The notes under the pieces are model-generated. The model was not told where the DNA came from and ran no database searches. It saw nothing but the letters and a program-made list of their open reading frames with translations. Shown here one piece after another: positions 1 to 64,000 of a stretch of DNA of 64,000 nucleotides. Source of the DNA: Bdellovibrionaceae bacterium UBA3535. GTDB lineage: Bacteria; Bdellovibrionota; Bdellovibrionia; Bdellovibrionales; UBA840. The stretch covers positions 246,532-310,531 of the forward strand of contig DFOS01000024.1 of assembly GCA_002376845.1 (NCBI GenBank), given 5' to 3'. Position numbers and translations under genes: made by a program. Position 1 is the first letter of the stretch; the number at the start of each line of letters is the position of its first letter.

Positions 1-606
1 GAGCCAGATGTGCTTACGCTAACTTTTGAAGAGGCATTGGTTGATAAGATAAAAAAGGATTTACCCGAGCTCCCGTTAGCTACAGCCAAGCGCTTTGTTA
101 GTGATTATGGTATACCTGAATACGATGCTGTGGTTCTTACGCAAAGTAAGGCGCTGGCGCTTTACTATGAGTCGGCGATTGCAGACACAAAGAATGCCAA
201 GGCAGTATCGAATTGGATTATGACGGAACTATTGCGCGAGCTAAACGACGCTAAAAAATCCATCGAAGAAAGTCCTATTAGTGCGAAACAGTTGGCAAAA
301 ATGGTAGAGCTTGTAGATGCAGGAACTATTTCAGGCAAAATGGCAAAAGATGTTTTTGCTGAAATGTGGAAGACCTCCAAAGACCCCGAGCAAATCATCG
401 ATGAAAAAGGCATGAAGCAGGTCTCTGATGAGGATGCGCTGTTAAAAATTATTGAGGAAGTAAAAGCGGCCAATCCTAAACAGCTAGAAGAATTTAAAAG
501 TGGTAAGGATAAGCTTTTTGGCTTTTTTGTTGGTCAATGTATGAAGGCCAGCAAAGGGCAGGCCAATCCTAGCGTCTTAAATAAATTGCTAAAGGCTAAC
601 CTTTAA
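1..606 (+). CDS. gatB: Asp/Glu-tRNA amidotransferase subunit B, C-terminal part (5' end outside window)
   Basis: The frame is open from base 1. The C-terminal GatB/YqeY-type tail is present (..KLFGFFVGQCMKASKGQANP..). The stop overlaps the next start (TAATG at 604-608). Confidence 0.85.
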   Translation, partial: EPDVLTLTFEEALVDKIKKDLPELPLATAKRFVSDYGIPEYDAVVLTQSKALALYYESAIADTKNAKAVSNWIMTELLRELNDAKKSIEESPISAKQLAKMVELVDAGTISGKMAKDVFAEMWKTSKDPEQIIDEKGMKQVSDEDALLKIIEEVKAANPKQLEEFKSGKDKLFGFFVGQCMKASKGQANPSVLNKLLKANL

Positions 607-1496
607 TGCGAAAAGCGTGCATTGATATTGGCACCAACTCGGCTCTGTTATTAGTAGCGGAAAAACATGAGCAAAACTGGTCCGTGCTATATGATGACGC
701 CAAAATCATTCGACTAGGGGAAGGCATGAAGGTGTCAGACGGCGGCGCACGTTTTTTACCTGAGGCCTTGGAGCGCTTGGACCAATGTCTAGGAGACTTT
801 TGCCAAAGTATTTCTAAGTATTCCCCCGACGAAGTAAATTGTTATGCCACAGCCGCAGCTCGTAAGGCGGAGAATAAGGAAGACCTGTTGGCAATATTTT
901 CGAAGCACGACTTAAGTCTTGATATAATTACTGGTGAAAAAGAGGCGGAACTTACATATTTAGGAGCGAATTTTCAAACCAATATCGAAGATTATAGTGT
1001 GATTGATATTGGTGGCGGCTCCACGGAAATATTGTGGAAGGAAGAAAATCAATTGGTGGGCAAAAGCCTGCCTGTTGGAGCTGTTGTACTTAAGGAGAGC
1101 TTCTTTTTGGCAGATACCTATCAGGAAGCAGAGATTCGTTTGGCAAAAGACTATATTTTAAAACAATTAAACACACTACCAAAGACAGAAAGCATTCATA
1201 GATTGATTGCTGTAGCAGGCACACCAACTACGCTAGTGATGTGCGAAAAAGGCCTTAGCCAATATGAAAGAGAGAAAATACATGGAGCTGTTCTAAATCA
1301 AAAAGATATTGAAAAATGGCTGCAAAAATTCAACACCACACAAGAGGATCGTTATAAAATCGTTGGACTAGAAGCCAAGAGGGCCGATATCATATTTGCT
1401 GGCACTCTTATTCTATTAGAGACAATGCGCTACTTGAATATAGATACTGTACTTGTTTCTGTCGGTGGGCTTCGCTATGGTGGGTTGTTAAAATGA
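606..1496 (+). CDS. Ppx/GppA family phosphatase (short, ~296 aa form)
   Basis: N-terminus MRKACIDIGTNSALLLVAE and DIGGGSTE are sugar-kinase/Ppx-GppA fold motifs. The gene is translationally coupled on both sides. Confidence 0.75.
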   Translation: MRKACIDIGTNSALLLVAEKHEQNWSVLYDDAKIIRLGEGMKVSDGGARFLPEALERLDQCLGDFCQSISKYSPDEVNCYATAAARKAENKEDLLAIFSKHDLSLDIITGEKEAELTYLGANFQTNIEDYSVIDIGGGSTEILWKEENQLVGKSLPVGAVVLKESFFLADTYQEAEIRLAKDYILKQLNTLPKTESIHRLIAVAGTPTTLVMCEKGLSQYEREKIHGAVLNQKDIEKWLQKFNTTQEDRYKIVGLEAKRADIIFAGTLILLETMRYLNIDTVLVSVGGLRYGGLLK

Positions 1497-1891
1497 TGGT
1501 TTTCTTGCTCTCATTGGTATTTGCTTTTGAAACTCAAAGCATTCTGGTAAAGGACATATCTCTAAAAGTAGAGGTTGCAGATAGTGATGCTGAAAGATCA
1601 CAAGGTATGATGTATCGCAAAACCTGGGGAAATATCGACGGGATGTTGTTTGTTTTTCCGCAAGAAAGAAAATTGAGTTTTTGGATGAAGAACACTCTCC
1701 TTCCTATATCGATAGGTTTTTTCTCTGCTCAGAAAATACTGGTCGACATTCAAGATATGCAGGTTTTGGGGCCAGAGCAAAAACCTAAAAACTACGAATC
1801 CCGAGCTCCTGCCAAGTATGCCTTAGAGGTGCCAAAGGGCTGGTTTGAAAAAAATAAGGTGGGACTAGGGTCTAGATTAAAGCTGAAATAG
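1493..1891 (+). CDS. DUF192 domain protein
   Basis: Pattern SQGMMYR...GMLFVFP...FWMKNTLLPISIGFF...YALEV is typical of DUF192. ATGA overlap with the upstream gene. Confidence 0.7.
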   Translation: MMVFLLSLVFAFETQSILVKDISLKVEVADSDAERSQGMMYRKTWGNIDGMLFVFPQERKLSFWMKNTLLPISIGFFSAQKILVDIQDMQVLGPEQKPKNYESRAPAKYALEVPKGWFEKNKVGLGSRLKLK

Positions 1892-2011
1892 AAGCCTAAC
1901 CCTACTTAAGCCCTATTTCTATTGTCCAATATCCAACAAAATGATTTTTCTTTCAAAATACGTATGCTTAAATGAATTTAGATAGATATTTAGCACCAAA
2001 GGATTGGGCCT

Positions 2012-3442
2012 ATGAAACAGCTATTGAAATTACTTCTCATATTATCGTTTTTTTCTATAACGTTTATTTCCTGCTCTTCTAATCAGAGCGAAGAAAGTGG
2101 TGATGTTACTGCCGCTGAGGGTTTAGAGGAAGGAGATGAGTTCGCAGATGACTTCGGAGATGAATTCGATGCGGAGCTTGATGGCGAATTGGATGCCGGG
2201 GGCTCAGATGAATTAGGCTCTGACGATTTTGGTAGCGATGAATTTGCTGAAGATGATTTTGGTAGTGAAGATGAGTTTGCCATTGATGATGGTGAGGACG
2301 ATTTCTTTGATGATGATTTTAGCGAAGATGTTGGTGATAGCGGCGATGCCATGGCCGATACAGGGACAATGGACGATGGCGGAGATGATTTCTTTGCAGA
2401 AGATAGTACAAGCGATTCCTTTGCCGATAGCGGCTCGCTAGAGGAAGAGGCTCCTTTAGTAGAAGATAGCGGTACAGCCATGGAAGATTCTGGGGACAGT
2501 TTTGCAGATGATAGTTTTGCTGACTCTAGCGCTAGTTTTGATGATAGTTTTACAGAAGTGGACAGTGGCTTTAGTGATAGCTCCATGGCGGATAGCTCTT
2601 ATGAAGAAGTGCAAGAAGAGCCTGTGCGCAAGTGGATTCCAGTAAAGAAGATGGCAACAACCCCCTTTAATAAAGGCGGTCAGTTGTTAAATACGATTTA
2701 TATCATTCGTGATGGCGATACCCTAGAATCAGTAAGCCAAAAAATATATGGAAGTGATCGTACAGCGGATATATTGGCAGCTAATCCGCATTTAAATCGC
2801 AGCTTTAGCGTTGGGGATAAGATTTATTACAATTCTCCCAACCGTCCAAATGATAGCAATCAGATCATTACCTATTATGAAGATGTAGGAGCGCAGCCGC
2901 AAACCTACGTATCTCAGGATGGTGATAACATTCGGGCTGTAGCACAAAGTCTGCTTGGACATCCAGAGTCGTGGAAAGAGGTTTGGGCTACGAATATGAA
3001 TGTAGAATCAAAGGGAGTGATTCCTGGTGGTTTGGAGCTGCGCTATTATCCTGAGGGAATGCCAGCACCATCGCAGGCGGTTGCCTCAAATGATATGCCG
3101 CCTCCGCCAGAAATGGAAGAGCCGGCCATGGCAGAACCAGAGATGGCAGACATTCCACCGCCACCACCTGCACCGGATATGGAAGAGCCTCAAGTGGCAG
3201 CAGGAACTGTGCAGCCTCCAGTGGTAGAACCACCACCCCCACCTCCGCCACCTGCTGTAGCACCACCACCTCCGCCTCCACCTCCGCAACAGGCCAAGGT
3301 TACGAAAAAAGGCATGGGTGGATTGAGCAACATGAAAGTGATAGCTTTAGGTATAGTACTGATTTGTGGATCCTTGCTATTCTTCATTTGGAAGAGAAAG
3401 CAAAATAGAAGTTCCATTAATATGGGTGAGACTCAGATCTAA
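2012..3442 (+). CDS. LysM-domain envelope protein with acidic repeats, proline-rich tract and C-terminal TM helix
   Basis: Lipobox-like signal (..ITFISCSS). About 170 aa of D/E/F/S repeats. LysM-like block (YIIRDGDTLESVSQKIYGSDRTADILAANP). P-runs (PPPPPPPPAVAPPPPPPPP). C-terminal hydrophobic helix (VIALGIVLICGSLLFFIW). Confidence 0.7.
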   Translation: MKQLLKLLLILSFFSITFISCSSNQSEESGDVTAAEGLEEGDEFADDFGDEFDAELDGELDAGGSDELGSDDFGSDEFAEDDFGSEDEFAIDDGEDDFFDDDFSEDVGDSGDAMADTGTMDDGGDDFFAEDSTSDSFADSGSLEEEAPLVEDSGTAMEDSGDSFADDSFADSSASFDDSFTEVDSGFSDSSMADSSYEEVQEEPVRKWIPVKKMATTPFNKGGQLLNTIYIIRDGDTLESVSQKIYGSDRTADILAANPHLNRSFSVGDKIYYNSPNRPNDSNQIITYYEDVGAQPQTYVSQDGDNIRAVAQSLLGHPESWKEVWATNMNVESKGVIPGGLELRYYPEGMPAPSQAVASNDMPPPPEMEEPAMAEPEMADIPPPPPAPDMEEPQVAAGTVQPPVVEPPPPPPPPAVAPPPPPPPPQQAKVTKKGMGGLSNMKVIALGIVLICGSLLFFIWKRKQNRSSINMGETQI

Positions 3443-3470
3443 AGTCTAGTTGGTAATAAACAGGAACAAG

Positions 3471-3496
3471 CCCCATTATTTTAATGGGGTTTTTTT
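3471..3496 (+). terminator. Rho-independent terminator after the LysM gene
   Basis: Stem CCCCATT/AATGGGG (3471-3477 / 3483-3489) followed by T7 (3490-3496). Confidence 0.7.
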
Positions 3497-3869
3497 ATGT
3501 GAGTTTTTCAAAGATATCGTTCAAAACGGCTCGTCGATCTTGGCGAGTCTCCTCAATAAAGTACATAAGATCATCGACAATTTGCACATCGCGGTTATTG
3601 CAATGATAAAACTGTACGCCAGCACCATATTGGTTCTTCCACACGATTTTTGCCGTTAAATTGCGCTCTCGCGAGCCAACCTTGAAGCGTAGGTTGATTT
3701 TTTCAGATAGATCTAGTCCATCGGTGGTGGTTTTTAAGAAGGCACCGCTTAAGCTAATATTCAAAAGCTGCCCTTGGATCTCGCGGCGACCATAAGTCTT
3801 ACGAAAATCAACGCCCACATTTAAGGGAATGCGCTTAGCAGGCTTGATATCAGAGCTTAGAGTTTTCAT
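3495..3869 (-). CDS. PilZ domain protein (c-di-GMP receptor)
   Basis: RKTYGRR...NISLSGAF matches the PilZ RxxxR / (D/N)xSxxG motifs. I prefer the start at MKTLSS (3869), which is preceded by GGAGG. The longest ORF reaches 3881. Confidence 0.7.
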   Translation of the reverse strand: MKTLSSDIKPAKRIPLNVGVDFRKTYGRREIQGQLLNISLSGAFLKTTTDGLDLSEKINLRFKVGSRERNLTAKIVWKNQYGAGVQFYHCNNRDVQIVDDLMYFIEETRQDRRAVLNDIFEKLT

Positions 3870-3961
3870 TGCTACCTCCATCCCTATTATCGGCCAAAAA
3901 TCAGAAAATTAAAAATTTCTTTAAAATTATTAATAACTTAGACCATTTTCCTGTGTCCCTT

Positions 3962-3975
3962 TGATACATGTATCA
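3962..3975. promoter_or_regulatory. Perfect 14-bp palindrome TGATACATGTATCA in the pilZ/rho divergent intergenic region
   Basis: Read directly from the sequence; the element is its own reverse complement. Operator-like. The binding factor is unknown. Confidence 0.3.
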
Positions 3976-4110
3976 TATTGCTACGGCAAAGATTTTCAGT
4001 TGACTTATCGGGCAGTGCAGTCGATAAAAGGTACACCTACTAATAGTTCTTAGTACTTCACAATATTCAAGACAGGGTTCCAATCTATTTCTATAATCAA
4101 GGAGTATTTA

Positions 4111-5637
4111 GTGTCGGAAGATACCCAACAAGAAGAAAAATCCAGCAAAACTCGTCCACGTAAAAAGGCTGTCGATCAAGAGTCTCGCTCTGACAATGAT
4201 AGCTCCGAGAGATCTCCCAGAGAGCACAAGCAAAAGCGCCGCTACGGCAAAAATAGTGGGTCTCAAGGAGGGCGTAATCGCAACAACAACTCCCGTAGAG
4301 ATTTAACCTCCAACATTGAGCAAAATGACTATTCTCCGCAAGAAATCGATGAGGACTTACAGGTGGAGTTAACCGAGGAAGAGAAAAAAGACCTCAGCTC
4401 AAAACATTTAAAGTCAAAAAACATTCAAGAGTTGGCAGATTTGGCGACAAAATTAGGTGTGGAAAATGCAGCCGGCTTAAGAAGACAAGATTTGGTATTT
4501 GAAATTTTAAGACGGGCAGCTAGGTTTGGCGATATATATGGAAGTGGATGTTTGGAAATCCTTCCGGATGGTTACGGATTTTTACGCTCTCCCGATTATA
4601 ACTACCTACCAGGACCAGATGATATTTATGTAAGCCCTTCGCAGATTCGCCGCATGGGCCTGCGCACAGGTGACTACGTAACGGGTACCATTCGCCCTCC
4701 TAAAGATGGCGAGCGCTATTTTGCTTTGCTAAAAATCGAGAGTCTTAACTATGAAGAACCAACAAAAAATAAAGAAAAGATTCTTTTTGATAACCTGACC
4801 CCTCTATATCCAGAGGAAAAACTAAATCTTGAGAACGAGCCCAATAACTACACCACGCGTGTGATAGATTTAATGGTTCCATTGGGTAAGGGGCAGCGTG
4901 CACTGATTGTGGCTCCTCCTAGAACAGGTAAAACAGTATTGATGCAAAATATCGCGAATGCGATTTCTAAAAATCATCCAGAGGTACAATTAATTGTATT
5001 ATTAATAGATGAGCGCCCAGAAGAAGTTACTGATATGGCGCGTACAGTAAAAGGCGAGGTAGTCTCTTCTACTTTTGATGAGCCGCCTACTCGTCACGTA
5101 CAAGTGGCGGAGATGGTTTTAGAAAAAGCCAAGCGTTTGGTGGAGCATAAACACGATGTGGTCATTCTATTGGACTCCATTACGCGTTTGGCGCGTGCTT
5201 ATAACACAGTTGTGCCGCCATCTGGCAAAATACTTTCAGGTGGTGTGGATTCCAATGCTCTTCATAGACCGAAGCGGTTTTTTGGTGCTGCCAGAAATAT
5301 CGAAGAAGGCGGTAGTTTGACCATCATATCCACCGCCCTTGTGGACACGGGCTCACGCATGGATGAGGTAATTTTTGAGGAGTTCAAAGGAACGGGTAAC
5401 GCCGAAATTCATCTAGACCGCAAGCTCATGGAAAAACGTATCTTCCCTTGTTTGGACATCAATAAGTCTGGCACTCGTAAAGAGGATCTCTTAATTGATA
5501 GCGCTGATTTGAATCGTATATGGATTCTGCGCAAAGTACTGGCGCCTATGAATGTGGTGGACTCCATGGAGTTTGTTCTTGATAAGATGTCTTCAAGCAA
5601 GACAAACGCCGAATTCATTAAGCAGATGAGCGGCTAA
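4111..5637 (+). CDS. rho: Transcription termination factor Rho with ~90-aa basic/polar N-terminal extension
   Basis: GTG start 7 nt after AAGGAG. Walker A PPRTGKT. The Rho core is conserved to the C-terminus. The first ~95 aa are R/K/S/N/Q/E-rich. Confidence 0.93.
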
Positions 5638-5748
5638 GTATTTGAAATGATTACAAGATGCTACATGAACCGGCTTGAAAATAGGCATTTTTCTGCTCGA
5701 CAAGACTTTCTGGTTTATGTTATCAAAGCCATCTAATTGAGGTGATAT

Positions 5749-5964
5749 ATGAAAGCGGAAATTCATCCTAAATATTATGCTGATTGCAAGGTAACTTGTG
5801 TTTGTGGCAATAAATTTGAAACAGGAGCAACCGTTCCAGAAATTAAAGTGGAGATTTGCTCAGATTGCCATCCTTTTTACACGGGTAAGCAAAAGCTGCT
5901 AGATACCGAAGGTCGTGTGGAGCGTTTCAACAAGCGTTACAAAAACTTTCAATTTCGTAAGTAG
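5749..5964 (+). CDS. rpmE: 50S ribosomal protein L31 (Cys-containing, Zn-type)
   Basis: [10 protein letters not shown]...CVCGN...[13 protein letters not shown]. Confidence 0.93.
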
Positions 5965-5986
5965 CCAATTCAATTTGTTTCTTTAG

Positions 5987-6018
5987 GCAGGTCTAAGTAT
6001 ACTTAGACCTGCTTTTTT
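5987..6018 (+). terminator. Rho-independent terminator after rpmE
   Basis: GCAGGTCTAAGT / ACTTAGACCTGC 12-bp stem followed by T6. Confidence 0.8.
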
Positions 6019-6033
6019 ATTTCTAGAGGTAAT

Positions 6034-7107
6034 ATGTTTAAACAACTTGAAGGAGTGGAGTCTCGTTTTGAAGAGTTAAACATACGCTTGCAAGACCCAG
6101 AGGTTACATCGAATCAACAAAAATATCGTGAACTCATGAAAGAGTACTCTGATTTAAAAGAAGTGGTAGATGTTTACCGAAAATACAAACAACATTGCCA
6201 AAACCTTGCTGGAAACAAAGAAATTCTAGAAAAAGAAAAAGACCCTGAGCTTCGTGAAATGGCAAAAGAGGAGCTTGGAGACCTAGAAGAGAAAATTACG
6301 GATCTAGAAAAAGATTTGAAAGTACTGTTGTTGCCCAAAGATCCAAATGATGAAAGAAATTGTATTGTAGAAATTCGCGCAGGCGCTGGTGGTGATGAAG
6401 CGTCCTTATTTGCACAAGAATTATTTGAGGCCTACTGTCACTATGCAAAAAGCTTTGGTTGGAAAATAGAAATACTTTCTATCTCCCAGGGCAATGTAGG
6501 TGGTTATAAAGAAGTATGTGCGATGATAAGCGGAGATAAGGTTTACTCCCGTTTGAAATTCGAAAGTGGTGTACACCGTGTACAGCGAGTACCTAAAACA
6601 GAGACTCAAGGGCGCGTGCATACTTCAACAATTACAGTTGCCGTTCTGCCAGAGGCTGACGAAGTCGATGTTGATGTGAATCCGGCCGATGTTCGTGTGG
6701 ATGTTTACCGTGCCAGTGGAGCTGGTGGGCAACATGTAAATACGACCGACTCCGCTGTGAGGCTTACGCACATACCAACAGGTATTGTGGTAAGTTGCCA
6801 AGATGAGAAATCGCAACATAAAAACAAAGCAAAAGCATTTAAGGTCTTGTACGCACGAATTTTGCAAGCACTACAGGAAGAGCAGGTGCAAGAGGCTTCC
6901 GATGCACGATTAACTCAAATAGGTACAGGGGATCGCTCAGAAAGAATTCGTACTTACAATTTCCCCCAAACACGCGTAACGGATCACCGCATTGGCTACA
7001 CAACACACGCGTTAAATGAAATTATGCAAGGGGATATGTCAATTATCGTTGAGCCTGTTATCGCCCACTTTCAGGCAGAAGCCTTAAAAGCTCAGGGACA
7101 AGTATGA
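6034..7107 (+). CDS. prfA: Peptide chain release factor 1
   Basis: GGQ motif (SGAGGQHVNTT) and RF1-type tripeptide region (RVPKTETQGRVHTS). Confidence 0.93.
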   Translation: MFKQLEGVESRFEELNIRLQDPEVTSNQQKYRELMKEYSDLKEVVDVYRKYKQHCQNLAGNKEILEKEKDPELREMAKEELGDLEEKITDLEKDLKVLLLPKDPNDERNCIVEIRAGAGGDEASLFAQELFEAYCHYAKSFGWKIEILSISQGNVGGYKEVCAMISGDKVYSRLKFESGVHRVQRVPKTETQGRVHTSTITVAVLPEADEVDVDVNPADVRVDVYRASGAGGQHVNTTDSAVRLTHIPTGIVVSCQDEKSQHKNKAKAFKVLYARILQALQEEQVQEASDARLTQIGTGDRSERIRTYNFPQTRVTDHRIGYTTHALNEIMQGDMSIIVEPVIAHFQAEALKAQGQV

Positions 7108-7961
7108 TTTTAAAAGAGGTACATGAAAAAAGTATCCAGCATTTTCAAAAAATAGGTATTCCCAGCGCAAGATTGGATGCAGATCTTTTATTGGCTCATG
7201 CCCTGGATTGTGAGCGCATTGATTTGTACACACGTTTTGATTCTCCATTAAATGAAAATGAGATTCAAAAGTGCCGAGAGCTAATTCGTAGGCGAAGTAA
7301 AAAAGAGCCCATTGCCTATATTCTTGGTAGCAAGTCTTTTTTCAAGTCAGAATTTCTAGTAGAACCAGGAGTATTAATACCTAGGCCAGAAACAGAGCTG
7401 ATGGTGGAAAAAGCCCTGGAACTTGTTGATAAAGACGAGGAATATTGCATTGTCGATTTAGGCTGCGGAAGTGGCTGTATAGGGCTAAGCTTATTACAAG
7501 AATTGGCTTCGGCAAGTTTGATTGCCGTGGATCTATCAGAAAAGGCTTTGGAAATCACAAGAAAAAATGCAGAGCGTTTGGATTTATTAGATCGTGTGGA
7601 TTGCCGACAAATGGATCTCTATGAAGAGAGCCTAAATCTAGATTCAGCAAAAAAACATATCGTAGTTATGAATCCGCCTTATATAGCAAAGGATGATAAG
7701 CATATTACAGAAGATGTTTTAGACTTTGAGCCTAATGAGGCTTTGTTTGCCCCGGAACAGGGCTTGGCAGCCTACAAAACGTGGCTTGCCAATATCCAGC
7801 CACAAATACAAAAAGATGATTTTTTGCTAGCAGAATATGGTTGGCAACAAAAAGATCAGCTAAGACAAATATTAGATGCGCAAGGCTGGAAAGAAATTCA
7901 TTTCTTTAAAGATTTAGCTGAGCACGATCGCTACTTTTTAGTAAGGAATCAAGATGGATAA
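7104..7961 (+). CDS. prmC: Release factor glutamine N5-methyltransferase
   Basis: SAM motif VDLGCGSG and NPPY motif. ATGA overlap with prfA. Confidence 0.88.
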   Translation: MILKEVHEKSIQHFQKIGIPSARLDADLLLAHALDCERIDLYTRFDSPLNENEIQKCRELIRRRSKKEPIAYILGSKSFFKSEFLVEPGVLIPRPETELMVEKALELVDKDEEYCIVDLGCGSGCIGLSLLQELASASLIAVDLSEKALEITRKNAERLDLLDRVDCRQMDLYEESLNLDSAKKHIVVMNPPYIAKDDKHITEDVLDFEPNEALFAPEQGLAAYKTWLANIQPQIQKDDFLLAEYGWQQKDQLRQILDAQGWKEIHFFKDLAEHDRYFLVRNQDG

Positions 7962-9213
7962 GATGATTATAAAAGGCGGAAAGGCCTTGAATGGAAATGT
8001 ACAAGTTAGTGGGGCTAAAAATTCTGTATTACCATTATTATTCTCGACCCTATTAGCAGAAGGAGAGCATTGTTTTTATAATGTACCGAAATTATCTGAT
8101 GTATACTCCGCGATTAAGTTGCTAGAAGCCTTTGGCGTGGAAACAGAATGGAAAGACGATGCTTTGTTAATTCGTGTTGGACCACTTAAAGCGGTAGAAG
8201 CCCACTATGACATTGTCAGAAAGATGCGTGCTAGCATCTTGTGTATGGGGCCGCTACTAGCTAGAACCGGCGAAGCAAGTGTTAGCTTGCCTGGTGGATG
8301 TGCCATAGGATCTAGGCCGATAGATTTGCACCTAGAGGCCTTTCAGCAAATGGGTGCCGAGCTTGAAAACCAAAGTGGTTATGTAAAGGCGAAGGCAAAA
8401 CCTTTAAAGGGTGCGCAAATTCTATTTGATATAACCACTGTTGGTGGAACCGAAAATGTATTGATGGCAGCCGCACTTGCCGAGGGAACAAGCGTTTTAG
8501 AAAATGCTGCTAAGGAGCCAGAGATAGTGGACTTGGCAAACTATTTAAATAAAATGGGTGCCAATATTAAGGGTGCTGGTAGCTCCATTATTACTGTGGA
8601 AGGAGTCAAACAGCTTAAGGCAAATGAGCACCATGTTATTCCAGATAGAATCGAGGCGGGAACCTTATTAATTGCTGGGGCAATTAGTGGGGGACAAGTA
8701 AAGGTAGAAAAATGTCGCCCAAAAGATATCGAAACCCTCATTTTAAAACTTCGAGAAGCTGGGTTTAAGTTGAATGAGGGTGAAGACTGGGTAGAAATTT
8801 TCCCACAAAAATCCTGGCGCGCTGTGGATGTGACCACAGCGGCTCACCCGGGGTTTGCTACGGACTTGCAGGCCCAATTTATGGCTCTAATGACATTGGC
8901 TGAGGGCACCTCCGTAATAAGCGAAACCATTTTTGAAAATCGTTTTATGCATGTTCAAGAATTGGTGCGAATGGGCGCAAATATTATACCCAAAACACGA
9001 GTTGCAGTGGTGCGAGGCAAGGCTGGGTGCTTGAAGGGCGCGCCAGTCATGGCAACTGACCTTAGGGCTAGCGCCTCTCTTATCCTAGCAGCGCTGGCAG
9101 CTGAGGGAACAACGGAAGTCCTAAGGATTTACCATTTAGATCGGGGCTATGAAAAACTAGAAGAAAAGCTAGCCCGCTTAGGAGCAAAGATCGAGCGCGC
9201 AAAAGAATCCTAG
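7954..9213 (+). CDS. murA: UDP-N-acetylglucosamine 1-carboxyvinyltransferase
   Basis: Full-length MurA with the active-site loop [15 protein letters not shown]. Confidence 0.93.
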
Positions 9214-9245
9214 ACCCTAGGCTTTGTAGTTTCTATAATGAAGCT

Positions 9246-9578
9246 ATGACATGCATTTTTTGTAAAATTATTCAAAAAGAGATTCCTGCAAGCATTGTTT
9301 TTGAAAATGAAAATGTATTGGCTTTTAAAGATATTTCTCCAAAGGCTAAGACACATTTATTATTTATTCCCAAACAACATATTGAACGTTTGGACGACAT
9401 AAACAATGAGAACGAAGAAATTATTGCGCAGCTGTATTCGGCAATCATTGAGTTTGCAAAGAAAAATGATTTTATCGAGTCAGGCTACCAATGCAAAATT
9501 CATGTTGGCGCTGGTGGAGGGCAAGAGGTCTTTCACTTGCATATACACTTTTTATCACAAAAAGCTCTAAATGGTTGA
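9246..9578 (+). CDS. HIT family (histidine triad) protein
   Basis: C-terminal HLHIHF histidine triad; ~110 aa. Confidence 0.85.
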   Translation: MTCIFCKIIQKEIPASIVFENENVLAFKDISPKAKTHLLFIPKQHIERLDDINNENEEIIAQLYSAIIEFAKKNDFIESGYQCKIHVGAGGGQEVFHLHIHFLSQKALNG

Positions 9579-12342
9579 AGAACAAATACTCTGGTTACTT
9601 AAAGATGCAAACGGGAAAATATTCGGTCCCTATGAATATGAAAAACTATTTCAGTTTATAGAAAATGGTATTCTAGGTGGTGAAGAGCAAATTGCCGTAT
9701 ACCCAGATGGTGACTGGCAAGCCATTTCTCGAGACATGCAGCTCAATGAGAAATTACTAGAGCAGTTAGAAAAGCAACTAGAAAAACCTAGTGATGCAGA
9801 AAAAGAAGAAATTCTACAAAAAAGTGAAGTCTTCCAAGAACCGAGTGAAGAGGGTATAGCCGATGAATCTGCACGCGATGTCGGCACCTACATTCAGGCA
9901 GATGAGGATTGGGCAGAAGAGCCAGAAGAGGAGAAGGCCAACACCTCATCTGTATCCGTTTCAACAAGAACCATAGAAGTGAAGCAAAGAGGTTTAGATA
10001 AAAAAAGGTTCGGCCGTTTTTTAATCGTTATTTCCCTTTTAGCAATCGTATTCTTGCATCTTAGTGAAAAAGGCAGCTCTGAAAAGACTTCTTTAATCAT
10101 TGAGCCAAGAAAAACAAAAGAAATTTTGGAGAGCGCACAAGAGCAGCGTTCAAAGCTGATTCAAGCGATTAATTTTTACAAATTTGGAGAAAAGGAAAAC
10201 TATATATCTGCTCGAGATATTTTGGTAAATGCCGTAGAAAAGAACGCAAAAAATACAGATGCCCTGGCCTTACTTTGTCTTGTGTACAAAGAATTGTGGA
10301 GCTTTTCTGATAAAACATCTGCAGATAAATTGGTAATAAGTTCTTTAGTTCAAAGATCTACGCAAGTAGAAACTTTTTCTGCCCCAGCTATAACGTGTAA
10401 AAGTGTGCAGTCTTATTTACTTGGAGACTTTGCTGCAAGCAAACGTTTTACCCAAAGAGTATTAGAAGATGATGTAAATGCTGTTACCTTTTATTTTCTG
10501 TTGGCCGAAGTACATAGAAGCTTAGAGGAGAGGTCCAAAGCAATACAAAATTACCAGCAAGCATATCGCTTTTGGCCAGAATGGTTATTACCAAGAATTC
10601 GAGAAGGACAGATGCGATTACAAATGGGCCAAGTAAGCGAGGCAAGAAAAATTTGGTTACAAGTCTTGCAATCTAGTCGAGATAATGAATCCGCAGCAAT
10701 TTTATTAGCACATACGGACTTGTTTCAATACCAAGACATGTCTTCAGCAAAACATTTTATTAGCGCATTTCGTAAGACTAGCTCTCAAGCTGAGCCATCT
10801 ATAAAGGCCCGGGGCTTTGAAGTCTTAGCCTCTTTAGCAGAGCAAACAAGTGATGATTCCGCTGTAGATTATGCAAAACAAGCCTTACAGTTAGATAGTA
10901 GGTCGCGATATGCAAGGGCAATATTAGAGAATTTGGGTGATGGCGAAGTAATTAGTGTGAAATCTACTGCTGAGGCCTATATTGCTAGCGGTGATTTGCT
11001 TGCAAGCCAGGGTCGCTATGCTGATGCACAAGCGGAGTATAAAACGGCATTTGACCTAGACAATAGCAATTCTATGGCAGCCTTTAAAGCAGCTAGGGCG
11101 CTTTGGAATTTGGATCAACAAACAGAGGCCATAGCCTGGGTAAAAAAAGCCATCAATGTAGATCCGAAAAACTTTGATGCTGCTATATTATTGGCGGAAT
11201 TTTATGGTAAGCGATTTAACTTTCGTGAAGCATCTAAACAATTATTGAGAGCGCAAAAAATCAGTCCAAAAGATTACCGGGTATATTCTACGTACGCAGA
11301 TCTAGAATTTTTACGGCGCAACTATCCGTCGGCCATAAAGAATGCAGAATCCGCATTAAAATTATATGATGCTGATGTAGATTCCCTTTATGTTTTAGTA
11401 AATGCCCATTTGCAACTAGGAAATATTCGAGAGGCGCACTACGCAAGTTCCAAAGCAGTGGAACTAGAGGCAAACAATGCAGAGTCACAAACAAAATATG
11501 CTCTAACCCTATCAAAATTTCAAAGCCCCACGGCTGGCATCAATTATATAAAAAATCTAGTTCATACTTATCCCTCTAATTTGGAATACCGTATGGGGTT
11601 GGCCAAGGTCTATTATGAGAACGATAAATTTTCAGAAGCACTAGCTGTACTACAGCAAATTGAAAAATTGGTTAAAGATAAAAAGCCTTTGTATTTACTT
11701 ATGTCACAGATATATGAAGGTATGAATGATTATGAAAACTCACTAAAGTCACTTTTATCCACTGCTCAGCAAAGTCCTTCCGATCCTAAAATTTATTTTA
11801 AAATTGGTGTTTTGCAATATAGAGCTAAAAAGTATCAAAATGCTTTGGAGCAGTTTCTAATGACCAAGCAATTAAATGAAAATTACCCAACATTATATAC
11901 CCGCATCGGAGAGAGCTACTTAAAGCTGGGGCAATATGATAAGGCTATGCAAGCGGCACAAAAAGAAATTCGTAGAAACCCTAAATTGGCAGATGGCTAC
12001 TTGCTTGCAGGGGAAATTTATTTATCTAATGGTCACTATTCAAAAGCTGCAGGGCAATTTCAGAGAGTGATACAAATTAATCCAAACTCTGCCTACCTTT
12101 ACATAAAAATTGCTAGAGCACATCGTCTTGCCGGAAATTACGACTTGGCCAAGTCCATGTTGGCTGTTGCAGGAGAGAAAGAATCGGGCAATGCCGAAAT
12201 CTATAAAGAAACAGGGGCCTTGCTACAAGATACGGGTAACACGCTGGAGGCGATTAGTTCCTATAAAAAATATTTAAAATTGAGTCCAAATGCAGGCGAC
12301 AGAGAAGAAATAAAGAGTATAATAAGATCGTTAGGGGGCTAA
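9571..12342 (+). CDS. Membrane-anchored TPR repeat protein with N-terminal GYF-like domain
   Basis: N-terminal W..KDANGKIFGPYEYEKL...YPDGDWQAI resembles GYF_2/DUF4339. One TM helix (FLIVISLLAIVFL). About 700 aa of TPR-like repeats. Confidence 0.7.
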   Translation: MVEEQILWLLKDANGKIFGPYEYEKLFQFIENGILGGEEQIAVYPDGDWQAISRDMQLNEKLLEQLEKQLEKPSDAEKEEILQKSEVFQEPSEEGIADESARDVGTYIQADEDWAEEPEEEKANTSSVSVSTRTIEVKQRGLDKKRFGRFLIVISLLAIVFLHLSEKGSSEKTSLIIEPRKTKEILESAQEQRSKLIQAINFYKFGEKENYISARDILVNAVEKNAKNTDALALLCLVYKELWSFSDKTSADKLVISSLVQRSTQVETFSAPAITCKSVQSYLLGDFAASKRFTQRVLEDDVNAVTFYFLLAEVHRSLEERSKAIQNYQQAYRFWPEWLLPRIREGQMRLQMGQVSEARKIWLQVLQSSRDNESAAILLAHTDLFQYQDMSSAKHFISAFRKTSSQAEPSIKARGFEVLASLAEQTSDDSAVDYAKQALQLDSRSRYARAILENLGDGEVISVKSTAEAYIASGDLLASQGRYADAQAEYKTAFDLDNSNSMAAFKAARALWNLDQQTEAIAWVKKAINVDPKNFDAAILLAEFYGKRFNFREASKQLLRAQKISPKDYRVYSTYADLEFLRRNYPSAIKNAESALKLYDADVDSLYVLVNAHLQLGNIREAHYASSKAVELEANNAESQTKYALTLSKFQSPTAGINYIKNLVHTYPSNLEYRMGLAKVYYENDKFSEALAVLQQIEKLVKDKKPLYLLMSQIYEGMNDYENSLKSLLSTAQQSPSDPKIYFKIGVLQYRAKKYQNALEQFLMTKQLNENYPTLYTRIGESYLKLGQYDKAMQAAQKEIRRNPKLADGYLLAGEIYLSNGHYSKAAGQFQRVIQINPNSAYLYIKIARAHRLAGNYDLAKSMLAVAGEKESGNAEIYKETGALLQDTGNTLEAISSYKKYLKLSPNAGDREEIKSIIRSLGG

Positions 12343-12636
12343 ATGGGAATCTTAGCAGATACACAACAAGGCATTAGAAAGGGCACATCCAGTTTTAGCC
12401 TTTTGTTGTTGCGCTTAGTATCAGCAACTGTGGTTGGCTACACGATTGCTTTAATTGGTAAGGGGCTTATGTTCTACGAATCGCTTGCTTTTTGGTTCGT
12501 GTTTTTTGTTTGCGTAGGTCTTTTTATGCGAGCCACAAAAAAGTGGGCCTTTGTTGGTGTAATTGTTTTAGACCTAGTTCTTTTTCTTATAGGCCTACTA
12601 CTTAGAATGTATGTACTGGTTGCTCCAGGGGCTTAA
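12343..12636 (+). CDS. Small integral membrane protein (3 predicted TM helices)
   Basis: The ATG directly follows the upstream TAA. Hydrophobic segments run throughout. Confidence 0.5.
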   Translation: MGILADTQQGIRKGTSSFSLLLLRLVSATVVGYTIALIGKGLMFYESLAFWFVFFVCVGLFMRATKKWAFVGVIVLDLVLFLIGLLLRMYVLVAPGA

Positions 12637-12665
12637 TTCGTTTATACCGAGCTTAGGGAGTTGCA

Positions 12666-13943
12666 ATGCTTGACATAAAATTGGTCGAAAAAGAGCCAGA
12701 GCGTTTTAAGAAATATTTAGAATTACGTAATGACAATCCCCATGCGATAGATCGCTTATTGGATCTAAATCAAACTCGCAAAGATGCACAAGCCATTGCA
12801 GAAGAAAAAAAATCCATTCTTAATTCTGTATCAAAAGAAATCCCCAAATTAAAAAAAGCAGGGGAAAACGTAGACGATAAAATCAAGGAAATGCGGGATC
12901 TAGGCCAGGAGATTAAAGACTTACAAGAACAAGCTCAGCAAGCCATTGACGCTTTTGAAAACGCATTGCTAATGATTCCCAATATTTTGCATGATTCTGT
13001 GCCTCCAGGAAAATCGGAGGAAGAAAATCAAATAGTTCGCAGTGTAGGAGAAAAAACACAATTGGCCTTTGAGGCCAAAAGCCATGATGATTTAGGAGTT
13101 GAGCTAGGCCTGCTTGATTTTGAAAGGGCTGCCAAAATTACTGGGGCCCGCTTTTGTGTACTTCGCAAGTGGGCGGCTAGAATGGAGCGTGCTCTAATCA
13201 ATTTCATGTTAGATTTGCATACAGAAAAGCATGGCTACGAAGAAATGATCCCGCCATTTATGGTAAACGGTAATAGCATGCAGGGAACTGGCCAGTTTCC
13301 TAAGTTTAGAGAAGATGTATTTCATTTAGAGTCTTATCCGTATCATTTAATCCCCACCGCCGAAGTTCCGGTTACGAATTACTATGCCGGCGAGATTCTA
13401 GATGTGGATATGTTGCCACAAAAATTTAGCGCCTACACCCCATGCTTTCGTTCAGAGGCCGGCTCTCATGGAAAAGATACCAAGGGGCTAATTCGACAGC
13501 ATCAGTTTAATAAGGTAGAGCTAGTGCAATTTGTGCATCCAGATAAATCCTATGAGGCCCATGAGGCACTCACTTCCCATGCAGAAGAGGTTTTAAAACA
13601 ATTGGAATTATCGTATCAGGTGGTTAGTCTATGTTCTGGTGACATCTCCTTTGGTGCGGCCAAATGTTATGACATCAATGTATGGCTTCCAGGCCAGCAG
13701 GCCTATAGAGAAATATCCTCTTGTTCTAATTTTGAAGACTTTCAAGCTAGAAGAGCCAACATACGATTTCGTGAAAAGGGCGGCAAGCCGCAGTTTGTTC
13801 ACACACTTAATGGATCTGGTTTGGCCGTTGGTAGAACATTGATTGCTATATTTGAAAATTATCAACAAGAAGATGGCAGCATACTAATCCCCAAAGCATT
13901 GCAAGTCCATATGAAAGGCGTAAAGGTAATTCCTAAAGACTAA
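12666..13943 (+). CDS. serS: Serine--tRNA ligase
   Basis: Coiled-coil N-arm plus class II core ([33 protein letters not shown]). Confidence 0.93.
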
Positions 13944-14025
13944 GGTCTAGTTACAAAATTCTCCATATATAGACTCAATCTTATTCTGCAAGAGCCGATA
14001 AATTTTTTAGATTCGGGAGGCAGAT

Positions 14026-15126
14026 TTGAAGCGTTGGGTAAAAAAATTCATTGATCAGTTTGAAACGGAAGGCTCTAACAGACAAGAATATACAACAGAA
14101 CAAAAAGAGATCAATGAGGAGCAGGCCACGGTCCTTTTTGTTATGGACACGCTTTCTAAGTACCTACTAGATTTTGAATCCTATCCTACACGCAAGGCTA
14201 GAGGCCAAATTGATGAGATGGCACAAGAGATCATCAAGCAAAACCCGCAGACTCTGGAAAAGGCATTCTTTCGTTTTCGCCAGTTCTACTCAAGTTACCG
14301 TGTTAATGAGTATACTTATATACAAAAGACCTTTGATGATTTTCGCAATATCATTTGGGATTTTGTGGAGCAATTGCATGGTGATTACGAGGCGGATGCT
14401 TGTGAGGCAGAACTAAAGCAGCATTTTAATGATTTAAAAGAGGCTGTGGAGGCTAATTCCATAGATGATTTAAAATCCACCTCGCGGCAGTTTATTGATA
14501 CCTATATTGAATATCAGTTTAATAAGGATAAACGAAAATCAGAAAATATTCGTGTGTTTCAAAAGAATTTAAAAACTATTAAAAAGCAATTAAATGAAGC
14601 GCAACTTAGCATGCGACTAGATCATTTAACAAAGGCCTATAATCGCAAGAGTTTTGATGAACATATACAAAAGCATATGCAGTTATCGCAAGTGAGTGGC
14701 GATCCTGCCTGCCTGGTTATGTTAGATATAGATCACTTTAAAAAGGTAAATGATAATTATGGGCACCAAACGGGCGATGCGATCTTGATTGAGTGTGTGA
14801 AGCTCTTAAAAGAGAGTTTTGGCCGGGACCAGGATTTTGTGGCTAGAGTAGGCGGCGAAGAATTTGCTGTGGTCATGTCAGACACAAATGTTAGTGCTGC
14901 CATTGATATTGTTGAGGCAGCGATGGATAAAATTCGAGAAACTGTATATGTAGAAGATAATCATAAAATTCAATTCACAATTTCTGTAGGCATTGCTCAA
15001 CTAAAGAAAAATGAAAATGTTGATGAATGGTTAAAGCGAGCAGACGAAGCGCTTTATCATTCAAAAAATACCGGGCGGGATCGCTATACGGTATCAGGTG
15101 CCGAGAAGATTGGAAAAGTTAGCTAG
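14026..15126 (+). CDS. Diguanylate cyclase (GGDEF) with coiled-coil N-terminal region
   Basis: GGEEF active site with an RDQD I-site 5 residues upstream. TTG start after GGGAGG. Confidence 0.85.
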   Translation: MKRWVKKFIDQFETEGSNRQEYTTEQKEINEEQATVLFVMDTLSKYLLDFESYPTRKARGQIDEMAQEIIKQNPQTLEKAFFRFRQFYSSYRVNEYTYIQKTFDDFRNIIWDFVEQLHGDYEADACEAELKQHFNDLKEAVEANSIDDLKSTSRQFIDTYIEYQFNKDKRKSENIRVFQKNLKTIKKQLNEAQLSMRLDHLTKAYNRKSFDEHIQKHMQLSQVSGDPACLVMLDIDHFKKVNDNYGHQTGDAILIECVKLLKESFGRDQDFVARVGGEEFAVVMSDTNVSAAIDIVEAAMDKIRETVYVEDNHKIQFTISVGIAQLKKNENVDEWLKRADEALYHSKNTGRDRYTVSGAEKIGKVS

Positions 15127-16565
15127 GCGCATAGCTGGCTTTGCTTCTTATTTCTAATAAAATAGATACTTTTATTATTTGTAGATAATATTTTCTTATT
15201 ATATGGAGAAAATTTTAAATCTTTATAATAATTATTTGAATCAATGATTAAGACTTCTGACGCTTCTTTTAATGTTATGTTTACATCTCTATCTTTGTCG
15301 CCAACGAAAAGGTAAATCACATGTGGGGCTCCCTTTTGGCAGAAAGCATACAGACCTTCTGTTTCCATCCCTGTCTTTAGTACTTTGTTTGATATTAAAT
15401 TCTTCCAGGTTAAGGCGATATAATAATCTGGATTTTTTTGCATAGTATTGTCATTTAATAATCCATAGTCCGAACCAGATAGCGTTTGCCGTATAAGTAC
15501 TTTGTTTTGATTGAATGCTGCATAAGCAAGATGATTGGCAAACCAAAGTGCAGAGTAAAAATGATCACTAACACCCGGTTCACCTCCACATTGTGCCGGT
15601 CCCGTTTCCGTTAACCAAATTTCTTGGATATTATTATTTTTTGCAATTTTATGTACTTTGTTTTGCGCTTTATCAATCTTCATCCACACATTTCTTGAGG
15701 CCATATTTTTTTGGTTCGCAGCAACAAGTTGTACGGGACATCGCTGAGATTGGCTAGGATAATAATGCCAAGAAAGCACTTCTAAATCGGCCTGAAGTTT
15801 CTCAGCGATTTTTTCTGTGCTTGCAGTAAAAAAAGCAAATGGTTCATTAATGTATGGCCACCAGGCATTTGCTGGTCCCATTACTTTTGCTTTAGGGTAA
15901 TAGCTTTTGATTCGTTGTTTTAATTCTAAATACTCTTTGACATATTGCTTGGCAAAAATTTGTCCTGACCAACCATAATTCAAAAAGAAAGCATTAATCT
16001 CATTACCAATTTCAAAGTAGTCAATTTGATAGCCTTTTTCTGAGCTGGATTTAAGAAAGTCTTCAATAGGCTTTATATTAAGTTTTTTTTCTTTATCTCG
16101 ATATCCTGGGCCAACATTTAGGACCATAAGTATTTTCATGTCCATTTTCTTTTTATATGCAAAAATATCGTCCCAAATTTTTTTGCTCAGCCGCGTTTGA
16201 AATCCTTTTGGGAGGGGTTCATCTTTGTATTGGTCGTTAATATCATAAAATAGTGAATCAGATTCACTGCCTCCTAGACGCAAAATAAATGGTTGTAAAT
16301 TTTTTGATAGTTCAATGAATTTAGGGCGATCAAATACAAAGGGTATAGCTCGGATGCCGCCTCGCCCAGCAGCAAAATCCATACTGCCTTCCCACCACTT
16401 GCCTCCAGCTATTTGCGCCCAATCTAAAGCAAATGAAAGGTAATACTTTGAGGTTTCAAAATGAATTTCTTCACTATGTTTCAGCTCTAAATTGAGCGAT
16501 CTTTCTGGTTTTGTACAAGAAAGAATTCCTAGCAAGCAAAGTAAAGAGCAGACTATTTTATGCAT
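15123..16565 (-). CDS. Lipoprotein glycoside hydrolase, clan GH-A (GH79/heparanase-like impression)
   Basis: Lipobox LGILSC. FEIGNEINAF (acid/base NE) and LWLTETGPAQCGG (nucleophile E) have the spacing of (beta/alpha)8 retaining glycosidases. The family assignment is from memory only. Confidence 0.6.
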   Translation of the reverse strand: MHKIVCSLLCLLGILSCTKPERSLNLELKHSEEIHFETSKYYLSFALDWAQIAGGKWWEGSMDFAAGRGGIRAIPFVFDRPKFIELSKNLQPFILRLGGSESDSLFYDINDQYKDEPLPKGFQTRLSKKIWDDIFAYKKKMDMKILMVLNVGPGYRDKEKKLNIKPIEDFLKSSSEKGYQIDYFEIGNEINAFFLNYGWSGQIFAKQYVKEYLELKQRIKSYYPKAKVMGPANAWWPYINEPFAFFTASTEKIAEKLQADLEVLSWHYYPSQSQRCPVQLVAANQKNMASRNVWMKIDKAQNKVHKIAKNNNIQEIWLTETGPAQCGGEPGVSDHFYSALWFANHLAYAAFNQNKVLIRQTLSGSDYGLLNDNTMQKNPDYYIALTWKNLISNKVLKTGMETEGLYAFCQKGAPHVIYLFVGDKDRDVNITLKEASEVLIIDSNNYYKDLKFSPYNKKILSTNNKSIYFIRNKKQSQLCA

Positions 16566-16814
16566 TGGAATAAGGACTTAGCATATATTTGTTGTGGCGA
16601 GCAATACTTTGCTCGTGTCCATATCTTTTACAGAGCCCGTTTTTTTAGTCATCTGCAAAGGTTCTAGTCAAAATCAAAGGCATCTGACTTGGTATCGTCC
16701 TTGCAGCTTGTATAAATGTACTATACCCAAACATTCAGTTGTCTCAAACTGAAACACTTTAAAGGGGTAAAAGTGCGTATCTTCACGTAAATTTTTTTTT
16801 GCGCTGGAGGTACT

Positions 16815-17711
16815 ATGAGAGTCTTTTTTACCATTTTTTCCATAATATTAATATCTAACACTCTTTATGCTCGGGGCCCACTGGGCATAGCAAATATAGC
16901 CAAATCTGTTGAGGCTTTAAAAAGTGTAGATTTGTCCAAATCAAAGCCACTTGTGATAGCGGTAATTGATACCGGAATCGACAAAGAGCATCCCGATTTA
17001 AAAACGCACTTGTGGAAAAACCCGGGAGAAATGGGGATAGATAAAAACGGCAACGATAAATCCTCCAATGGCATAGATGATGACGAAAATGGCTATATAG
17101 ATGATCTTCATGGATGGAATTTCATTGAGGGCAACCACAACTTAAGTGATCGTCATGGACATGGCTCACACGTAGCAGGAATTGTTTTAGGAAAATCAAA
17201 ACCAGCATATTTACAAGGAACAAATTTACCGATTCAGATAATGGTTTTAAAGTACTTTGATCCGGAGATGGATTTTTCAAAGGTAGTGGACTATACAACT
17301 GAGGCCATTCGTTATGCTGTTGCAAATGGTGCAGATATCATTAACTACTCCAGTGGAGGTGATGCCTACTCCTTTTTAGAAAGAGCCGCCATTCAGCAAG
17401 CAAAAGATAAAGGTATTTACTTTATCACCGCGGCTGGCAATGAAGGGCGTAATATTGATAAGCGTTCTTATTATCCTGCCTCCTATGATTTGGACAATAT
17501 TATTAGTGTGAGTGCCGTAGATGAAAAGCAGCAAAAAGTAAAATCTAGTAATTACGGGTCAAGCGTAACCACCGCTGCGCCAGGAAAAGATATTTACTCG
17601 ACTACTATCAAAGGCAAGTATGCAAAGATGACCGGAACTTCGCAGGCCACCGCATTTGTTGCAAGAAAAGTGGCGGCCTTTAAGCTTTTAGTGAATCATC
17701 AAGATAAATGA
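16815..17711 (+). CDS. Secreted S8 (subtilisin-family) serine peptidase
   Basis: Catalytic triad contexts VAVIDTGID, HGHGSHVAG and MTGTSQATAFV. Signal peptide present. Confidence 0.88.
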   Translation: MRVFFTIFSIILISNTLYARGPLGIANIAKSVEALKSVDLSKSKPLVIAVIDTGIDKEHPDLKTHLWKNPGEMGIDKNGNDKSSNGIDDDENGYIDDLHGWNFIEGNHNLSDRHGHGSHVAGIVLGKSKPAYLQGTNLPIQIMVLKYFDPEMDFSKVVDYTTEAIRYAVANGADIINYSSGGDAYSFLERAAIQQAKDKGIYFITAAGNEGRNIDKRSYYPASYDLDNIISVSAVDEKQQKVKSSNYGSSVTTAAPGKDIYSTTIKGKYAKMTGTSQATAFVARKVAAFKLLVNHQDK

Positions 17712-19177
17712 GAAGGGGCTAGATCCCTTGGGTCGGCCACTTCTTGATCTTTTATTAAATCCTCTTCACCTTCGCCATGTATATAAGTTTTCTCTTTATA
17801 ATTTTTGGATACAAAAATATAAATCGTCGCTACAACCAACATGGTAATGGTAAAAAACCAATAATACTCAGGCCCAGTAAGCTTAGATGTACCATCGGGG
17901 TTTTGAATAAAAAAGTTAACCGCCGCTGTAAATGCATTTCCTAGCGAAACTGAACAAAGAAAGATGGCCATGATAATGGATTTCATGGTGTGCGGTGCCT
18001 GTGTGTAGGAAAATTCTAAGGCAGTAATGGAAACCATGACTTCGCCAGCAGTAATTAGGGCAAATGCTGCTAGTTGCCAGCCAATAGAGGGAACCATTCC
18101 CTGCTCAATCAGACCTTCAGCAAAAGCGGTTGTAGCAAAGGCAGAGGCCGTAATAAAAAATCCGATACCAATTTTTCGCAGCGGATTGAGAGTAAAAACT
18201 CGGTTGATGGCCGGATATACGAAGTATGTAAAAAGCGGAATGTATAGTAAAATTAGCAGAGGGTTGATGGCTTGTACTTGTGAGGGTAGAATCTCGTAAT
18301 TAAAAATAAAACGATCCATATTTTCTGCTTGCAAGACCCAAGCACTGCCTGTTTGGTCGTAAAGTGCCCAAAAAAAGGCGACAAAAATATAAATCACGGA
18401 AAGTTTTAATATTGCTTGCAGGCCTTCGCCGCTAAAGGCTTGTTTTACAAATTTTTTGCCCGCGGGAGGTATATGAATAAAAGATTTTCTTCCCATCCAA
18501 AACACCCAAGTGGCCAATATCATTAAGGCCCCAGGGATGCCAAAGGCTACACTAGGACCATAGACCTCCAGAAGCCAGGGGGTTGCTAACGTAGAGGCAA
18601 AAGCACCCAGATTGATGGAGAAATAAAACCAACCAAAAATGCGGCTCAGTAAATGTTTGTTCTTCGGACCAAACTGATCGCCTACATGGGCCGAAACGCA
18701 GGGCTTGATACCGCCAGAGCCGATAGCAATTAGTGCTAAGCCAATTCCTAGGCCAAGGCGTGTTTCATCCATTGCGAGTGCAATATGTCCCATACAGTAG
18801 ACAAGAGATAGGGTAATAATGGTTTTGTATTTCCCCCAAAAAATATCGGACAATAGAGCGCCAAATATAGGCGCAAAATAAACGGCAGAAGACCATGTGT
18901 GATACCAAGCCTTTGCCTCATCAGGGCTCATGGGGTCGACGTTCCCAGAAGAGTTCATCAAATACTTTGTCATGAAGATAACAAGGATGGTGCGCATCCC
19001 ATAGTAAGAGAAGCGTTCTGCCGCCTCGTTACTAATAATATAGGGTATGCCGCCAGGCATACCCGACGTAGTTGTCGGTTGCTCTTTGTATTTTGCCACT
19101 AATCCCCCCCAGGATTTGATTTGCATTAGGGATACATAAAAGAAATTAGGCTGGCAACGGCAAGGTCGTTTTGGCAC
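17699..19177 (-). CDS. POT/PTR2 family di-/tripeptide:proton symporter
   Basis: ERFSYYGMR signature and ~14 TM helices. The true start is probably an internal Met (19126 or 19060) rather than 19177. Confidence 0.85.
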   Translation of the reverse strand: MPKRPCRCQPNFFYVSLMQIKSWGGLVAKYKEQPTTTSGMPGGIPYIISNEAAERFSYYGMRTILVIFMTKYLMNSSGNVDPMSPDEAKAWYHTWSSAVYFAPIFGALLSDIFWGKYKTIITLSLVYCMGHIALAMDETRLGLGIGLALIAIGSGGIKPCVSAHVGDQFGPKNKHLLSRIFGWFYFSINLGAFASTLATPWLLEVYGPSVAFGIPGALMILATWVFWMGRKSFIHIPPAGKKFVKQAFSGEGLQAILKLSVIYIFVAFFWALYDQTGSAWVLQAENMDRFIFNYEILPSQVQAINPLLILLYIPLFTYFVYPAINRVFTLNPLRKIGIGFFITASAFATTAFAEGLIEQGMVPSIGWQLAAFALITAGEVMVSITALEFSYTQAPHTMKSIIMAIFLCSVSLGNAFTAAVNFFIQNPDGTSKLTGPEYYWFFTITMLVVATIYIFVSKNYKEKTYIHGEGEEDLIKDQEVADPRDLAPSHLS

Positions 19178-19429
19178 CGGAATTTTTGGTTTCTTGATAT
19201 TTTGCTACAGGCTCAATAAGGGGGGACGGGGTGAGCTGGTAAATATTGGGCTTACAAGTGTTTAAAAATTTTAGATTCATTAAGTTTTTTCAAAAAATCG
19301 CAATAATATCAATTCCGACAATAAACTTTGATATATATAACGCGATCTAAGGGAAACTATAGCAACAAGGTACACAGTATATTTCCTTAGGCGAATGCCG
19401 AGATTGTTTTACAATAGGGAGAGTCTTAA

Positions 19430-20017
19430 ATGTTAAAACTTATGATAATTGGTTTTTTGCTTACTAGTAGTATTGCTAGTGCCAATTCTCTTATTCAACA
19501 ACTGGTTGATAGGGGGATCCATAATATAGACTCAAGCGAAGTAGGTGAATACCAAAAAGCGATAAGAAAGGCGGGAGAGGCGGGAATCTCCGATAGAGTA
19601 AAGAAGCAGCTCATTTCTATTATTGAAGCAAATGTAGATAGTAAATATTTAAGAGATAGGCAAATGGGTGAAATCCATACTGCGGATGCAATATTGATTT
19701 ATGTCGCTTTTGAATTAGCAAGGCTTGGCGAGCCAGTATTTCTTTATGAATGGAAAGATGACAATCGTCATAGCAGAGTCGTAAAAGTGCTTATGCTTGC
19801 AAGACAATCTCGAATGGATTTGTGGCGTGGAAAGGCTTTTGAGGGATATACTATGCTGGTATCTGCCACCGAGCACACAGCGAATCAATTAAGGCCAGTA
19901 GAAAAACAAATGATTAAATTGGATATTCAGAATGCTTACCCATCACGTGATATAGCTGTCAGAAGATTTGAGCTGGAAAAAATGGCTCAAGCCCTTGTCG
20001 CCATTGAGAATATCTAA
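19430..20017 (+). CDS. Hypothetical secreted protein
   Basis: Signal peptide (LLTSSIASA) after GGGAGAG. No motif recognised. Confidence 0.5.
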   Translation: MLKLMIIGFLLTSSIASANSLIQQLVDRGIHNIDSSEVGEYQKAIRKAGEAGISDRVKKQLISIIEANVDSKYLRDRQMGEIHTADAILIYVAFELARLGEPVFLYEWKDDNRHSRVVKVLMLARQSRMDLWRGKAFEGYTMLVSATEHTANQLRPVEKQMIKLDIQNAYPSRDIAVRRFELEKMAQALVAIENI

Positions 20018-20023
20018 TTTGCT

Positions 20024-20199
20024 AAAATAAAAAACCGCCAACACCTTTGGTGCTGCCGGTATTTTTAGTGGCGGAGGGGGTGAGATTGTTTCGGGCTCCT
20101 GCCCTCAACCCTTCGCAAAGCTCAGGGCTCCTCCGGAGCTTAAAAACACCATCCTGGTATTTTGATCGAACTCCGTGCATTGTTCCAATGCTAACCCAC
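20024..20199 (-). other. Duplicated tRNA-Ser(UGA) terminator plus last 19 nt of the tRNA, with a ~112-nt non-coding insert (divergent member of the tRNA-3'-end-linked element family)
   Basis: 20024-20087 repeats 20200-20265, with one substitution and a 2-A indel. The repeat covers the terminator hairpin and TGGCGGAGGGGGTGAGATT. ORF-track peptides MVLPVFLVAEGVR / MVLPVFLMAEGVR mirror the duplication. Confidence 0.6.
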
Positions 20200-20246
20200 A
20201 AAATAAAAAAAACCGCCAACACCTTTGGTGCTGCCGGTATTTTTAA

Positions 20247-20336
20247 TGGCGGAGGGGGTGAGATTCGAACTCACGAAGGGCGTGAACCCTTGCCAGTTTT
20301 CAAGACTGGTGCATTCAACCACTCTGCCACCCCTCC
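20247..20336 (-). tRNA. tRNA-Ser (anticodon UGA), CCA encoded
   Basis: Hand-folded. Acceptor GGAGGGG/CCCCUCC. Anticodon arm CCAGU-CUUGAAA-ACUGG. Long variable arm. T arm GUGAG-UUCGAAU-CUCAC. Confidence 0.9.
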
Positions 20337-20561
20337 GCGGATGGAAGCGCCAAGATAATCAGCGCACCAAGGAAGGGCAAGAAATACTTATTTTAGTCCC
20401 CCGCATAAGCTAAATATTGTGCAATAATATGGAGATAAGTCCCTTATAGCGAGTGAAAGGCCATGATAAAGCAAAGCTTGTAATTTTTATAGACCTAACA
20501 TATGATTGCAAAGTCTGTTGGGGAACAGATGGGAGTGCAAGGATGCAGTCAAGGGGGGAAT

Positions 20562-21452
20562 ATGCTTCATTTACTGTTAGCACTGGGTGCAGGGACGCTC
20601 TCTTTATCTGTGGCGCAAGCAAGTGACACAAATTTTATCGAACAAATCTTAGAGCCCAAAGTAATCTACGGAGAAGACGATCGTCAGGATCTTTATGAAT
20701 TGAATGATCCCTACCGTATCACTATGGCGGAGTCCACGGTTGCGCTAGTGAAAGCGTACAAAGTACAGGGCCATGGAGAGCGGTATTTTCTTAAGGGCTC
20801 GAATTATCAAAAAGCTTATGGTTTGTGTGAAACAGAACGTTTTATAGAGCAAGACATTAGCTCCTATTGTACGGGTGCGCTGATTGATAAGGATAAAGTT
20901 TTGACCGCTGGCCACTGCGTACGAAACAAATGCGGCTCTGAAAAATATGTTTTTGATTATAATAAAAAGACAAAATACAAAGATGCCTACGAAATTCCTG
21001 CCTCTAGCGTTTATTCTTGCAAAAAAGTGCTTCATCGCAGTTTAGAGGGTGGCAAAGACTTTGCCATCGTCCAGCTAGACAGGCAAGTCTTGGACCGTGA
21101 ACCCTTAAGTGTGTATCGCGGGCAAGATTTACCAAATAAGACTTCCGTTTATGTCATGAGTTACTTGGCGGGTCTTCCTCTTAAATATTCTGGTGATGCC
21201 TACATTCGGGACAATCAACCGCAGCATTTTTATATTGTAAATACAGATACCTATGGGGGGAGCTCCGGAGCCCCTGTGTTTGATGAAATCACCAATGAGA
21301 TCATTGGTATACTTTCAAGTGGAGAAATGGACTTTGTAGCTGAGCCAGGCAGTGCTTGCCAGGTATCTCAACGCTGCGCTATGGATGCTTGCCGCGGAGA
21401 GTTTGTCACGAAAATGACCAGTATCCTAGACGCGACAAACGGGGATCTGTAG
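20562..21452 (+). CDS. Secreted trypsin-like (S1/V8-type) serine protease
   Basis: TAGHC (His), DFAIVQLD (Asp), GGSSGAPV (Ser). Start placed at MLHLLLALGAG (signal peptide); the longest ORF starts at 20502. Confidence 0.8.
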   Translation: MLHLLLALGAGTLSLSVAQASDTNFIEQILEPKVIYGEDDRQDLYELNDPYRITMAESTVALVKAYKVQGHGERYFLKGSNYQKAYGLCETERFIEQDISSYCTGALIDKDKVLTAGHCVRNKCGSEKYVFDYNKKTKYKDAYEIPASSVYSCKKVLHRSLEGGKDFAIVQLDRQVLDREPLSVYRGQDLPNKTSVYVMSYLAGLPLKYSGDAYIRDNQPQHFYIVNTDTYGGSSGAPVFDEITNEIIGILSSGEMDFVAEPGSACQVSQRCAMDACRGEFVTKMTSILDATNGDL

Positions 21453-21508
21453 CTTTATATTTTCAAAAGGAAGAACTTCCGCTAACATAATCCCACCAGG
21501 GAGAAAAT

Positions 21509-23536
21509 ATGAATGCATTACTAAGTCAAGATCGAGGCCCTTATGAAACGCCTATTTTTAAAAACTACAAAGTTGAGGACTATCTCCCAGCCCTAAAAGA
21601 ATCCATTCGGATTGCTAAAGAGCGCTTAGAAGAAATTAAAAGTATAAAAGAACCCAATTTTGAAAATGTCATACTTGCACTAGAGGATATGGACAAAGAG
21701 GCAAATTTTGTTAACACCATTTATTATAATTTGTATAGCGCGCATGCCAGCCCGGAGCACCAAGCCTTAGCTTCGGATATATCGGCTATCAATGCAGAAT
21801 ACTCGAACGATATCAGTTTGGATGAAAAACTCTTTCAGCAAGTAAAATCGGTTTATGATAAACAAGAGCAATTATCACTTGGCATAGAAGAAAAAAAGCT
21901 TCTGGAAGATGTGTACAAATCCTTTGTTCGCAATGGTGCAAATTTAGAGCCTGAGAAAAAAGAGCAATTACGTGATATTGACAAAAATCTTGCACCTCTT
22001 AGCTCGAAGTTCTCAGAAAATGTTTTAAAGGCCATCAACGCTTTTGAGCTTTACCTTGAAGAAAAAGATTTGGAAGGGCTTCCAGAATCCTTTGTCGAGG
22101 CGGCAAAGCATGCTGCCGAAGAAAAGGGGAAAGCAGATCAATATTTGGTAAGCTTACAGGCACCAAGTTTCATTCCCTTTATTACTTATTCTAGTCGCCG
22201 CGACTTAAGAGAAAAGGTGTGGCGAGCCTATACCACGAAATGTGTGGAGGGAGAGCTATCCAATAAAGAGATCATTAAAAAAGCCGTCGAATTAAGGCAC
22301 AAACGAGCCAAGCTTTTGGGTTTTTCTTCACATGCTGATTATGTGTTAGAAGAGCGTATGGCTAAGTCCGTTAGCAAGGTGGAAGACTTTTTAGAGAATC
22401 TTTATCAGGTAAGCCGACCAGCAGCGGAAAAAGATGTGCAAGAGGTGGAGGCATTTGCCAAGAAAATAGATGATTTAGATAAACTCATGCCTTGGGATTT
22501 CGCCTACTATTCAGAAAAGCTGAAGGAGCAAAAATTTGGTTTCCATGAAGAGGATTTAAAACCCTACTTTTCTTTAGAGAAAGTTATCCAAGGTGCTTTT
22601 GGTTTGGCTAAAAAACTTTACGGCATTGATTTTCGAGCAAATTCCGACATTGATACTTATCATCCAGATGTACGAGTATTTGAAGTGATTTCCCCGGAGA
22701 ATCAAGTTCAGGGGATTCTTTACGCCGACTTTCATCCGCGAGAGACGAAAAGATCCGGCGCTTGGATGACTTCCTACCGCGATCAGTATGTTGATAATGG
22801 GGAGAATAAAATCCCGCAAATCAGCATAGTATGCAACTTTACCAAGCCCACGTCGAAAAAACCCTCTTTACTCACATTTGATGAGGTGCAAACTCTTTTT
22901 CATGAGTTTGGTCACGCGCTTCATGGACTTTTATCCAAAGTGAAATACAAATCACTTTCCGGAACCAATGTGCTTTGGGACTTTGTAGAGCTACCCTCTC
23001 AATTTATGGAGAATTTTTTGTTTGAAAAAGAGGTGTTAGATTTGTTTGCCGAGCACTATGAAACAAAAGAAAAAATACCAGCAGAGTTGGTGGAAAAATT
23101 AAAAGCTAGCTCGAAGTTTTTAGCAGGCTACGCCAGTCTTCGTCAGTTGCAGTTTGGCTTTTTGGATATGGCTTGGCATCGTGATGAAGAAGGTTTAAAG
23201 CATGACGTTCTTGAATTCGAAGAGATGGTGACCGAGAAGACTCGTTTATTTGAAAAGGTAGCAGGAACCTCTACCTCGGTGGGCTTTTCTCATATTTTTG
23301 CCGGAGGATATTCGGCAGGATACTATTCCTACAAGTGGGCGGAGGTTCTGGACGCCGACGCCTATGAAGCCTTTCAAGAAAGAGGGCTATTTGATTTGGA
23401 TACAGCTAAATCCTTTCATGATAATATCTTGTCACGCGGGGGGAGTGAAGACCCCATGGAGCTTTATAAACGTTTCCGCGGTAGAGAGCCAGATCCAAAA
23501 GCTCTATTGAGAAGACAAGGTCTATTGCAAAAGTAA
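21509..23536 (+). CDS. M3 family metallopeptidase (peptidyl-dipeptidase Dcp / oligopeptidase A-like)
   Basis: HEFGHALH zinc motif; 675 aa, typical of M3A. Confidence 0.88.
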   Translation: MNALLSQDRGPYETPIFKNYKVEDYLPALKESIRIAKERLEEIKSIKEPNFENVILALEDMDKEANFVNTIYYNLYSAHASPEHQALASDISAINAEYSNDISLDEKLFQQVKSVYDKQEQLSLGIEEKKLLEDVYKSFVRNGANLEPEKKEQLRDIDKNLAPLSSKFSENVLKAINAFELYLEEKDLEGLPESFVEAAKHAAEEKGKADQYLVSLQAPSFIPFITYSSRRDLREKVWRAYTTKCVEGELSNKEIIKKAVELRHKRAKLLGFSSHADYVLEERMAKSVSKVEDFLENLYQVSRPAAEKDVQEVEAFAKKIDDLDKLMPWDFAYYSEKLKEQKFGFHEEDLKPYFSLEKVIQGAFGLAKKLYGIDFRANSDIDTYHPDVRVFEVISPENQVQGILYADFHPRETKRSGAWMTSYRDQYVDNGENKIPQISIVCNFTKPTSKKPSLLTFDEVQTLFHEFGHALHGLLSKVKYKSLSGTNVLWDFVELPSQFMENFLFEKEVLDLFAEHYETKEKIPAELVEKLKASSKFLAGYASLRQLQFGFLDMAWHRDEEGLKHDVLEFEEMVTEKTRLFEKVAGTSTSVGFSHIFAGGYSAGYYSYKWAEVLDADAYEAFQERGLFDLDTAKSFHDNILSRGGSEDPMELYKRFRGREPDPKALLRRQGLLQK

Positions 23537-23563
23537 AAAAAAGGCCCTTTTAAAAAAAGGGCC
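23535..23563. terminator. Hairpin shared by convergent M3 peptidase and phosphatase genes
   Basis: GGCCCTTTT/AAAAGGGCC stem flanked by an A8 run on the left, which reads as a T-run on the minus strand. Confidence 0.5.
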
Positions 23564-23681
23564 AGGGGAATTTACTCTAGGGTTCTTATTGGATAAGGAT
23601 AAGAAAACCTAGTTTAAATTAAGATCAATGAGCCTAAAAGTATAATAGATAAAACAAAAGACATGCTTCGAAATAAACGAA

Positions 23682-24749
23682 CTAGTGATTTAGGCAGCGC
23701 TTTAGTATGTGATAAATTTCTGTGTTGTCGATGGTGCCATTGACAGAGCTGGCACAGGGGCCATCGGCAAATAAGACTACATCCACGGCAGTATGATTTT
23801 GTTTCGATAGTCCTGAATCAATAAAACGTATACTCGGTTTTTCATCGCGAGTTTTTTTGGTAATTTTTCTATTTTTAATTAGTGAATCTTTTATATCTGG
23901 ATAACCCGATACATCAATGCCAGCGGTATCATGATCCGAAGTAATAAAAAGTGATATATTTTTCTTAGAGTTAGCGCGGATGAGATTGCGAATTTCGCCA
24001 ATGAGCTTATCAAAATCGTATAGTTCTTCAATAGCTGTCACCGGATCTCCTTCGTGTAAGGCATGATCGATACGGCCCGATTCGATTACTAAGAAAAAGG
24101 GAGCATCCGCCTTGATTAAGCGCTGCACTTGTTCCACGGTGATTTCTTTTAAACGAGGAAATGATTTTTTTTCTTTTAGGTAGGGAAAGTGACCTTGTGA
24201 ATATAGTGCCAAAAAAGGTTCTTGAAATTCTTTAGGAGGCTGTTCGTATAAGTGAAAACGAGTTTTCTTAGAAAGTGCTTTTTTTAATACAAAGGTGGAG
24301 CCGCCGATGAGAAAGTCTATCTTTGATTTTAATAGGTCTTCAATGATTTCGGGGCTATTGCTCCGATGCATAGTAGATGCATAAAAGGCGGCGGGTGTAG
24401 CATGGGTGACGGTTGTATTGGTAATGATTCCAACGCGATAGCCCTTTGCTTTTGCCAAATCAGAAATTTTTTGTTCTTTGCTTTCGGGATAACAAATGGC
24501 TGCATTATTTACTTTTTGTCCGCAGGCAAAAGCCGATGCCGCAGCAGCAGAATCTGTAACATAGGAGTCTTTGGATTGTGTGGTAACTAGCGCGGTGGAT
24601 GGAAACGAATCCAAACTTAATTTACGTTCGCCATGATAGTATTGTCCCCTGGTGGCATTGATAACCGCTGGGCCCATGCCATCTCCCACCATAAAAATAA
24701 TGGAGTTTGGACTGGCAAAGATGTGGCTTATGAATAGCACTAGGAACAC
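23682..24749 (-). CDS. Alkaline phosphatase family protein (short form)
   Basis: MVGDGMG, TDSAAAASAF (Ser nucleophile context), GRIDHALHE, TSDHDT metal ligands. GTG start. Confidence 0.82.
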   Translation of the reverse strand: MFLVLFISHIFASPNSIIFMVGDGMGPAVINATRGQYYHGERKLSLDSFPSTALVTTQSKDSYVTDSAAAASAFACGQKVNNAAICYPESKEQKISDLAKAKGYRVGIITNTTVTHATPAAFYASTMHRSNSPEIIEDLLKSKIDFLIGGSTFVLKKALSKKTRFHLYEQPPKEFQEPFLALYSQGHFPYLKEKKSFPRLKEITVEQVQRLIKADAPFFLVIESGRIDHALHEGDPVTAIEELYDFDKLIGEIRNLIRANSKKNISLFITSDHDTAGIDVSGYPDIKDSLIKNRKITKKTRDEKPSIRFIDSGLSKQNHTAVDVVLFADGPCASSVNGTIDNTEIYHILKRCLNH

Positions 24750-24986
24750 AGCATTTTAAGTAGCAGTTAGTAGGTGGGACTGGCAAGAAAATAAGCCTTT
24801 TGTAAGCCTGCAAGCACTTTTCTAAAGTATTAAAATCATTAAATTAATCCTCTTTGATTGTGGGGTTCATCAGACTTTAAACAGCCCTTTTAAAAATTAC
24901 ATACTTGCCTATTTATGCTTCAGCAAAACTTACATTTGTGATAACTAAAAGGTTTCTCGTATTGGTAGAACGTTTAGGAGTTTGTC

Positions 24987-27900
24987 TTGTCCTCTAAAAT
25001 TCAAAAATTGCTTAGCTCCACCTTGCAATTGGTACTTCATAGTTTTCTCTGTTTTCAAATTGCTTTTGGCTCCACACTTCTTGTTGTTAGTAAAGCACGG
25101 GCACAGTCGGCTCCCTCAAGTATCGAGCGCACACTGGATTTAGAAAAAATATCTTCCAAGCGAGTAAGGGAGCAGCTTCACAGCTCTCAAAAGGTAATGG
25201 ATGCTATCTATGAAAAACGCATAGAGGACATTCCGAAGCGCGTTTTAGATCCATTTTTTATGAAGGAGCAAAGTCTTTGGACGCAAGACAGAACTTTTGC
25301 ATTGGGTGATCCAACGCAAGCTCTCCCGTATATAAGTGTAGATGATATTCGCTTTGAAATTCGAGAGGGTCTATTGCATATGGTGGGTTTTAAGCGCGGC
25401 CATGTGGTAGCTCGACAAATCATGCAAGCATTTAATGCTACAGCTGTGGCGGCGGACAATGAAAAAGTAGTCGTTACCACAAAAAAAGGCGATATGCTCG
25501 TGTTAGATAAGGCATTCTTGTTGGAATATGCTTTTCAACATCCCATGCCGTTTTTCACTGCTTATCAAGCCGGTAAAAACACGAGAACTTTTGTTGGGCA
25601 TAAGGCTTTAGAAATTACGTTTATGACACGCGGCTTGCGTCCTTTTGTGGAAGGGGAAGTGGAGCGTATTTTAAATACAAATTATGAAAAGCTGGCCGAC
25701 GCACCGATTATTCCCATGAATAAAGCAGGGGAAGCCGTTTTTGAAGCTGGTGATATTGTAGTTTTTGACCGTGATGGTGATAGCCGAAAGCTAGTGGCGA
25801 TTATGAATCGTAAGGTTGTGTCCTCAGTTATGGCTAGAGGACATAAATTAACAGCAATGGCTGGGACTTTATTTAGTTTCGAAGGCATGCGAAACACGCT
25901 TTCTGAGGCCATAGCCTCCAGGCTTAAGGTTGATAATCCAGGTGATATTCGTTCGCCAATCGTTGAGCTTTTAGAGGCATTGGAAACTGAGGCAGATGGC
26001 AAAAAGCACACAGACGAAATCGCAAAAAAAATATCGCAGGATGAATTGCTTAAAAAATACTTTCGTTCCTTTGACCAGAAAAAGCTACGTTTGCATTTAG
26101 GCCGTGCAAAAGAGTTCGACTCGCACCAATCGGAAGCTCGAGATCATTATACCTTATCAGAGTGGTGGGCGTCATACGAGAAAATTAATGCCACTACAGA
26201 TGATATTGTAACAGAACTGAAGGGTCGCCAAGAAGTCTCTGATTTTCAAGATAAAGAACGCATCCAAGAAGATATAGATCGCTTGCAGCAGCAAAAAGAT
26301 TCCCAGGATTTTCGACACGATTATCAGGAAATAGTACGCACCTATATATCTGGTGAGACCAACTTTCATCGACCAGAAAAAAAGCTGCTTGAGATGATTC
26401 GGGAAAAAAGCGTTCAGTCCTTTCGTTTTCTGGCTTGGGGACTGGGTGCTGGGATGGCTGCCTGGACGGGAGTGAGTGTGTTTGAGCACTATGCTCCTAC
26501 GATTGCTCACGAATTCTTTTTTACAGCCAGTCATTGGTGGCAAATGAATCAGCCGGAGCTGTTAAGTGCCGAGTACCGATGGGTCACTCTATTAGGAATG
26601 ACGTATTTAACCATGGTGATTCCTTTAACCGTGCTTTATGGATACTCCATGGTGCCAATTATGAAGCATCTACAAAACTGGATTCGCCCGCTCACAAATG
26701 GCTCAGGAGCAACAGCGAAGTATGCCAGAGACATTGATGCTACTTTGCACAAATATATTTATAAATACGAGGATCTTTCCATATGGCGCCGTATTGTAAC
26801 CGTATCGACATTTCCTTATGCGATTTTGGTACGGCCATTTATCAATACTATCTTAGATTCTATTTTAAAACAGCCAACAGTAGAGGTTTGGCGGGCAGGC
26901 CTAAATCCATTTACCAAAATTTCTTATGATTCTGCTACCGGCAAAAAAATTGGTTTAAAAGAAGGTGAGAACATTCGTTTAGGTTTTTCTAAATTGACTA
27001 AGATTTTTCACCACGAAAAACAAGAAACAGAAAAAGCATTAAAGGAGCATGCTCTTAAGGTAAAAATATCGGAGGCTACAAATGCGAAGTCCATTGCTTG
27101 GAATCTAGCAGCACTGGTTGTCGCAAAAGAAAAGGGTGTAGATCCTGCATCATTATTTGCACTAGCTACAGGAAATATGTCCGTTGAAGAAATACAGTCC
27201 ATCTATCAGAATAAAAGATCGCAAAGTCTTTGGCGAGATATAGCCGCTGCTGTCTATTATGACATTCAAAGGCAAATCAAAACCAATCCCAATTTTGATA
27301 TACAAAAGGTTTCTCCTGAGCAAGTGGCAGAATATTATAGTCTTGCCGAAACGGAGGCAGATAAATTAAAGAGCGCAACCAAAGGAACGCGTCTTTTGAT
27401 CCAGCTGCGCAATCAATTTCGTCAAATGGGATCGAATGGATCAAAAGTTTTGGGTAACTTTGGTTTATCTGAATACAATTTCCTAGTGCAAAACACTGCC
27501 AATGAGTATGTTTCGCAGCAAACAAAAAGAGAATATGTACAGGATACTGCTATGGTAATTGGTTTGCCGCCATTTCTGGGGCCTCGTTCAAAAGTAGCAG
27601 AGAACTTGGCTATTGGTAGGCCCGATCAAATTGCCCATCACCCAGATTATTTATTTTATACACCTCCTCCGCATTTGACGGACATGGGCACAAATACCTT
27701 GATACATTTGATAGTAGCGGGTCCAAGAAGAATGCTTGTGATGCAAATACTTGAGGCCATGAAGGAGAACAACTATCGACCTATCGATGCAGTTCAAACT
27801 CGCGCAGCGGATCGAAAAGAAGGTTTAATAAAAGGTGCGGTCAATTGGTCTTTGAATTTATTAGACGCAAGAAAAAGCAATTTGGGTGGCTATTATACCA

Positions 27901-28802
27901 AGGGTATGGTTCGTAGAATCAATACGGTTCAGGCTTCCATATCTTTGTTTATGATCATGCGCATGACATTGGGAGAGCAAAGTGCACAAGCGGCCTGGAT
28001 GGCTTCATGGTTTTTTTGGATGGCATCAGAGCTTACCTATGGTTGGCCTTGGATGATCATTGATGTGGGCAACTCACAAGAGGAAAGACGTACGGGTGTT
28101 AAGAGAGAAAGTCATGAAAGTATAGTGCGTGAAATGCTCGAAGGTTTCCGTAATCATGATAATGAACAAGTGGACCGTAGTTTTCAAAGATTAACTCAGC
28201 TTTATAAAAAATATGGCCGGGTTGCGCGAAAACCAATGAATGAGGCTTTAAAGGAATATAATAAATCTTTAGATCTGGCTTGGCACACGCAGGTAAGCCC
28301 TCGAGAGCTTCGAAATGCACTGAAAGGCCCGAATGCCGAGAGTGTATTTGCAATAATGGGTAAGCTATATAAGGCGCAAATGCATGAAACCAATGCAGAT
28401 TTAAAGCATGTCTACATACAGTTAGAAGAAGCTGTAAGGAATAACAAACCGCTAAGCAAAACACAACTACGTGCTTACGCTAGAGATTTTGCTGATTTTA
28501 GCCTGAGTGCGCCGCCCCTACAAAATACACCAAATTCGTATTTAGCTTCTATTACGACTTTTGGTTTGGGGGCCGTGCTTACTACAGTGTTAGCAGCAAA
28601 ATTGGGTTATATGTCTTTTGATCCAAGCAACCATAATATAGAAACCATAATTAAATGGGCTGGCTACAATGCTGTTTTTTATGCCTCTTTAATGTTGCTA
28701 TTCAGTAAGCATAGTTGGGAAAAATACTATGTACCTGGCATCAATAAGATGAAAAGCAAAATGAAACGAGGTAAGGCCTGCTATGGTCTATTTGGCGGTT
28801 AA
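24987..28802 (+). CDS. Orphan 1271-aa polytopic membrane protein, function unknown
   Basis: TTG start 7 nt after AGGAG. N-terminal signal/anchor, and hydrophobic clusters at roughly aa 480-560, 940-1000 and 1190-1250. No motif recognised. Confidence 0.6.
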   Translation: MSSKIQKLLSSTLQLVLHSFLCFQIAFGSTLLVVSKARAQSAPSSIERTLDLEKISSKRVREQLHSSQKVMDAIYEKRIEDIPKRVLDPFFMKEQSLWTQDRTFALGDPTQALPYISVDDIRFEIREGLLHMVGFKRGHVVARQIMQAFNATAVAADNEKVVVTTKKGDMLVLDKAFLLEYAFQHPMPFFTAYQAGKNTRTFVGHKALEITFMTRGLRPFVEGEVERILNTNYEKLADAPIIPMNKAGEAVFEAGDIVVFDRDGDSRKLVAIMNRKVVSSVMARGHKLTAMAGTLFSFEGMRNTLSEAIASRLKVDNPGDIRSPIVELLEALETEADGKKHTDEIAKKISQDELLKKYFRSFDQKKLRLHLGRAKEFDSHQSEARDHYTLSEWWASYEKINATTDDIVTELKGRQEVSDFQDKERIQEDIDRLQQQKDSQDFRHDYQEIVRTYISGETNFHRPEKKLLEMIREKSVQSFRFLAWGLGAGMAAWTGVSVFEHYAPTIAHEFFFTASHWWQMNQPELLSAEYRWVTLLGMTYLTMVIPLTVLYGYSMVPIMKHLQNWIRPLTNGSGATAKYARDIDATLHKYIYKYEDLSIWRRIVTVSTFPYAILVRPFINTILDSILKQPTVEVWRAGLNPFTKISYDSATGKKIGLKEGENIRLGFSKLTKIFHHEKQETEKALKEHALKVKISEATNAKSIAWNLAALVVAKEKGVDPASLFALATGNMSVEEIQSIYQNKRSQSLWRDIAAAVYYDIQRQIKTNPNFDIQKVSPEQVAEYYSLAETEADKLKSATKGTRLLIQLRNQFRQMGSNGSKVLGNFGLSEYNFLVQNTANEYVSQQTKREYVQDTAMVIGLPPFLGPRSKVAENLAIGRPDQIAHHPDYLFYTPPPHLTDMGTNTLIHLIVAGPRRMLVMQILEAMKENNYRPIDAVQTRAADRKEGLIKGAVNWSLNLLDARKSNLGGYYTKGMVRRINTVQASISLFMIMRMTLGEQSAQAAWMASWFFWMASELTYGWPWMIIDVGNSQEERRTGVKRESHESIVREMLEGFRNHDNEQVDRSFQRLTQLYKKYGRVARKPMNEALKEYNKSLDLAWHTQVSPRELRNALKGPNAESVFAIMGKLYKAQMHETNADLKHVYIQLEEAVRNNKPLSKTQLRAYARDFADFSLSAPPLQNTPNSYLASITTFGLGAVLTTVLAAKLGYMSFDPSNHNIETIIKWAGYNAVFYASLMLLFSKHSWEKYYVPGINKMKSKMKRGKACYGLFGG

Positions 28803-28884
28803 ACAAAATCCATACAAAAATTAGGCGATTAGGGCCTTTTTAATAGAGATTTGTATTCTTGATTGCCAGTAAGTACAGTAGGGA

Positions 28885-30381
28885 ATGGCTTCAAGCAATG
28901 CTCTTTTTGTAATATTAGGCAATCAATTATTTCCTGAAAAGCATTTAAATCCTTATAAGGATTCCAAATTTTTTATGGCCGAGGATTACGGGCTTTGCAC
29001 CTATGAAAAGCACCATCAACATAAAATTATCTTATTCTTGAGCGCAATGCGCTTTTACGCGGATGAATTAAAAAATAAAGGATATGATCTAACCTACAAA
29101 AAATTAGACCCAAAAATAAGTTATGAGGAAAAATTAGAAAAAGCTCTGAAAAATAAAACAAAGCTAATTAGTTTTGAAATAGAAGATAAGTTCTTTGAAC
29201 GGCGTATAAAAGATTTTTGCAAAAAACATGGGATAGAGTGGCAGCAAGTGGAAAGCCCCATGTTTATGTGTAGTCGGCAGAGCTTTGAGCAATACAAAAC
29301 AGAAGTAAAAAAACCATTCTTGAAGACATTCTATGAGCGGCAGAGAAAGATAAATTCTATTTTGCTTGATGCTAAGGGAAAACCTGAAGGCGGAAAATGG
29401 AGTTTTGATGCAGATAACCGTAAGAAAATGCCTAAGGATGTAGTGCTGCCAGAGATCAAAATTCCCAAAAACAAAAATCCGCACATAATAGAAGTAAAAA
29501 AACTCACTGAGCAACACTTTTCAGATCATCCAGGCAGCACGCAGAATTTTTGGCTGCCCACCACGAGAAAAGAATATCTGTCTTTGCTGCAAATGTTTTT
29601 AAAAAATTCTTTAAAAGATTTTGGCTCCTACCAGGATGCGATTAATGAAAGGAGTCCGTTTTTATTTCATTCCCTACTTTCACCAGGAATCAATATGGGG
29701 CTCATTTTGCCAGAAGAAGTGATTCAAAAGGTGGTGGATCATTATTATAAAAACAAAAAAGTCATTCCATTAAACTCAGTGGAAGGTTTTGTTCGGCAAG
29801 TTCTTGGCTGGCGCGAATTCATAAGGGGCATTTATCAAAATTATTCTGACCAACAAGAATCGACAAATTTTTGGCAGCATAAAAGAAAAATGAAGACGTC
29901 TTGGTATACAGGAAATCTAGGTATTCCGCCCGTGGATTATGCCATTAAAAAAGCTCTGGACTACGGCTATAACCATCACATTGAACGACTTATGGTCTTG
30001 TCTAACATTATGCTACTATCGGAAATTAACCCTAAAGAAGTACATTCTTGGTTTATGCAGATGTATGTGGATTCCTCAGACTGGGTGATGGGGCCAAATG
30101 TTTACGGTATGGGGCAATTTAGCGATGGCGGCATTTTTGCCACCAAACCTTATATATGTGGTTCAAATTATATATTAAAAATGAGTGATTATAAAAAAGG
30201 TGAGTGGTGTGATGTGCTTGACGGTTTGTATTGGCGCTTCATTGACAAGCATCGTAAGTTTTTTTCACAGAATCCAAGATTGAACATGATGCTGCGTAGT
30301 TTGGATAAGATGAAAGAAGAAAAGAAGAGCAGGATATTTGCCGCGGCAAATGCATTTTTACAAGAACATACGGAGGTATAA
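28885..30381 (+). CDS. Cryptochrome/photolyase-related protein (COG3046 / bacterial 6-4 photolyase-like family)
   Basis: N-terminus LFVILGNQLF. C-terminal YGYNHHIERLMVLSN...DWVMGPNVYGM...TKPYICGSNYILKMSDY...LYWRFI. Confidence 0.75.
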   Translation: MASSNALFVILGNQLFPEKHLNPYKDSKFFMAEDYGLCTYEKHHQHKIILFLSAMRFYADELKNKGYDLTYKKLDPKISYEEKLEKALKNKTKLISFEIEDKFFERRIKDFCKKHGIEWQQVESPMFMCSRQSFEQYKTEVKKPFLKTFYERQRKINSILLDAKGKPEGGKWSFDADNRKKMPKDVVLPEIKIPKNKNPHIIEVKKLTEQHFSDHPGSTQNFWLPTTRKEYLSLLQMFLKNSLKDFGSYQDAINERSPFLFHSLLSPGINMGLILPEEVIQKVVDHYYKNKKVIPLNSVEGFVRQVLGWREFIRGIYQNYSDQQESTNFWQHKRKMKTSWYTGNLGIPPVDYAIKKALDYGYNHHIERLMVLSNIMLLSEINPKEVHSWFMQMYVDSSDWVMGPNVYGMGQFSDGGIFATKPYICGSNYILKMSDYKKGEWCDVLDGLYWRFIDKHRKFFSQNPRLNMMLRSLDKMKEEKKSRIFAAANAFLQEHTEV

Positions 30382-30894
30382 ATGAAGGTTTTAATTTTAT
30401 TAATGATAAGCGCATTGTCGTTTTCGTCTTATGCAGATGATATTTTTCAAATGAAGATTCAGGACACAGATATGAGTGCATACAAGGGAAAGACCTTGCT
30501 CATTGTTAACATAGCCACTCGCTGCGGCTATACTCCACAGCTTGAGGGGCTAGAGAAACTGTATCAAAGTTACAAGGATAAGGGTTTGGTAATATTGGGT
30601 ATTCCTAGCAATGACTTTGGCGGACAAACCCCAGAAAAAAATGAAAAAGTAAAAGAGTTTTGCTCCCTTAAGTATGGCGTTACATTCCCGTTAACCAATA
30701 AGGCTGTGGTGAAGGGGGATAAAAAGGAGGATCTTATTGCATGGCTGATCAAAAAATCTGGTAGTGAGCAAGAGATTGGCTGGAATTTTGAAAAGTTTCT
30801 TGTCGATAAAAGCGGTAAAAATGTGGAAAGATTTCAATCCGGCGTTGAGCCCGATAGTAAAGACTTAAAGCTGGCCATAGAGAAAAAAATATGA
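30382..30894 (+). CDS. Glutathione peroxidase (Cys-type) with signal peptide
   Basis: LIVNIATRCGYTPQ active site and WNFEKFLV motif. The ATG directly follows the upstream TAA, after GGAGG. Confidence 0.88.
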   Translation: MKVLILLMISALSFSSYADDIFQMKIQDTDMSAYKGKTLLIVNIATRCGYTPQLEGLEKLYQSYKDKGLVILGIPSNDFGGQTPEKNEKVKEFCSLKYGVTFPLTNKAVVKGDKKEDLIAWLIKKSGSEQEIGWNFEKFLVDKSGKNVERFQSGVEPDSKDLKLAIEKKI

Positions 30895-31631
30895 ATCTAG
30901 AAGTAGCTTGTGTGCTGGGAGCATCAAGAGGAATCGGCCTAGCCTTTGTGAAGAAACTGGTTGAAAAGCCAGAGGTAAAGATTGTCTTTGCTATGGCTAG
31001 GACGGTGGAGCAAATAGACTATTCGCATCCCAAATTGGTAAAGATTTATTTGGATGCAGCTAATGAAGAGAGCTTTTTCCAAGCCAAGGAACAAATGCAG
31101 AAAAGTGCGGACCATATAGATCTGCTAATTAATTGCATTGGTTTTCTGCACGAAAACGAGGTTTTGCCAGAAAGAAAGATCGACGAAGTGAATACGGAAA
31201 ACTTTGTTCATAGCTTAAAGATCAATGTTTTACCTAGCATATTCATGCTAAAGGCCTTTAAGGATATGTTGCGAGAAAGCGAAGCACCAGTTATAGCTAG
31301 CCTTTCAGCAAAGGTGGGCAGTATTGGTGATAATCGAATGGGAGGATGGTATTCCTATCGAATTTCTAAAACAGCACTAAATATGGCACTTAAGACAGCA
31401 GCCATTGAGTTTCAGCGTATGAAAAGCAGCTCGCGTTTCTTTTTGCTCCATCCAGGCACTACTAAGACGAAGTTGTCGGAGCCCTTTCTAAAATTTGCTA
31501 AAAGCAAATATAAAATTCATGATCCAGAGGATACCGCTAAAAACTTGTTAAATCTAATAAATAGGAATCTCGATCAAAAAGAAGAGCCAATTTTATTTTT
31601 ATCCTGGGACGGTGAACGTCTTTCTTGGTAG
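30891..31631 (+). CDS. SDR family oxidoreductase
   Basis: GASRGIG cofactor motif and YSYRISK catalytic YxxxK. ATGA overlap with the GPx gene. Confidence 0.82.
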   Translation: MNLEVACVLGASRGIGLAFVKKLVEKPEVKIVFAMARTVEQIDYSHPKLVKIYLDAANEESFFQAKEQMQKSADHIDLLINCIGFLHENEVLPERKIDEVNTENFVHSLKINVLPSIFMLKAFKDMLRESEAPVIASLSAKVGSIGDNRMGGWYSYRISKTALNMALKTAAIEFQRMKSSSRFFLLHPGTTKTKLSEPFLKFAKSKYKIHDPEDTAKNLLNLINRNLDQKEEPILFLSWDGERLSW

Positions 31632-32407
31632 CCCAAGATAGCTCCCTCAATATCCACTTGCCTTTGCTCGCGCAATCCTTGATTGGCGATTTTCCAGGTA
31701 AGTATAGCAGCCATACTGGCATCACGGTGGTCCTTTGAAAAGCCATGAAGGGCATCTAAGTTAGCAATAGAGCTTTGTATGTCTAGTGGTAGATTTATTT
31801 TAAACTGCCGCTTGGTATTTTGTAGAAGTAGGTAAGCCAGACTTGGATAGGCCTCAATTATCCAGGGTTTACCGGCCCCCTTATAGGCTTCAAAGGGCCA
31901 AATGGAATAGGAATTATCTGACCAAGAATTTAGATCCTTCCATATTCTAAAGGTTCCAGTTTGAATATTTTTTTGTAGTGGATAAGGAGAAAAAACCGAG
32001 CCGGAATTTAACTGTTTTTCAGCTTGCCGAAATATTTCATGGGCGCCGATTTTGCTATCAAAAAATTTCTTTGCAGCATAAAAACCATAACCGTCCATGG
32101 AGCCAGCATCAGCTATCCAGTTTTTTAATCCAGTAAAATTCAATCCTGTGGAACGAGGCAAACCAAAAACACAGTCTACTGCGATCACAATGTTTTGCTC
32201 ATCCATGGAGCTGCCAATTTTTTCTAAGAATAGTTCTTGTATGGCTTCCCGGGTAAAGGCTTTTAAGTTTAGTTCTTCAGGATATAGTTGCCATTTATTG
32301 GTATAGTAAAGAATACTAGAGGGTAAGGCTTTGGGTAGGCCGTTGTTATCTACAGCTCCGCATTGATCTACTCCCAAAATGATATCGATTTGATTTGTGC
32401 TGATCAT
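31574..32407 (-). CDS. Hypothetical protein, DUF429-like (RNase H-fold) impression
   Basis: ILGVDQCG..., IIEAYPSLAY and HRDASMAAILTW resemble DUF429 conserved acidic motifs (from memory). ATGA-coupled to the Cry-DASH gene upstream. The 3' end overlaps the SDR gene by 58 bp. Confidence 0.45.
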   Translation of the reverse strand: MISTNQIDIILGVDQCGAVDNNGLPKALPSSILYYTNKWQLYPEELNLKAFTREAIQELFLEKIGSSMDEQNIVIAVDCVFGLPRSTGLNFTGLKNWIADAGSMDGYGFYAAKKFFDSKIGAHEIFRQAEKQLNSGSVFSPYPLQKNIQTGTFRIWKDLNSWSDNSYSIWPFEAYKGAGKPWIIEAYPSLAYLLLQNTKRQFKINLPLDIQSSIANLDALHGFSKDHRDASMAAILTWKIANQGLREQRQVDIEGAILGYQERRSPSQDKNKIGSSF

Positions 32408-33597
32408 GAGAGAAATTTTTTGCGATAGGCGGCATCGGGATCGTAGATTTCAGCCTGCTTCTTTGTGTTGAACTTTCTGTCTCTTGGGTCGGTGCCAACT
32501 CCCGCTAAATAAGCCCAGTTTCCCCAATTACTTTCACAATCATAGTCGATGAGGTGTTTTTGAAAAAAGTTGGCGCCCAAACGCCAATCGAGCAGCAATT
32601 CCTTGCAAAAGAAGCTGGCCACATTTTGTCGGCCACGATTGGACATCCAGCCAGTTGCCAATAGCTCTTTGATATTTGCATCAATGAAATCATCGCCACT
32701 TTTTGCCGATTGAATTTTTTCAAGTAGGCAGGAATCCTCTTTTATATTGGAAAGGTTTTTGTTTTGTATACCACCAGGTTCGAATAACTTTTCTTTATAT
32801 TTGAGAGAAAGATATTTAAAATAATCCCGCCATAAAAGTTCAAAATAAAGCCAATAAGTCGATTCATTTTTGCACACCTGCTCTTCGTAGGCTTTCAATT
32901 CTCTATATATAGTATTGGGGCTCAAGCACCCTAAAGCGAGCCAAGGGGAAAATTTGGAGGAGTCATCAAATTCCAACATACCATTGCGTGTTTCCTTGTA
33001 GTGATCTACTTTATTTGTGTCCCATAGGTAGTGTTGCAGTCTTGCTAGGCCGGCTTTTTCACCGCCTAAAAAATTTGGATTGCTCTGCTCAATCTTAGGC
33101 AAAGGAAGCGAAACAAGCCTATGCTCTGACTCTGGCGGTAGGATATCAATTTTGATGGGATCAGCAGAGAATTTATCTTGCAATTCTATTTTTCTGCGAA
33201 AAGCAGAAAAAGTATCAGGTAATTTTTGAATAGTAAAAGGCAGCTCTTTTTCTTGATATAAAGTGTTTTGGTCAAAAAACTTTATGGGTGGCTCTATGAG
33301 CTTTTCTTTTTTTAATTCCCAGGCGTTATAAGATCTACTTGCAATTACTTGCTTTGGTTTCGGGATCTTATTTAAGCTTTCTGCAATATCATGTACAAAA
33401 TAAATTTTTTGTTTCAATTTTACCAATTCATCAGATAGGTGCTGAAGACTTTGTAAGTAGAAGGCTTTTCGATAGGCCCCCATCTCCTCCTTATTGATTT
33501 CATGTAGAATAATAAGATGATCAAAATGGGTGGCTGCTTGCAAAGCGAGATTGTCGTGAATCCTCAAATCATTTCGCAGCCAATAAATGCAAATCAC
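32404..33597 (-). CDS. Cry-DASH family cryptochrome / photolyase
   Basis: IYWLRNDLRIHDN N-terminus. WMSNRGRQNVASF, DYDCESNWGNWAYLAGVGTDPRDRKFNTKKQAEIYDP C-terminal signature. Confidence 0.85.
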   Translation of the reverse strand: MICIYWLRNDLRIHDNLALQAATHFDHLIILHEINKEEMGAYRKAFYLQSLQHLSDELVKLKQKIYFVHDIAESLNKIPKPKQVIASRSYNAWELKKEKLIEPPIKFFDQNTLYQEKELPFTIQKLPDTFSAFRRKIELQDKFSADPIKIDILPPESEHRLVSLPLPKIEQSNPNFLGGEKAGLARLQHYLWDTNKVDHYKETRNGMLEFDDSSKFSPWLALGCLSPNTIYRELKAYEEQVCKNESTYWLYFELLWRDYFKYLSLKYKEKLFEPGGIQNKNLSNIKEDSCLLEKIQSAKSGDDFIDANIKELLATGWMSNRGRQNVASFFCKELLLDWRLGANFFQKHLIDYDCESNWGNWAYLAGVGTDPRDRKFNTKKQAEIYDPDAAYRKKFLS

Positions 33598-33788
33598 AGT
33601 GACCCCTGCTGGTAGGTATCAAAAACTGCTACTTGTGCCGATTCATATCGCCATAATGTATACATGTTTTTGACTTAGCATAATTGCCGTTTAAGACCAA
33701 AATTGTGGACATTTTGCCTATACAGATTTGATATGGCCCGAAGAAACGGGAATCTAGCGGAATGTTCCGGTGTCACCGGCTTTTTTAT

Positions 33789-33863
33789 TGGCTCTGGAGG
33801 AGAGATTCGAACTCCCGACCAATTGGTTAACAGCCAACTGCTCTACCACTGAGCTACTCCAGA
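33789..33863 (-). tRNA. tRNA-Asn (anticodon GUU), CCA encoded
   Basis: Hand-folded. Acceptor UCUGGAG/CUCCAGA. Anticodon loop CUGUUAA. T arm with UUCGAAU. Confidence 0.9.
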
Positions 33864-33910
33864 ACTGAGGGCTAAGCTATTCTTGGGTCTCAGGAAAGTC
33901 AAGCCAGCTC

Positions 33911-34465
33911 TTATTCACATGTAGTCTTTGGAATTTCGCGTAGATAGGCGATAAGCTTCTTCGCATCGAAGATCTTGCCACCATACATCAAGAGGCCTTT
34001 TTTGTGATTAATTCTTAGGATGATTTGGGAAGAATCCAAAAAGGAATAGGTAAGACTATCTTTAAAATCCACAAGGTCTACAGGTTTTGTTGAAATTACG
34101 TGCAAATTACAAATGCTTTTCTGGCAGGCTTGCATTTGCTCTTTACTCAAAGTCTTTTTTTCTTCTCCATAGAGAAGAAGCCAGGCATCTTGCTTTTTTA
34201 AAAGCTTCCAAGACCTTTTGCCGTTCTCTTCAAAATAACTTATGGCATACATGCCATCGCGGCAGACCTTCCATGCTTCGCTTACCTCGCTGCCTTGCTT
34301 TTGAATATTGCTCGTGGGAGCTAGGAGTTCACCAAGTGCGGTTTTTTCTAAACCGTGGGTATTTAGATAATAAATGGTGTAAATGACGGCGGCAAAAACC
34401 AATGACAAGAGCAAGCTCTTAACGGCTAAGTAAAATTCTGGGTTCTTAGGTTTTTTTGATAGCAC
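33911..34465 (-). CDS. Hypothetical membrane-anchored protein (184 aa)
   Basis: Single N-terminal TM helix (LLLSLVFAAVIYTIYYL). Lies 103 bp downstream of the giant pilin-like gene on the same strand. Confidence 0.5.
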   Translation of the reverse strand: MLSKKPKNPEFYLAVKSLLLSLVFAAVIYTIYYLNTHGLEKTALGELLAPTSNIQKQGSEVSEAWKVCRDGMYAISYFEENGKRSWKLLKKQDAWLLLYGEEKKTLSKEQMQACQKSICNLHVISTKPVDLVDFKDSLTYSFLDSSQIILRINHKKGLLMYGGKIFDAKKLIAYLREIPKTTCE

Positions 34466-34568
34466 CCGCTCAGTCTATTGAATTTGTTATTTATTTGCAA
34501 ATGACTTGGTTTAAGAAATCTTAAGTACAATTTGCTTTTTATTTTCTTTTAAAAAGAACCAAATATGT

Positions 34569-37500
34569 TTATTGGCAAGTATATTCACTACAGGCTACGC
34601 GTACACCGTCACGGTTACTCACACAATCTCCAAGGGTGTAGCCACTTGGAACTTTAGAACAAGTGTCGCCGGAGGCCCCACAACTAGCTCCATTTCGTAC
34701 ATCACTCGCACACATCGGGGCGGGGCTTCCTATATCAAACGCACCTGTTCTTACCCAGCTTAGAGTGAATTCACATCCTGTCATCAGCCAGCTTCCGCTG
34801 GATTGACATTGATAGATACCTAAGTTGGGTTCTACACAGTTTCCGCTAGGTGCTCTTGCGCTGCAACAAGCATCGGTAACAGCGCGTTGAGTTTCTCCTT
34901 CGTTTGCTTCGTATAGGCCAGCAGGAATACTTCCGCTTGGTGGGATTGCAGCACAGGTGGCTCCAAGTGGCTCACAGCGTTTAGTAGATTCGCAAGGCTC
35001 TGGACCTGTCATCAACTTGGGAGTAGTGCAGCAAGCATCATCTACCACGGAACCAGTTCCATCCCAACATACGATATCACGAGTGATGGGTCCTTGAGGC
35101 GCATCGTCCACAACTCTTTCTGTCGCAGGGTCACAGCCTGGGTCTGGTGGGTTTTTACATTGTCCCCAGCTTACTGGCGACCATGGAGGAAGGTTCCATC
35201 CGTAAGGACCGTCATTGCAGACGCCAGCATCAGGCTCACAGCACTCTCTGCCGCCAACTATGGAGCAATTGGTTTCAAATCCTGCAGTTCGCTCTTGTGT
35301 GCCCCCGGGACAGGATCTTCTTCCACAGAACTGATCGGGCTCATTTTCAAAACAACTATCAAAGCCGTCGGGACTTGCAGGATCACACGTTTCTAAAGGA
35401 TCAGGACAAGGAGGCACCGCTGGCTCACATCCACAAGAATTAGCTGCAGTGCAAGCCGCATAGGCTGCGGCATCAAGACCTGTACCGCAAGGCGAACAAG
35501 GTCCTACCACTAAACAGGCCAACTCTTTGGCACAAACGGTATTGTTGCGTAGGGTGCAATCTTCCATATAACCATCATTATTACATGCAGCCAACGCGCC
35601 AGCACCGGTACCAGGGATCGTTGTTTCACCGGCTAGACAGGCTGTACCATCGCCGCCACCGCAGATGATGGAGTTCTCTTCCGGAGTGCCGGCACAAGCA
35701 ATGACTTCCTCACAGTCGCCGTATTCGGAATTGCATTCAGCCATACTGGCAACTTCGATTTTGGTTCCTGGACATGTGGGTGTTGCTGTACATGCAGCAG
35801 GCGGTGAAGGAGGTGGTGGTACGGCATCGCCGCAACCAGGAAATGGCGGGCAAAATGGGTCCACGCCATCTCCGGCAGGGGAGGCGTCAGGTGCACTACA
35901 AGTACCATAGTCTTCTACTACAGTGGTGCCCGAGGATGATTTGTTATCATAGGTATTGGTTGTTTCCTCGGTACATGTTTCTCCGCCATACCCATCTGGA
36001 ACACAGACCTCTTCGGTTTCCGTTTTTCTACATTTTCTCTTCCTAGTGCATGGAGCACCTTCGTAGTCGCCGGGGTGATTGCTTGTATCAATAGATATAA
36101 AGTCGGCATCACAAGGTGGAGGTGTTGGAGCGACACATCGGTAGGAATCACCTATACATTCACTATCTTGCGTGTCGTTTTCACACAAATCACCTGTGGA
36201 ATCGGCATAACAATTATTAGGTCCTTTTGTCCAAACTACGCTCTCAGCCTTTTTACAAAAACCTGTTCCTGGAGCCAGGTGGTCGCAAACATAGCCGCTT
36301 GCGCATGATACCGAGCTACAAGAATTCGTGACTCCATCGTCATTTCCTCGAACTTCATATTCAGCATAGGCAGATTTTAAATAGCGGCCGCAACCATCTG
36401 CTATATGATAACAAAAGCCGCCGGCCCCGGTGGTGTTTTGGTGGCAACCACTAGGAGCTTCCCAACTTGGTGTATCGCAATTTCCTGCGCCTGAGGTAAC
36501 GTCAATTACTTCGGGATCGCCCGTGATAGTACTACCATTAAATTGTGGACAAGCCACTGCAGTAGGTAGGCGAGATCCGCTACTTGGCCCCACTTCATGG
36601 TTGCCATTTACCACACCGCTTGCAACAGAAAAGTTAATGCTGGCACCTGTGCTTGTAAGCTGTTTTACACCGCCGCCTGGGTTGGGCACATTCAGGTCAT
36701 CGGGAATATCAGCAGTCCATGTTTCTCTTGGACTTTCTGGGCCATTACCACATAGGTCACAGGATATACCAACGGCTTCATATTCACCGCTTTGACTGAC
36801 GTTTTGTAGATTCGTATTGCCGCAGGTAGCAGTTACGCCGCTGCCGCTAACACCAGAAGCCACACCCGTATCTTTTGGCGTAACTTCGATAGGTTCAGTT
36901 CCCGGGCTTGCGGTCCAAGGTGCTGTACCGCCACTACACTGAAAGGCATCTCCCAATACTCCATCAATGCCAGGGAATAAGGCGGCATTTGAGCCCAACC
37001 AGTCAGATGGGGCGGCCACTCTCAGGGCACCCGAAGTAGGTTGGTTAACCGAAGCGGGCCCTGGACGATTCAAATCCACTCCCACATCGTAAGCTCTTGA
37101 AGCACTTACACCAGAGGTAATGGTGGCATTTCTTGCAACATCAATTTCCATTACATGGAAGCGGTAAAAGCCTTCTTGGGTATTGGTCACCTCAAGGCTA
37201 AAGCCGTTTAGCATTACAGATTCGGCGGTAATTACGCCACCACCAAAATTTGCACCCAGGCCGCAAATGAACCAACCAGTGGAGGTAAAAGCGGTGGAGC
37301 CATTTTCATTTTCAGCATGGTCCATTCGGCAAAGAACTTGTGAGCCATTGCCAATGCCGCTTACGCGGTAGCGAAAACCAGGTCTAGTTCCTGGTGTTCC
37401 GCATAGATAGCGGTCCATTCGCTGATCCGCTAAAGAAAGTGGTTCCCATTCAATGGTCAAAGGATCGGGCGGATTGGGCAAACGGCCCGGCTTTACATTA

Positions 37501-38291
37501 ATGGTAGTTTCGCAAACTTTTCTTTGATCCGCGTTCAATGGTAGATAGCTAAGGCGCAAGCTCACACGGTAGGATCGATCATGTGTTGTCGGCGCATCAG
37601 GGTTATTGTTCATAATTAATGGATTAAAGCGACTTGGTGCATTGGCAGCTGCATAATCAATGGTGCCACCTGTGTCTTCCACTTCAATTTGCGCTTCCAC
37701 ACGAGGATTGTCCATCCCGCCAATGTACTGCATGGCTATTTGAGATAAAAAGTCATCGCCAGCAGCACCGTTGCCATCGGGATCTGTTGGGTTGCCATTA
37801 TTAACCAGGACAAATTCTGCACCGTTAGTATTATGATAAATGGGAGTCAGTAAAGTTGAGGCGGAGCGAACTAGCTGCCAGTTATTGGCTCTTTGTGCTG
37901 CGATACCTATATTGTTCCAGTCCCAATTGCGAAAATTATCTCCGGTGTTAGCACTAATTTGCATTTCTGCCGCTGGATAGGCAATTTCTGTTGTTTCATC
38001 GACATTCATATGCAGCATATTGTAAGTGATGGGATAATCTAGTTCAGCTGTAGGGTCCAATCTGCCAGGACCTGGAAGCCAAGAGTTGATCAGACCATTG
38101 TTATCCCGGGCTTTGATGGCACCCACCATAGACTGCAATCGAACCGAACAGGTACTAGAGGATTCTAGCTTCTTGCTGTCTTCATTGGAATTTACAATAT
38201 AACTAGATGTAACAAGGGCAACGCCGGCTACCATAGCAGCGGCCATCATTGCTTCTAAAAGGTTCATACCCTTGTTATTATTGATGAACAT
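34569..38291 (-). CDS. Giant (1240 aa) cysteine-rich protein with type IV prepilin-type N-terminus
   Basis: N-terminus MFINNNKG/MNLLEAMMAAAMVAGVAL has Gly at -1, Glu at +5 and a hydrophobic helix. I count 74 Cys, 69 of them after about residue 450. G+C is visibly higher than in neighbouring genes. Confidence 0.75.
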   Translation of the reverse strand: MFINNNKGMNLLEAMMAAAMVAGVALVTSSYIVNSNEDSKKLESSSTCSVRLQSMVGAIKARDNNGLINSWLPGPGRLDPTAELDYPITYNMLHMNVDETTEIAYPAAEMQISANTGDNFRNWDWNNIGIAAQRANNWQLVRSASTLLTPIYHNTNGAEFVLVNNGNPTDPDGNGAAGDDFLSQIAMQYIGGMDNPRVEAQIEVEDTGGTIDYAAANAPSRFNPLIMNNNPDAPTTHDRSYRVSLRLSYLPLNADQRKVCETTINVKPGRLPNPPDPLTIEWEPLSLADQRMDRYLCGTPGTRPGFRYRVSGIGNGSQVLCRMDHAENENGSTAFTSTGWFICGLGANFGGGVITAESVMLNGFSLEVTNTQEGFYRFHVMEIDVARNATITSGVSASRAYDVGVDLNRPGPASVNQPTSGALRVAAPSDWLGSNAALFPGIDGVLGDAFQCSGGTAPWTASPGTEPIEVTPKDTGVASGVSGSGVTATCGNTNLQNVSQSGEYEAVGISCDLCGNGPESPRETWTADIPDDLNVPNPGGGVKQLTSTGASINFSVASGVVNGNHEVGPSSGSRLPTAVACPQFNGSTITGDPEVIDVTSGAGNCDTPSWEAPSGCHQNTTGAGGFCYHIADGCGRYLKSAYAEYEVRGNDDGVTNSCSSVSCASGYVCDHLAPGTGFCKKAESVVWTKGPNNCYADSTGDLCENDTQDSECIGDSYRCVAPTPPPCDADFISIDTSNHPGDYEGAPCTRKRKCRKTETEEVCVPDGYGGETCTEETTNTYDNKSSSGTTVVEDYGTCSAPDASPAGDGVDPFCPPFPGCGDAVPPPPSPPAACTATPTCPGTKIEVASMAECNSEYGDCEEVIACAGTPEENSIICGGGDGTACLAGETTIPGTGAGALAACNNDGYMEDCTLRNNTVCAKELACLVVGPCSPCGTGLDAAAYAACTAANSCGCEPAVPPCPDPLETCDPASPDGFDSCFENEPDQFCGRRSCPGGTQERTAGFETNCSIVGGRECCEPDAGVCNDGPYGWNLPPWSPVSWGQCKNPPDPGCDPATERVVDDAPQGPITRDIVCWDGTGSVVDDACCTTPKLMTGPEPCESTKRCEPLGATCAAIPPSGSIPAGLYEANEGETQRAVTDACCSARAPSGNCVEPNLGIYQCQSSGSWLMTGCEFTLSWVRTGAFDIGSPAPMCASDVRNGASCGASGDTCSKVPSGYTLGDCVSNRDGVRVACSEYTCQ

Positions 38292-38438
38292 AATTCCTCT
38301 ATATATTAAGTATTATCGGGAAGTATCTGATAGAACTAAAGCCTTTTGCTAAAAAAAGGTCTAGCTTGTCTTTTTTTGATACATTCATGGTGGAAATAAA
38401 AAAAGCGCTAGTACCCAAAGGAAGTACTACCGCTTAAA

Positions 38439-38571
38439 TGGCACGCTCGGAAGGATTCGGCCAAGCGCTCGCATTCGCATCAGGCTCCTGCTCCGCCTGG
38501 CCACCCCGAAAGCCTTTCGCCGTCATCCAGACGGCTCACCCTTACGGGCGGCTTTCTCCCTTCGAATCCTT
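38439..38571 (-). other. tRNA-3'-end-linked structured element, copy at tRNA-Arg (candidate ncRNA or mini integrative-element scar)
   Basis: Starts AAGGATTCGAAGGGAG. Ends with 21 nt identical to tRNA-Arg from the T-loop to CCA. Followed by a second copy of the tRNA terminator. Homologous to 39573-39713 with compensatory changes. Confidence 0.6.
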
Positions 38572-38624
38572 AGATATTTAGAAAAAAAAAGCGCTAGTAC
38601 CAAAAGGAAGTACTACCGCTTAAA

Positions 38625-38701
38625 TGGCACGCTCGGAAGGATTCGAACCTCCGACCACTTGATTCGTAGTCAAGTACTCTATCCAGCTGAGCTACGAGCG
38701 C
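38625..38701 (-). tRNA. tRNA-Arg (anticodon ACG), CCA encoded
   Basis: Hand-folded. GCGCUCG acceptor (G1-U72). Anticodon arm CUUGA-CUACGAA-UCAAG. T arm GGAGG-UUCGAAU-CCUUC. Confidence 0.88.
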
Positions 38702-38785
38702 ACGAGGCCAAGGGATACGAAAAAAGCGTCGTAAAAGCAAGAAAAGATGAGTGATTTAGAGTATTTTCTGTAATATTATGAGCAC

Positions 38786-39373
38786 ATGGAAATAAGAGAT
38801 GTCTGGCAAAAATCCTTGCGTGAAGCCTATAATACTTTGACGCAATTTATGGAAGATTCGGAGCTCATGGCGAAATGTGAGCAGTTTTCCGAGCATTTAA
38901 TTCGTACCTATGAAAAGGGTGGCTCCCTATTTACTTGCGGCAACGGCGGCTCCCACTGCGATGCCATGCACTTTGCAGAAGAGCTTACGGGCCGGTTCTG
39001 CAAAGATCGTAGGCCTTTAGGGGCGCTTGCTCTGGGTGATCCCTCCCATACCACCTGCGTATCGAATGATTACGGTTTTGATTATATTTTTTCTCGTCAA
39101 ATCGAGGGTTTAGGTAGAAAGGGAGATATGCTTGTTGGCTTATCCACCAGTGGCAATTCGCAAAACGTAATTGAAGCTGTCAACAAAGCCAAAGAATTGG
39201 GCATTACTACGGTGGCCTTGTTAGGAAAAAGTGGCGGCAAGCTAAAAGAATTGGCAGATTTATCCATTGTCGTGCCGGCAAATGACTCAGGCAGAGTGCA
39301 GGAAATGCATATTAAGCTCATTCATACGGTAATTGAAACGGTGGAGCGCAAACTCTTTCCTGAGAATTATTAG
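38786..39373 (+). CDS. gmhA: D-sedoheptulose-7-phosphate isomerase (SIS domain)
   Basis: GNGGSHCDAMHFAEEL and STSGNS motifs; 195 aa. Confidence 0.85.
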   Translation: MEIRDVWQKSLREAYNTLTQFMEDSELMAKCEQFSEHLIRTYEKGGSLFTCGNGGSHCDAMHFAEELTGRFCKDRRPLGALALGDPSHTTCVSNDYGFDYIFSRQIEGLGRKGDMLVGLSTSGNSQNVIEAVNKAKELGITTVALLGKSGGKLKELADLSIVVPANDSGRVQEMHIKLIHTVIETVERKLFPENY

Positions 39374-39427
39374 GGACTTGTCACTCGAAATCATCTATGG
39401 CAATTTGCATTTTACATAACAGCCTGC

Positions 39428-39519
39428 GGAGAGGTGGGTGAGTGGCTGAAACCAGCGGTTTGCTAAATCGCCGTACGGGTCATACCGTACCGAGAGTTCG
39501 AATCTCTCTCTCTCCGCCA
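39428..39519 (+). tRNA. tRNA-Ser (anticodon GCU), CCA encoded
   Basis: Hand-folded. Acceptor GGAGAGG/UCUCUCC. Anticodon arm GCGGU-UUGCUAA-AUCGC. Long variable arm. T arm GAGAG-UUCGAAU-CUCUC. Confidence 0.9.
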
Positions 39520-39533
39520 TTAAAATAAAATAA

Positions 39534-39557
39534 GGTCAGCCTGGCTGGCCTTTTTTT
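39534..39557 (+). terminator. Terminator of tRNA-Ser(GCU)
   Basis: GGTCAGC/GCTGGCC stem (one G-U pair) followed by T7. Confidence 0.7.
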
Positions 39558-39572
39558 ATTTTAATAGTTGAA

Positions 39573-39713
39573 AGAGATTCGAAGGGAGAAGTCTGGCCAG
39601 CCAGTGGCTGGTGAGTGAGCGTGATGCGAACGAAAAGACTTCGGGGTGGTCAGGAGGAGCATGAGCGTGAAGCGAATGCGAGCTCTTGACCGAATCTCTC
39701 TCTCTCTCCGCCA
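39573..39713 (+). other. tRNA-3'-end-linked structured element, copy at tRNA-Ser(GCU)
   Basis: Starts AGAGATTCGAAGGGAG. Ends CGAATCTCTCTCTCTCTCCGCCA, which is the tRNA 3' end plus one extra CT. Shares blocks GATTCGAAGGGAGAA, TTCGGGGTGG and GCGAATGCGAGC with the tRNA-Arg copy. Confidence 0.6.
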
Positions 39714-48308: not shown

Positions 48309-48863
48309 ATGGCTTTATCCATAGTTCAAGATGAGAATCTTTCTCGTAAAACAAAAAATCTGACAATTCGTCCGCTAGAGAAAAAAGATGGAGATTTGCT
48401 TGAGAGCAAAGATAATTTAGCCAAAATGTTGCAAGAAATAAAAAACCTGCGTGTCAAAGATCAAGAATATCATATCAGTGTCTTCAACACAGAGGAAAGT
48501 CAGGTGCTTGGTAGCCTTTGTCTGAGGGGCGTATGCCGAGATCGCTATCAGTCTGCAATGCTGGAAGTGGCCTTAAATCAAAAAGAAACGGGTGATTATT
48601 TATTAATGGAAATGATAGTTTCGGCTTTAGATATTTCTTTTCATGAGCTTCAGCTGAATCGTGTGGAGGTTCTGGCCGTAGCTGAGCAAATTCAATTGCA
48701 AAAAGTCATGTTAAATATAGGGCTACGCAAAGAAGGTGTACGCAAATATGCCGTCCAAAAAGATACAATATGGAAAGATGCAGATGTTTTTGCTATTAGT
48801 GCAAGCGAGTATAAGAGCAAAAATATAGATAAGTTAATGAATGCAAGAATCAATTTGAGGTAA
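48309..48863 (+). CDS. GNAT family N-acetyltransferase (RimJ/RimL-like)
   Basis: ..LNRVEVLAVAEQIQLQKVMLNIGLRKEGVRKYAV.. is a typical Acetyltransf_3 C-terminal half. Confidence 0.6.
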   Translation: MALSIVQDENLSRKTKNLTIRPLEKKDGDLLESKDNLAKMLQEIKNLRVKDQEYHISVFNTEESQVLGSLCLRGVCRDRYQSAMLEVALNQKETGDYLLMEMIVSALDISFHELQLNRVEVLAVAEQIQLQKVMLNIGLRKEGVRKYAVQKDTIWKDADVFAISASEYKSKNIDKLMNARINLR

Positions 48864-48865
48864 GT

Positions 48866-50026
48866 GTGTCGAAATTAAAGTTAAAATATTTTTTATCGAT
48901 TTTTTTAGTCTCAGTTCTAGCCCTTACTCTTGCGCCAGTTGTAGCCGAGATGCAATTTAACCGTTTAAGTTCTGAAAAAGAAGTTTTTATCAGTGAGGAC
49001 TTGCAGAATTTCCATGAAGAATTGTTTATTGCAGACCTGCATGCAGACTCATTATTGTGGAAGCGAAATTTGCGGCAAAAATCTTACCGCGGCCATGTGG
49101 ATATTCCGAGGTTGCGGGAAGGGAATATGGGCTTTCAGTATTTTACAGTAGTCACGAAGAGCCCAAAGAACTTGAATATAAAAGCCAATAAAGGTGATTC
49201 AGATAATATTACCACTCTTGCTATGGCGCAATTGTGGCCGCCCAAAACCTGGTACTCACTTTTTGAGCGAGCCGTTTATCAAGCCGAGCTACTGCAAAAG
49301 TATGTTGCAAAAGATGGTAAGATGATATTGATCAAAAATAGAAGCGATTTGGAAAATTTTTTAAGAAAGCGTAGAATGGACCCCCGTTGGATGGGCGTGT
49401 CACTAGGTCTAGAGGGTGCCCATGCTATACAGGACAATTTAGAAGAGCATTTTAAAAAGTTAGTAGGCCTTGGTTATACCATGATGGGGCCGGTACATCT
49501 TTTTGATAACGAGATTGCTGGCTCTATGCAAGGTTTTGAAAAGGGTGGACTTAGCGATAAGGGTGAGCGTTTTGTAGCCTTGGCCAATCAATACAATGTA
49601 TCCATTGATCTGGCACATGCTTCTATTCCGACTATCAAAGATGTTTTGAAGCTCTCTACTAAGCCGCTAATTGTATCGCATACAGGATTGCGTGGGCATT
49701 GTCCGAACAATCGCAATCTACCGGATGATTTGGCAAAGGAAATTGTAAGCAAGGGCGGACTCATTGGCATTGGTTTTTGGCCAACCGCTATGTGCGGCAA
49801 TGAGGTGGACAATATTGTGTCTGCCATGCGCTATGCCGTCGATCTATTGGGTGTAGATAATGTGGCTCTGGGATCGGATTTTGATGGAGCGGTAGCGGTT
49901 CCATTTACTGTGAATAAAATTAATTATTTAAGCCAACGCTTAATGGATCATGGTTTTAGTAAAAGTGAAATTCAAAAGATTATGGGAGCCAATGCTCTTG
50001 CATTTATGGCAAAGAATTTGCCTTAG
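48866..50026 (+). CDS. Membrane-anchored M19 family dipeptidase
   Basis: DLHADSLLW, VSHTG and LGSDFDG motifs. GTG start 5 nt after GAGG. Confidence 0.82.
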   Translation: MSKLKLKYFLSIFLVSVLALTLAPVVAEMQFNRLSSEKEVFISEDLQNFHEELFIADLHADSLLWKRNLRQKSYRGHVDIPRLREGNMGFQYFTVVTKSPKNLNIKANKGDSDNITTLAMAQLWPPKTWYSLFERAVYQAELLQKYVAKDGKMILIKNRSDLENFLRKRRMDPRWMGVSLGLEGAHAIQDNLEEHFKKLVGLGYTMMGPVHLFDNEIAGSMQGFEKGGLSDKGERFVALANQYNVSIDLAHASIPTIKDVLKLSTKPLIVSHTGLRGHCPNNRNLPDDLAKEIVSKGGLIGIGFWPTAMCGNEVDNIVSAMRYAVDLLGVDNVALGSDFDGAVAVPFTVNKINYLSQRLMDHGFSKSEIQKIMGANALAFMAKNLP

Positions 50027-51279
50027 TTCCATACCTTGGAATAAAAACTTTCATACCAAGGGAAGGCCAAGAATCCTAAGTGTCCACCTTCTGGTAAGGA
50101 CAAATAAGTCGCCGGTGGATAATTTTCAAACATGGATTTTGTTGGAAAAAATTCAGGATTTAAAAAATCATCGTCTGCAGTGATGATTCTCGGAGAAAAA
50201 TTAGAGGCTTGGGCTGCATCTATCCAGTAATGAAGTGAAGCAAATTCTGATTGCAATACCTTTAAAATTTCTGGTGCATGGTTCTCAAAATAGTAATTAA
50301 ATACAAAATTGTCTTCCCATTCCGCTTGCTCTTTCTCATCATCAAAATGTGGAATCCAATCTAGATCGTGTACCTTTGCATACTCCTTGATGGATTTTAG
50401 AAGAGCCTGTTTAAAGCCGATTTGAATGGTATAGGGTTTTGCTTTTTCTAAGTTTTCCTCATCAATATCCGTACGGAAACCTGCTAACAGATAATCAAAT
50501 ACAAGTTTGATATTATCCCAAATATCATTTTCTTCTACTTTTCCAGAAACACTCAGCATTTGCTCGTCTATGTAAGGAATGCTGTAACGAAAATCCATTG
50601 GCGGGGATATGATCGTAGTTGTGGAGAATAAAGGATCATTTGGGTCTTCAAAGGCCTGAATCACGCCTGCTACAAAGGCCCCGTAACTAGCTCCTACCAG
50701 CTCAATGCTGGTGATATTTTCTTTGCCGATTAAGTCTATGGCTTTATCCATGACTTTTCGTAGGCTTACAGCCTCATGCAAAACATCGCCAGGCTTTGCC
50801 CCGTAAGGATTTGCATTGATGTAATCTTTGGACCATGGATTTGGTAGGGCAAGGAAATGATAACCAAGTTTTTCAAAACGATCATAGGCTCTTCTGGAAT
50901 GGCTGCTGGCTGCATTATTAAAAATACCAGGCAAGTAGATAATTAGAGGTCGTTTTAAGTCTACGTAATATGCTTCCGATTCCATTACATCTCGGTCTCG
51001 TGAATCATATTTTGGATGACGCCATCTTTTTTCTTGTTGTACGTGATACATTACGGGTATACGGTTACGAAAAGCCTCTTTGACCCATATTTTTTTCTTT
51101 TTAGCAGATTTTGCCAAAAACCAACGAGCCTTTAGTGAGCCCCAAAAACTGGTTTCATAGGAATCTTCGAAGCCGAGGTTGTCGACACCTACTTGAAAAG
51201 TTTTTGCTGTATAAATAGCTTCCGTGTTCCAACCGGCATGGGATGATAGAATTAAGAATGCTGAAATCAAAAACGCCAT
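50023..51279 (-). CDS. Secreted alpha/beta hydrolase-like protein
   Basis: Signal peptide and the nucleophile-elbow-like LVGASYGAF (GxSxG). Confidence 0.5.
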   Translation of the reverse strand: MAFLISAFLILSSHAGWNTEAIYTAKTFQVGVDNLGFEDSYETSFWGSLKARWFLAKSAKKKKIWVKEAFRNRIPVMYHVQQEKRWRHPKYDSRDRDVMESEAYYVDLKRPLIIYLPGIFNNAASSHSRRAYDRFEKLGYHFLALPNPWSKDYINANPYGAKPGDVLHEAVSLRKVMDKAIDLIGKENITSIELVGASYGAFVAGVIQAFEDPNDPLFSTTTIISPPMDFRYSIPYIDEQMLSVSGKVEENDIWDNIKLVFDYLLAGFRTDIDEENLEKAKPYTIQIGFKQALLKSIKEYAKVHDLDWIPHFDDEKEQAEWEDNFVFNYYFENHAPEILKVLQSEFASLHYWIDAAQASNFSPRIITADDDFLNPEFFPTKSMFENYPPATYLSLPEGGHLGFLAFPWYESFYSKVWN

Positions 51280-51348
51280 AGCTAAATTTTATATAGCTAT
51301 GGCGCACTTGAGAACCCTTTATTTGTCAGATTAGACAAAACGGTACAA

Positions 51349-53694
51349 TTAGCTACCGCAAGCTAGACAATCGTCTGGGTTGTCTATGGAACAAGCCAAA
51401 TCTTCCTCATTGTCTTTCTTTGCATTGAGCTTGGTTTGGTCCACGGTGAACTTGATGGCCTCTGCAGCTGCTTGTGATCGCAAATAGTACATGCCGGTCT
51501 TAAGTCCACGTTTCCATGCATAAAAGTGCATGGAGCTCATCTTAGCAAAATTGGGCTTTGCAATATGAATGTTAAGACTTTGTGATTGGCAAATAAAGGC
51601 TCCGCGGTCTGCTGCCATGTCCAAAATCGTTTTTTGCGAAATCTCCCAGACAGTCTTGTAAAGCTCCTTAATATCGGAGGGTATCTCCTCGATATTTTGT
51701 ACAGAGCCATTGGCCGCAATGATTTTGTTTTTCAGATCATCGTTCCAAAGACCTCGATCAATCAAATCGCGCAATAAATGTTTGTTCACAATGGCAAACT
51801 CACCCGATAGTACACGGCGGGTATAAATGTTAGAAGTATAGGCTTCAAAACTTTCATTGTTACCAAGGATTTGTGCCGTGGAAGCCGTCGGCATGGGTGC
51901 AAGAAGCAAACTGTTTCGCACACCATATTTTTTTACATCCTCTTTTAACGTCTTCCAGTCCCACCTGTCGCTGGCAGACACGCCCCACATATCAAACTGA
52001 AAGATGCCTTTGCTTACAGGCGAGCCTTTAAAAGTCTCATAAGGGCCGTGCTCTTTTGCCAGTTCCATAGATGCCGTCATAGAAGCAAAATAGATACATT
52101 CAAAGATATCACGGTTGAGCTTTTTTGCTTCCTCACTATCGTAAGGGTAGCGCATCAACATAAAAGCATCCGCCAAACCTTGAACGCCAATACCTATGGG
52201 TCGGTGACGCAAGTTGGAGTTTTTTGCTTCGGGTACAGGGTAATAATTTAGATCAATGATTTTATTTAAGTTGCGGGTGACGGTTTTTGTGATTTCCTCG
52301 AGTCGTTGAAAATCAAATTCTTGGTCATTCACAAATTTACTTAAATTGATGGATGCCAGATTGCAGACCGCTACCTCATCAGGCGCGGTGTATTCCACAA
52401 TTTCTGTACACAAATTGCTAGATTTGATCGTACCAAGATTTTGTTGGTTGGATTTGCGGTTTGCCGCGTCCTTGTAAAGCATATACGGCGTGCCTGTTTC
52501 TACCTGTGATTCAATGATGGCAAACCATAGATCGCGTGCTTTGATCGTTTTTCTAGCCAAGCCCTCTCTCTCGTATTGGGTATAGAGTTTGTTAAATTCT
52601 TCGCCCCATGTTTCCGAAAGGTTTTTTGCTTCATTCGGGCAGAATAGTGACCATTCCGCATTATCCTCTACTCGCTGCATGAAAAGATCTGGAATCCAAA
52701 GAGCATAAAATAAATCTCTTGCACGGTTTTCCTCTTTTCCATGATTCTTTTTTAAATCGAGAAAATCAAAAACATCGGCATGCCACGGCTCAAGATAAAT
52801 GGCAAAGGAGCCTTTTCTTTTGCCGCCGCCCTGATCTACGTAGCGAGCGGTATCGTTGAAAACGCGAAGCATGGGAATGATACCGTTTGAAGTTCCGTTG
52901 GTGCCTTTGATGTAAGAGCCGGTAGCTCGAACATCATGAATGCTAAGGCCGATGCCTCCCGCAGTTTGGGAGATCTGCGCACATTGCTTTAAAGTATCGT
53001 AAATGCCCGTGATGCTATCGCCTTTCATGGTTAATAAAAAGCAAGAGGACATTTGCGGTTTTGGTGTGCCGGCATTAAAAAGAGTCGGTGTTGCATGGGT
53101 AAACCATTTTTGACTCATTAAATTATAAGTTTGAATGGCAGCATCAATGTCTTCGCCATGAATGCCGATCGCAACTCGCATAAGCATTTGTTGTGGTCGC
53201 TCCACAATTTTGCCATGCATTTTCAACAAGTAGGATCGCTCCAATGTACGAAAACCAAAATAATCGTATTCATAATCACGATCATAAATAATCGCTGAGT
53301 CCAATTTTTCTGCATTGTCCATTACAATCTTGTAAGTAGTATCCGAAATCAATGGCGCCTTTTGCTTGGAGCGAGGGTCCACATATTCGTACATTTTTTT
53401 TATATTCTTAGAAAAGTTCTTCTCTGTAAGTTTATGCAAATTCGAAACGGCAATGCGTGCGGCCAGCTTGGCATAATCGGGATGAACCGTTGTCATATAA
53501 GCAGCCGTTTCCGCAGCAAGATTATCAAGCTCCTGCGTGCTTACGCCATCATAAACGCCGGTGATCACCTTTTTAGAGACTTCTACTGGATCAACGTGAT
53601 CCGTATCAAGCCCGTAGCATAGCTTGGCAATGCGCGCGGTAATTTTATCAAACTTTACACTTTCTTTTTTTCCATTTCTCTTGATTACAAACAT
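51349..53694 (-). CDS. nrdA: Ribonucleoside-diphosphate reductase alpha subunit (class Ia, eukaryote-like)
   Basis: ATP-cone N-terminus ([16 protein letters not shown]), catalytic NLCTEI, C-terminal CLACGS tail. Confidence 0.93.
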
Positions 53695-53696
53695 AA

Positions 53697-54674
53697 TTAA
53701 AACTCCGCATCCATAGTGAAGGTTCTGGATTCCTTGTCGCCAATAACACCTGCTTTTTGGTATTCGGCCACTCGTTTTTCAAAAAAGTTGGTTTTGCCTT
53801 GTAGAGATATTAACTCCATCCAATCAAAGGGATTGGCGGTATTGTAGATTTTTTCTTGTCCAAGAGCCACCAACAGACGATCTGCTACAAACTCGATGTA
53901 GGAGGACATCATATCAGCATTCATCCCAATAAGGGAAACGGGCAGGGCATCGGTGATGAATTCCTTTTCAATTTTTACTGCATCCGTAATGATTTCACGA
54001 ACGGTTTGTGCGCTAAGTTTGTTCTCCAGCATAGAATAGAGTAGGCAGGCAAAATCGCAGTGTAGCCCTTCATCACGACTGATAAGTTCATTAGAAAAAG
54101 TAAGCCCCGGCATTAGGCCACGTTTTTTTAACCAAAAAATAGAGCAAAAACTGCCGGAAAAGAAGATTCCCTCGACGGCGGCAAAAGCAATCAGCCTTTC
54201 CGCAAAGGAGTCACTATTATTGATCCAGCGAAGTGCCCAGTCGGCTTTTTTCTTTACCGCAGGTACCGTGTCGATGGCATTGAACAATCGATCTTTTTCT
54301 TGATTGTCTTTAATATAAGTATCGATCAACAAGGAATAGGTTTCGGCATGGATGTTCTCAATGGCGATTTGAAAACCGTAAAAGCAGCGTGCTTCTGGAA
54401 CCTGTACTTCATTAATAAATTGTTGCGCTAGATTTTCATTTACTATGCCATCACTAGCCGCAAAAAATGCCAGTACGTGCTTTATGAAATGCCTTTCATT
54501 GTCATTTAGTTTTTGCCAATCCATTAAATCGGCAGACAGATCAATTTCTTCTGCTGTCCAAAATGAGGCTTCCGCTTTCTTGTACATTTCCCAGATTTCA
54601 TCGTGCTTTATGGGAAATAATACGAAGCGATTTGGGTTGTCTTTCAATAGCATTTCTTCACGAGTTGTGCTCAT
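53697..54674 (-). CDS. nrdB: Ribonucleoside-diphosphate reductase beta subunit (eukaryote-like R2)
   Basis: Diiron/tyrosyl motifs (EAVEGIFF-type [20 protein letters not shown]). C-terminal FTMDAEF tail. Lies 2 bp upstream of nrdA. Confidence 0.93.
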
Positions 54675-54946
54675 GTTGTATCCCCCTGTCTACTTCCTTG
54701 TCTCAGTTACGTAGTTTTAGTTGTGAAATATACTTTTTGATTCGATGGAATCTAGAAACAGGAAAACGCAAAGAGCGTAAAGCGGCAAATCTTTTTTTGC
54801 GTCGGAGCAGGTCCTAATTTGCCGCTTCACTGCGCTTGATTTTCTAAGTGTTTGAAAGTCTTCATTATCTTAAAAAAATGCGAAAAAAATTATTTTTTTT
54901 AATTGACGGGAAAACTTTGTGGATAACGTGTGGGGTCCAGTGTCAA

Positions 54947-54992
54947 CACTAGATATAGTGATGTTGAAAAATGCAAATCCCCATATCTACCG
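54947..54992 (-). promoter_or_regulatory. Candidate tandem NrdR boxes overlapping a TTGACA -35 element upstream of nrdBA
   Basis: Strong box CACTAGATATAGTG (54947-54960) and weak box CCCCATATCTACCG (54979-54992). The centres are 32 bp apart. On the minus strand the strong box runs into TTGACA. Confidence 0.5.
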
Positions 54993-55187
54993 TTTTTTCA
55001 ACATAACCGAAAATGTAATATTTCATAAATTTCGCTGTATACTAAGGGGTCATTTTTGCAAGGATGCTGGGAGCTGCATCCCTATATTCCTTTCAATTAT
55101 AGTGACAAAAATGGGCCGCAGGAGGTGCTCAAATCGTATCTATTGAAAGCCCCGATTGGCACACTCTTTGTATTACCTACTAGCATG

Positions 55188-55586
55188 ATACGTTGGTTGA
55201 TAATTTTAAATTTCATGCTGCCCAGTCTTAGTTTGGCGGCTACCCAGGCGTTGGATTTTTCCGCCTGGAAACAGCAGAAAATCCTAGCTGCCAAACAGCG
55301 CTATGATCGTAGTTTGTTGGAATACCAAGCTGCCAGGGACGCAAATGAGGATGAAAAAAAGAAAAAAGCGCGTCTGGCCAGAAGAAACTATGAAGTTCTT
55401 CGCTACGCCCGCCAATTGCGCGTGAGCGATTATTTTGAGCTCTATCTGATGGACCGATATCCTAATGATAACAATAAGTTAACCGAAGCTTTAGAGAGTC
55501 TGCCCGAGGCGCAAAAACGCCAGTTCATGGCAGATTACCGTTATCTATTGAAGAAGCGGGACAAAGATTACTTTAAAAAACAATAA
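55188..55586 (+). CDS. Hypothetical secreted coiled-coil protein
   Basis: Start placed at MIRWLIILNFMLPSLSLAA (signal peptide); the longest ORF starts at 55056. Confidence 0.45.
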   Translation: MRWLIILNFMLPSLSLAATQALDFSAWKQQKILAAKQRYDRSLLEYQAARDANEDEKKKKARLARRNYEVLRYARQLRVSDYFELYLMDRYPNDNNKLTEALESLPEAQKRQFMADYRYLLKKRDKDYFKKQ

Positions 55587-55601
55587 ATTTCATGAGGCCG
55601 C

Positions 55602-55630
55602 CTTGACAGAATCCAGTGCTGCCCCAATAT
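55602..55630 (+). promoter_or_regulatory. RpoH (sigma-32)-type heat-shock promoter of groESL
   Basis: CTTGACA, 13 nt, CCCCAATAT, compared with consensus CTTGAAA-N13/14-CCCCATNT. Lies ~55 nt upstream of groES. No CIRCE inverted repeat was seen. Confidence 0.65.
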
Positions 55631-55685
55631 TACGCGTGAATGCAATAAACAATAGTAGAAATGCTATAAATTCAGGAGGTTAGCA

Positions 55686-55988
55686 ATGTCTAAGACAATC
55701 GGTATGCGTCCACTGCACGATCGAATTTTGGTTCGTCGTATGCCAGAGGAAGAAAAAACAGCGGGCGGGATTATCATTCCTGATTCTGCAAAAGAAAAAC
55801 CACTTCGTGGAGAGATCATCGCTACAGGTAACGGCAAGGTTCTAGAGGATGGAAAAGTTCTTCCTTTGGAAGTGAAGGCCGGAGATACAGTTCTATTCAG
55901 CAAATATGCTGGTACAGAAATCAAAATCGAAGCTGATGAATACTTGATGATGCGTGAAGATGATATTCTTGGCGTTTTCACTAACTAA
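55686..55988 (+). CDS. groES: Co-chaperonin GroES
   Basis: [12 protein letters not shown]...[13 protein letters not shown]. Confidence 0.95.
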
Positions 55989-56015
55989 TTAATCCCAAAT
56001 ATCTACAAACTTTAA

Positions 56016-57668
<1,653 letters not shown>

Positions 57669-57739
57669 GCTTTTTTAAAGGGGTATATCCTAACTTTGTT
57701 GTGGAAAAATGCCCCTTTAACCATTGTTGCAATACAAAA

Positions 57740-57763
57740 GGCCTCTTCGGAGGTCTTTTTTTT
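57740..57763 (+). terminator. Terminator after groEL
   Basis: GGCCTC-TTCG-GAGGTC hairpin followed by T8. Confidence 0.8.
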
Positions 57764-57791
57764 GTTTTTGTGCGGAAAAGGTAGCGGACAC

Positions 57792-59348
57792 CTAAAAGAG
57801 GTATTTTACGCCGCCGGATAGAATGAAGCTATTTTGGTCGCTGCTTGTGGCCGTGCCATTTGTTCTTGAGCCGGCGCCGCTATAATCACTTTGTAGGCTG
57901 TCGATTTGAAAATCACCCACAAGCTGCATGTTTTGATTCCAGTAGTAATCAAGAAAAAAGCGAAACGAAGAGATGGTGGCATCGTCGCCGCCGCCAGAGG
58001 TAACCGGGCTTTCAGAAAAATCGTTGGTTAAAAAGAAAGCCAGCTCGGCGCCGCCATTGAATTCATTTTTTCTTCCAAAGGGTACCGAGCCGCGGAAACC
58101 CAAATGAATGCCGCTGTATTTTGTATCGGTTAGGCTCACGGGGCTTGAGCCATCTACGGCTGTGATGTAATTGGTGAAGCCGCCTATTAGCTGCAGCTTT
58201 GGTCCAAAAAAATCGTCGTATAGTAAAAAGTTGTATACACCTCTTAGTTCGATTTTGGTGGTGGTGATGCTTAGCTCATCTGGACTTGAACCTGCTAAGG
58301 GGTTGTCGACATTTACAATTCCTTGTCGAAGAGTGCCTTCTACGGCCCACTCAGGGCTTAGCCACAACTCTCCGTTCACTTGCAAGCTAGGGTAAAAACT
58401 GGATTCGCCTTCAATACTTCCCGAATCCAGTGCTATACCGTAGTCGTAAGTGCCGAGTCCAAACTTTACGGCTACCGCACCAATGGTGGGAGGAGCCGCT
58501 GGCTTCCAATTACTGGGGTTGTTGCCAAAAACCATTTTGGCATCATCGCGGCCAGAGATTTCGTCGACTTCATAGAGATTGTAAGCGTTTTCTGTTCTAT
58601 AGCGAATAAACTTCAGGGCATCCAGCTTGCTGCCTCTTTGGATAATGTTTTTACTGGCCTCGGATTCAATTACACCAAATGATATTGTGCGATCTACTTT
58701 TCTGATTTTGATAATTCCCAGCACCTGCTTTTTTGTCGAAATTAAAAAATGAAAACGTGGATGTCGTTTGGCTTCAATTAATTGAATGGCATTCACGGTA
58801 TCATCGACTTTAATTCCATCATTAGTGCCCAAATCTAAAGTAACCTTGATGCCATTACGGCTAAGCACCCGTCCATGAAACGGCACGCGGTTTAAGACTT
58901 TATCTAAAAGTCTGTGCAGCTCTTTTAGAATGTCTTTGTTGGCAAACTTACCAAAGCTAGGGTTTTGCTCTTTGGCAAAAAGTAGGCCATCGTAGCAAGA
59001 AAACATACTCATGGTGATGTCCATAGCTTGCGGGTTTTTCACGAGCCTTGCTGCGAGTAGAGTGTCCGTTTGTATGGCGTCACACATCCGGCGTACTTCA
59101 GCCTGATTGTTCTCCAACTCATTTGGCGTAAGTAGCGTGCCGATGGAGGTTTGGTCGGAAAAATCCCAGTGGTGATTGTTCTTTAGCTGATCTCGTAAAA
59201 AGTTTTCTGCAGGGTTGGCATAAATAAAATTTACGTTGTCTGTGACAGGAAGCAGCGAAATGGATTGGAAATCCATCTTTTTATCTATTTCTGAGACATA
59301 TTCAGTCTGCGCAAATAGTGAAAATAAGGCCGCAAATAGAAAAATCAT
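57792..59348 (-). CDS. Putative outer-membrane protein (N-terminal domain plus C-terminal beta-barrel)
   Basis: Signal peptide. The C-terminal half has an alternating amphipathic pattern and ends ..GGVKYLF, an aromatic terminus typical of OMPs. Confidence 0.55.
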   Translation of the reverse strand: MIFLFAALFSLFAQTEYVSEIDKKMDFQSISLLPVTDNVNFIYANPAENFLRDQLKNNHHWDFSDQTSIGTLLTPNELENNQAEVRRMCDAIQTDTLLAARLVKNPQAMDITMSMFSCYDGLLFAKEQNPSFGKFANKDILKELHRLLDKVLNRVPFHGRVLSRNGIKVTLDLGTNDGIKVDDTVNAIQLIEAKRHPRFHFLISTKKQVLGIIKIRKVDRTISFGVIESEASKNIIQRGSKLDALKFIRYRTENAYNLYEVDEISGRDDAKMVFGNNPSNWKPAAPPTIGAVAVKFGLGTYDYGIALDSGSIEGESSFYPSLQVNGELWLSPEWAVEGTLRQGIVNVDNPLAGSSPDELSITTTKIELRGVYNFLLYDDFFGPKLQLIGGFTNYITAVDGSSPVSLTDTKYSGIHLGFRGSVPFGRKNEFNGGAELAFFLTNDFSESPVTSGGGDDATISSFRFFLDYYWNQNMQLVGDFQIDSLQSDYSGAGSRTNGTATSSDQNSFILSGGVKYLF

Positions 59349-59444
59349 AAATTTATTCTAGCCTGCGAAAAGGTGGGGCGTCACGTAGAGAATTCCAAAC
59401 CTTGGTCCAGTAAGTTTTTAGTCTAGTTGTCCGAGTAGTTATTT

Positions 59445-60452
59445 ATGAAATTGGTCGGGGTTTTATTGTTCTTATTAGCAAATCCGTTGCTAGCAAACGA
59501 TGCACGATTGGACTTAGATCTACCGACCAATGAATCCGAAAGCGAAAAGCCAATAGATAAATACGAACAGGCCAAAGAAAAGCTTCGTCAGCGTTGGAAA
59601 GAAATGGAAAGAGAGGAGCAAAGGCGTAAGCTTGCAAGCGAGGAGCCTAGCCCCAAAGATACAGCTACCAAATTAGAAGATGCTTTTATGGGGGCGAAGC
59701 AAGAAGAAATTGAAGATTTAAAGGCCCAATTGGCAGAAGATGATATTCGAAACAATGTCCTAGAAGTGCAGGTTGCCCCAGGCATTATGTATGTGGAGTC
59801 CGATAGCCCCTATTATTATCGTGATTACCGTACCTATAGCCCCTCGCTGGCTCTTTCGGCAAAAATCTGGCTATCACCCTACATGGGATTTCATGCTTCC
59901 TATACGACTTCTACCGGCGCCGATGTAGTGGATGATTTAAATGGTAGCAATCAATCCATAGTCAGCCATGAAATATTTCAATATTCCTTGAGCCGAAGAA
60001 AGTTTCTTAGTGCCGGCAGTTCGTTTTTAGAATTTTCTTTAGATTACAAATCTTATAATTTTAAAGTGCCCTCTGATAGTTCCTATCGAGCCAATATCAA
60101 GTCTAATTTTTATGGTTTTGGCTTTTCGTATACCGATAAGATTCATCACCGTTTATCTAAGCAGTGGCTGATTAAACTTTATATGTTTGGAAGTGAAAGT
60201 GAAGATACCGTAACCACGAACTTTCGTTCGGGCGAATTAAATAAGTCTTATTCGGTGCAAATACAGCGGCAGTGGAAATATAGAATCAATCGCAAACATT
60301 CCTTTTTTATTAATTTGCAATACATTTTTGATACCCATATTTACGAGGGGCAAGCAACGCCAGCAGACCCGAAAACAGGCTCCAATTTAGAAGGAGTTGA
60401 TGTGGATACTTCCTTTGGTTTATTTCAATTAGGCTATGAGTGGGGTTCTTGA
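59445..60452 (+). CDS. Putative outer-membrane beta-barrel protein with coiled-coil N-terminal region
   Basis: Signal peptide (LLFLLANPLLA). The C-terminal ~230 aa are rich in Y/S/F beta-strand patterns. Confidence 0.5.
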   Translation: MKLVGVLLFLLANPLLANDARLDLDLPTNESESEKPIDKYEQAKEKLRQRWKEMEREEQRRKLASEEPSPKDTATKLEDAFMGAKQEEIEDLKAQLAEDDIRNNVLEVQVAPGIMYVESDSPYYYRDYRTYSPSLALSAKIWLSPYMGFHASYTTSTGADVVDDLNGSNQSIVSHEIFQYSLSRRKFLSAGSSFLEFSLDYKSYNFKVPSDSSYRANIKSNFYGFGFSYTDKIHHRLSKQWLIKLYMFGSESEDTVTTNFRSGELNKSYSVQIQRQWKYRINRKHSFFINLQYIFDTHIYEGQATPADPKTGSNLEGVDVDTSFGLFQLGYEWGS

Positions 60453-61090
60453 TTAGCTGCACGTTGCCGTACAAATTTCTTTTTTAGTCTTGGTAGTATA
60501 AATGCAAACAATACAAAGACCACTACAAAGACAATAATGTACATATGAAATTCTTTTGCCTTAGCTAAGGCTTCATCCATATTTTCTCCGGCCCACTGTC
60601 CAAGATAAATCCATACGGGTACACTGATGAGAGCGGCAAAGCCGTCTTGTAGTAAAAAAGTGCTAGGTTTTACTTTTAAAATGCCCGCCGTTAAAAAAAT
60701 CGGGGAGCGAAGTCCTGGTAAAAAGCGAGCAATAAAACAAATGGCACGAGCGTTTTTTTGAATTCGCAACTCTGCCTTTTCAATTCTTTCGGGAGTAAAA
60801 ATCTTACGAAAAACTGGCCAGGTAAAAACGCGTCTGCCTTTATAGCGGCCAAGAAAAAATAAAAATGAATCCCCCGCCATGATGCCGATATAACTAACGG
60901 CATAGGCGCCAAAAAGAGAAATTTTACCCGTACCCGCGAGTATGCCAGCCGCAATAAGGGTGATGTCTTCAGGGATGGGTACACCTAGACCGCAGGCTAG
61001 CAAGACGCCCAATATAGTCAGGTAAGCAGTAGTACCATCAAGGCCCGCTAAAAAACCCAATATCGTTGCGGCTAGTCCAGTCTTTTCCAT
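60434..61090 (-). CDS. DedA family membrane protein
   Basis: GVPIPEDITLIAAGIL and FIARFLPGLR motifs. Confidence 0.82.
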   Translation of the reverse strand: MEKTGLAATILGFLAGLDGTTAYLTILGVLLACGLGVPIPEDITLIAAGILAGTGKISLFGAYAVSYIGIMAGDSFLFFLGRYKGRRVFTWPVFRKIFTPERIEKAELRIQKNARAICFIARFLPGLRSPIFLTAGILKVKPSTFLLQDGFAALISVPVWIYLGQWAGENMDEALAKAKEFHMYIIVFVVVFVLFAFILPRLKKKFVRQRAANQEPHS

Positions 61091-61141
61091 AGGATCTCAA
61101 GTCGTATTGTTGTTGAGGTTATTCGAGACTATAATAAAAGC

Positions 61142-61528
61142 ATGTCGAAGAAAATTTTAATTGCAGATGATGCCCCGTATATTCGAGAAATAATTCGCAA
61201 TATTTTATCTGAGGAAAATATTACTTTTCTGCCTGATGCCTGTGATGGAGCTGAGGTGGTGGACTTGGCGCTAAAACATCAGCCAGATCTAATATTTATG
61301 GACCTAGCTTTACCAAAGAAAAGCGGTATCGATGCATCTGCTGAAATATTAGAAAATTTGGATCATGTTAGAATTGTAGCAATTTCTTCCTTGCATGACT
61401 CCTATATGATTCAGGCCGCACTAGAAGCGGGCTGTGTGGATTTTATTAAAAAACCATTTCAGGTTGAAGATATCTTGCAAGCTGTTAACTACAGTGAGAA
61501 GTCCGAAAAGGTGGCCTCCGGTGAGTGA
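61142..61528 (+). CDS. Single-domain response regulator (CheY-like receiver)
   Basis: ILIADD..., DLIFMDLALP (phospho-Asp context), ..FIKKPF. Confidence 0.85.
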   Translation: MSKKILIADDAPYIREIIRNILSEENITFLPDACDGAEVVDLALKHQPDLIFMDLALPKKSGIDASAEILENLDHVRIVAISSLHDSYMIQAALEAGCVDFIKKPFQVEDILQAVNYSEKSEKVASGE

Positions 61529-61898
61529 GCTGTTTTTTATACTGAAAACGTTTATATTGACGATGGTTTTTGTCCTGCTTTTGCAAATTAAAATTGGCGA
61601 AAGAACCTTGGATGAAAAAATTCAAGCAGGAATTCAAAGCAGTCATTTTGCGGAACCTATTGAAGAAACCGTCCGCGGTGGAGTGCTGATGGTGGAGCAT
61701 GGCTATCGTAAATTTCTATCGCTGTTCAATCAGTCATTAAAAGAGAAGATCAATCAAGACAATGCCCCGGGCAATCGTTTCAAGATGCCAGAGCTACGTC
61801 GGCAAGCGGAGGAAATCCGCGAAGATGTAGAGGGGAAGACTAAAGAGACGGCCAAGAAGTTTCGTGACCGCCTAATGAGTGAGGATGAGTCGTATTAG
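61521..61898 (+). CDS. Small membrane-anchored protein
   Basis: GTG start after AAGGTGG, overlapping the receiver gene by 8 nt. N-terminal TM helix (LFFILKTFILTMVFVLLL). Confidence 0.5.
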   Translation: MSELFFILKTFILTMVFVLLLQIKIGERTLDEKIQAGIQSSHFAEPIEETVRGGVLMVEHGYRKFLSLFNQSLKEKINQDNAPGNRFKMPELRRQAEEIREDVEGKTKETAKKFRDRLMSEDESY

Positions 61899-62089
61899 CG
61901 ATTTCCTCTGCGTTCGTCACGGTCGCTACGGGACGCTTGACGAGTGATATCGGAAGCCTTGGCTGCGGATTTAGTCTCACAAACCTGACCCATTTTATCA
62001 CGTTTTGCCGCACCATCTAGCATGTTTACATCGGCATTTGCTATTCCAGCAAAGGCCATAATTGTAATTAAGCAAAGTAAGTGTTTCAT
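61895..62089 (-). CDS. Small secreted protein (64 aa)
   Basis: Start at MKHLLCLITIMAFAGIANA, preceded by AAGGAGAG; the longest ORF reaches 62137. Confidence 0.55.
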   Translation of the reverse strand: MKHLLCLITIMAFAGIANADVNMLDGAAKRDKMGQVCETKSAAKASDITRQASRSDRDERRGNR

Positions 62090-62218
62090 TTTTCTCTCCT
62101 TTATACATCTAATTAAGATGCCAAAAGCGTGCCACAAATAAATCCTTCAACTTCAATATAAGTGGACTCTATTGTCTCAAAATGAGACGGTCTGTTAAAA
62201 TCCTTTACAGCTGTAAAG

Positions 62219-62446
62219 TTAATTGCGTCCATCCGTTTCTTTTTTGGGATTTGTATCACTATTAAGTCGTAGCGTGTTTGAGTTCAGACCTGCTTCTGCA
62301 AAGGTGTCCACATCGCAGCACTGTTCGTTTGGGTCTAAGGGATTCAGGCCTTCAGACACACGAGGATCCATACTAGGATTATCCTGCAACATTGGATCTA
62401 TACTCCCAGCAAAACTAATAGCAATAAGTAGCTCGATCAAAATCAT
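62219..62446 (-). CDS. Doubtful small ORF (75 aa) abutting the YD-repeat gene stop
   Basis: The ATG lies 1 nt after the upstream stop. No SD sequence. The hydrophobic N-terminus contains Glu. Confidence 0.3.
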   Translation of the reverse strand: MILIELLIAISFAGSIDPMLQDNPSMDPRVSEGLNPLDPNEQCCDVDTFAEAGLNSNTLRLNSDTNPKKETDGRN

Positions 62447-62447
62447 A

Positions 62448-64000
62448 TTATATACCTAGCTCTACGCCAGCAGGGCGGATTAACTCTACCAGGCTATTAA
62501 AAGCCCTGGCAACTTGTACGGCCACCGCGGCACCTTCTTTGCTATCGACTTTGGCGATTTCGCCATTATCTTTATAGCTTACAAGCAATTTGCCAACGCC
62601 GGGCCGTGTGACCACGCCAGGCTTGCCGACTTTTTCATTGTATTCAATTAGAACCTTTCTTTTTGCTTGATCGATAAGGCCAACGATTCTGCCGCTACGG
62701 TCATAGTCTAGCTTTACGGCTAACCCCGTGCTGCTTTTGGCAATGCTTAAATTGCATTTAGCATCGTAGCGAAACTGTGTATTGTTTTTCCCAACCTTTA
62801 CGGCGTTAACCTTCTTGCACTTTGGGTCATATTTAAATTCGGTTACCAATTTGCCCACTGTCTTTTTATGAACCAGACCGTTTTGATAGTAGGAGTATTT
62901 GGTTACCAAACCATTCTCATTCACCATTACCGGTTTTTCATGTAAGGGGTGGTATTGAATGGTAGTTTTGCGGCCATTCACTTCTGAACGAACCTTGGCT
63001 AGGTAGTCGCCTTGCCCCGTCTCGGAGGGTTTGAATAAAAATTCATACTCGCTCTTTGTTACGACCTTGCCCTTACACTTTTTTACCAAAGCAGTAGTAT
63101 AGTGACGATCAGGGTTGTTTTTGTTTTGTTTGTAATCATATTCCTCGAAACAGCCATCGCGGTGCTTAAATGCTACTACCCAATCCTTATTGGTATCGTA
63201 CTTAATTTCACGAGTCGTATTGTCGGGATAAGAAATTTTCGTCAAATTGTGTAAGCTATCATATTGATAGGTATACGTATTCTTCCAGGCGTTGGTAACT
63301 TTAACAAGGTCTTGGCCATCGTAAGAATAGGTCGCACTGAGTCCTTTCGGTCCAACAATGGATTTTACTTTTCCGCTTTTTGTCCAAGTAAAGCTAAGTT
63401 GCCTTGCTTTGTTGTCTTTGATTTTACTGATTTGAGAGTCTTTTCCATATTCAAATAACAAGTAGTTTCCATTTTTGTCATTTTTGCGAACGAGCTTGCC
63501 ATTGCTGTCATATACTTCTGTTGTAGAATTGCTAAGAGTTCTTACGAATTGCTTGTCCTTATAAACAATATTGTCAATGCCTTTAAGATTGGCCTTAAAA
63601 ACAGTGCCATTTTTAATGCTAGCATTGATATTGTATTTCTGAGCTAATTCCTCACGTTTTTTGCGATCGTTATAAAGCTGGTCGGATAGCTCATTGAAAT
63701 ACTTTGCAGAAAAACGTTGGCCGGATTTTTTCATGTTCTCAACAATAGACTCCACCACATTTTTCACATCTGTTTTCTTGAAGTTCGAAGGATAAAAAAC
63801 AGTTTCATTTCCAGCGCCACATGTAGTTAAAACGAGAGTGCCATCGGATTTAGTTTCGATTTTGCTTTCAAAACGAGAACACCAACCAAAACCAAACATA
63901 CCATTATACAAGGTTCTACTGTTATAGGTTCTTTTAACGGAAAGATCATAGCCGGTACCGCTTAGCTCTAGATCGACCCAAGGATCTGCAAAGTTAGCAT
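62448..64000 (-). CDS. YD/RHS-repeat protein (5' end outside window)
   Basis: The frame stays open to base 64000 (..LSVKRTYNSRTLYNGMFGFGWCSRFE is the RHS N-terminal core motif). Repeated YD-type units are present (YDSNGKLV, YSYDGQDL, YQYDSLHNL, IKYDTNKD). The track start at 63911 is an internal TTG. Confidence 0.8.
   Translation of the reverse strand, partial: ANFADPWVDLELSGTGYDLSVKRTYNSRTLYNGMFGFGWCSRFESKIETKSDGTLVLTTCGAGNETVFYPSNFKKTDVKNVVESIVENMKKSGQRFSAKYFNELSDQLYNDRKKREELAQKYNINASIKNGTVFKANLKGIDNIVYKDKQFVRTLSNSTTEVYDSNGKLVRKNDKNGNYLLFEYGKDSQISKIKDNKARQLSFTWTKSGKVKSIVGPKGLSATYSYDGQDLVKVTNAWKNTYTYQYDSLHNLTKISYPDNTTREIKYDTNKDWVVAFKHRDGCFEEYDYKQNKNNPDRHYTTALVKKCKGKVVTKSEYEFLFKPSETGQGDYLAKVRSEVNGRKTTIQYHPLHEKPVMVNENGLVTKYSYYQNGLVHKKTVGKLVTEFKYDPKCKKVNAVKVGKNNTQFRYDAKCNLSIAKSSTGLAVKLDYDRSGRIVGLIDQAKRKVLIEYNEKVGKPGVVTRPGVGKLLVSYKDNGEIAKVDSKEGAAVAVQVARAFNSLVELIRPAGVELGI

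Follow-up and report, generated by a model that had tools for sequence, protein, structure and literature searches.

A structured insert between two copies of the tRNA-Ser(UGA) 3′ end as a possible diverged member of a putative tRNA-associated mini-element family in a marine Bdellovibrionales lineage

Why does the tRNA-Ser(UGA) gene of Bdellovibrionaceae bacterium UBA3535 carry a second copy of its own 3′ end and terminator, and what kind of DNA lies between the two copies? The gene resides in a 64,000-nucleotide stretch of contig DFOS01000024.1 (hereafter called the window), which had been inspected beforehand in a sequence-only reading. That reading proposed that a unit of about 64 bp, composed of the last 19 nt of the tRNA plus its terminator, is present twice at this locus, and that similar appendages are attached to other tRNA genes nearby. 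Here we describe the characteristics of this locus and of its two counterparts at tRNA-Arg(ACG) and tRNA-Ser(GCT), and we evaluate the processes that may have produced them. The evidence base consists of these three loci in one genome. The population to which the window belongs is an uncultured marine bacterium of predatory type that has been assembled many times from TARA and JGI samples, and its GmhA is most similar to entries labelled as Bdellovibrionota or Bdellovibrionales.

Read in the direction of the tRNA, the locus is composed of the intact tRNA-Ser(UGA) gene, its own terminator, an insert of 112 nt, the last 19 nt of the tRNA again, and the terminator again (Table 1). A repeat search reports a single 64-nt direct repeat (20024-20087 and 20202-20265) with 95% identity when aligned without gaps. 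When a gap is allowed, the copies correspond to 20024-20087 and 20200-20265, exactly as the sequence-only reading had delimited them, and they differ at g20068/a20246 and in the length of the terminator tail (A6 versus A8), which are the one substitution and the 2-A indel that it had listed. Both copies contain TGGCGGAGGGGGTGAGATT, the reverse complement of tRNA positions 58-76, in addition to the terminator hairpin, which a terminator scan calls twice (20233-20217 and 20055-20039). The last position at which the distal copy matches the tRNA is A58, and thus the identity stops in the T-loop, as had been anticipated. The two spurious ORFs that start with MVLPVFL(V/M)AEGVR are likewise present across the duplication.

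Three independent assemblies agree on every base of the locus, and its structure is therefore not an assembly artefact; a fourth contig breaks inside the repeat. No tandem array is reported at this position by TRF, and we rejected a simple tandem duplication on the grounds that the copies are set apart by 112 nt of unrelated structured sequence.

When the 17 nt at the 3′ end of every tRNA in the window, four in total, were used as queries, one extra 3′ end was recovered for each of tRNA-Ser(UGA), tRNA-Arg and tRNA-Ser(GCT), and none was recovered for tRNA-Asn. The proposal that three of the four tRNA genes carry an appendage therefore holds. This repeat architecture is found at these three tRNAs and nowhere else in approximately 85 kb of the genome, and the genes surrounding them code for housekeeping or secreted proteins. 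Given that three tRNA genes exhibit the same arrangement, the loci look like the products of a small, undescribed mobile element family rather than of random duplication.

Table 1. Positions in the window of the features of the three tRNA loci. R1 denotes the covariance model described in the text.
Feature	Position	Strand	Evidence or remark
Intact tRNA-Ser(UGA) gene	20247..20336	-	ARAGORN; Rfam tRNA 61.3 bits
Proximal intrinsic terminator of tRNA-Ser(UGA)	20200..20246	-	Hairpin 20217-20233, then T8-A-T4; terminator scan and sequence
Ser(UGA) insert, 112 nt, GC-rich	20088..20199	-	Compact fold, tRNA-sense strand only
Hairpin core GGAGCCCTGAGCTTTGCGAA with tandem G.A internal loop	20112..20131	-	Common to all three inserts
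T-arm-like GGAGTTCGATC in Ser(UGA) insert	20164..20175 (about)	-	Read from sequence
Distal copy of tRNA-Ser(UGA) positions 58-76, AATCTCACCCCCTCCGCCA	20069..20087	-	Preceded by CCGAA-ACA
Distal terminator copy, Ser(UGA) locus	20024..20068	-	Repeat search and terminator scan
tRNA-Arg(ACG) locus	38398..38701	-	ARAGORN, repeat search; R1 144 bits
tRNA-Arg(ACG) gene	38625..38701		
Proximal repeat, Arg locus	38584..38645		
Arg insert, 124 nt	38460..38583		
Distal repeat, Arg locus	38398..38459		
tRNA-Ser(GCT) locus	39428..39715	+	ARAGORN, repeat search; R1 153 bits
tRNA-Ser(GCT) gene	39428..39519		
Terminator, Ser(GCT) locus	to about 39562		
Ser(GCT) insert	about 39563..39690		
Distal tRNA fragment, Ser(GCT) locus	39691..39715		
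64-codon ORF with homology to large serine recombinases (C-terminal tail)	39711..39902	-	Abuts the distal tRNA-Ser(GCT) fragment

The inserts at tRNA-Arg and tRNA-Ser(GCT) are 85% identical over 127 alignment columns. At tRNA-Arg, a 62-nt repeat comprising the tRNA tail and the terminator lies on either side of the 124-nt insert. At tRNA-Ser(GCT), the terminator is followed by approximately 130 nt and then by a 23-nt copy of the tRNA tail, with no second terminator. A covariance model built from these two inserts (R1) matches only the same two inserts in the window. Both are predicted to form the same three-way junction, which is the minimum free energy (MFE) as well as the centroid structure. 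All 29 modelled base pairs form in both sequences, including seven in which both sides have changed in a compensatory manner, a result that is equalled by 2 of 500 shuffles and by no slid register. Only two clearly homologous copies exist, and therefore this covariation represents a single sequence pair.

In the predicted fold, the first 8-9 nt of each of these inserts pair with the duplicated tRNA piece to form the closing helix, and the initial nucleotides (AAGGATTCGAA; GAAAGAGATTCGAA) are an inverted copy of the T-loop and T-stem 3′ strand of the insert’s own tRNA. Folding of the sense strand is favoured over that of the antisense strand by 10-13 kcal/mol, and one G-U pair is conserved. Collectively, these features of the modelled fold indicate a structure that would function either in RNA or in single-stranded DNA corresponding to the tRNA strand. 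A hairpin with the form UGAGC-loop-GCGAA occurs twice (P2 and P3) in each well-preserved insert (39616-39630 and 39662-39676; 38516-38538), which suggests that a hairpin module was duplicated internally. Antisense coding was also considered, given that this strand is open in all three inserts, but it was rejected because the changes between copies are mostly non-synonymous and are compensatory for RNA pairs.

The boundaries of the repeats are informative regarding their origin. The Arg and Ser(UGA) repeats (97-98% identity) extend from the T-loop, where the duplicated segment starts at C56-A58, through the last position of the terminator T-run, and they include two unrelated, locus-specific terminators. 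Moreover, the proximal terminator of tRNA-Ser(GCT) has 16 of 16 nt in common with the terminator of a relative (L133), and thus it is ancestral rather than brought in. Since a foreign attP cannot carry each locus’s own terminator, the repeat represents target DNA of the locus itself that was duplicated on the two sides of the insert.

Comparison with orthologous loci, as the sequence-only reading had recommended, reveals that neither the Arg nor the Ser(GCT) insert is present at the corresponding sites of L133 (82% GmhA identity) and of three further relatives, L005, L007 and L009 (72-75% GmhA identity). The order tRNA-Arg, gmhA, tRNA-Ser(GCT) is kept in all four. The L133 sequence that follows the terminator is not significantly similar to the 5′ end of the element (p=0.38). 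Copy number also varies: a TARA scaffold (L003) has two tandem 186-nt units behind tRNA-Arg (L003 2427-2860), each composed of tRNA tail, terminator and insert, whereas the window has one (38398-38645), and the middle repeat of this array bears the proximal-type terminator SNP.

Does the Ser(UGA) insert belong with the other two? In strength and strand bias, its fold matches theirs. The MFE is −44.9 kcal/mol (z −4.41), and none of 200 shuffles folds equally well; the antisense strand reaches only −28.6 kcal/mol (z −2.1), an asymmetry of 16 kcal/mol. Across the three inserts, z ranges from −4.1 to −4.6 and the sense strand is more stable by 10-16 kcal/mol. The GC content of the Ser(UGA) insert (0.51-0.57) exceeds that of its flanks (~0.4).

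A composite motif, GGAGC-N2-3-GAGC-N3-5-GCGAA, occurs three times in the 64 kb, with a single match in each insert, and is not seen in 100 shuffles. All three lie on the tRNA-sense strand, near the 3′ junction and at comparable positions. With its 14 specified bases, the motif should turn up by chance only about 0.003 times in the entire window. However, the pattern was loosened after the third sequence, that of Ser(UGA), had been seen, and we therefore take it as moderate rather than strong evidence for the kinship of this insert. The simpler pattern TGAGC..GCGAA has five matches in the window, four of which fall in inserts. In the helix around the tandem G.A loop, pairing is maintained by different bases (GCCCU/AGGGU versus GCAU/AUGC), and CCGAA adjoins the tRNA fragment in all three inserts, with three extra bases in that of Ser(UGA). 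The concern that this insert might be random filler with no counterpart at any other tRNA is thus answered by its strong fold and by a composite motif that is exclusive to the three inserts.

Other comparisons do not link the Ser(UGA) insert to the other two. Neither R1 nor a sub-model of P3 (R2) matches positions 20088-20199 at E≤10 with filters off, such that the structure-aware comparison envisaged at the outset unites the Arg and Ser(GCT) inserts but misses the third. A Smith-Waterman comparison with the other two inserts gives a score of 19, against 15.8±2.5 for shuffles (p about 0.12), which is not significant. The alignable body of the others (J1 GAAGGGAG, J2 UCGGGGU and the P2 and P3 helices) was not found in it. 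Nor does it have a 5′ arm that could pair with its own tRNA; the GTGAGATTCGAA that such an arm would require is missing, and only GGAGTTCGATC is present. Instead, its closing helix is predicted to form within the insert itself.

The sequence-only reading had pointed to shared patches and to the T-arm-like GGAGTTCGATC. Both are indeed there, but the latter shows no measurable tRNA ancestry, in that it has no tRNA match in Rfam and no significant similarity to the tRNAs of the window. It is possibly the decayed counterpart of the 5′ arm. Two further interpretations of the 5′ half of the insert, as a fragment of another class II tRNA or as a decayed copy of a tRNA plus terminator, were rejected, each being without Rfam support or a significant alignment.

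In its overall layout, the Ser(UGA) locus exhibits the full architecture of the sister family: a terminator, an insert, the CCGAA junction, a tRNA tail that begins in the T-loop, and a second terminator. The original claim of a common architecture is therefore upheld with regard to this layout, the G.A hairpin and CCGAA, but not for the 5′ arm, the alignment or either covariance model. The sequence features at hand, namely one hairpin motif and the CCGAA junction, provide moderate evidence that this insert is a diverged member, or represents a sister sub-family, of the family formed by the Arg and Ser(GCT) inserts.

We also sought known families that might include these inserts. No Rfam 15 family matches them, with only tRNA reaching its gathering score at these loci, and nothing credible appears in Rfam at E≤10. 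One sub-threshold match, to the Xanthomonas small RNA sX4 (20187-20342, minus strand), scores 35.9 bits against a gathering score of 70. The sX4 consensus is essentially a tRNA-Ser that is extended at its 3′ side, with the end of the extension folding back to pair with the tRNA 3′ strand; the match at Ser(UGA) is carried by the tRNA part, and sX4 may be distantly analogous to a tRNA-linked appendage. Group IIC introns insert after terminators, and group II intron families (domain V/VI) gave no match on the inserts in Rfam at E≤10. Readings as hammerhead, SRP-like or retron RNAs were dismissed because the core motifs, judged by eye, do not fit and the inserts have no Rfam match to them. Promoter prediction returned nothing upstream of the inserts.

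Searches for further copies were likewise negative within the collections covered. A strict three-motif pattern run against GTDB species representatives uncovered no family member and three chance matches, of which two fall in coding DNA of Xanthobacter and the third next to a tRNA-Tyr of a Flavobacteriaceae genome. The last of these, in the metagenome-assembled contig L131 (2226-2317), lies directly after the tRNA gene; we judged it to be a chance match because it bears no further resemblance to the family and is not matched by R1. A metagenome scan with a 20-base GC-rich pattern returned, among the matches listed, only chance ones in GC-rich coding DNA. Pattern scans of viral sequences found no insert copy, blastn searches of phages and plasmids with the inserts gave only noise (E=0.2), and no further copies were found in protein space by way of the spurious antisense ORFs.

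Genes that could mobilise the inserts were also sought. Among the genes called in the window and in 10 kb on either side, none codes for a recombinase, transposase or reverse transcriptase, and no reverse transcriptase or transposase gene of the sort that accompanies retrons, IS110 elements or other RNA-plus-enzyme modules is adjacent to the inserts. Directly downstream of the tRNA-Arg appendage is an ORF of 1240 amino acids (34569-38291, minus strand) that is rich in Cys, Gly and Pro and has an N-terminal hydrophobic segment; it contains no Pfam domain.

The region around tRNA-Ser(GCT) has additional features that deserve description in their own right. The 64-codon ORF listed in Table 1 matches the last ~60 residues of large serine recombinases of ~530 amino acids, which have Resolvase and Recombinase domains. 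Its homology ends at TGGCGGA, the reverse complement of the ...TCCGCCA end of tRNA-Ser. A copy of the ORF with 94% identity and an identical 5′ boundary adjoins the end of an IS66 element in another metagenome (L139 667-918), and a codon-by-codon comparison of the first 55 codons reveals about 11 synonymous and no non-synonymous changes. Judging from these sequences, the ORF may be a functional mini-gene, or it may derive from a recombinase that was split at its own att site. It has no viral relatives and no similarity to the tyrosine integrase encoded directly downstream of tRNA-Ser(GCT) in L009 (3311-4408). In L007, a diverged partial tRNA (T-arm plus acceptor strand) is located approximately 380 nt downstream of the same gene (3640-3680). 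In these relatives, tRNA-Ser(GCT) is an integration hot spot.

Partial tRNA repeats that begin in the T-loop are the textbook signature of tRNA-targeting integrases. It is therefore necessary to consider whether the three loci are scars of classical integrative elements of the prophage, genomic island or tycheposon type, wherein crossover in the T-loop created repeats that correspond to attL and attR and nearly everything between them was later deleted. In marine bacteria, tandem and degraded element remnants do occur next to tRNAs, where partial tRNAs and recombinase remnants accumulate (bioRxiv 10.1101/2020.12.28.424599). The direct repeats of the tRNA 3′ part seen here start in the T-loop as such scars should, and the L009 integrase, the L007 partial tRNA and the serine-recombinase remnant abutting the Ser(GCT) fragment all fit the same picture. 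Our main counter-argument is that the repeats contain locus-specific terminators, which is beyond what a foreign attP carries; the proximal Ser(GCT) terminator, moreover, is ancestral and not borne by an element. Deletion would have occurred independently at all three loci and on each occasion spared 112-124 nt beginning ~10 nt past the terminator, yet what was spared is conserved, structured and marked by compensatory changes. In addition, our searches detected no phage or plasmid similarity, and there is no integrase gene or remnant at Ser(UGA), the sole remnant being that of the serine recombinase at the Ser(GCT) locus. On balance, we regard scars of this type as an unlikely explanation, albeit one with appreciable weight.

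The strength and strand specificity of the folds, and the presence of a terminator at the end of each, would also suit resident small-RNA genes. Such tRNA-trailer RNAs would have arisen locally, borrowing the tRNA tail and terminator as a 3′ module without any mobility, and the Ser(UGA) insert would be unrelated to the others. This last aspect accords with its own closing helix and with the failure to align it to the other two inserts, and the fixation of its locus in all assemblies also favours this reading. What it explains poorly is the 85% identity between inserts that sit at two tRNAs on opposite strands, Arg and Ser(GCT), and that close relatives nevertheless lack, a pattern that requires copying between loci. 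The copy-number polymorphism at tRNA-Arg and the motif common to all three inserts also speak against it, and we give it a rather small chance of being correct. A more restricted alternative is that Ser(UGA) alone is a one-off local rearrangement, a slippage or repair duplication with arbitrary filler that resembles the true elements by chance. The non-significant alignment (p about 0.12), the silence of both covariance models and the missing 5′ arm are what one would expect of such an event. Arbitrary filler should not fold with a z of −4.4 and a strand asymmetry of 16 kcal/mol, nor should it contain a motif with 14 specified bases, expected ~0.003 times by chance, in a comparable position and on the same strand. 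The repeat boundaries (T-loop to the end of the T-run) and the CCGAA junction are also the same, and we consider this explanation very unlikely.

Each of the closest known kinds of element fails at least one defining feature tested here. The partial-tRNA att repeats of tyrosine-integrase islands, prophages and marine tycheposons resemble our loci in that the tRNA 3′ part is repeated directly around an insert with identity from the T-loop, in the tandem accumulation on the tRNA-proximal side, and in the recombinase remnants nearby. They differ in that the inserts described here are 112-124 nt long, free of genes and conserved as a fold, in that the repeat extends through a locus-specific terminator, and in the lack of an integrase or of phage or plasmid similarity. 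CIMEs and other trans-mobilised derivatives likewise have att-like repeats at both sides, carry no recombination genes of their own and can form tandem arrays. CIMEs, however, reach lengths of kilobases and descend from an autonomous partner that is known, whereas the inserts have no known partner and a double-stranded circle of ~180 bp would be an improbable intermediate.

Folded single-strand sites may be comparable to the inserts. The attC sites of integrons and the attP of CTX phages are about 60-140 nt long, are conserved in structure and not in sequence, adopt a strand-specific fold with wobble pairs, and have a stem that rebuilds a target-like duplex. Unlike these sites, the inserts have no attC core motifs, integron integrase or Xer context. 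Finally, group II introns (through EBS/IBS pairing), IS110 bridge RNAs and TPRT retroelements, whose target duplications are long, share with the inserts, as we model them, a short element segment complementary to the target, a structured RNA of ~120 nt, and a target duplication bounded by two staggered breaks, but the reverse transcriptase, DEDD transposase, domain V/VI, Rfam match or ORF that would identify them is missing here.

Given the observations and alternatives presented above, our preferred explanation, to which we assign a probability of roughly 0.4, is that the three inserts are lineage-specific, non-autonomous, structured mini-elements that insert behind tRNA genes and duplicate the local segment from the T-loop to the terminator, with the Ser(UGA) copy being a diverged member. 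According to this tentative model, the element would be transcribed by read-through from the tRNA promoter, the duplicated terminator would end the transcript, and the element would be moved in trans. The responsible enzyme would introduce two staggered breaks, one in the T-loop of the tRNA gene and the other behind the terminator, and the intervening 62-66 nt would be filled in on both sides. We know of no bacterial precedent for a target duplication of 62-66 bp. The 5′ arm and the CCGAA end may provide target recognition through base pairing, and candidates for the enzyme would include a recombinase acting on the folded single strand or a reverse transcriptase copying the read-through RNA.

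A bolder version of this model holds that the structured RNA or single-stranded DNA of ~120 nt is a new type of programmable non-autonomous mobile element. Its arm would pair with the T-loop and T-stem of a chosen tRNA, and would differ according to the tRNA, and the element would be copied in behind that gene, duplicating the stretch that reaches from the T-loop to the terminator. The Ser(UGA) insert would then be a decayed or re-structured relative. We think it quite unlikely that the proposal is correct in this strong form.

Partial tRNA copies are routinely read as integrase footprints. If the preferred explanation is not true, the loci described here are ordinary island scars. What sets them apart is that the duplicate includes a locus-specific terminator and that the inserted piece is a tiny, conserved and strand-specific fold with an arm that matches its own tRNA. 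If our preferred explanation holds true genome-wide, it would describe a route of insertion at tRNA genes that needs no element-encoded enzyme and that maybe chooses its target by base pairing, and it would reveal a new way in which tRNA-linked small RNAs arise, here in a marine lineage that is uncultured.

Follow-up and report, generated by a model that had tools for sequence, protein, structure and literature searches.

The RtT/rttR repeats, known since 1978–1991, have been treated as an oddity of enterobacterial tRNA-Tyr genes, and their origin and function have remained unexplained. Each 178-nt unit in Escherichia coli contains a 19-nt copy of the tRNA-Tyr 3′ end, running from T-loop through CCA, and a segment, GGGGAAGGAT, that pairs with ATCCTTCCCC as the closing helix of the Rfam model, together with a GAGAA junction, two inner hairpins and a free CCA tail. 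A 10-nt complement of this kind arose by chance in 0/5000 shuffles, and the Rfam model (RF00391) scores the E. coli units at 133–137 bits, against a gathering threshold of 45 bits. Covariation support for RtT has been published, among others for a helix that frames a tandem GA (PMC8250186), and rttR RNA was shown experimentally by Bosl & Kersten 1991, as cited in PMC3318445. Partial tRNA copies are also left by integrative elements. In the Dehalococcoides ssrA islands a serine recombinase of ~540 aa adjoins attL, insertion is at mid-T-loop with a 20-bp repeat, and both tandem islands and integrase-less cis-mobilizable elements occur (PMC3146451); in marine tycheposons, tandem integrations are separated by partial tRNAs and integrases are fragmented (bioRxiv 10.1101/2020.12.28.424599).

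The window analysed here, the whole 64-kb stretch of DNA (64,000 nt), comes from an uncultured marine Bdellovibrionota bacterium. For its minus strand, the first-pass annotation had described a tRNA-Arg gene, its terminator, a spacer of ~10 nt, a 133-nt segment and a repeat of the terminator, in that order, with the last 21 nt of the segment copying the tRNA from T-loop through CCA and its first 9 nt complementary to the duplicated T-loop/T-stem. All coordinates and sequences agreed on re-check: the order was upheld by ARAGORN, Rfam and the sequence itself, the tRNA copy is identical at every position, and the complement forms a 9-nt inverted repeat, AAGGATTCG/CGAATCCTT (11 nt when matched to the complete tRNA). 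One detail is corrected, in that the terminator copies were thought to differ by a one-base indel and instead show one substitution (TTTTGG vs TTTGGG) and T-runs of nine and seven. The direct repeat spans 62 nt at 98% identity and a spacing of 186 nt in the repeat search, or 61/62 by local alignment. The segment is GC-rich, begins with AAGGATTCGAAGGGAG and contains both hairpins previously reported, GCCC-GUAA-GGGU and GCCGUC-UGGAU-GACGGC. As the annotation had it, no ORF accounts for the segment; the only one across it (47 aa, plus strand, 38438–38581) was treated as an artefact and matched nothing in a collection of 5.8 billion proteins, so that this search, aimed at further copies wrongly annotated as genes, yielded no candidates. 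Features are listed in Table 1.

Table 1. Positions of tRNA genes, structured elements and associated features in the window.
Feature	Position	Strand	Evidence
Third unit, same layout	20024..20265	-	Repeat search/alignment; spacing 178
tRNA-Ser(TGA), complete gene	20247..20336	-	ARAGORN
Trailer: terminator hairpin + T7, repeat copy 2, one substitution vs copy 1	38398..38438	-	
tRNA-Arg 3′-end copy, T-loop C56 to CCA, 21/21 identical	38439..38459	-	
Arg copy of structured element, 133 nt	38439..38571	-	Fold; A3 pair counts; model R1 157 bits
AT-rich spacer, 10 nt (ctaaatatct)	38572..38581	-	Sequence
Trailer: terminator hairpin + T9, repeat copy 1	38582..38624	-	Sequence; within 62-nt direct repeat
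tRNA-Arg(ACG), complete gene	38625..38701	-	ARAGORN; Rfam RF00005, 65.1 bits
tRNA-Ser(GCT), complete gene	39428..39519	+	ARAGORN; Rfam
Ser(GCT) native trailer, terminator (hairpin 39532–39552 + T-run), spacer	39520..39572	+	Terminator scan
Ser(GCT) copy of structured element, 141 nt	39573..39713	+	BLAST; alignments; MFE fold; R1 167 bits
Large serine recombinase C-terminal stump, ~75 aa	39681..39908	-	phmmer, Pfam, HMM

Considered singly, the Arg segment gives modest statistics: a 9-nt perfect complement arose by chance in 73/5000 shuffles, and folding it as a single sequence gives a z-score of only -2.3. The main support for its structure comes from a second copy, absent from the earlier description, behind tRNA-Ser(GCT). 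Each copy starts ~53 nt after its tRNA, beyond the tRNA's terminator and on the tRNA's own strand, and the similarity score between the two cores is 78, compared with 16.9 ± 2.4 for shuffles. The 5′ end of the Ser(GCT) copy, AGAGATTCG, is the reverse complement of its own tRNA 3′ copy, and its 3′ end, CGAATCTCTCTCTCTCTCCGCCA, comprises the 21-nt tRNA-Ser 3′ end with a CT insertion. Both ends are tailored to the tRNA concerned, AAGGATTCG...CGAATCCTT accompanying the Arg tail and AGAGATTCG...CGAATCTCT the Ser tail. The 133-nt segment is best read as one of two paralogous copies of an RtT-type structured unit appended to a tRNA gene, a reading given a probability of about 0.5.

It is very improbable that the segment is instead a decayed tRNA duplicate (a pseudogene), or a MITE whose terminal inverted repeats are 9 bp long. 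tRNA sequence does make up the last 21 nt, and the core is bounded by a 9-nt inverted repeat, but neither ARAGORN nor Rfam recognises a tRNA or tmRNA there, and the 5′ arm exactly complements the 3′ strand instead of repeating the 5′ strand of the T-stem (in the Arg copy this complement includes an A opposite T60 and the position of the tRNA G.U pair). Moreover, from one copy to the other both arms of the inverted repeat have changed in step, which is not something that a shared transposase would favour; target-site duplication is absent, and no further copies of the element were found in the 64 kb or in 17 kb of flanking sequence.

Both copies are predicted to adopt a common fold: a closing helix P1, then the conserved purine junction AAGGGAGAA, then P2 with two hairpins inside it, and finally a CGGGGU junction followed by P3, a long hairpin. 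In the Arg copy these correspond to P1 (38571–38564 with 38458–38451), P2 (38555–38550 with 38514–38509), hairpins P2a (38549–38538) and P2b (38535–38519), P3 (38502–38494 with 38467–38459) and a free tail (38450–38439). P1 pairs the first 8–9 nt of the element with the T-loop/T-stem part of the tRNA 3′ copy, leaving the acceptor strand and CCA (12–14 nt) unpaired in the predicted fold of both copies; for the Ser(GCT) copy, the MFE fold equals the shared architecture. On alignment A3 the 34 pairs were 97.1% paired, compared with 25–40% in slid controls. Eleven pairs varied, nine of them through changes on both sides and none through a one-sided change, the other two being tandem G.A, a covariation signal drawn from just two sequences of one genome. 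Two of the matched changes between the copies lie in P1; the 3′ strand of P1 is fixed by the tRNA, so these two compensations could also be obtained on a DNA-level account. Because of conserved G.U pairs, the tRNA-sense strand folds more stably than the opposite one, by 10–13 kcal/mol; the two strands are not told apart by shuffle z-scores, and the choice of strand by folding energy is not decisive. Resemblances to a hammerhead, to group II domain V and to a CsrA sponge were dropped on inspection by eye, as the motifs were not conserved between the two copies.

Of the two readings originally offered for the segment, a separate, terminator-equipped gene for an RNA with a tRNA-like tail gains from the compensatory changes and the RtT-like architecture, and is weakened by the tRNA terminator that intervenes. 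This good intrinsic terminator between tRNA and element also counts against the RtT-like reading, as does the failure to find a sigma-70-like promoter. The Ser(GCT) copy, moreover, lacks a terminator beyond its CCA. The missing promoter and this missing terminator both speak against another proposal, that an ordinary free-standing sRNA gene with its own promoter and terminator follows the tRNAs, its tRNA-like end being a by-product of local duplication without a role. Conserved structure, some kind of downstream end, whether terminator-like or not, and an upstream AT-rich spacer that could hold a promoter are in keeping with such a gene, but each copy has the 3′ end of its own tRNA and a matching 5′ complement, placed identically in both, which is unlikely to have arisen twice as a by-product, and the proposal is considered improbable.

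If the segment is instead an RtT-type unit, RNA polymerase would copy the tRNA-sense strand, having read through the tRNA terminator or started weakly within the AT-rich spacer, and transcription would stop at the second terminator. Since the last 21 nt and trailer of the Arg copy duplicate those of the tRNA, the 3′ end of the Arg RNA would probably be trimmed back to CCA by the tRNA 3′-maturation enzymes. P1 could both keep the extra T-stem/T-loop strand from competing with folding of the real tRNA and present a tRNA-like CCA tail. The units may have been seeded by site-specific recombination in the T-loop and amplified by unequal crossing-over or re-integration.

A third unit of the same layout lies at tRNA-Ser(TGA). 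Its first repeat copy (20265–20200) comprises the 3′ 19 nt of the tRNA and the terminator, and a 112-nt middle (20199–20088) separates this from the second (20087–20024). The middle showed no significant similarity to the Arg and Ser(GCT) cores (60/500 shuffles) and no match to R1, indicating that the process that makes the repeats does not need the core shared by the other two loci. No polymorphism was seen at Ser(TGA) within the species. At all three loci the repeat junction falls in the T-loop, 19–21 nt from the tRNA 3′ end, and unit sizes are 178, 186 and 192 nt.

The recombinase stump adds to this picture. Its phmmer matches cover residues ~455–520 of proteins of 520–550 aa, the full-length matches carrying the Pfam domains Resolvase, Recombinase and Zn_ribbon_recom, and it gives an HMM match of 85 bits, the only one in the window. 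The stump overlaps the tRNA 3′ copy of the Ser(GCT) element, its tail being encoded by the reverse strand of that copy (a Trp codon corresponds to the CCA), and intact relatives of the recombinase likewise overlap a tRNA 3′ end (L034, L026). From the T-loop junctions and this remnant of a tRNA-targeting serine recombinase over the Ser(GCT) 3′ copy, it is concluded that site-specific recombination probably shaped these loci.

Whether recombination also explains the core is a separate matter. An account at the DNA level only, which has a modest chance of being right, holds that each unit is either an integrase-less, att-bounded, cis-mobilizable mini-element or the scar of a tRNA-targeting island, with a fold that is incidental or serves recombination; the direct repeats would be attL and attR, formed by T-loop crossover, and the ~110-nt core the arm adjoining attP. 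The T-loop junctions, the stump with its tRNA-overlapping relatives, and the same layout around a middle of no significant similarity at Ser(TGA) fit this account, for which the Dehalococcoides islands and tycheposons are published precedents. As in an integrative element, a complete tRNA is followed by a direct repeat of its 3′ part; an integrase of the unit's own is lacking, the 178–192-bp units containing no gene and the sole recombinase remnant in the 64 kb lying outside the Ser(GCT) unit. Empty sites and variable copy number point in the same direction. In L010–L014, distant relatives whose GmhA is ≤82% identical, the tRNA-Arg / gmhA / tRNA-Ser synteny is kept without units, so that the check for empty sites proposed in the first-pass annotation succeeded among distant relatives only; the species itself yielded no empty site. 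(A decayed copy suspected in L010 was rejected at 76/1000 shuffles.) The species carries one or two units, the count being 1.33 in the window and in L001/L002 and 2.33 in the same-species contig L004, a tandem that is possibly an assembly effect.

Other observations count against a DNA-level account. Nine double compensatory changes with no one-sided change are unexpected for a protein-binding arm or a decaying scar, and a passive scar is disfavoured by the maintenance of four helices through double substitutions. The core is absent beside both intact and remnant members of the recombinase family (L026, L034, L025); it was accordingly rejected, for these three, as the family's standard attP arm. 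The annotation's alternative of a scar or attP arm retains the T-loop junctions, empty sites and Ser(GCT) stump in its favour, and has the absent core and the preserved helices against it. Furthermore, tRNA-Ser(GCT) keeps its native terminator, orthologous to that of L010 (2/1000 shuffles), and the recombinase abuts the distal copy, a configuration better explained by an island entering a pre-existing element than by an island-borne element. Excision would have to yield a circle of 186 bp, which is very small; the Arg and Ser(TGA) units have no recombinase remnant nearby; and the similarity in unit size argues against random deletion remnants.

Searches for further members covered several collections. 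A pattern scan of genome contigs (CGGGGT..GAGCA..GCGAATGCGAG) gave four matches, all attributable to chance in GC-rich coding DNA without tRNAs, and a scan of metagenome contigs (TTCGGGGTGG..GCGAATGCGAG) gave nine chance matches, among which the source contig itself did not appear. Viral sequence scans returned nothing for the element, BLAST against phages and plasmids no members, and the flanks of the window (10 kb left and ~7 kb right) no additional tRNAs. The element sequence is identical across independent JGI, ENA, TARA and Logan assemblies.

Rfam searches of the loci, at the gathering threshold and at E≤10, returned tRNA only. RF00391 in particular gave no match even at E≤10 on 38350–38760, 39540–39730 or 20020–20260, and E. 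coli RtT in turn receives no score from model R1. The segment had been described as belonging to no named RNA family; this holds for sequence and covariance models, but a named analogue of the same design exists in RtT (RF00391). In the absence of a covariance-model match in either direction, the likeness to RtT is architectural, and could be convergent or over-read.

A more speculative extension, quite unlikely as it stands, is that RtT-type units form a recurrent, unrecognised class of tRNA-tailored elements that move between tRNA genes. The 5′ end of the core may re-create the double-stranded T-loop/T-stem of the host tRNA; folded as a single strand, it would recall how CTX phage reconstitutes a dif site. 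Such elements could ride on T-loop-specific island recombinases and retune both ends on changing tRNA; once they were in place, their pseudo-tRNA end would offer tRNA-targeting islands a decoy at which to land, as appears to have happened at Ser(GCT), and they might yield a CCA-tailed RNA.

On the RtT-type reading, a design that joins a structured core to a copy of the tRNA 3′ end and to a closing strand complementary to that copy occurs in a distant phylum, without sequence similarity and behind two tRNAs, with both ends retuned each time. Its presence in an unrelated phylum behind two tRNAs argues that the design itself has been selected or repeatedly generated, and provides a second, independent system in which to ask what RtT-like units do, candidate roles being a tRNA-like CCA-tailed RNA, an insulator of the duplicated tRNA end and an att decoy. 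The units are physically linked to T-loop-specific serine-recombinase islands, so that their origin is testable with existing metagenomes and metatranscriptomes of this marine organism.

Compared with islands and tycheposons that target tRNA or tmRNA genes, the loci share the possibility of tandem units, the decayed integrases and partial tRNAs left behind and, at Ser(GCT), an opposite-strand recombinase gene abutting the repeat. They differ in that the unit is a gene-free 178–192 bp, the repeat includes the host terminator in two loci, and the core keeps its secondary structure through compensatory changes and was not seen beside intact members of the recombinase family. In E. coli, 3′ETS-leuZ is an sRNA cut from the 3′ external spacer of a tRNA transcript; the element is similarly trailer-encoded within a tRNA transcription unit, and by analogy tRNA-processing nucleases may release its RNA, although a terminator intervenes here, and sRNAs of that kind are not known to carry a tRNA 3′-end copy or a closing helix onto one. 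With tmRNA and tRNA-like domains it shares a 3′ end of T-arm-derived sequence, acceptor strand and CCA, but it has no 5′ acceptor strand or acceptor stem, its T-loop is sequestered in P1, and it is not recognised as tRNA-like by ARAGORN or Rfam.

The closest counterpart is RtT of E. coli tyrT-tyrV. Both elements immediately follow a tRNA gene and share its strand, with a tRNA 3′-end copy whose start is within the T-loop (E. coli, 19 nt; here, 19–21 nt) and a 5′ segment exactly complementary to part of that copy, forming a closing helix that leaves CCA free. A GAGAA-type purine junction, an inner helix with two hairpins and a single-stranded CCA tail are also common to both, an inner-architecture match made by eye against the Rfam consensus line rather than by scored alignment. 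The RNA part is ~130 nt in each, a unit measures 178 nt in E. coli against 178–192 nt here, and tandem units are found in both if the L004 array is not an assembly effect. Differences extend from the lack of sequence or covariance-model similarity in either direction, including any RF00391 score, to the register of the closing helix (T-loop and T-stem here, T-stem and acceptor strand in RtT), the larger 3′ hairpin domain P3, the absence of a Tpr-like ORF, and the intrinsic terminator between tRNA and unit (with another after the Arg unit), whereas the E. coli units are co-transcribed without one. Finally, while RtT belongs to Enterobacteria and to tRNA-Tyr only, the element described here belongs to Bdellovibrionota and stands behind at least two different tRNAs (Arg and Ser), its ends retuned to each.

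Behind tRNA-Arg(ACG) and its terminator lies a 133-nt segment, and the arrangement on the minus strand (tRNA, terminator, spacer, segment, second terminator) was as the first-pass annotation had described, down to the coordinates. The final 21 nt of the segment are, as annotated, identical to the tRNA from C56 in the T-loop through CCA, and with the terminator they make up a 62-nt direct repeat (61/62 identical, copies 186 nt apart); the terminator copies, previously said to differ by a one-base indel, instead have one substitution between them and T-runs of unequal length (9 versus 7). The complementarity claimed between the ends of the segment is exact, with nucleotides 1–9 (AAGGATTCG) matching CGAATCCTT of the 3′ copy in reverse complement, and a 9-nt complement arose by chance in 73/5000 shuffles. 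The core of the segment has 65% GC, against 41% for the window. Independent assemblies of the species (JGI, ENA, TARA and Logan) carry an identical sequence at the locus, so the element is not an assembly artefact. On a TARA scaffold of the species (L004, 9468–9786) two perfect tandem 186-nt units stand behind tRNA-Arg where the window has one, a difference due either to genuine variation in copy number or to the way the repeat was assembled; several further contigs (L003, L005 and L033) break inside these repeats. Just downstream of the unit is encoded a cysteine-rich protein without a Pfam match, and a relative (L010) has another gene in its place. Past the window's right end (L029, 1–9000), a pilus cluster of Tad/type-II-secretion-like type (prepilin peptidase, RcpC, secretin, ATPase, T2SSF) precedes the gene for an RHS/YD-repeat protein.

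Features of the tRNA-associated units and their surroundings (window coordinates)
Feature	Position	Strand	Detected by
tRNA-Ser(TGA)	20336->20247	-	
1240-aa cysteine-rich protein, type-IV-pilin-like hydrophobic N-terminus	34569-38291	-	
Trailer/terminator, second copy	38438->38398	-	
Artefact ORF over Arg element	38438-38581	+	
GC-rich segment, 133 nt (Arg copy)	38571->38439	-	
AT-rich spacer, 10 nt	between trailer and segment	-	
Trailer, hairpin + T9 (repeat copy 1)	38624->38582	-	
tRNA-Arg(ACG)	38701->38625	-	
Artefact ORF over Ser(GCT) element	39556-39714	-	
Ser(GCT) element copy	39573-39713	+	BLAST of Arg region against window
Recombinase C-terminal stump, 75 aa	39681-39908	-	

A second copy follows tRNA-Ser(GCT) directly, after a terminator and spacer, in the same layout. 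Judged by their sequences, the two cores are clearly homologous (local alignment score 78; dinucleotide shuffles 16.9 ± 2.4). The ends of the elements differ, each being fitted to the local tRNA: the Ser(GCT) element starts with AGAGATTCGAAGGGAGAAG and ends with CTCTTGACCGAATCTCTCTCTCTCTCCGCCA, its tail is the tRNA-Ser 3′ end plus one additional CT, and its nucleotides 1–9 are the complement of the T-loop/T-stem part of that tail.

One shared structure, excluding hairpin P2a, could be drawn onto the alignment of these two sequences, and it is also the architecture of the minimum-energy fold of the Ser(GCT) copy. It consists of a closing helix onto the tRNA 3′ copy (P1), an inner helix (P2) enclosing hairpins P2a and P2b, and a long hairpin (P3). 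Its 34 pairs are 97.1% paired, falling to 25–40% when the 3′ partners are slid by 1–3 columns. Eleven pairs vary, nine of which changed on both sides and still pair: three in P2, two each in P2b and P3, and two in P1, where the tRNA sets the sequence of the 3′ strand, so that those two might equally arise at the DNA level. There are no one-sided changes, and the two broken pairs are a tandem G.A/A.G; the extended stretches shared unchanged by both copies are the unpaired junctions GATTCGAAGGGAGAA, CTTCGGGGTGG and GCGAATGCGAGC. To judge from this thin sample of two sequences, the pattern in P2, P2b and P3 is the kind that selection on a folded single strand gives; a decaying scar or a protein-binding arm would not yield it. 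The tRNA-sense strand is more stable than its complement by 10–13 kcal/mol, via conserved G.U pairs; shuffle z-scores are alike for both strands, so the choice of the tRNA-sense strand is favoured weakly.

Units of 178–192 nt, starting in the T-loop, stand behind 3/4 of the tRNAs in the window, tRNA-Asn(GTT) having none, and in two loci the direct repeat ends exactly where the terminator T-run ends. At tRNA-Ser(TGA) the last 19 nt of the tRNA and the terminator recur 178 nt downstream (64–66 nt, with one mismatch and T-runs that differ by 2 nt). The 112-nt middle of this unit has no significant similarity to the Arg and Ser(GCT) cores (60/500 shuffles) and no match to R1, the covariance model built from both copies, and its longest complement to the 3′ copy is a non-significant 6 nt.

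The kind of element found here is narrowly distributed. Going by its GmhA homologues, the host is an uncultured marine bacterium of the Bdellovibrionota. Rfam searches, even at E≤10, returned tRNAs only, in line with the original remark that the segment was not recognised as any named RNA family. Exact-motif scans of 185,579 species genomes and of JGI metagenomes gave chance matches only, none with tRNAs, viral scans and BLAST against phage and plasmid collections gave zero matches, and R1 matched only its two source copies in the window and all fetched loci. The proposed search for empty sites was borne out at tRNA-Arg: the nearest available relatives (GmhA 82% and ~74% identical) keep the tRNA-Arg/gmhA/tRNA-Ser synteny and lack the units. 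In L010 the tRNA-Ser terminator is orthologous to that of the window (2/1000 shuffles), and the flank past it has no similarity to the element (76/1000 shuffles). Across the group, tRNA-Ser(GCT) is an island hotspot. In relatives it is followed by a tyrosine integrase and HTH_17 excisionase (L014, 3811–5098) or by a ParE/Phd toxin–antitoxin pair (L012, 3842–4428).

Beside the Ser(GCT) copy, a 113-aa ORF is a remnant whose first 64 aa match residues ~455–520, the extreme C-terminus, of 520–550-aa proteins which, carrying Resolvase, Recombinase and Zn-ribbon domains, are large serine recombinases. This stump is the sole match to the family HMM in the whole window. ATGGC, the reverse complement of GCCAT, opens the reverse strand of each element and gives rise to artefact ORFs of 47–52 aa, one of which a public assembly (L001) fuses to the stump and calls as the 113-aa gene. 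Full-length members (~530 aa) end ...W(R/L)xxRDSNP..., their last ~12 codons being read from the reverse strand of a tRNA 3′ end: TGG (Trp) corresponds to CCA, and RDSNP to GGGTTCGAATC of the T-arm. In L034 (4555–4630) a gene of this family, beside housekeeping genes, runs over the last ~40 nt of a complete tRNA-Asn, and in L026 (~5566–5596) over a partial tRNA-Ser copy. In a sister lineage (L025, 3–611 and 667–918) a fragment of an IS66-family transposase truncates the same stump (94% identical) from the N-terminal side.

T-loop site-specific recombination thus probably acted at these loci, which agrees with the location of all three repeat junctions in the T-loop. In marine tycheposons, too, incomplete tRNAs and fragmented integrases remain behind (bioRxiv 10.1101/2020.12.28.424599), much as the window has partial tRNA copies and a broken recombinase gene. 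These junctions, the empty sites and the stump all favour the annotated option of a scar or attP arm with T-loop crossover. A purely DNA-level origin, as an att-bounded mini-element or scar, is nevertheless unlikely: the helices are kept, and the core was not found beside this recombinase family in L025, L026 or L034, the adjacent tRNA copy in L025 being reduced to ...ATCCGCCA. Moreover, since the complete tRNA-Ser(GCT) is still followed by the terminator native to it and the tRNA copy under the stump is the distal one, borne by the element, the simplest history would have the element present first and the island landing later in its pseudo-tRNA end.

We give about even odds to an RtT-type structured unit attached to tRNA genes and expressed as a tRNA-sense RNA. 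The annotated alternative of an RNA gene with a tRNA-like tail gains from the compensatory pair changes and the RtT-like architecture, and is weakened by the intervening intrinsic terminator and by a search that turned up no sigma-70-like promoter. Expression would rely on read-through or a weak start, and the transcript would be trimmed to CCA as the tRNA is, given that the last 21 nt and trailer at the Arg locus are the same as those of the tRNA. P1 could then hide the extra T-loop/T-stem strand, so that the real tRNA folds undisturbed, and leave the CCA tail free. The RNA and DNA accounts are compatible, in that recombination may have given rise to units that were then retained for an RNA.

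The closest known design is that of RtT at the E. coli tyrT locus, where four units (133–137 bits with Rfam RF00391) each terminate with a copy of the 3′-most 19 nt of tRNA-Tyr, starting within the T-loop, and each carry an upstream GGGGAAGGAT exactly complementary to ATCCTTCCCC in the tRNA copy (0/5000 shuffles). In the Rfam consensus these segments are the closing helix, followed by a GAGAA junction, an inner helix with two hairpins and a free CCA tail. The window elements share the tRNA 3′ copy, closing helix, purine junction, two inner hairpins and CCA tail, and the E. coli DNA unit (178 nt; Rfam model 130 nt) matches them in size. Membership of the RtT family itself fails, since RF00391 does not score the window copies, R1 does not score E. 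coli RtT, and the sequences are no more alike than shuffled ones. Further, the window units follow two or three different tRNAs rather than tRNA-Tyr only, with an intrinsic terminator between tRNA and unit; their P1 pairs T-loop and T-stem, whereas the RtT closing helix pairs T-stem and acceptor strand; and their P3 is larger. Published covariation supports the RtT structure, including a helix framing tandem GA (PMC8250186); rttR was seen as an RNA by experiment, as PMC3318445 cites Bosl & Kersten 1991, and its mode of action is still termed unknown (bioRxiv 10.1101/2024.07.17.603846). Two homologous copies of a lineage-restricted variant of the RtT-type tRNA-linked repeat, a known but obscure kind, thus suggest that the RtT design is more than an accident of the enterobacteria, and tie it to T-loop-specific recombinases.
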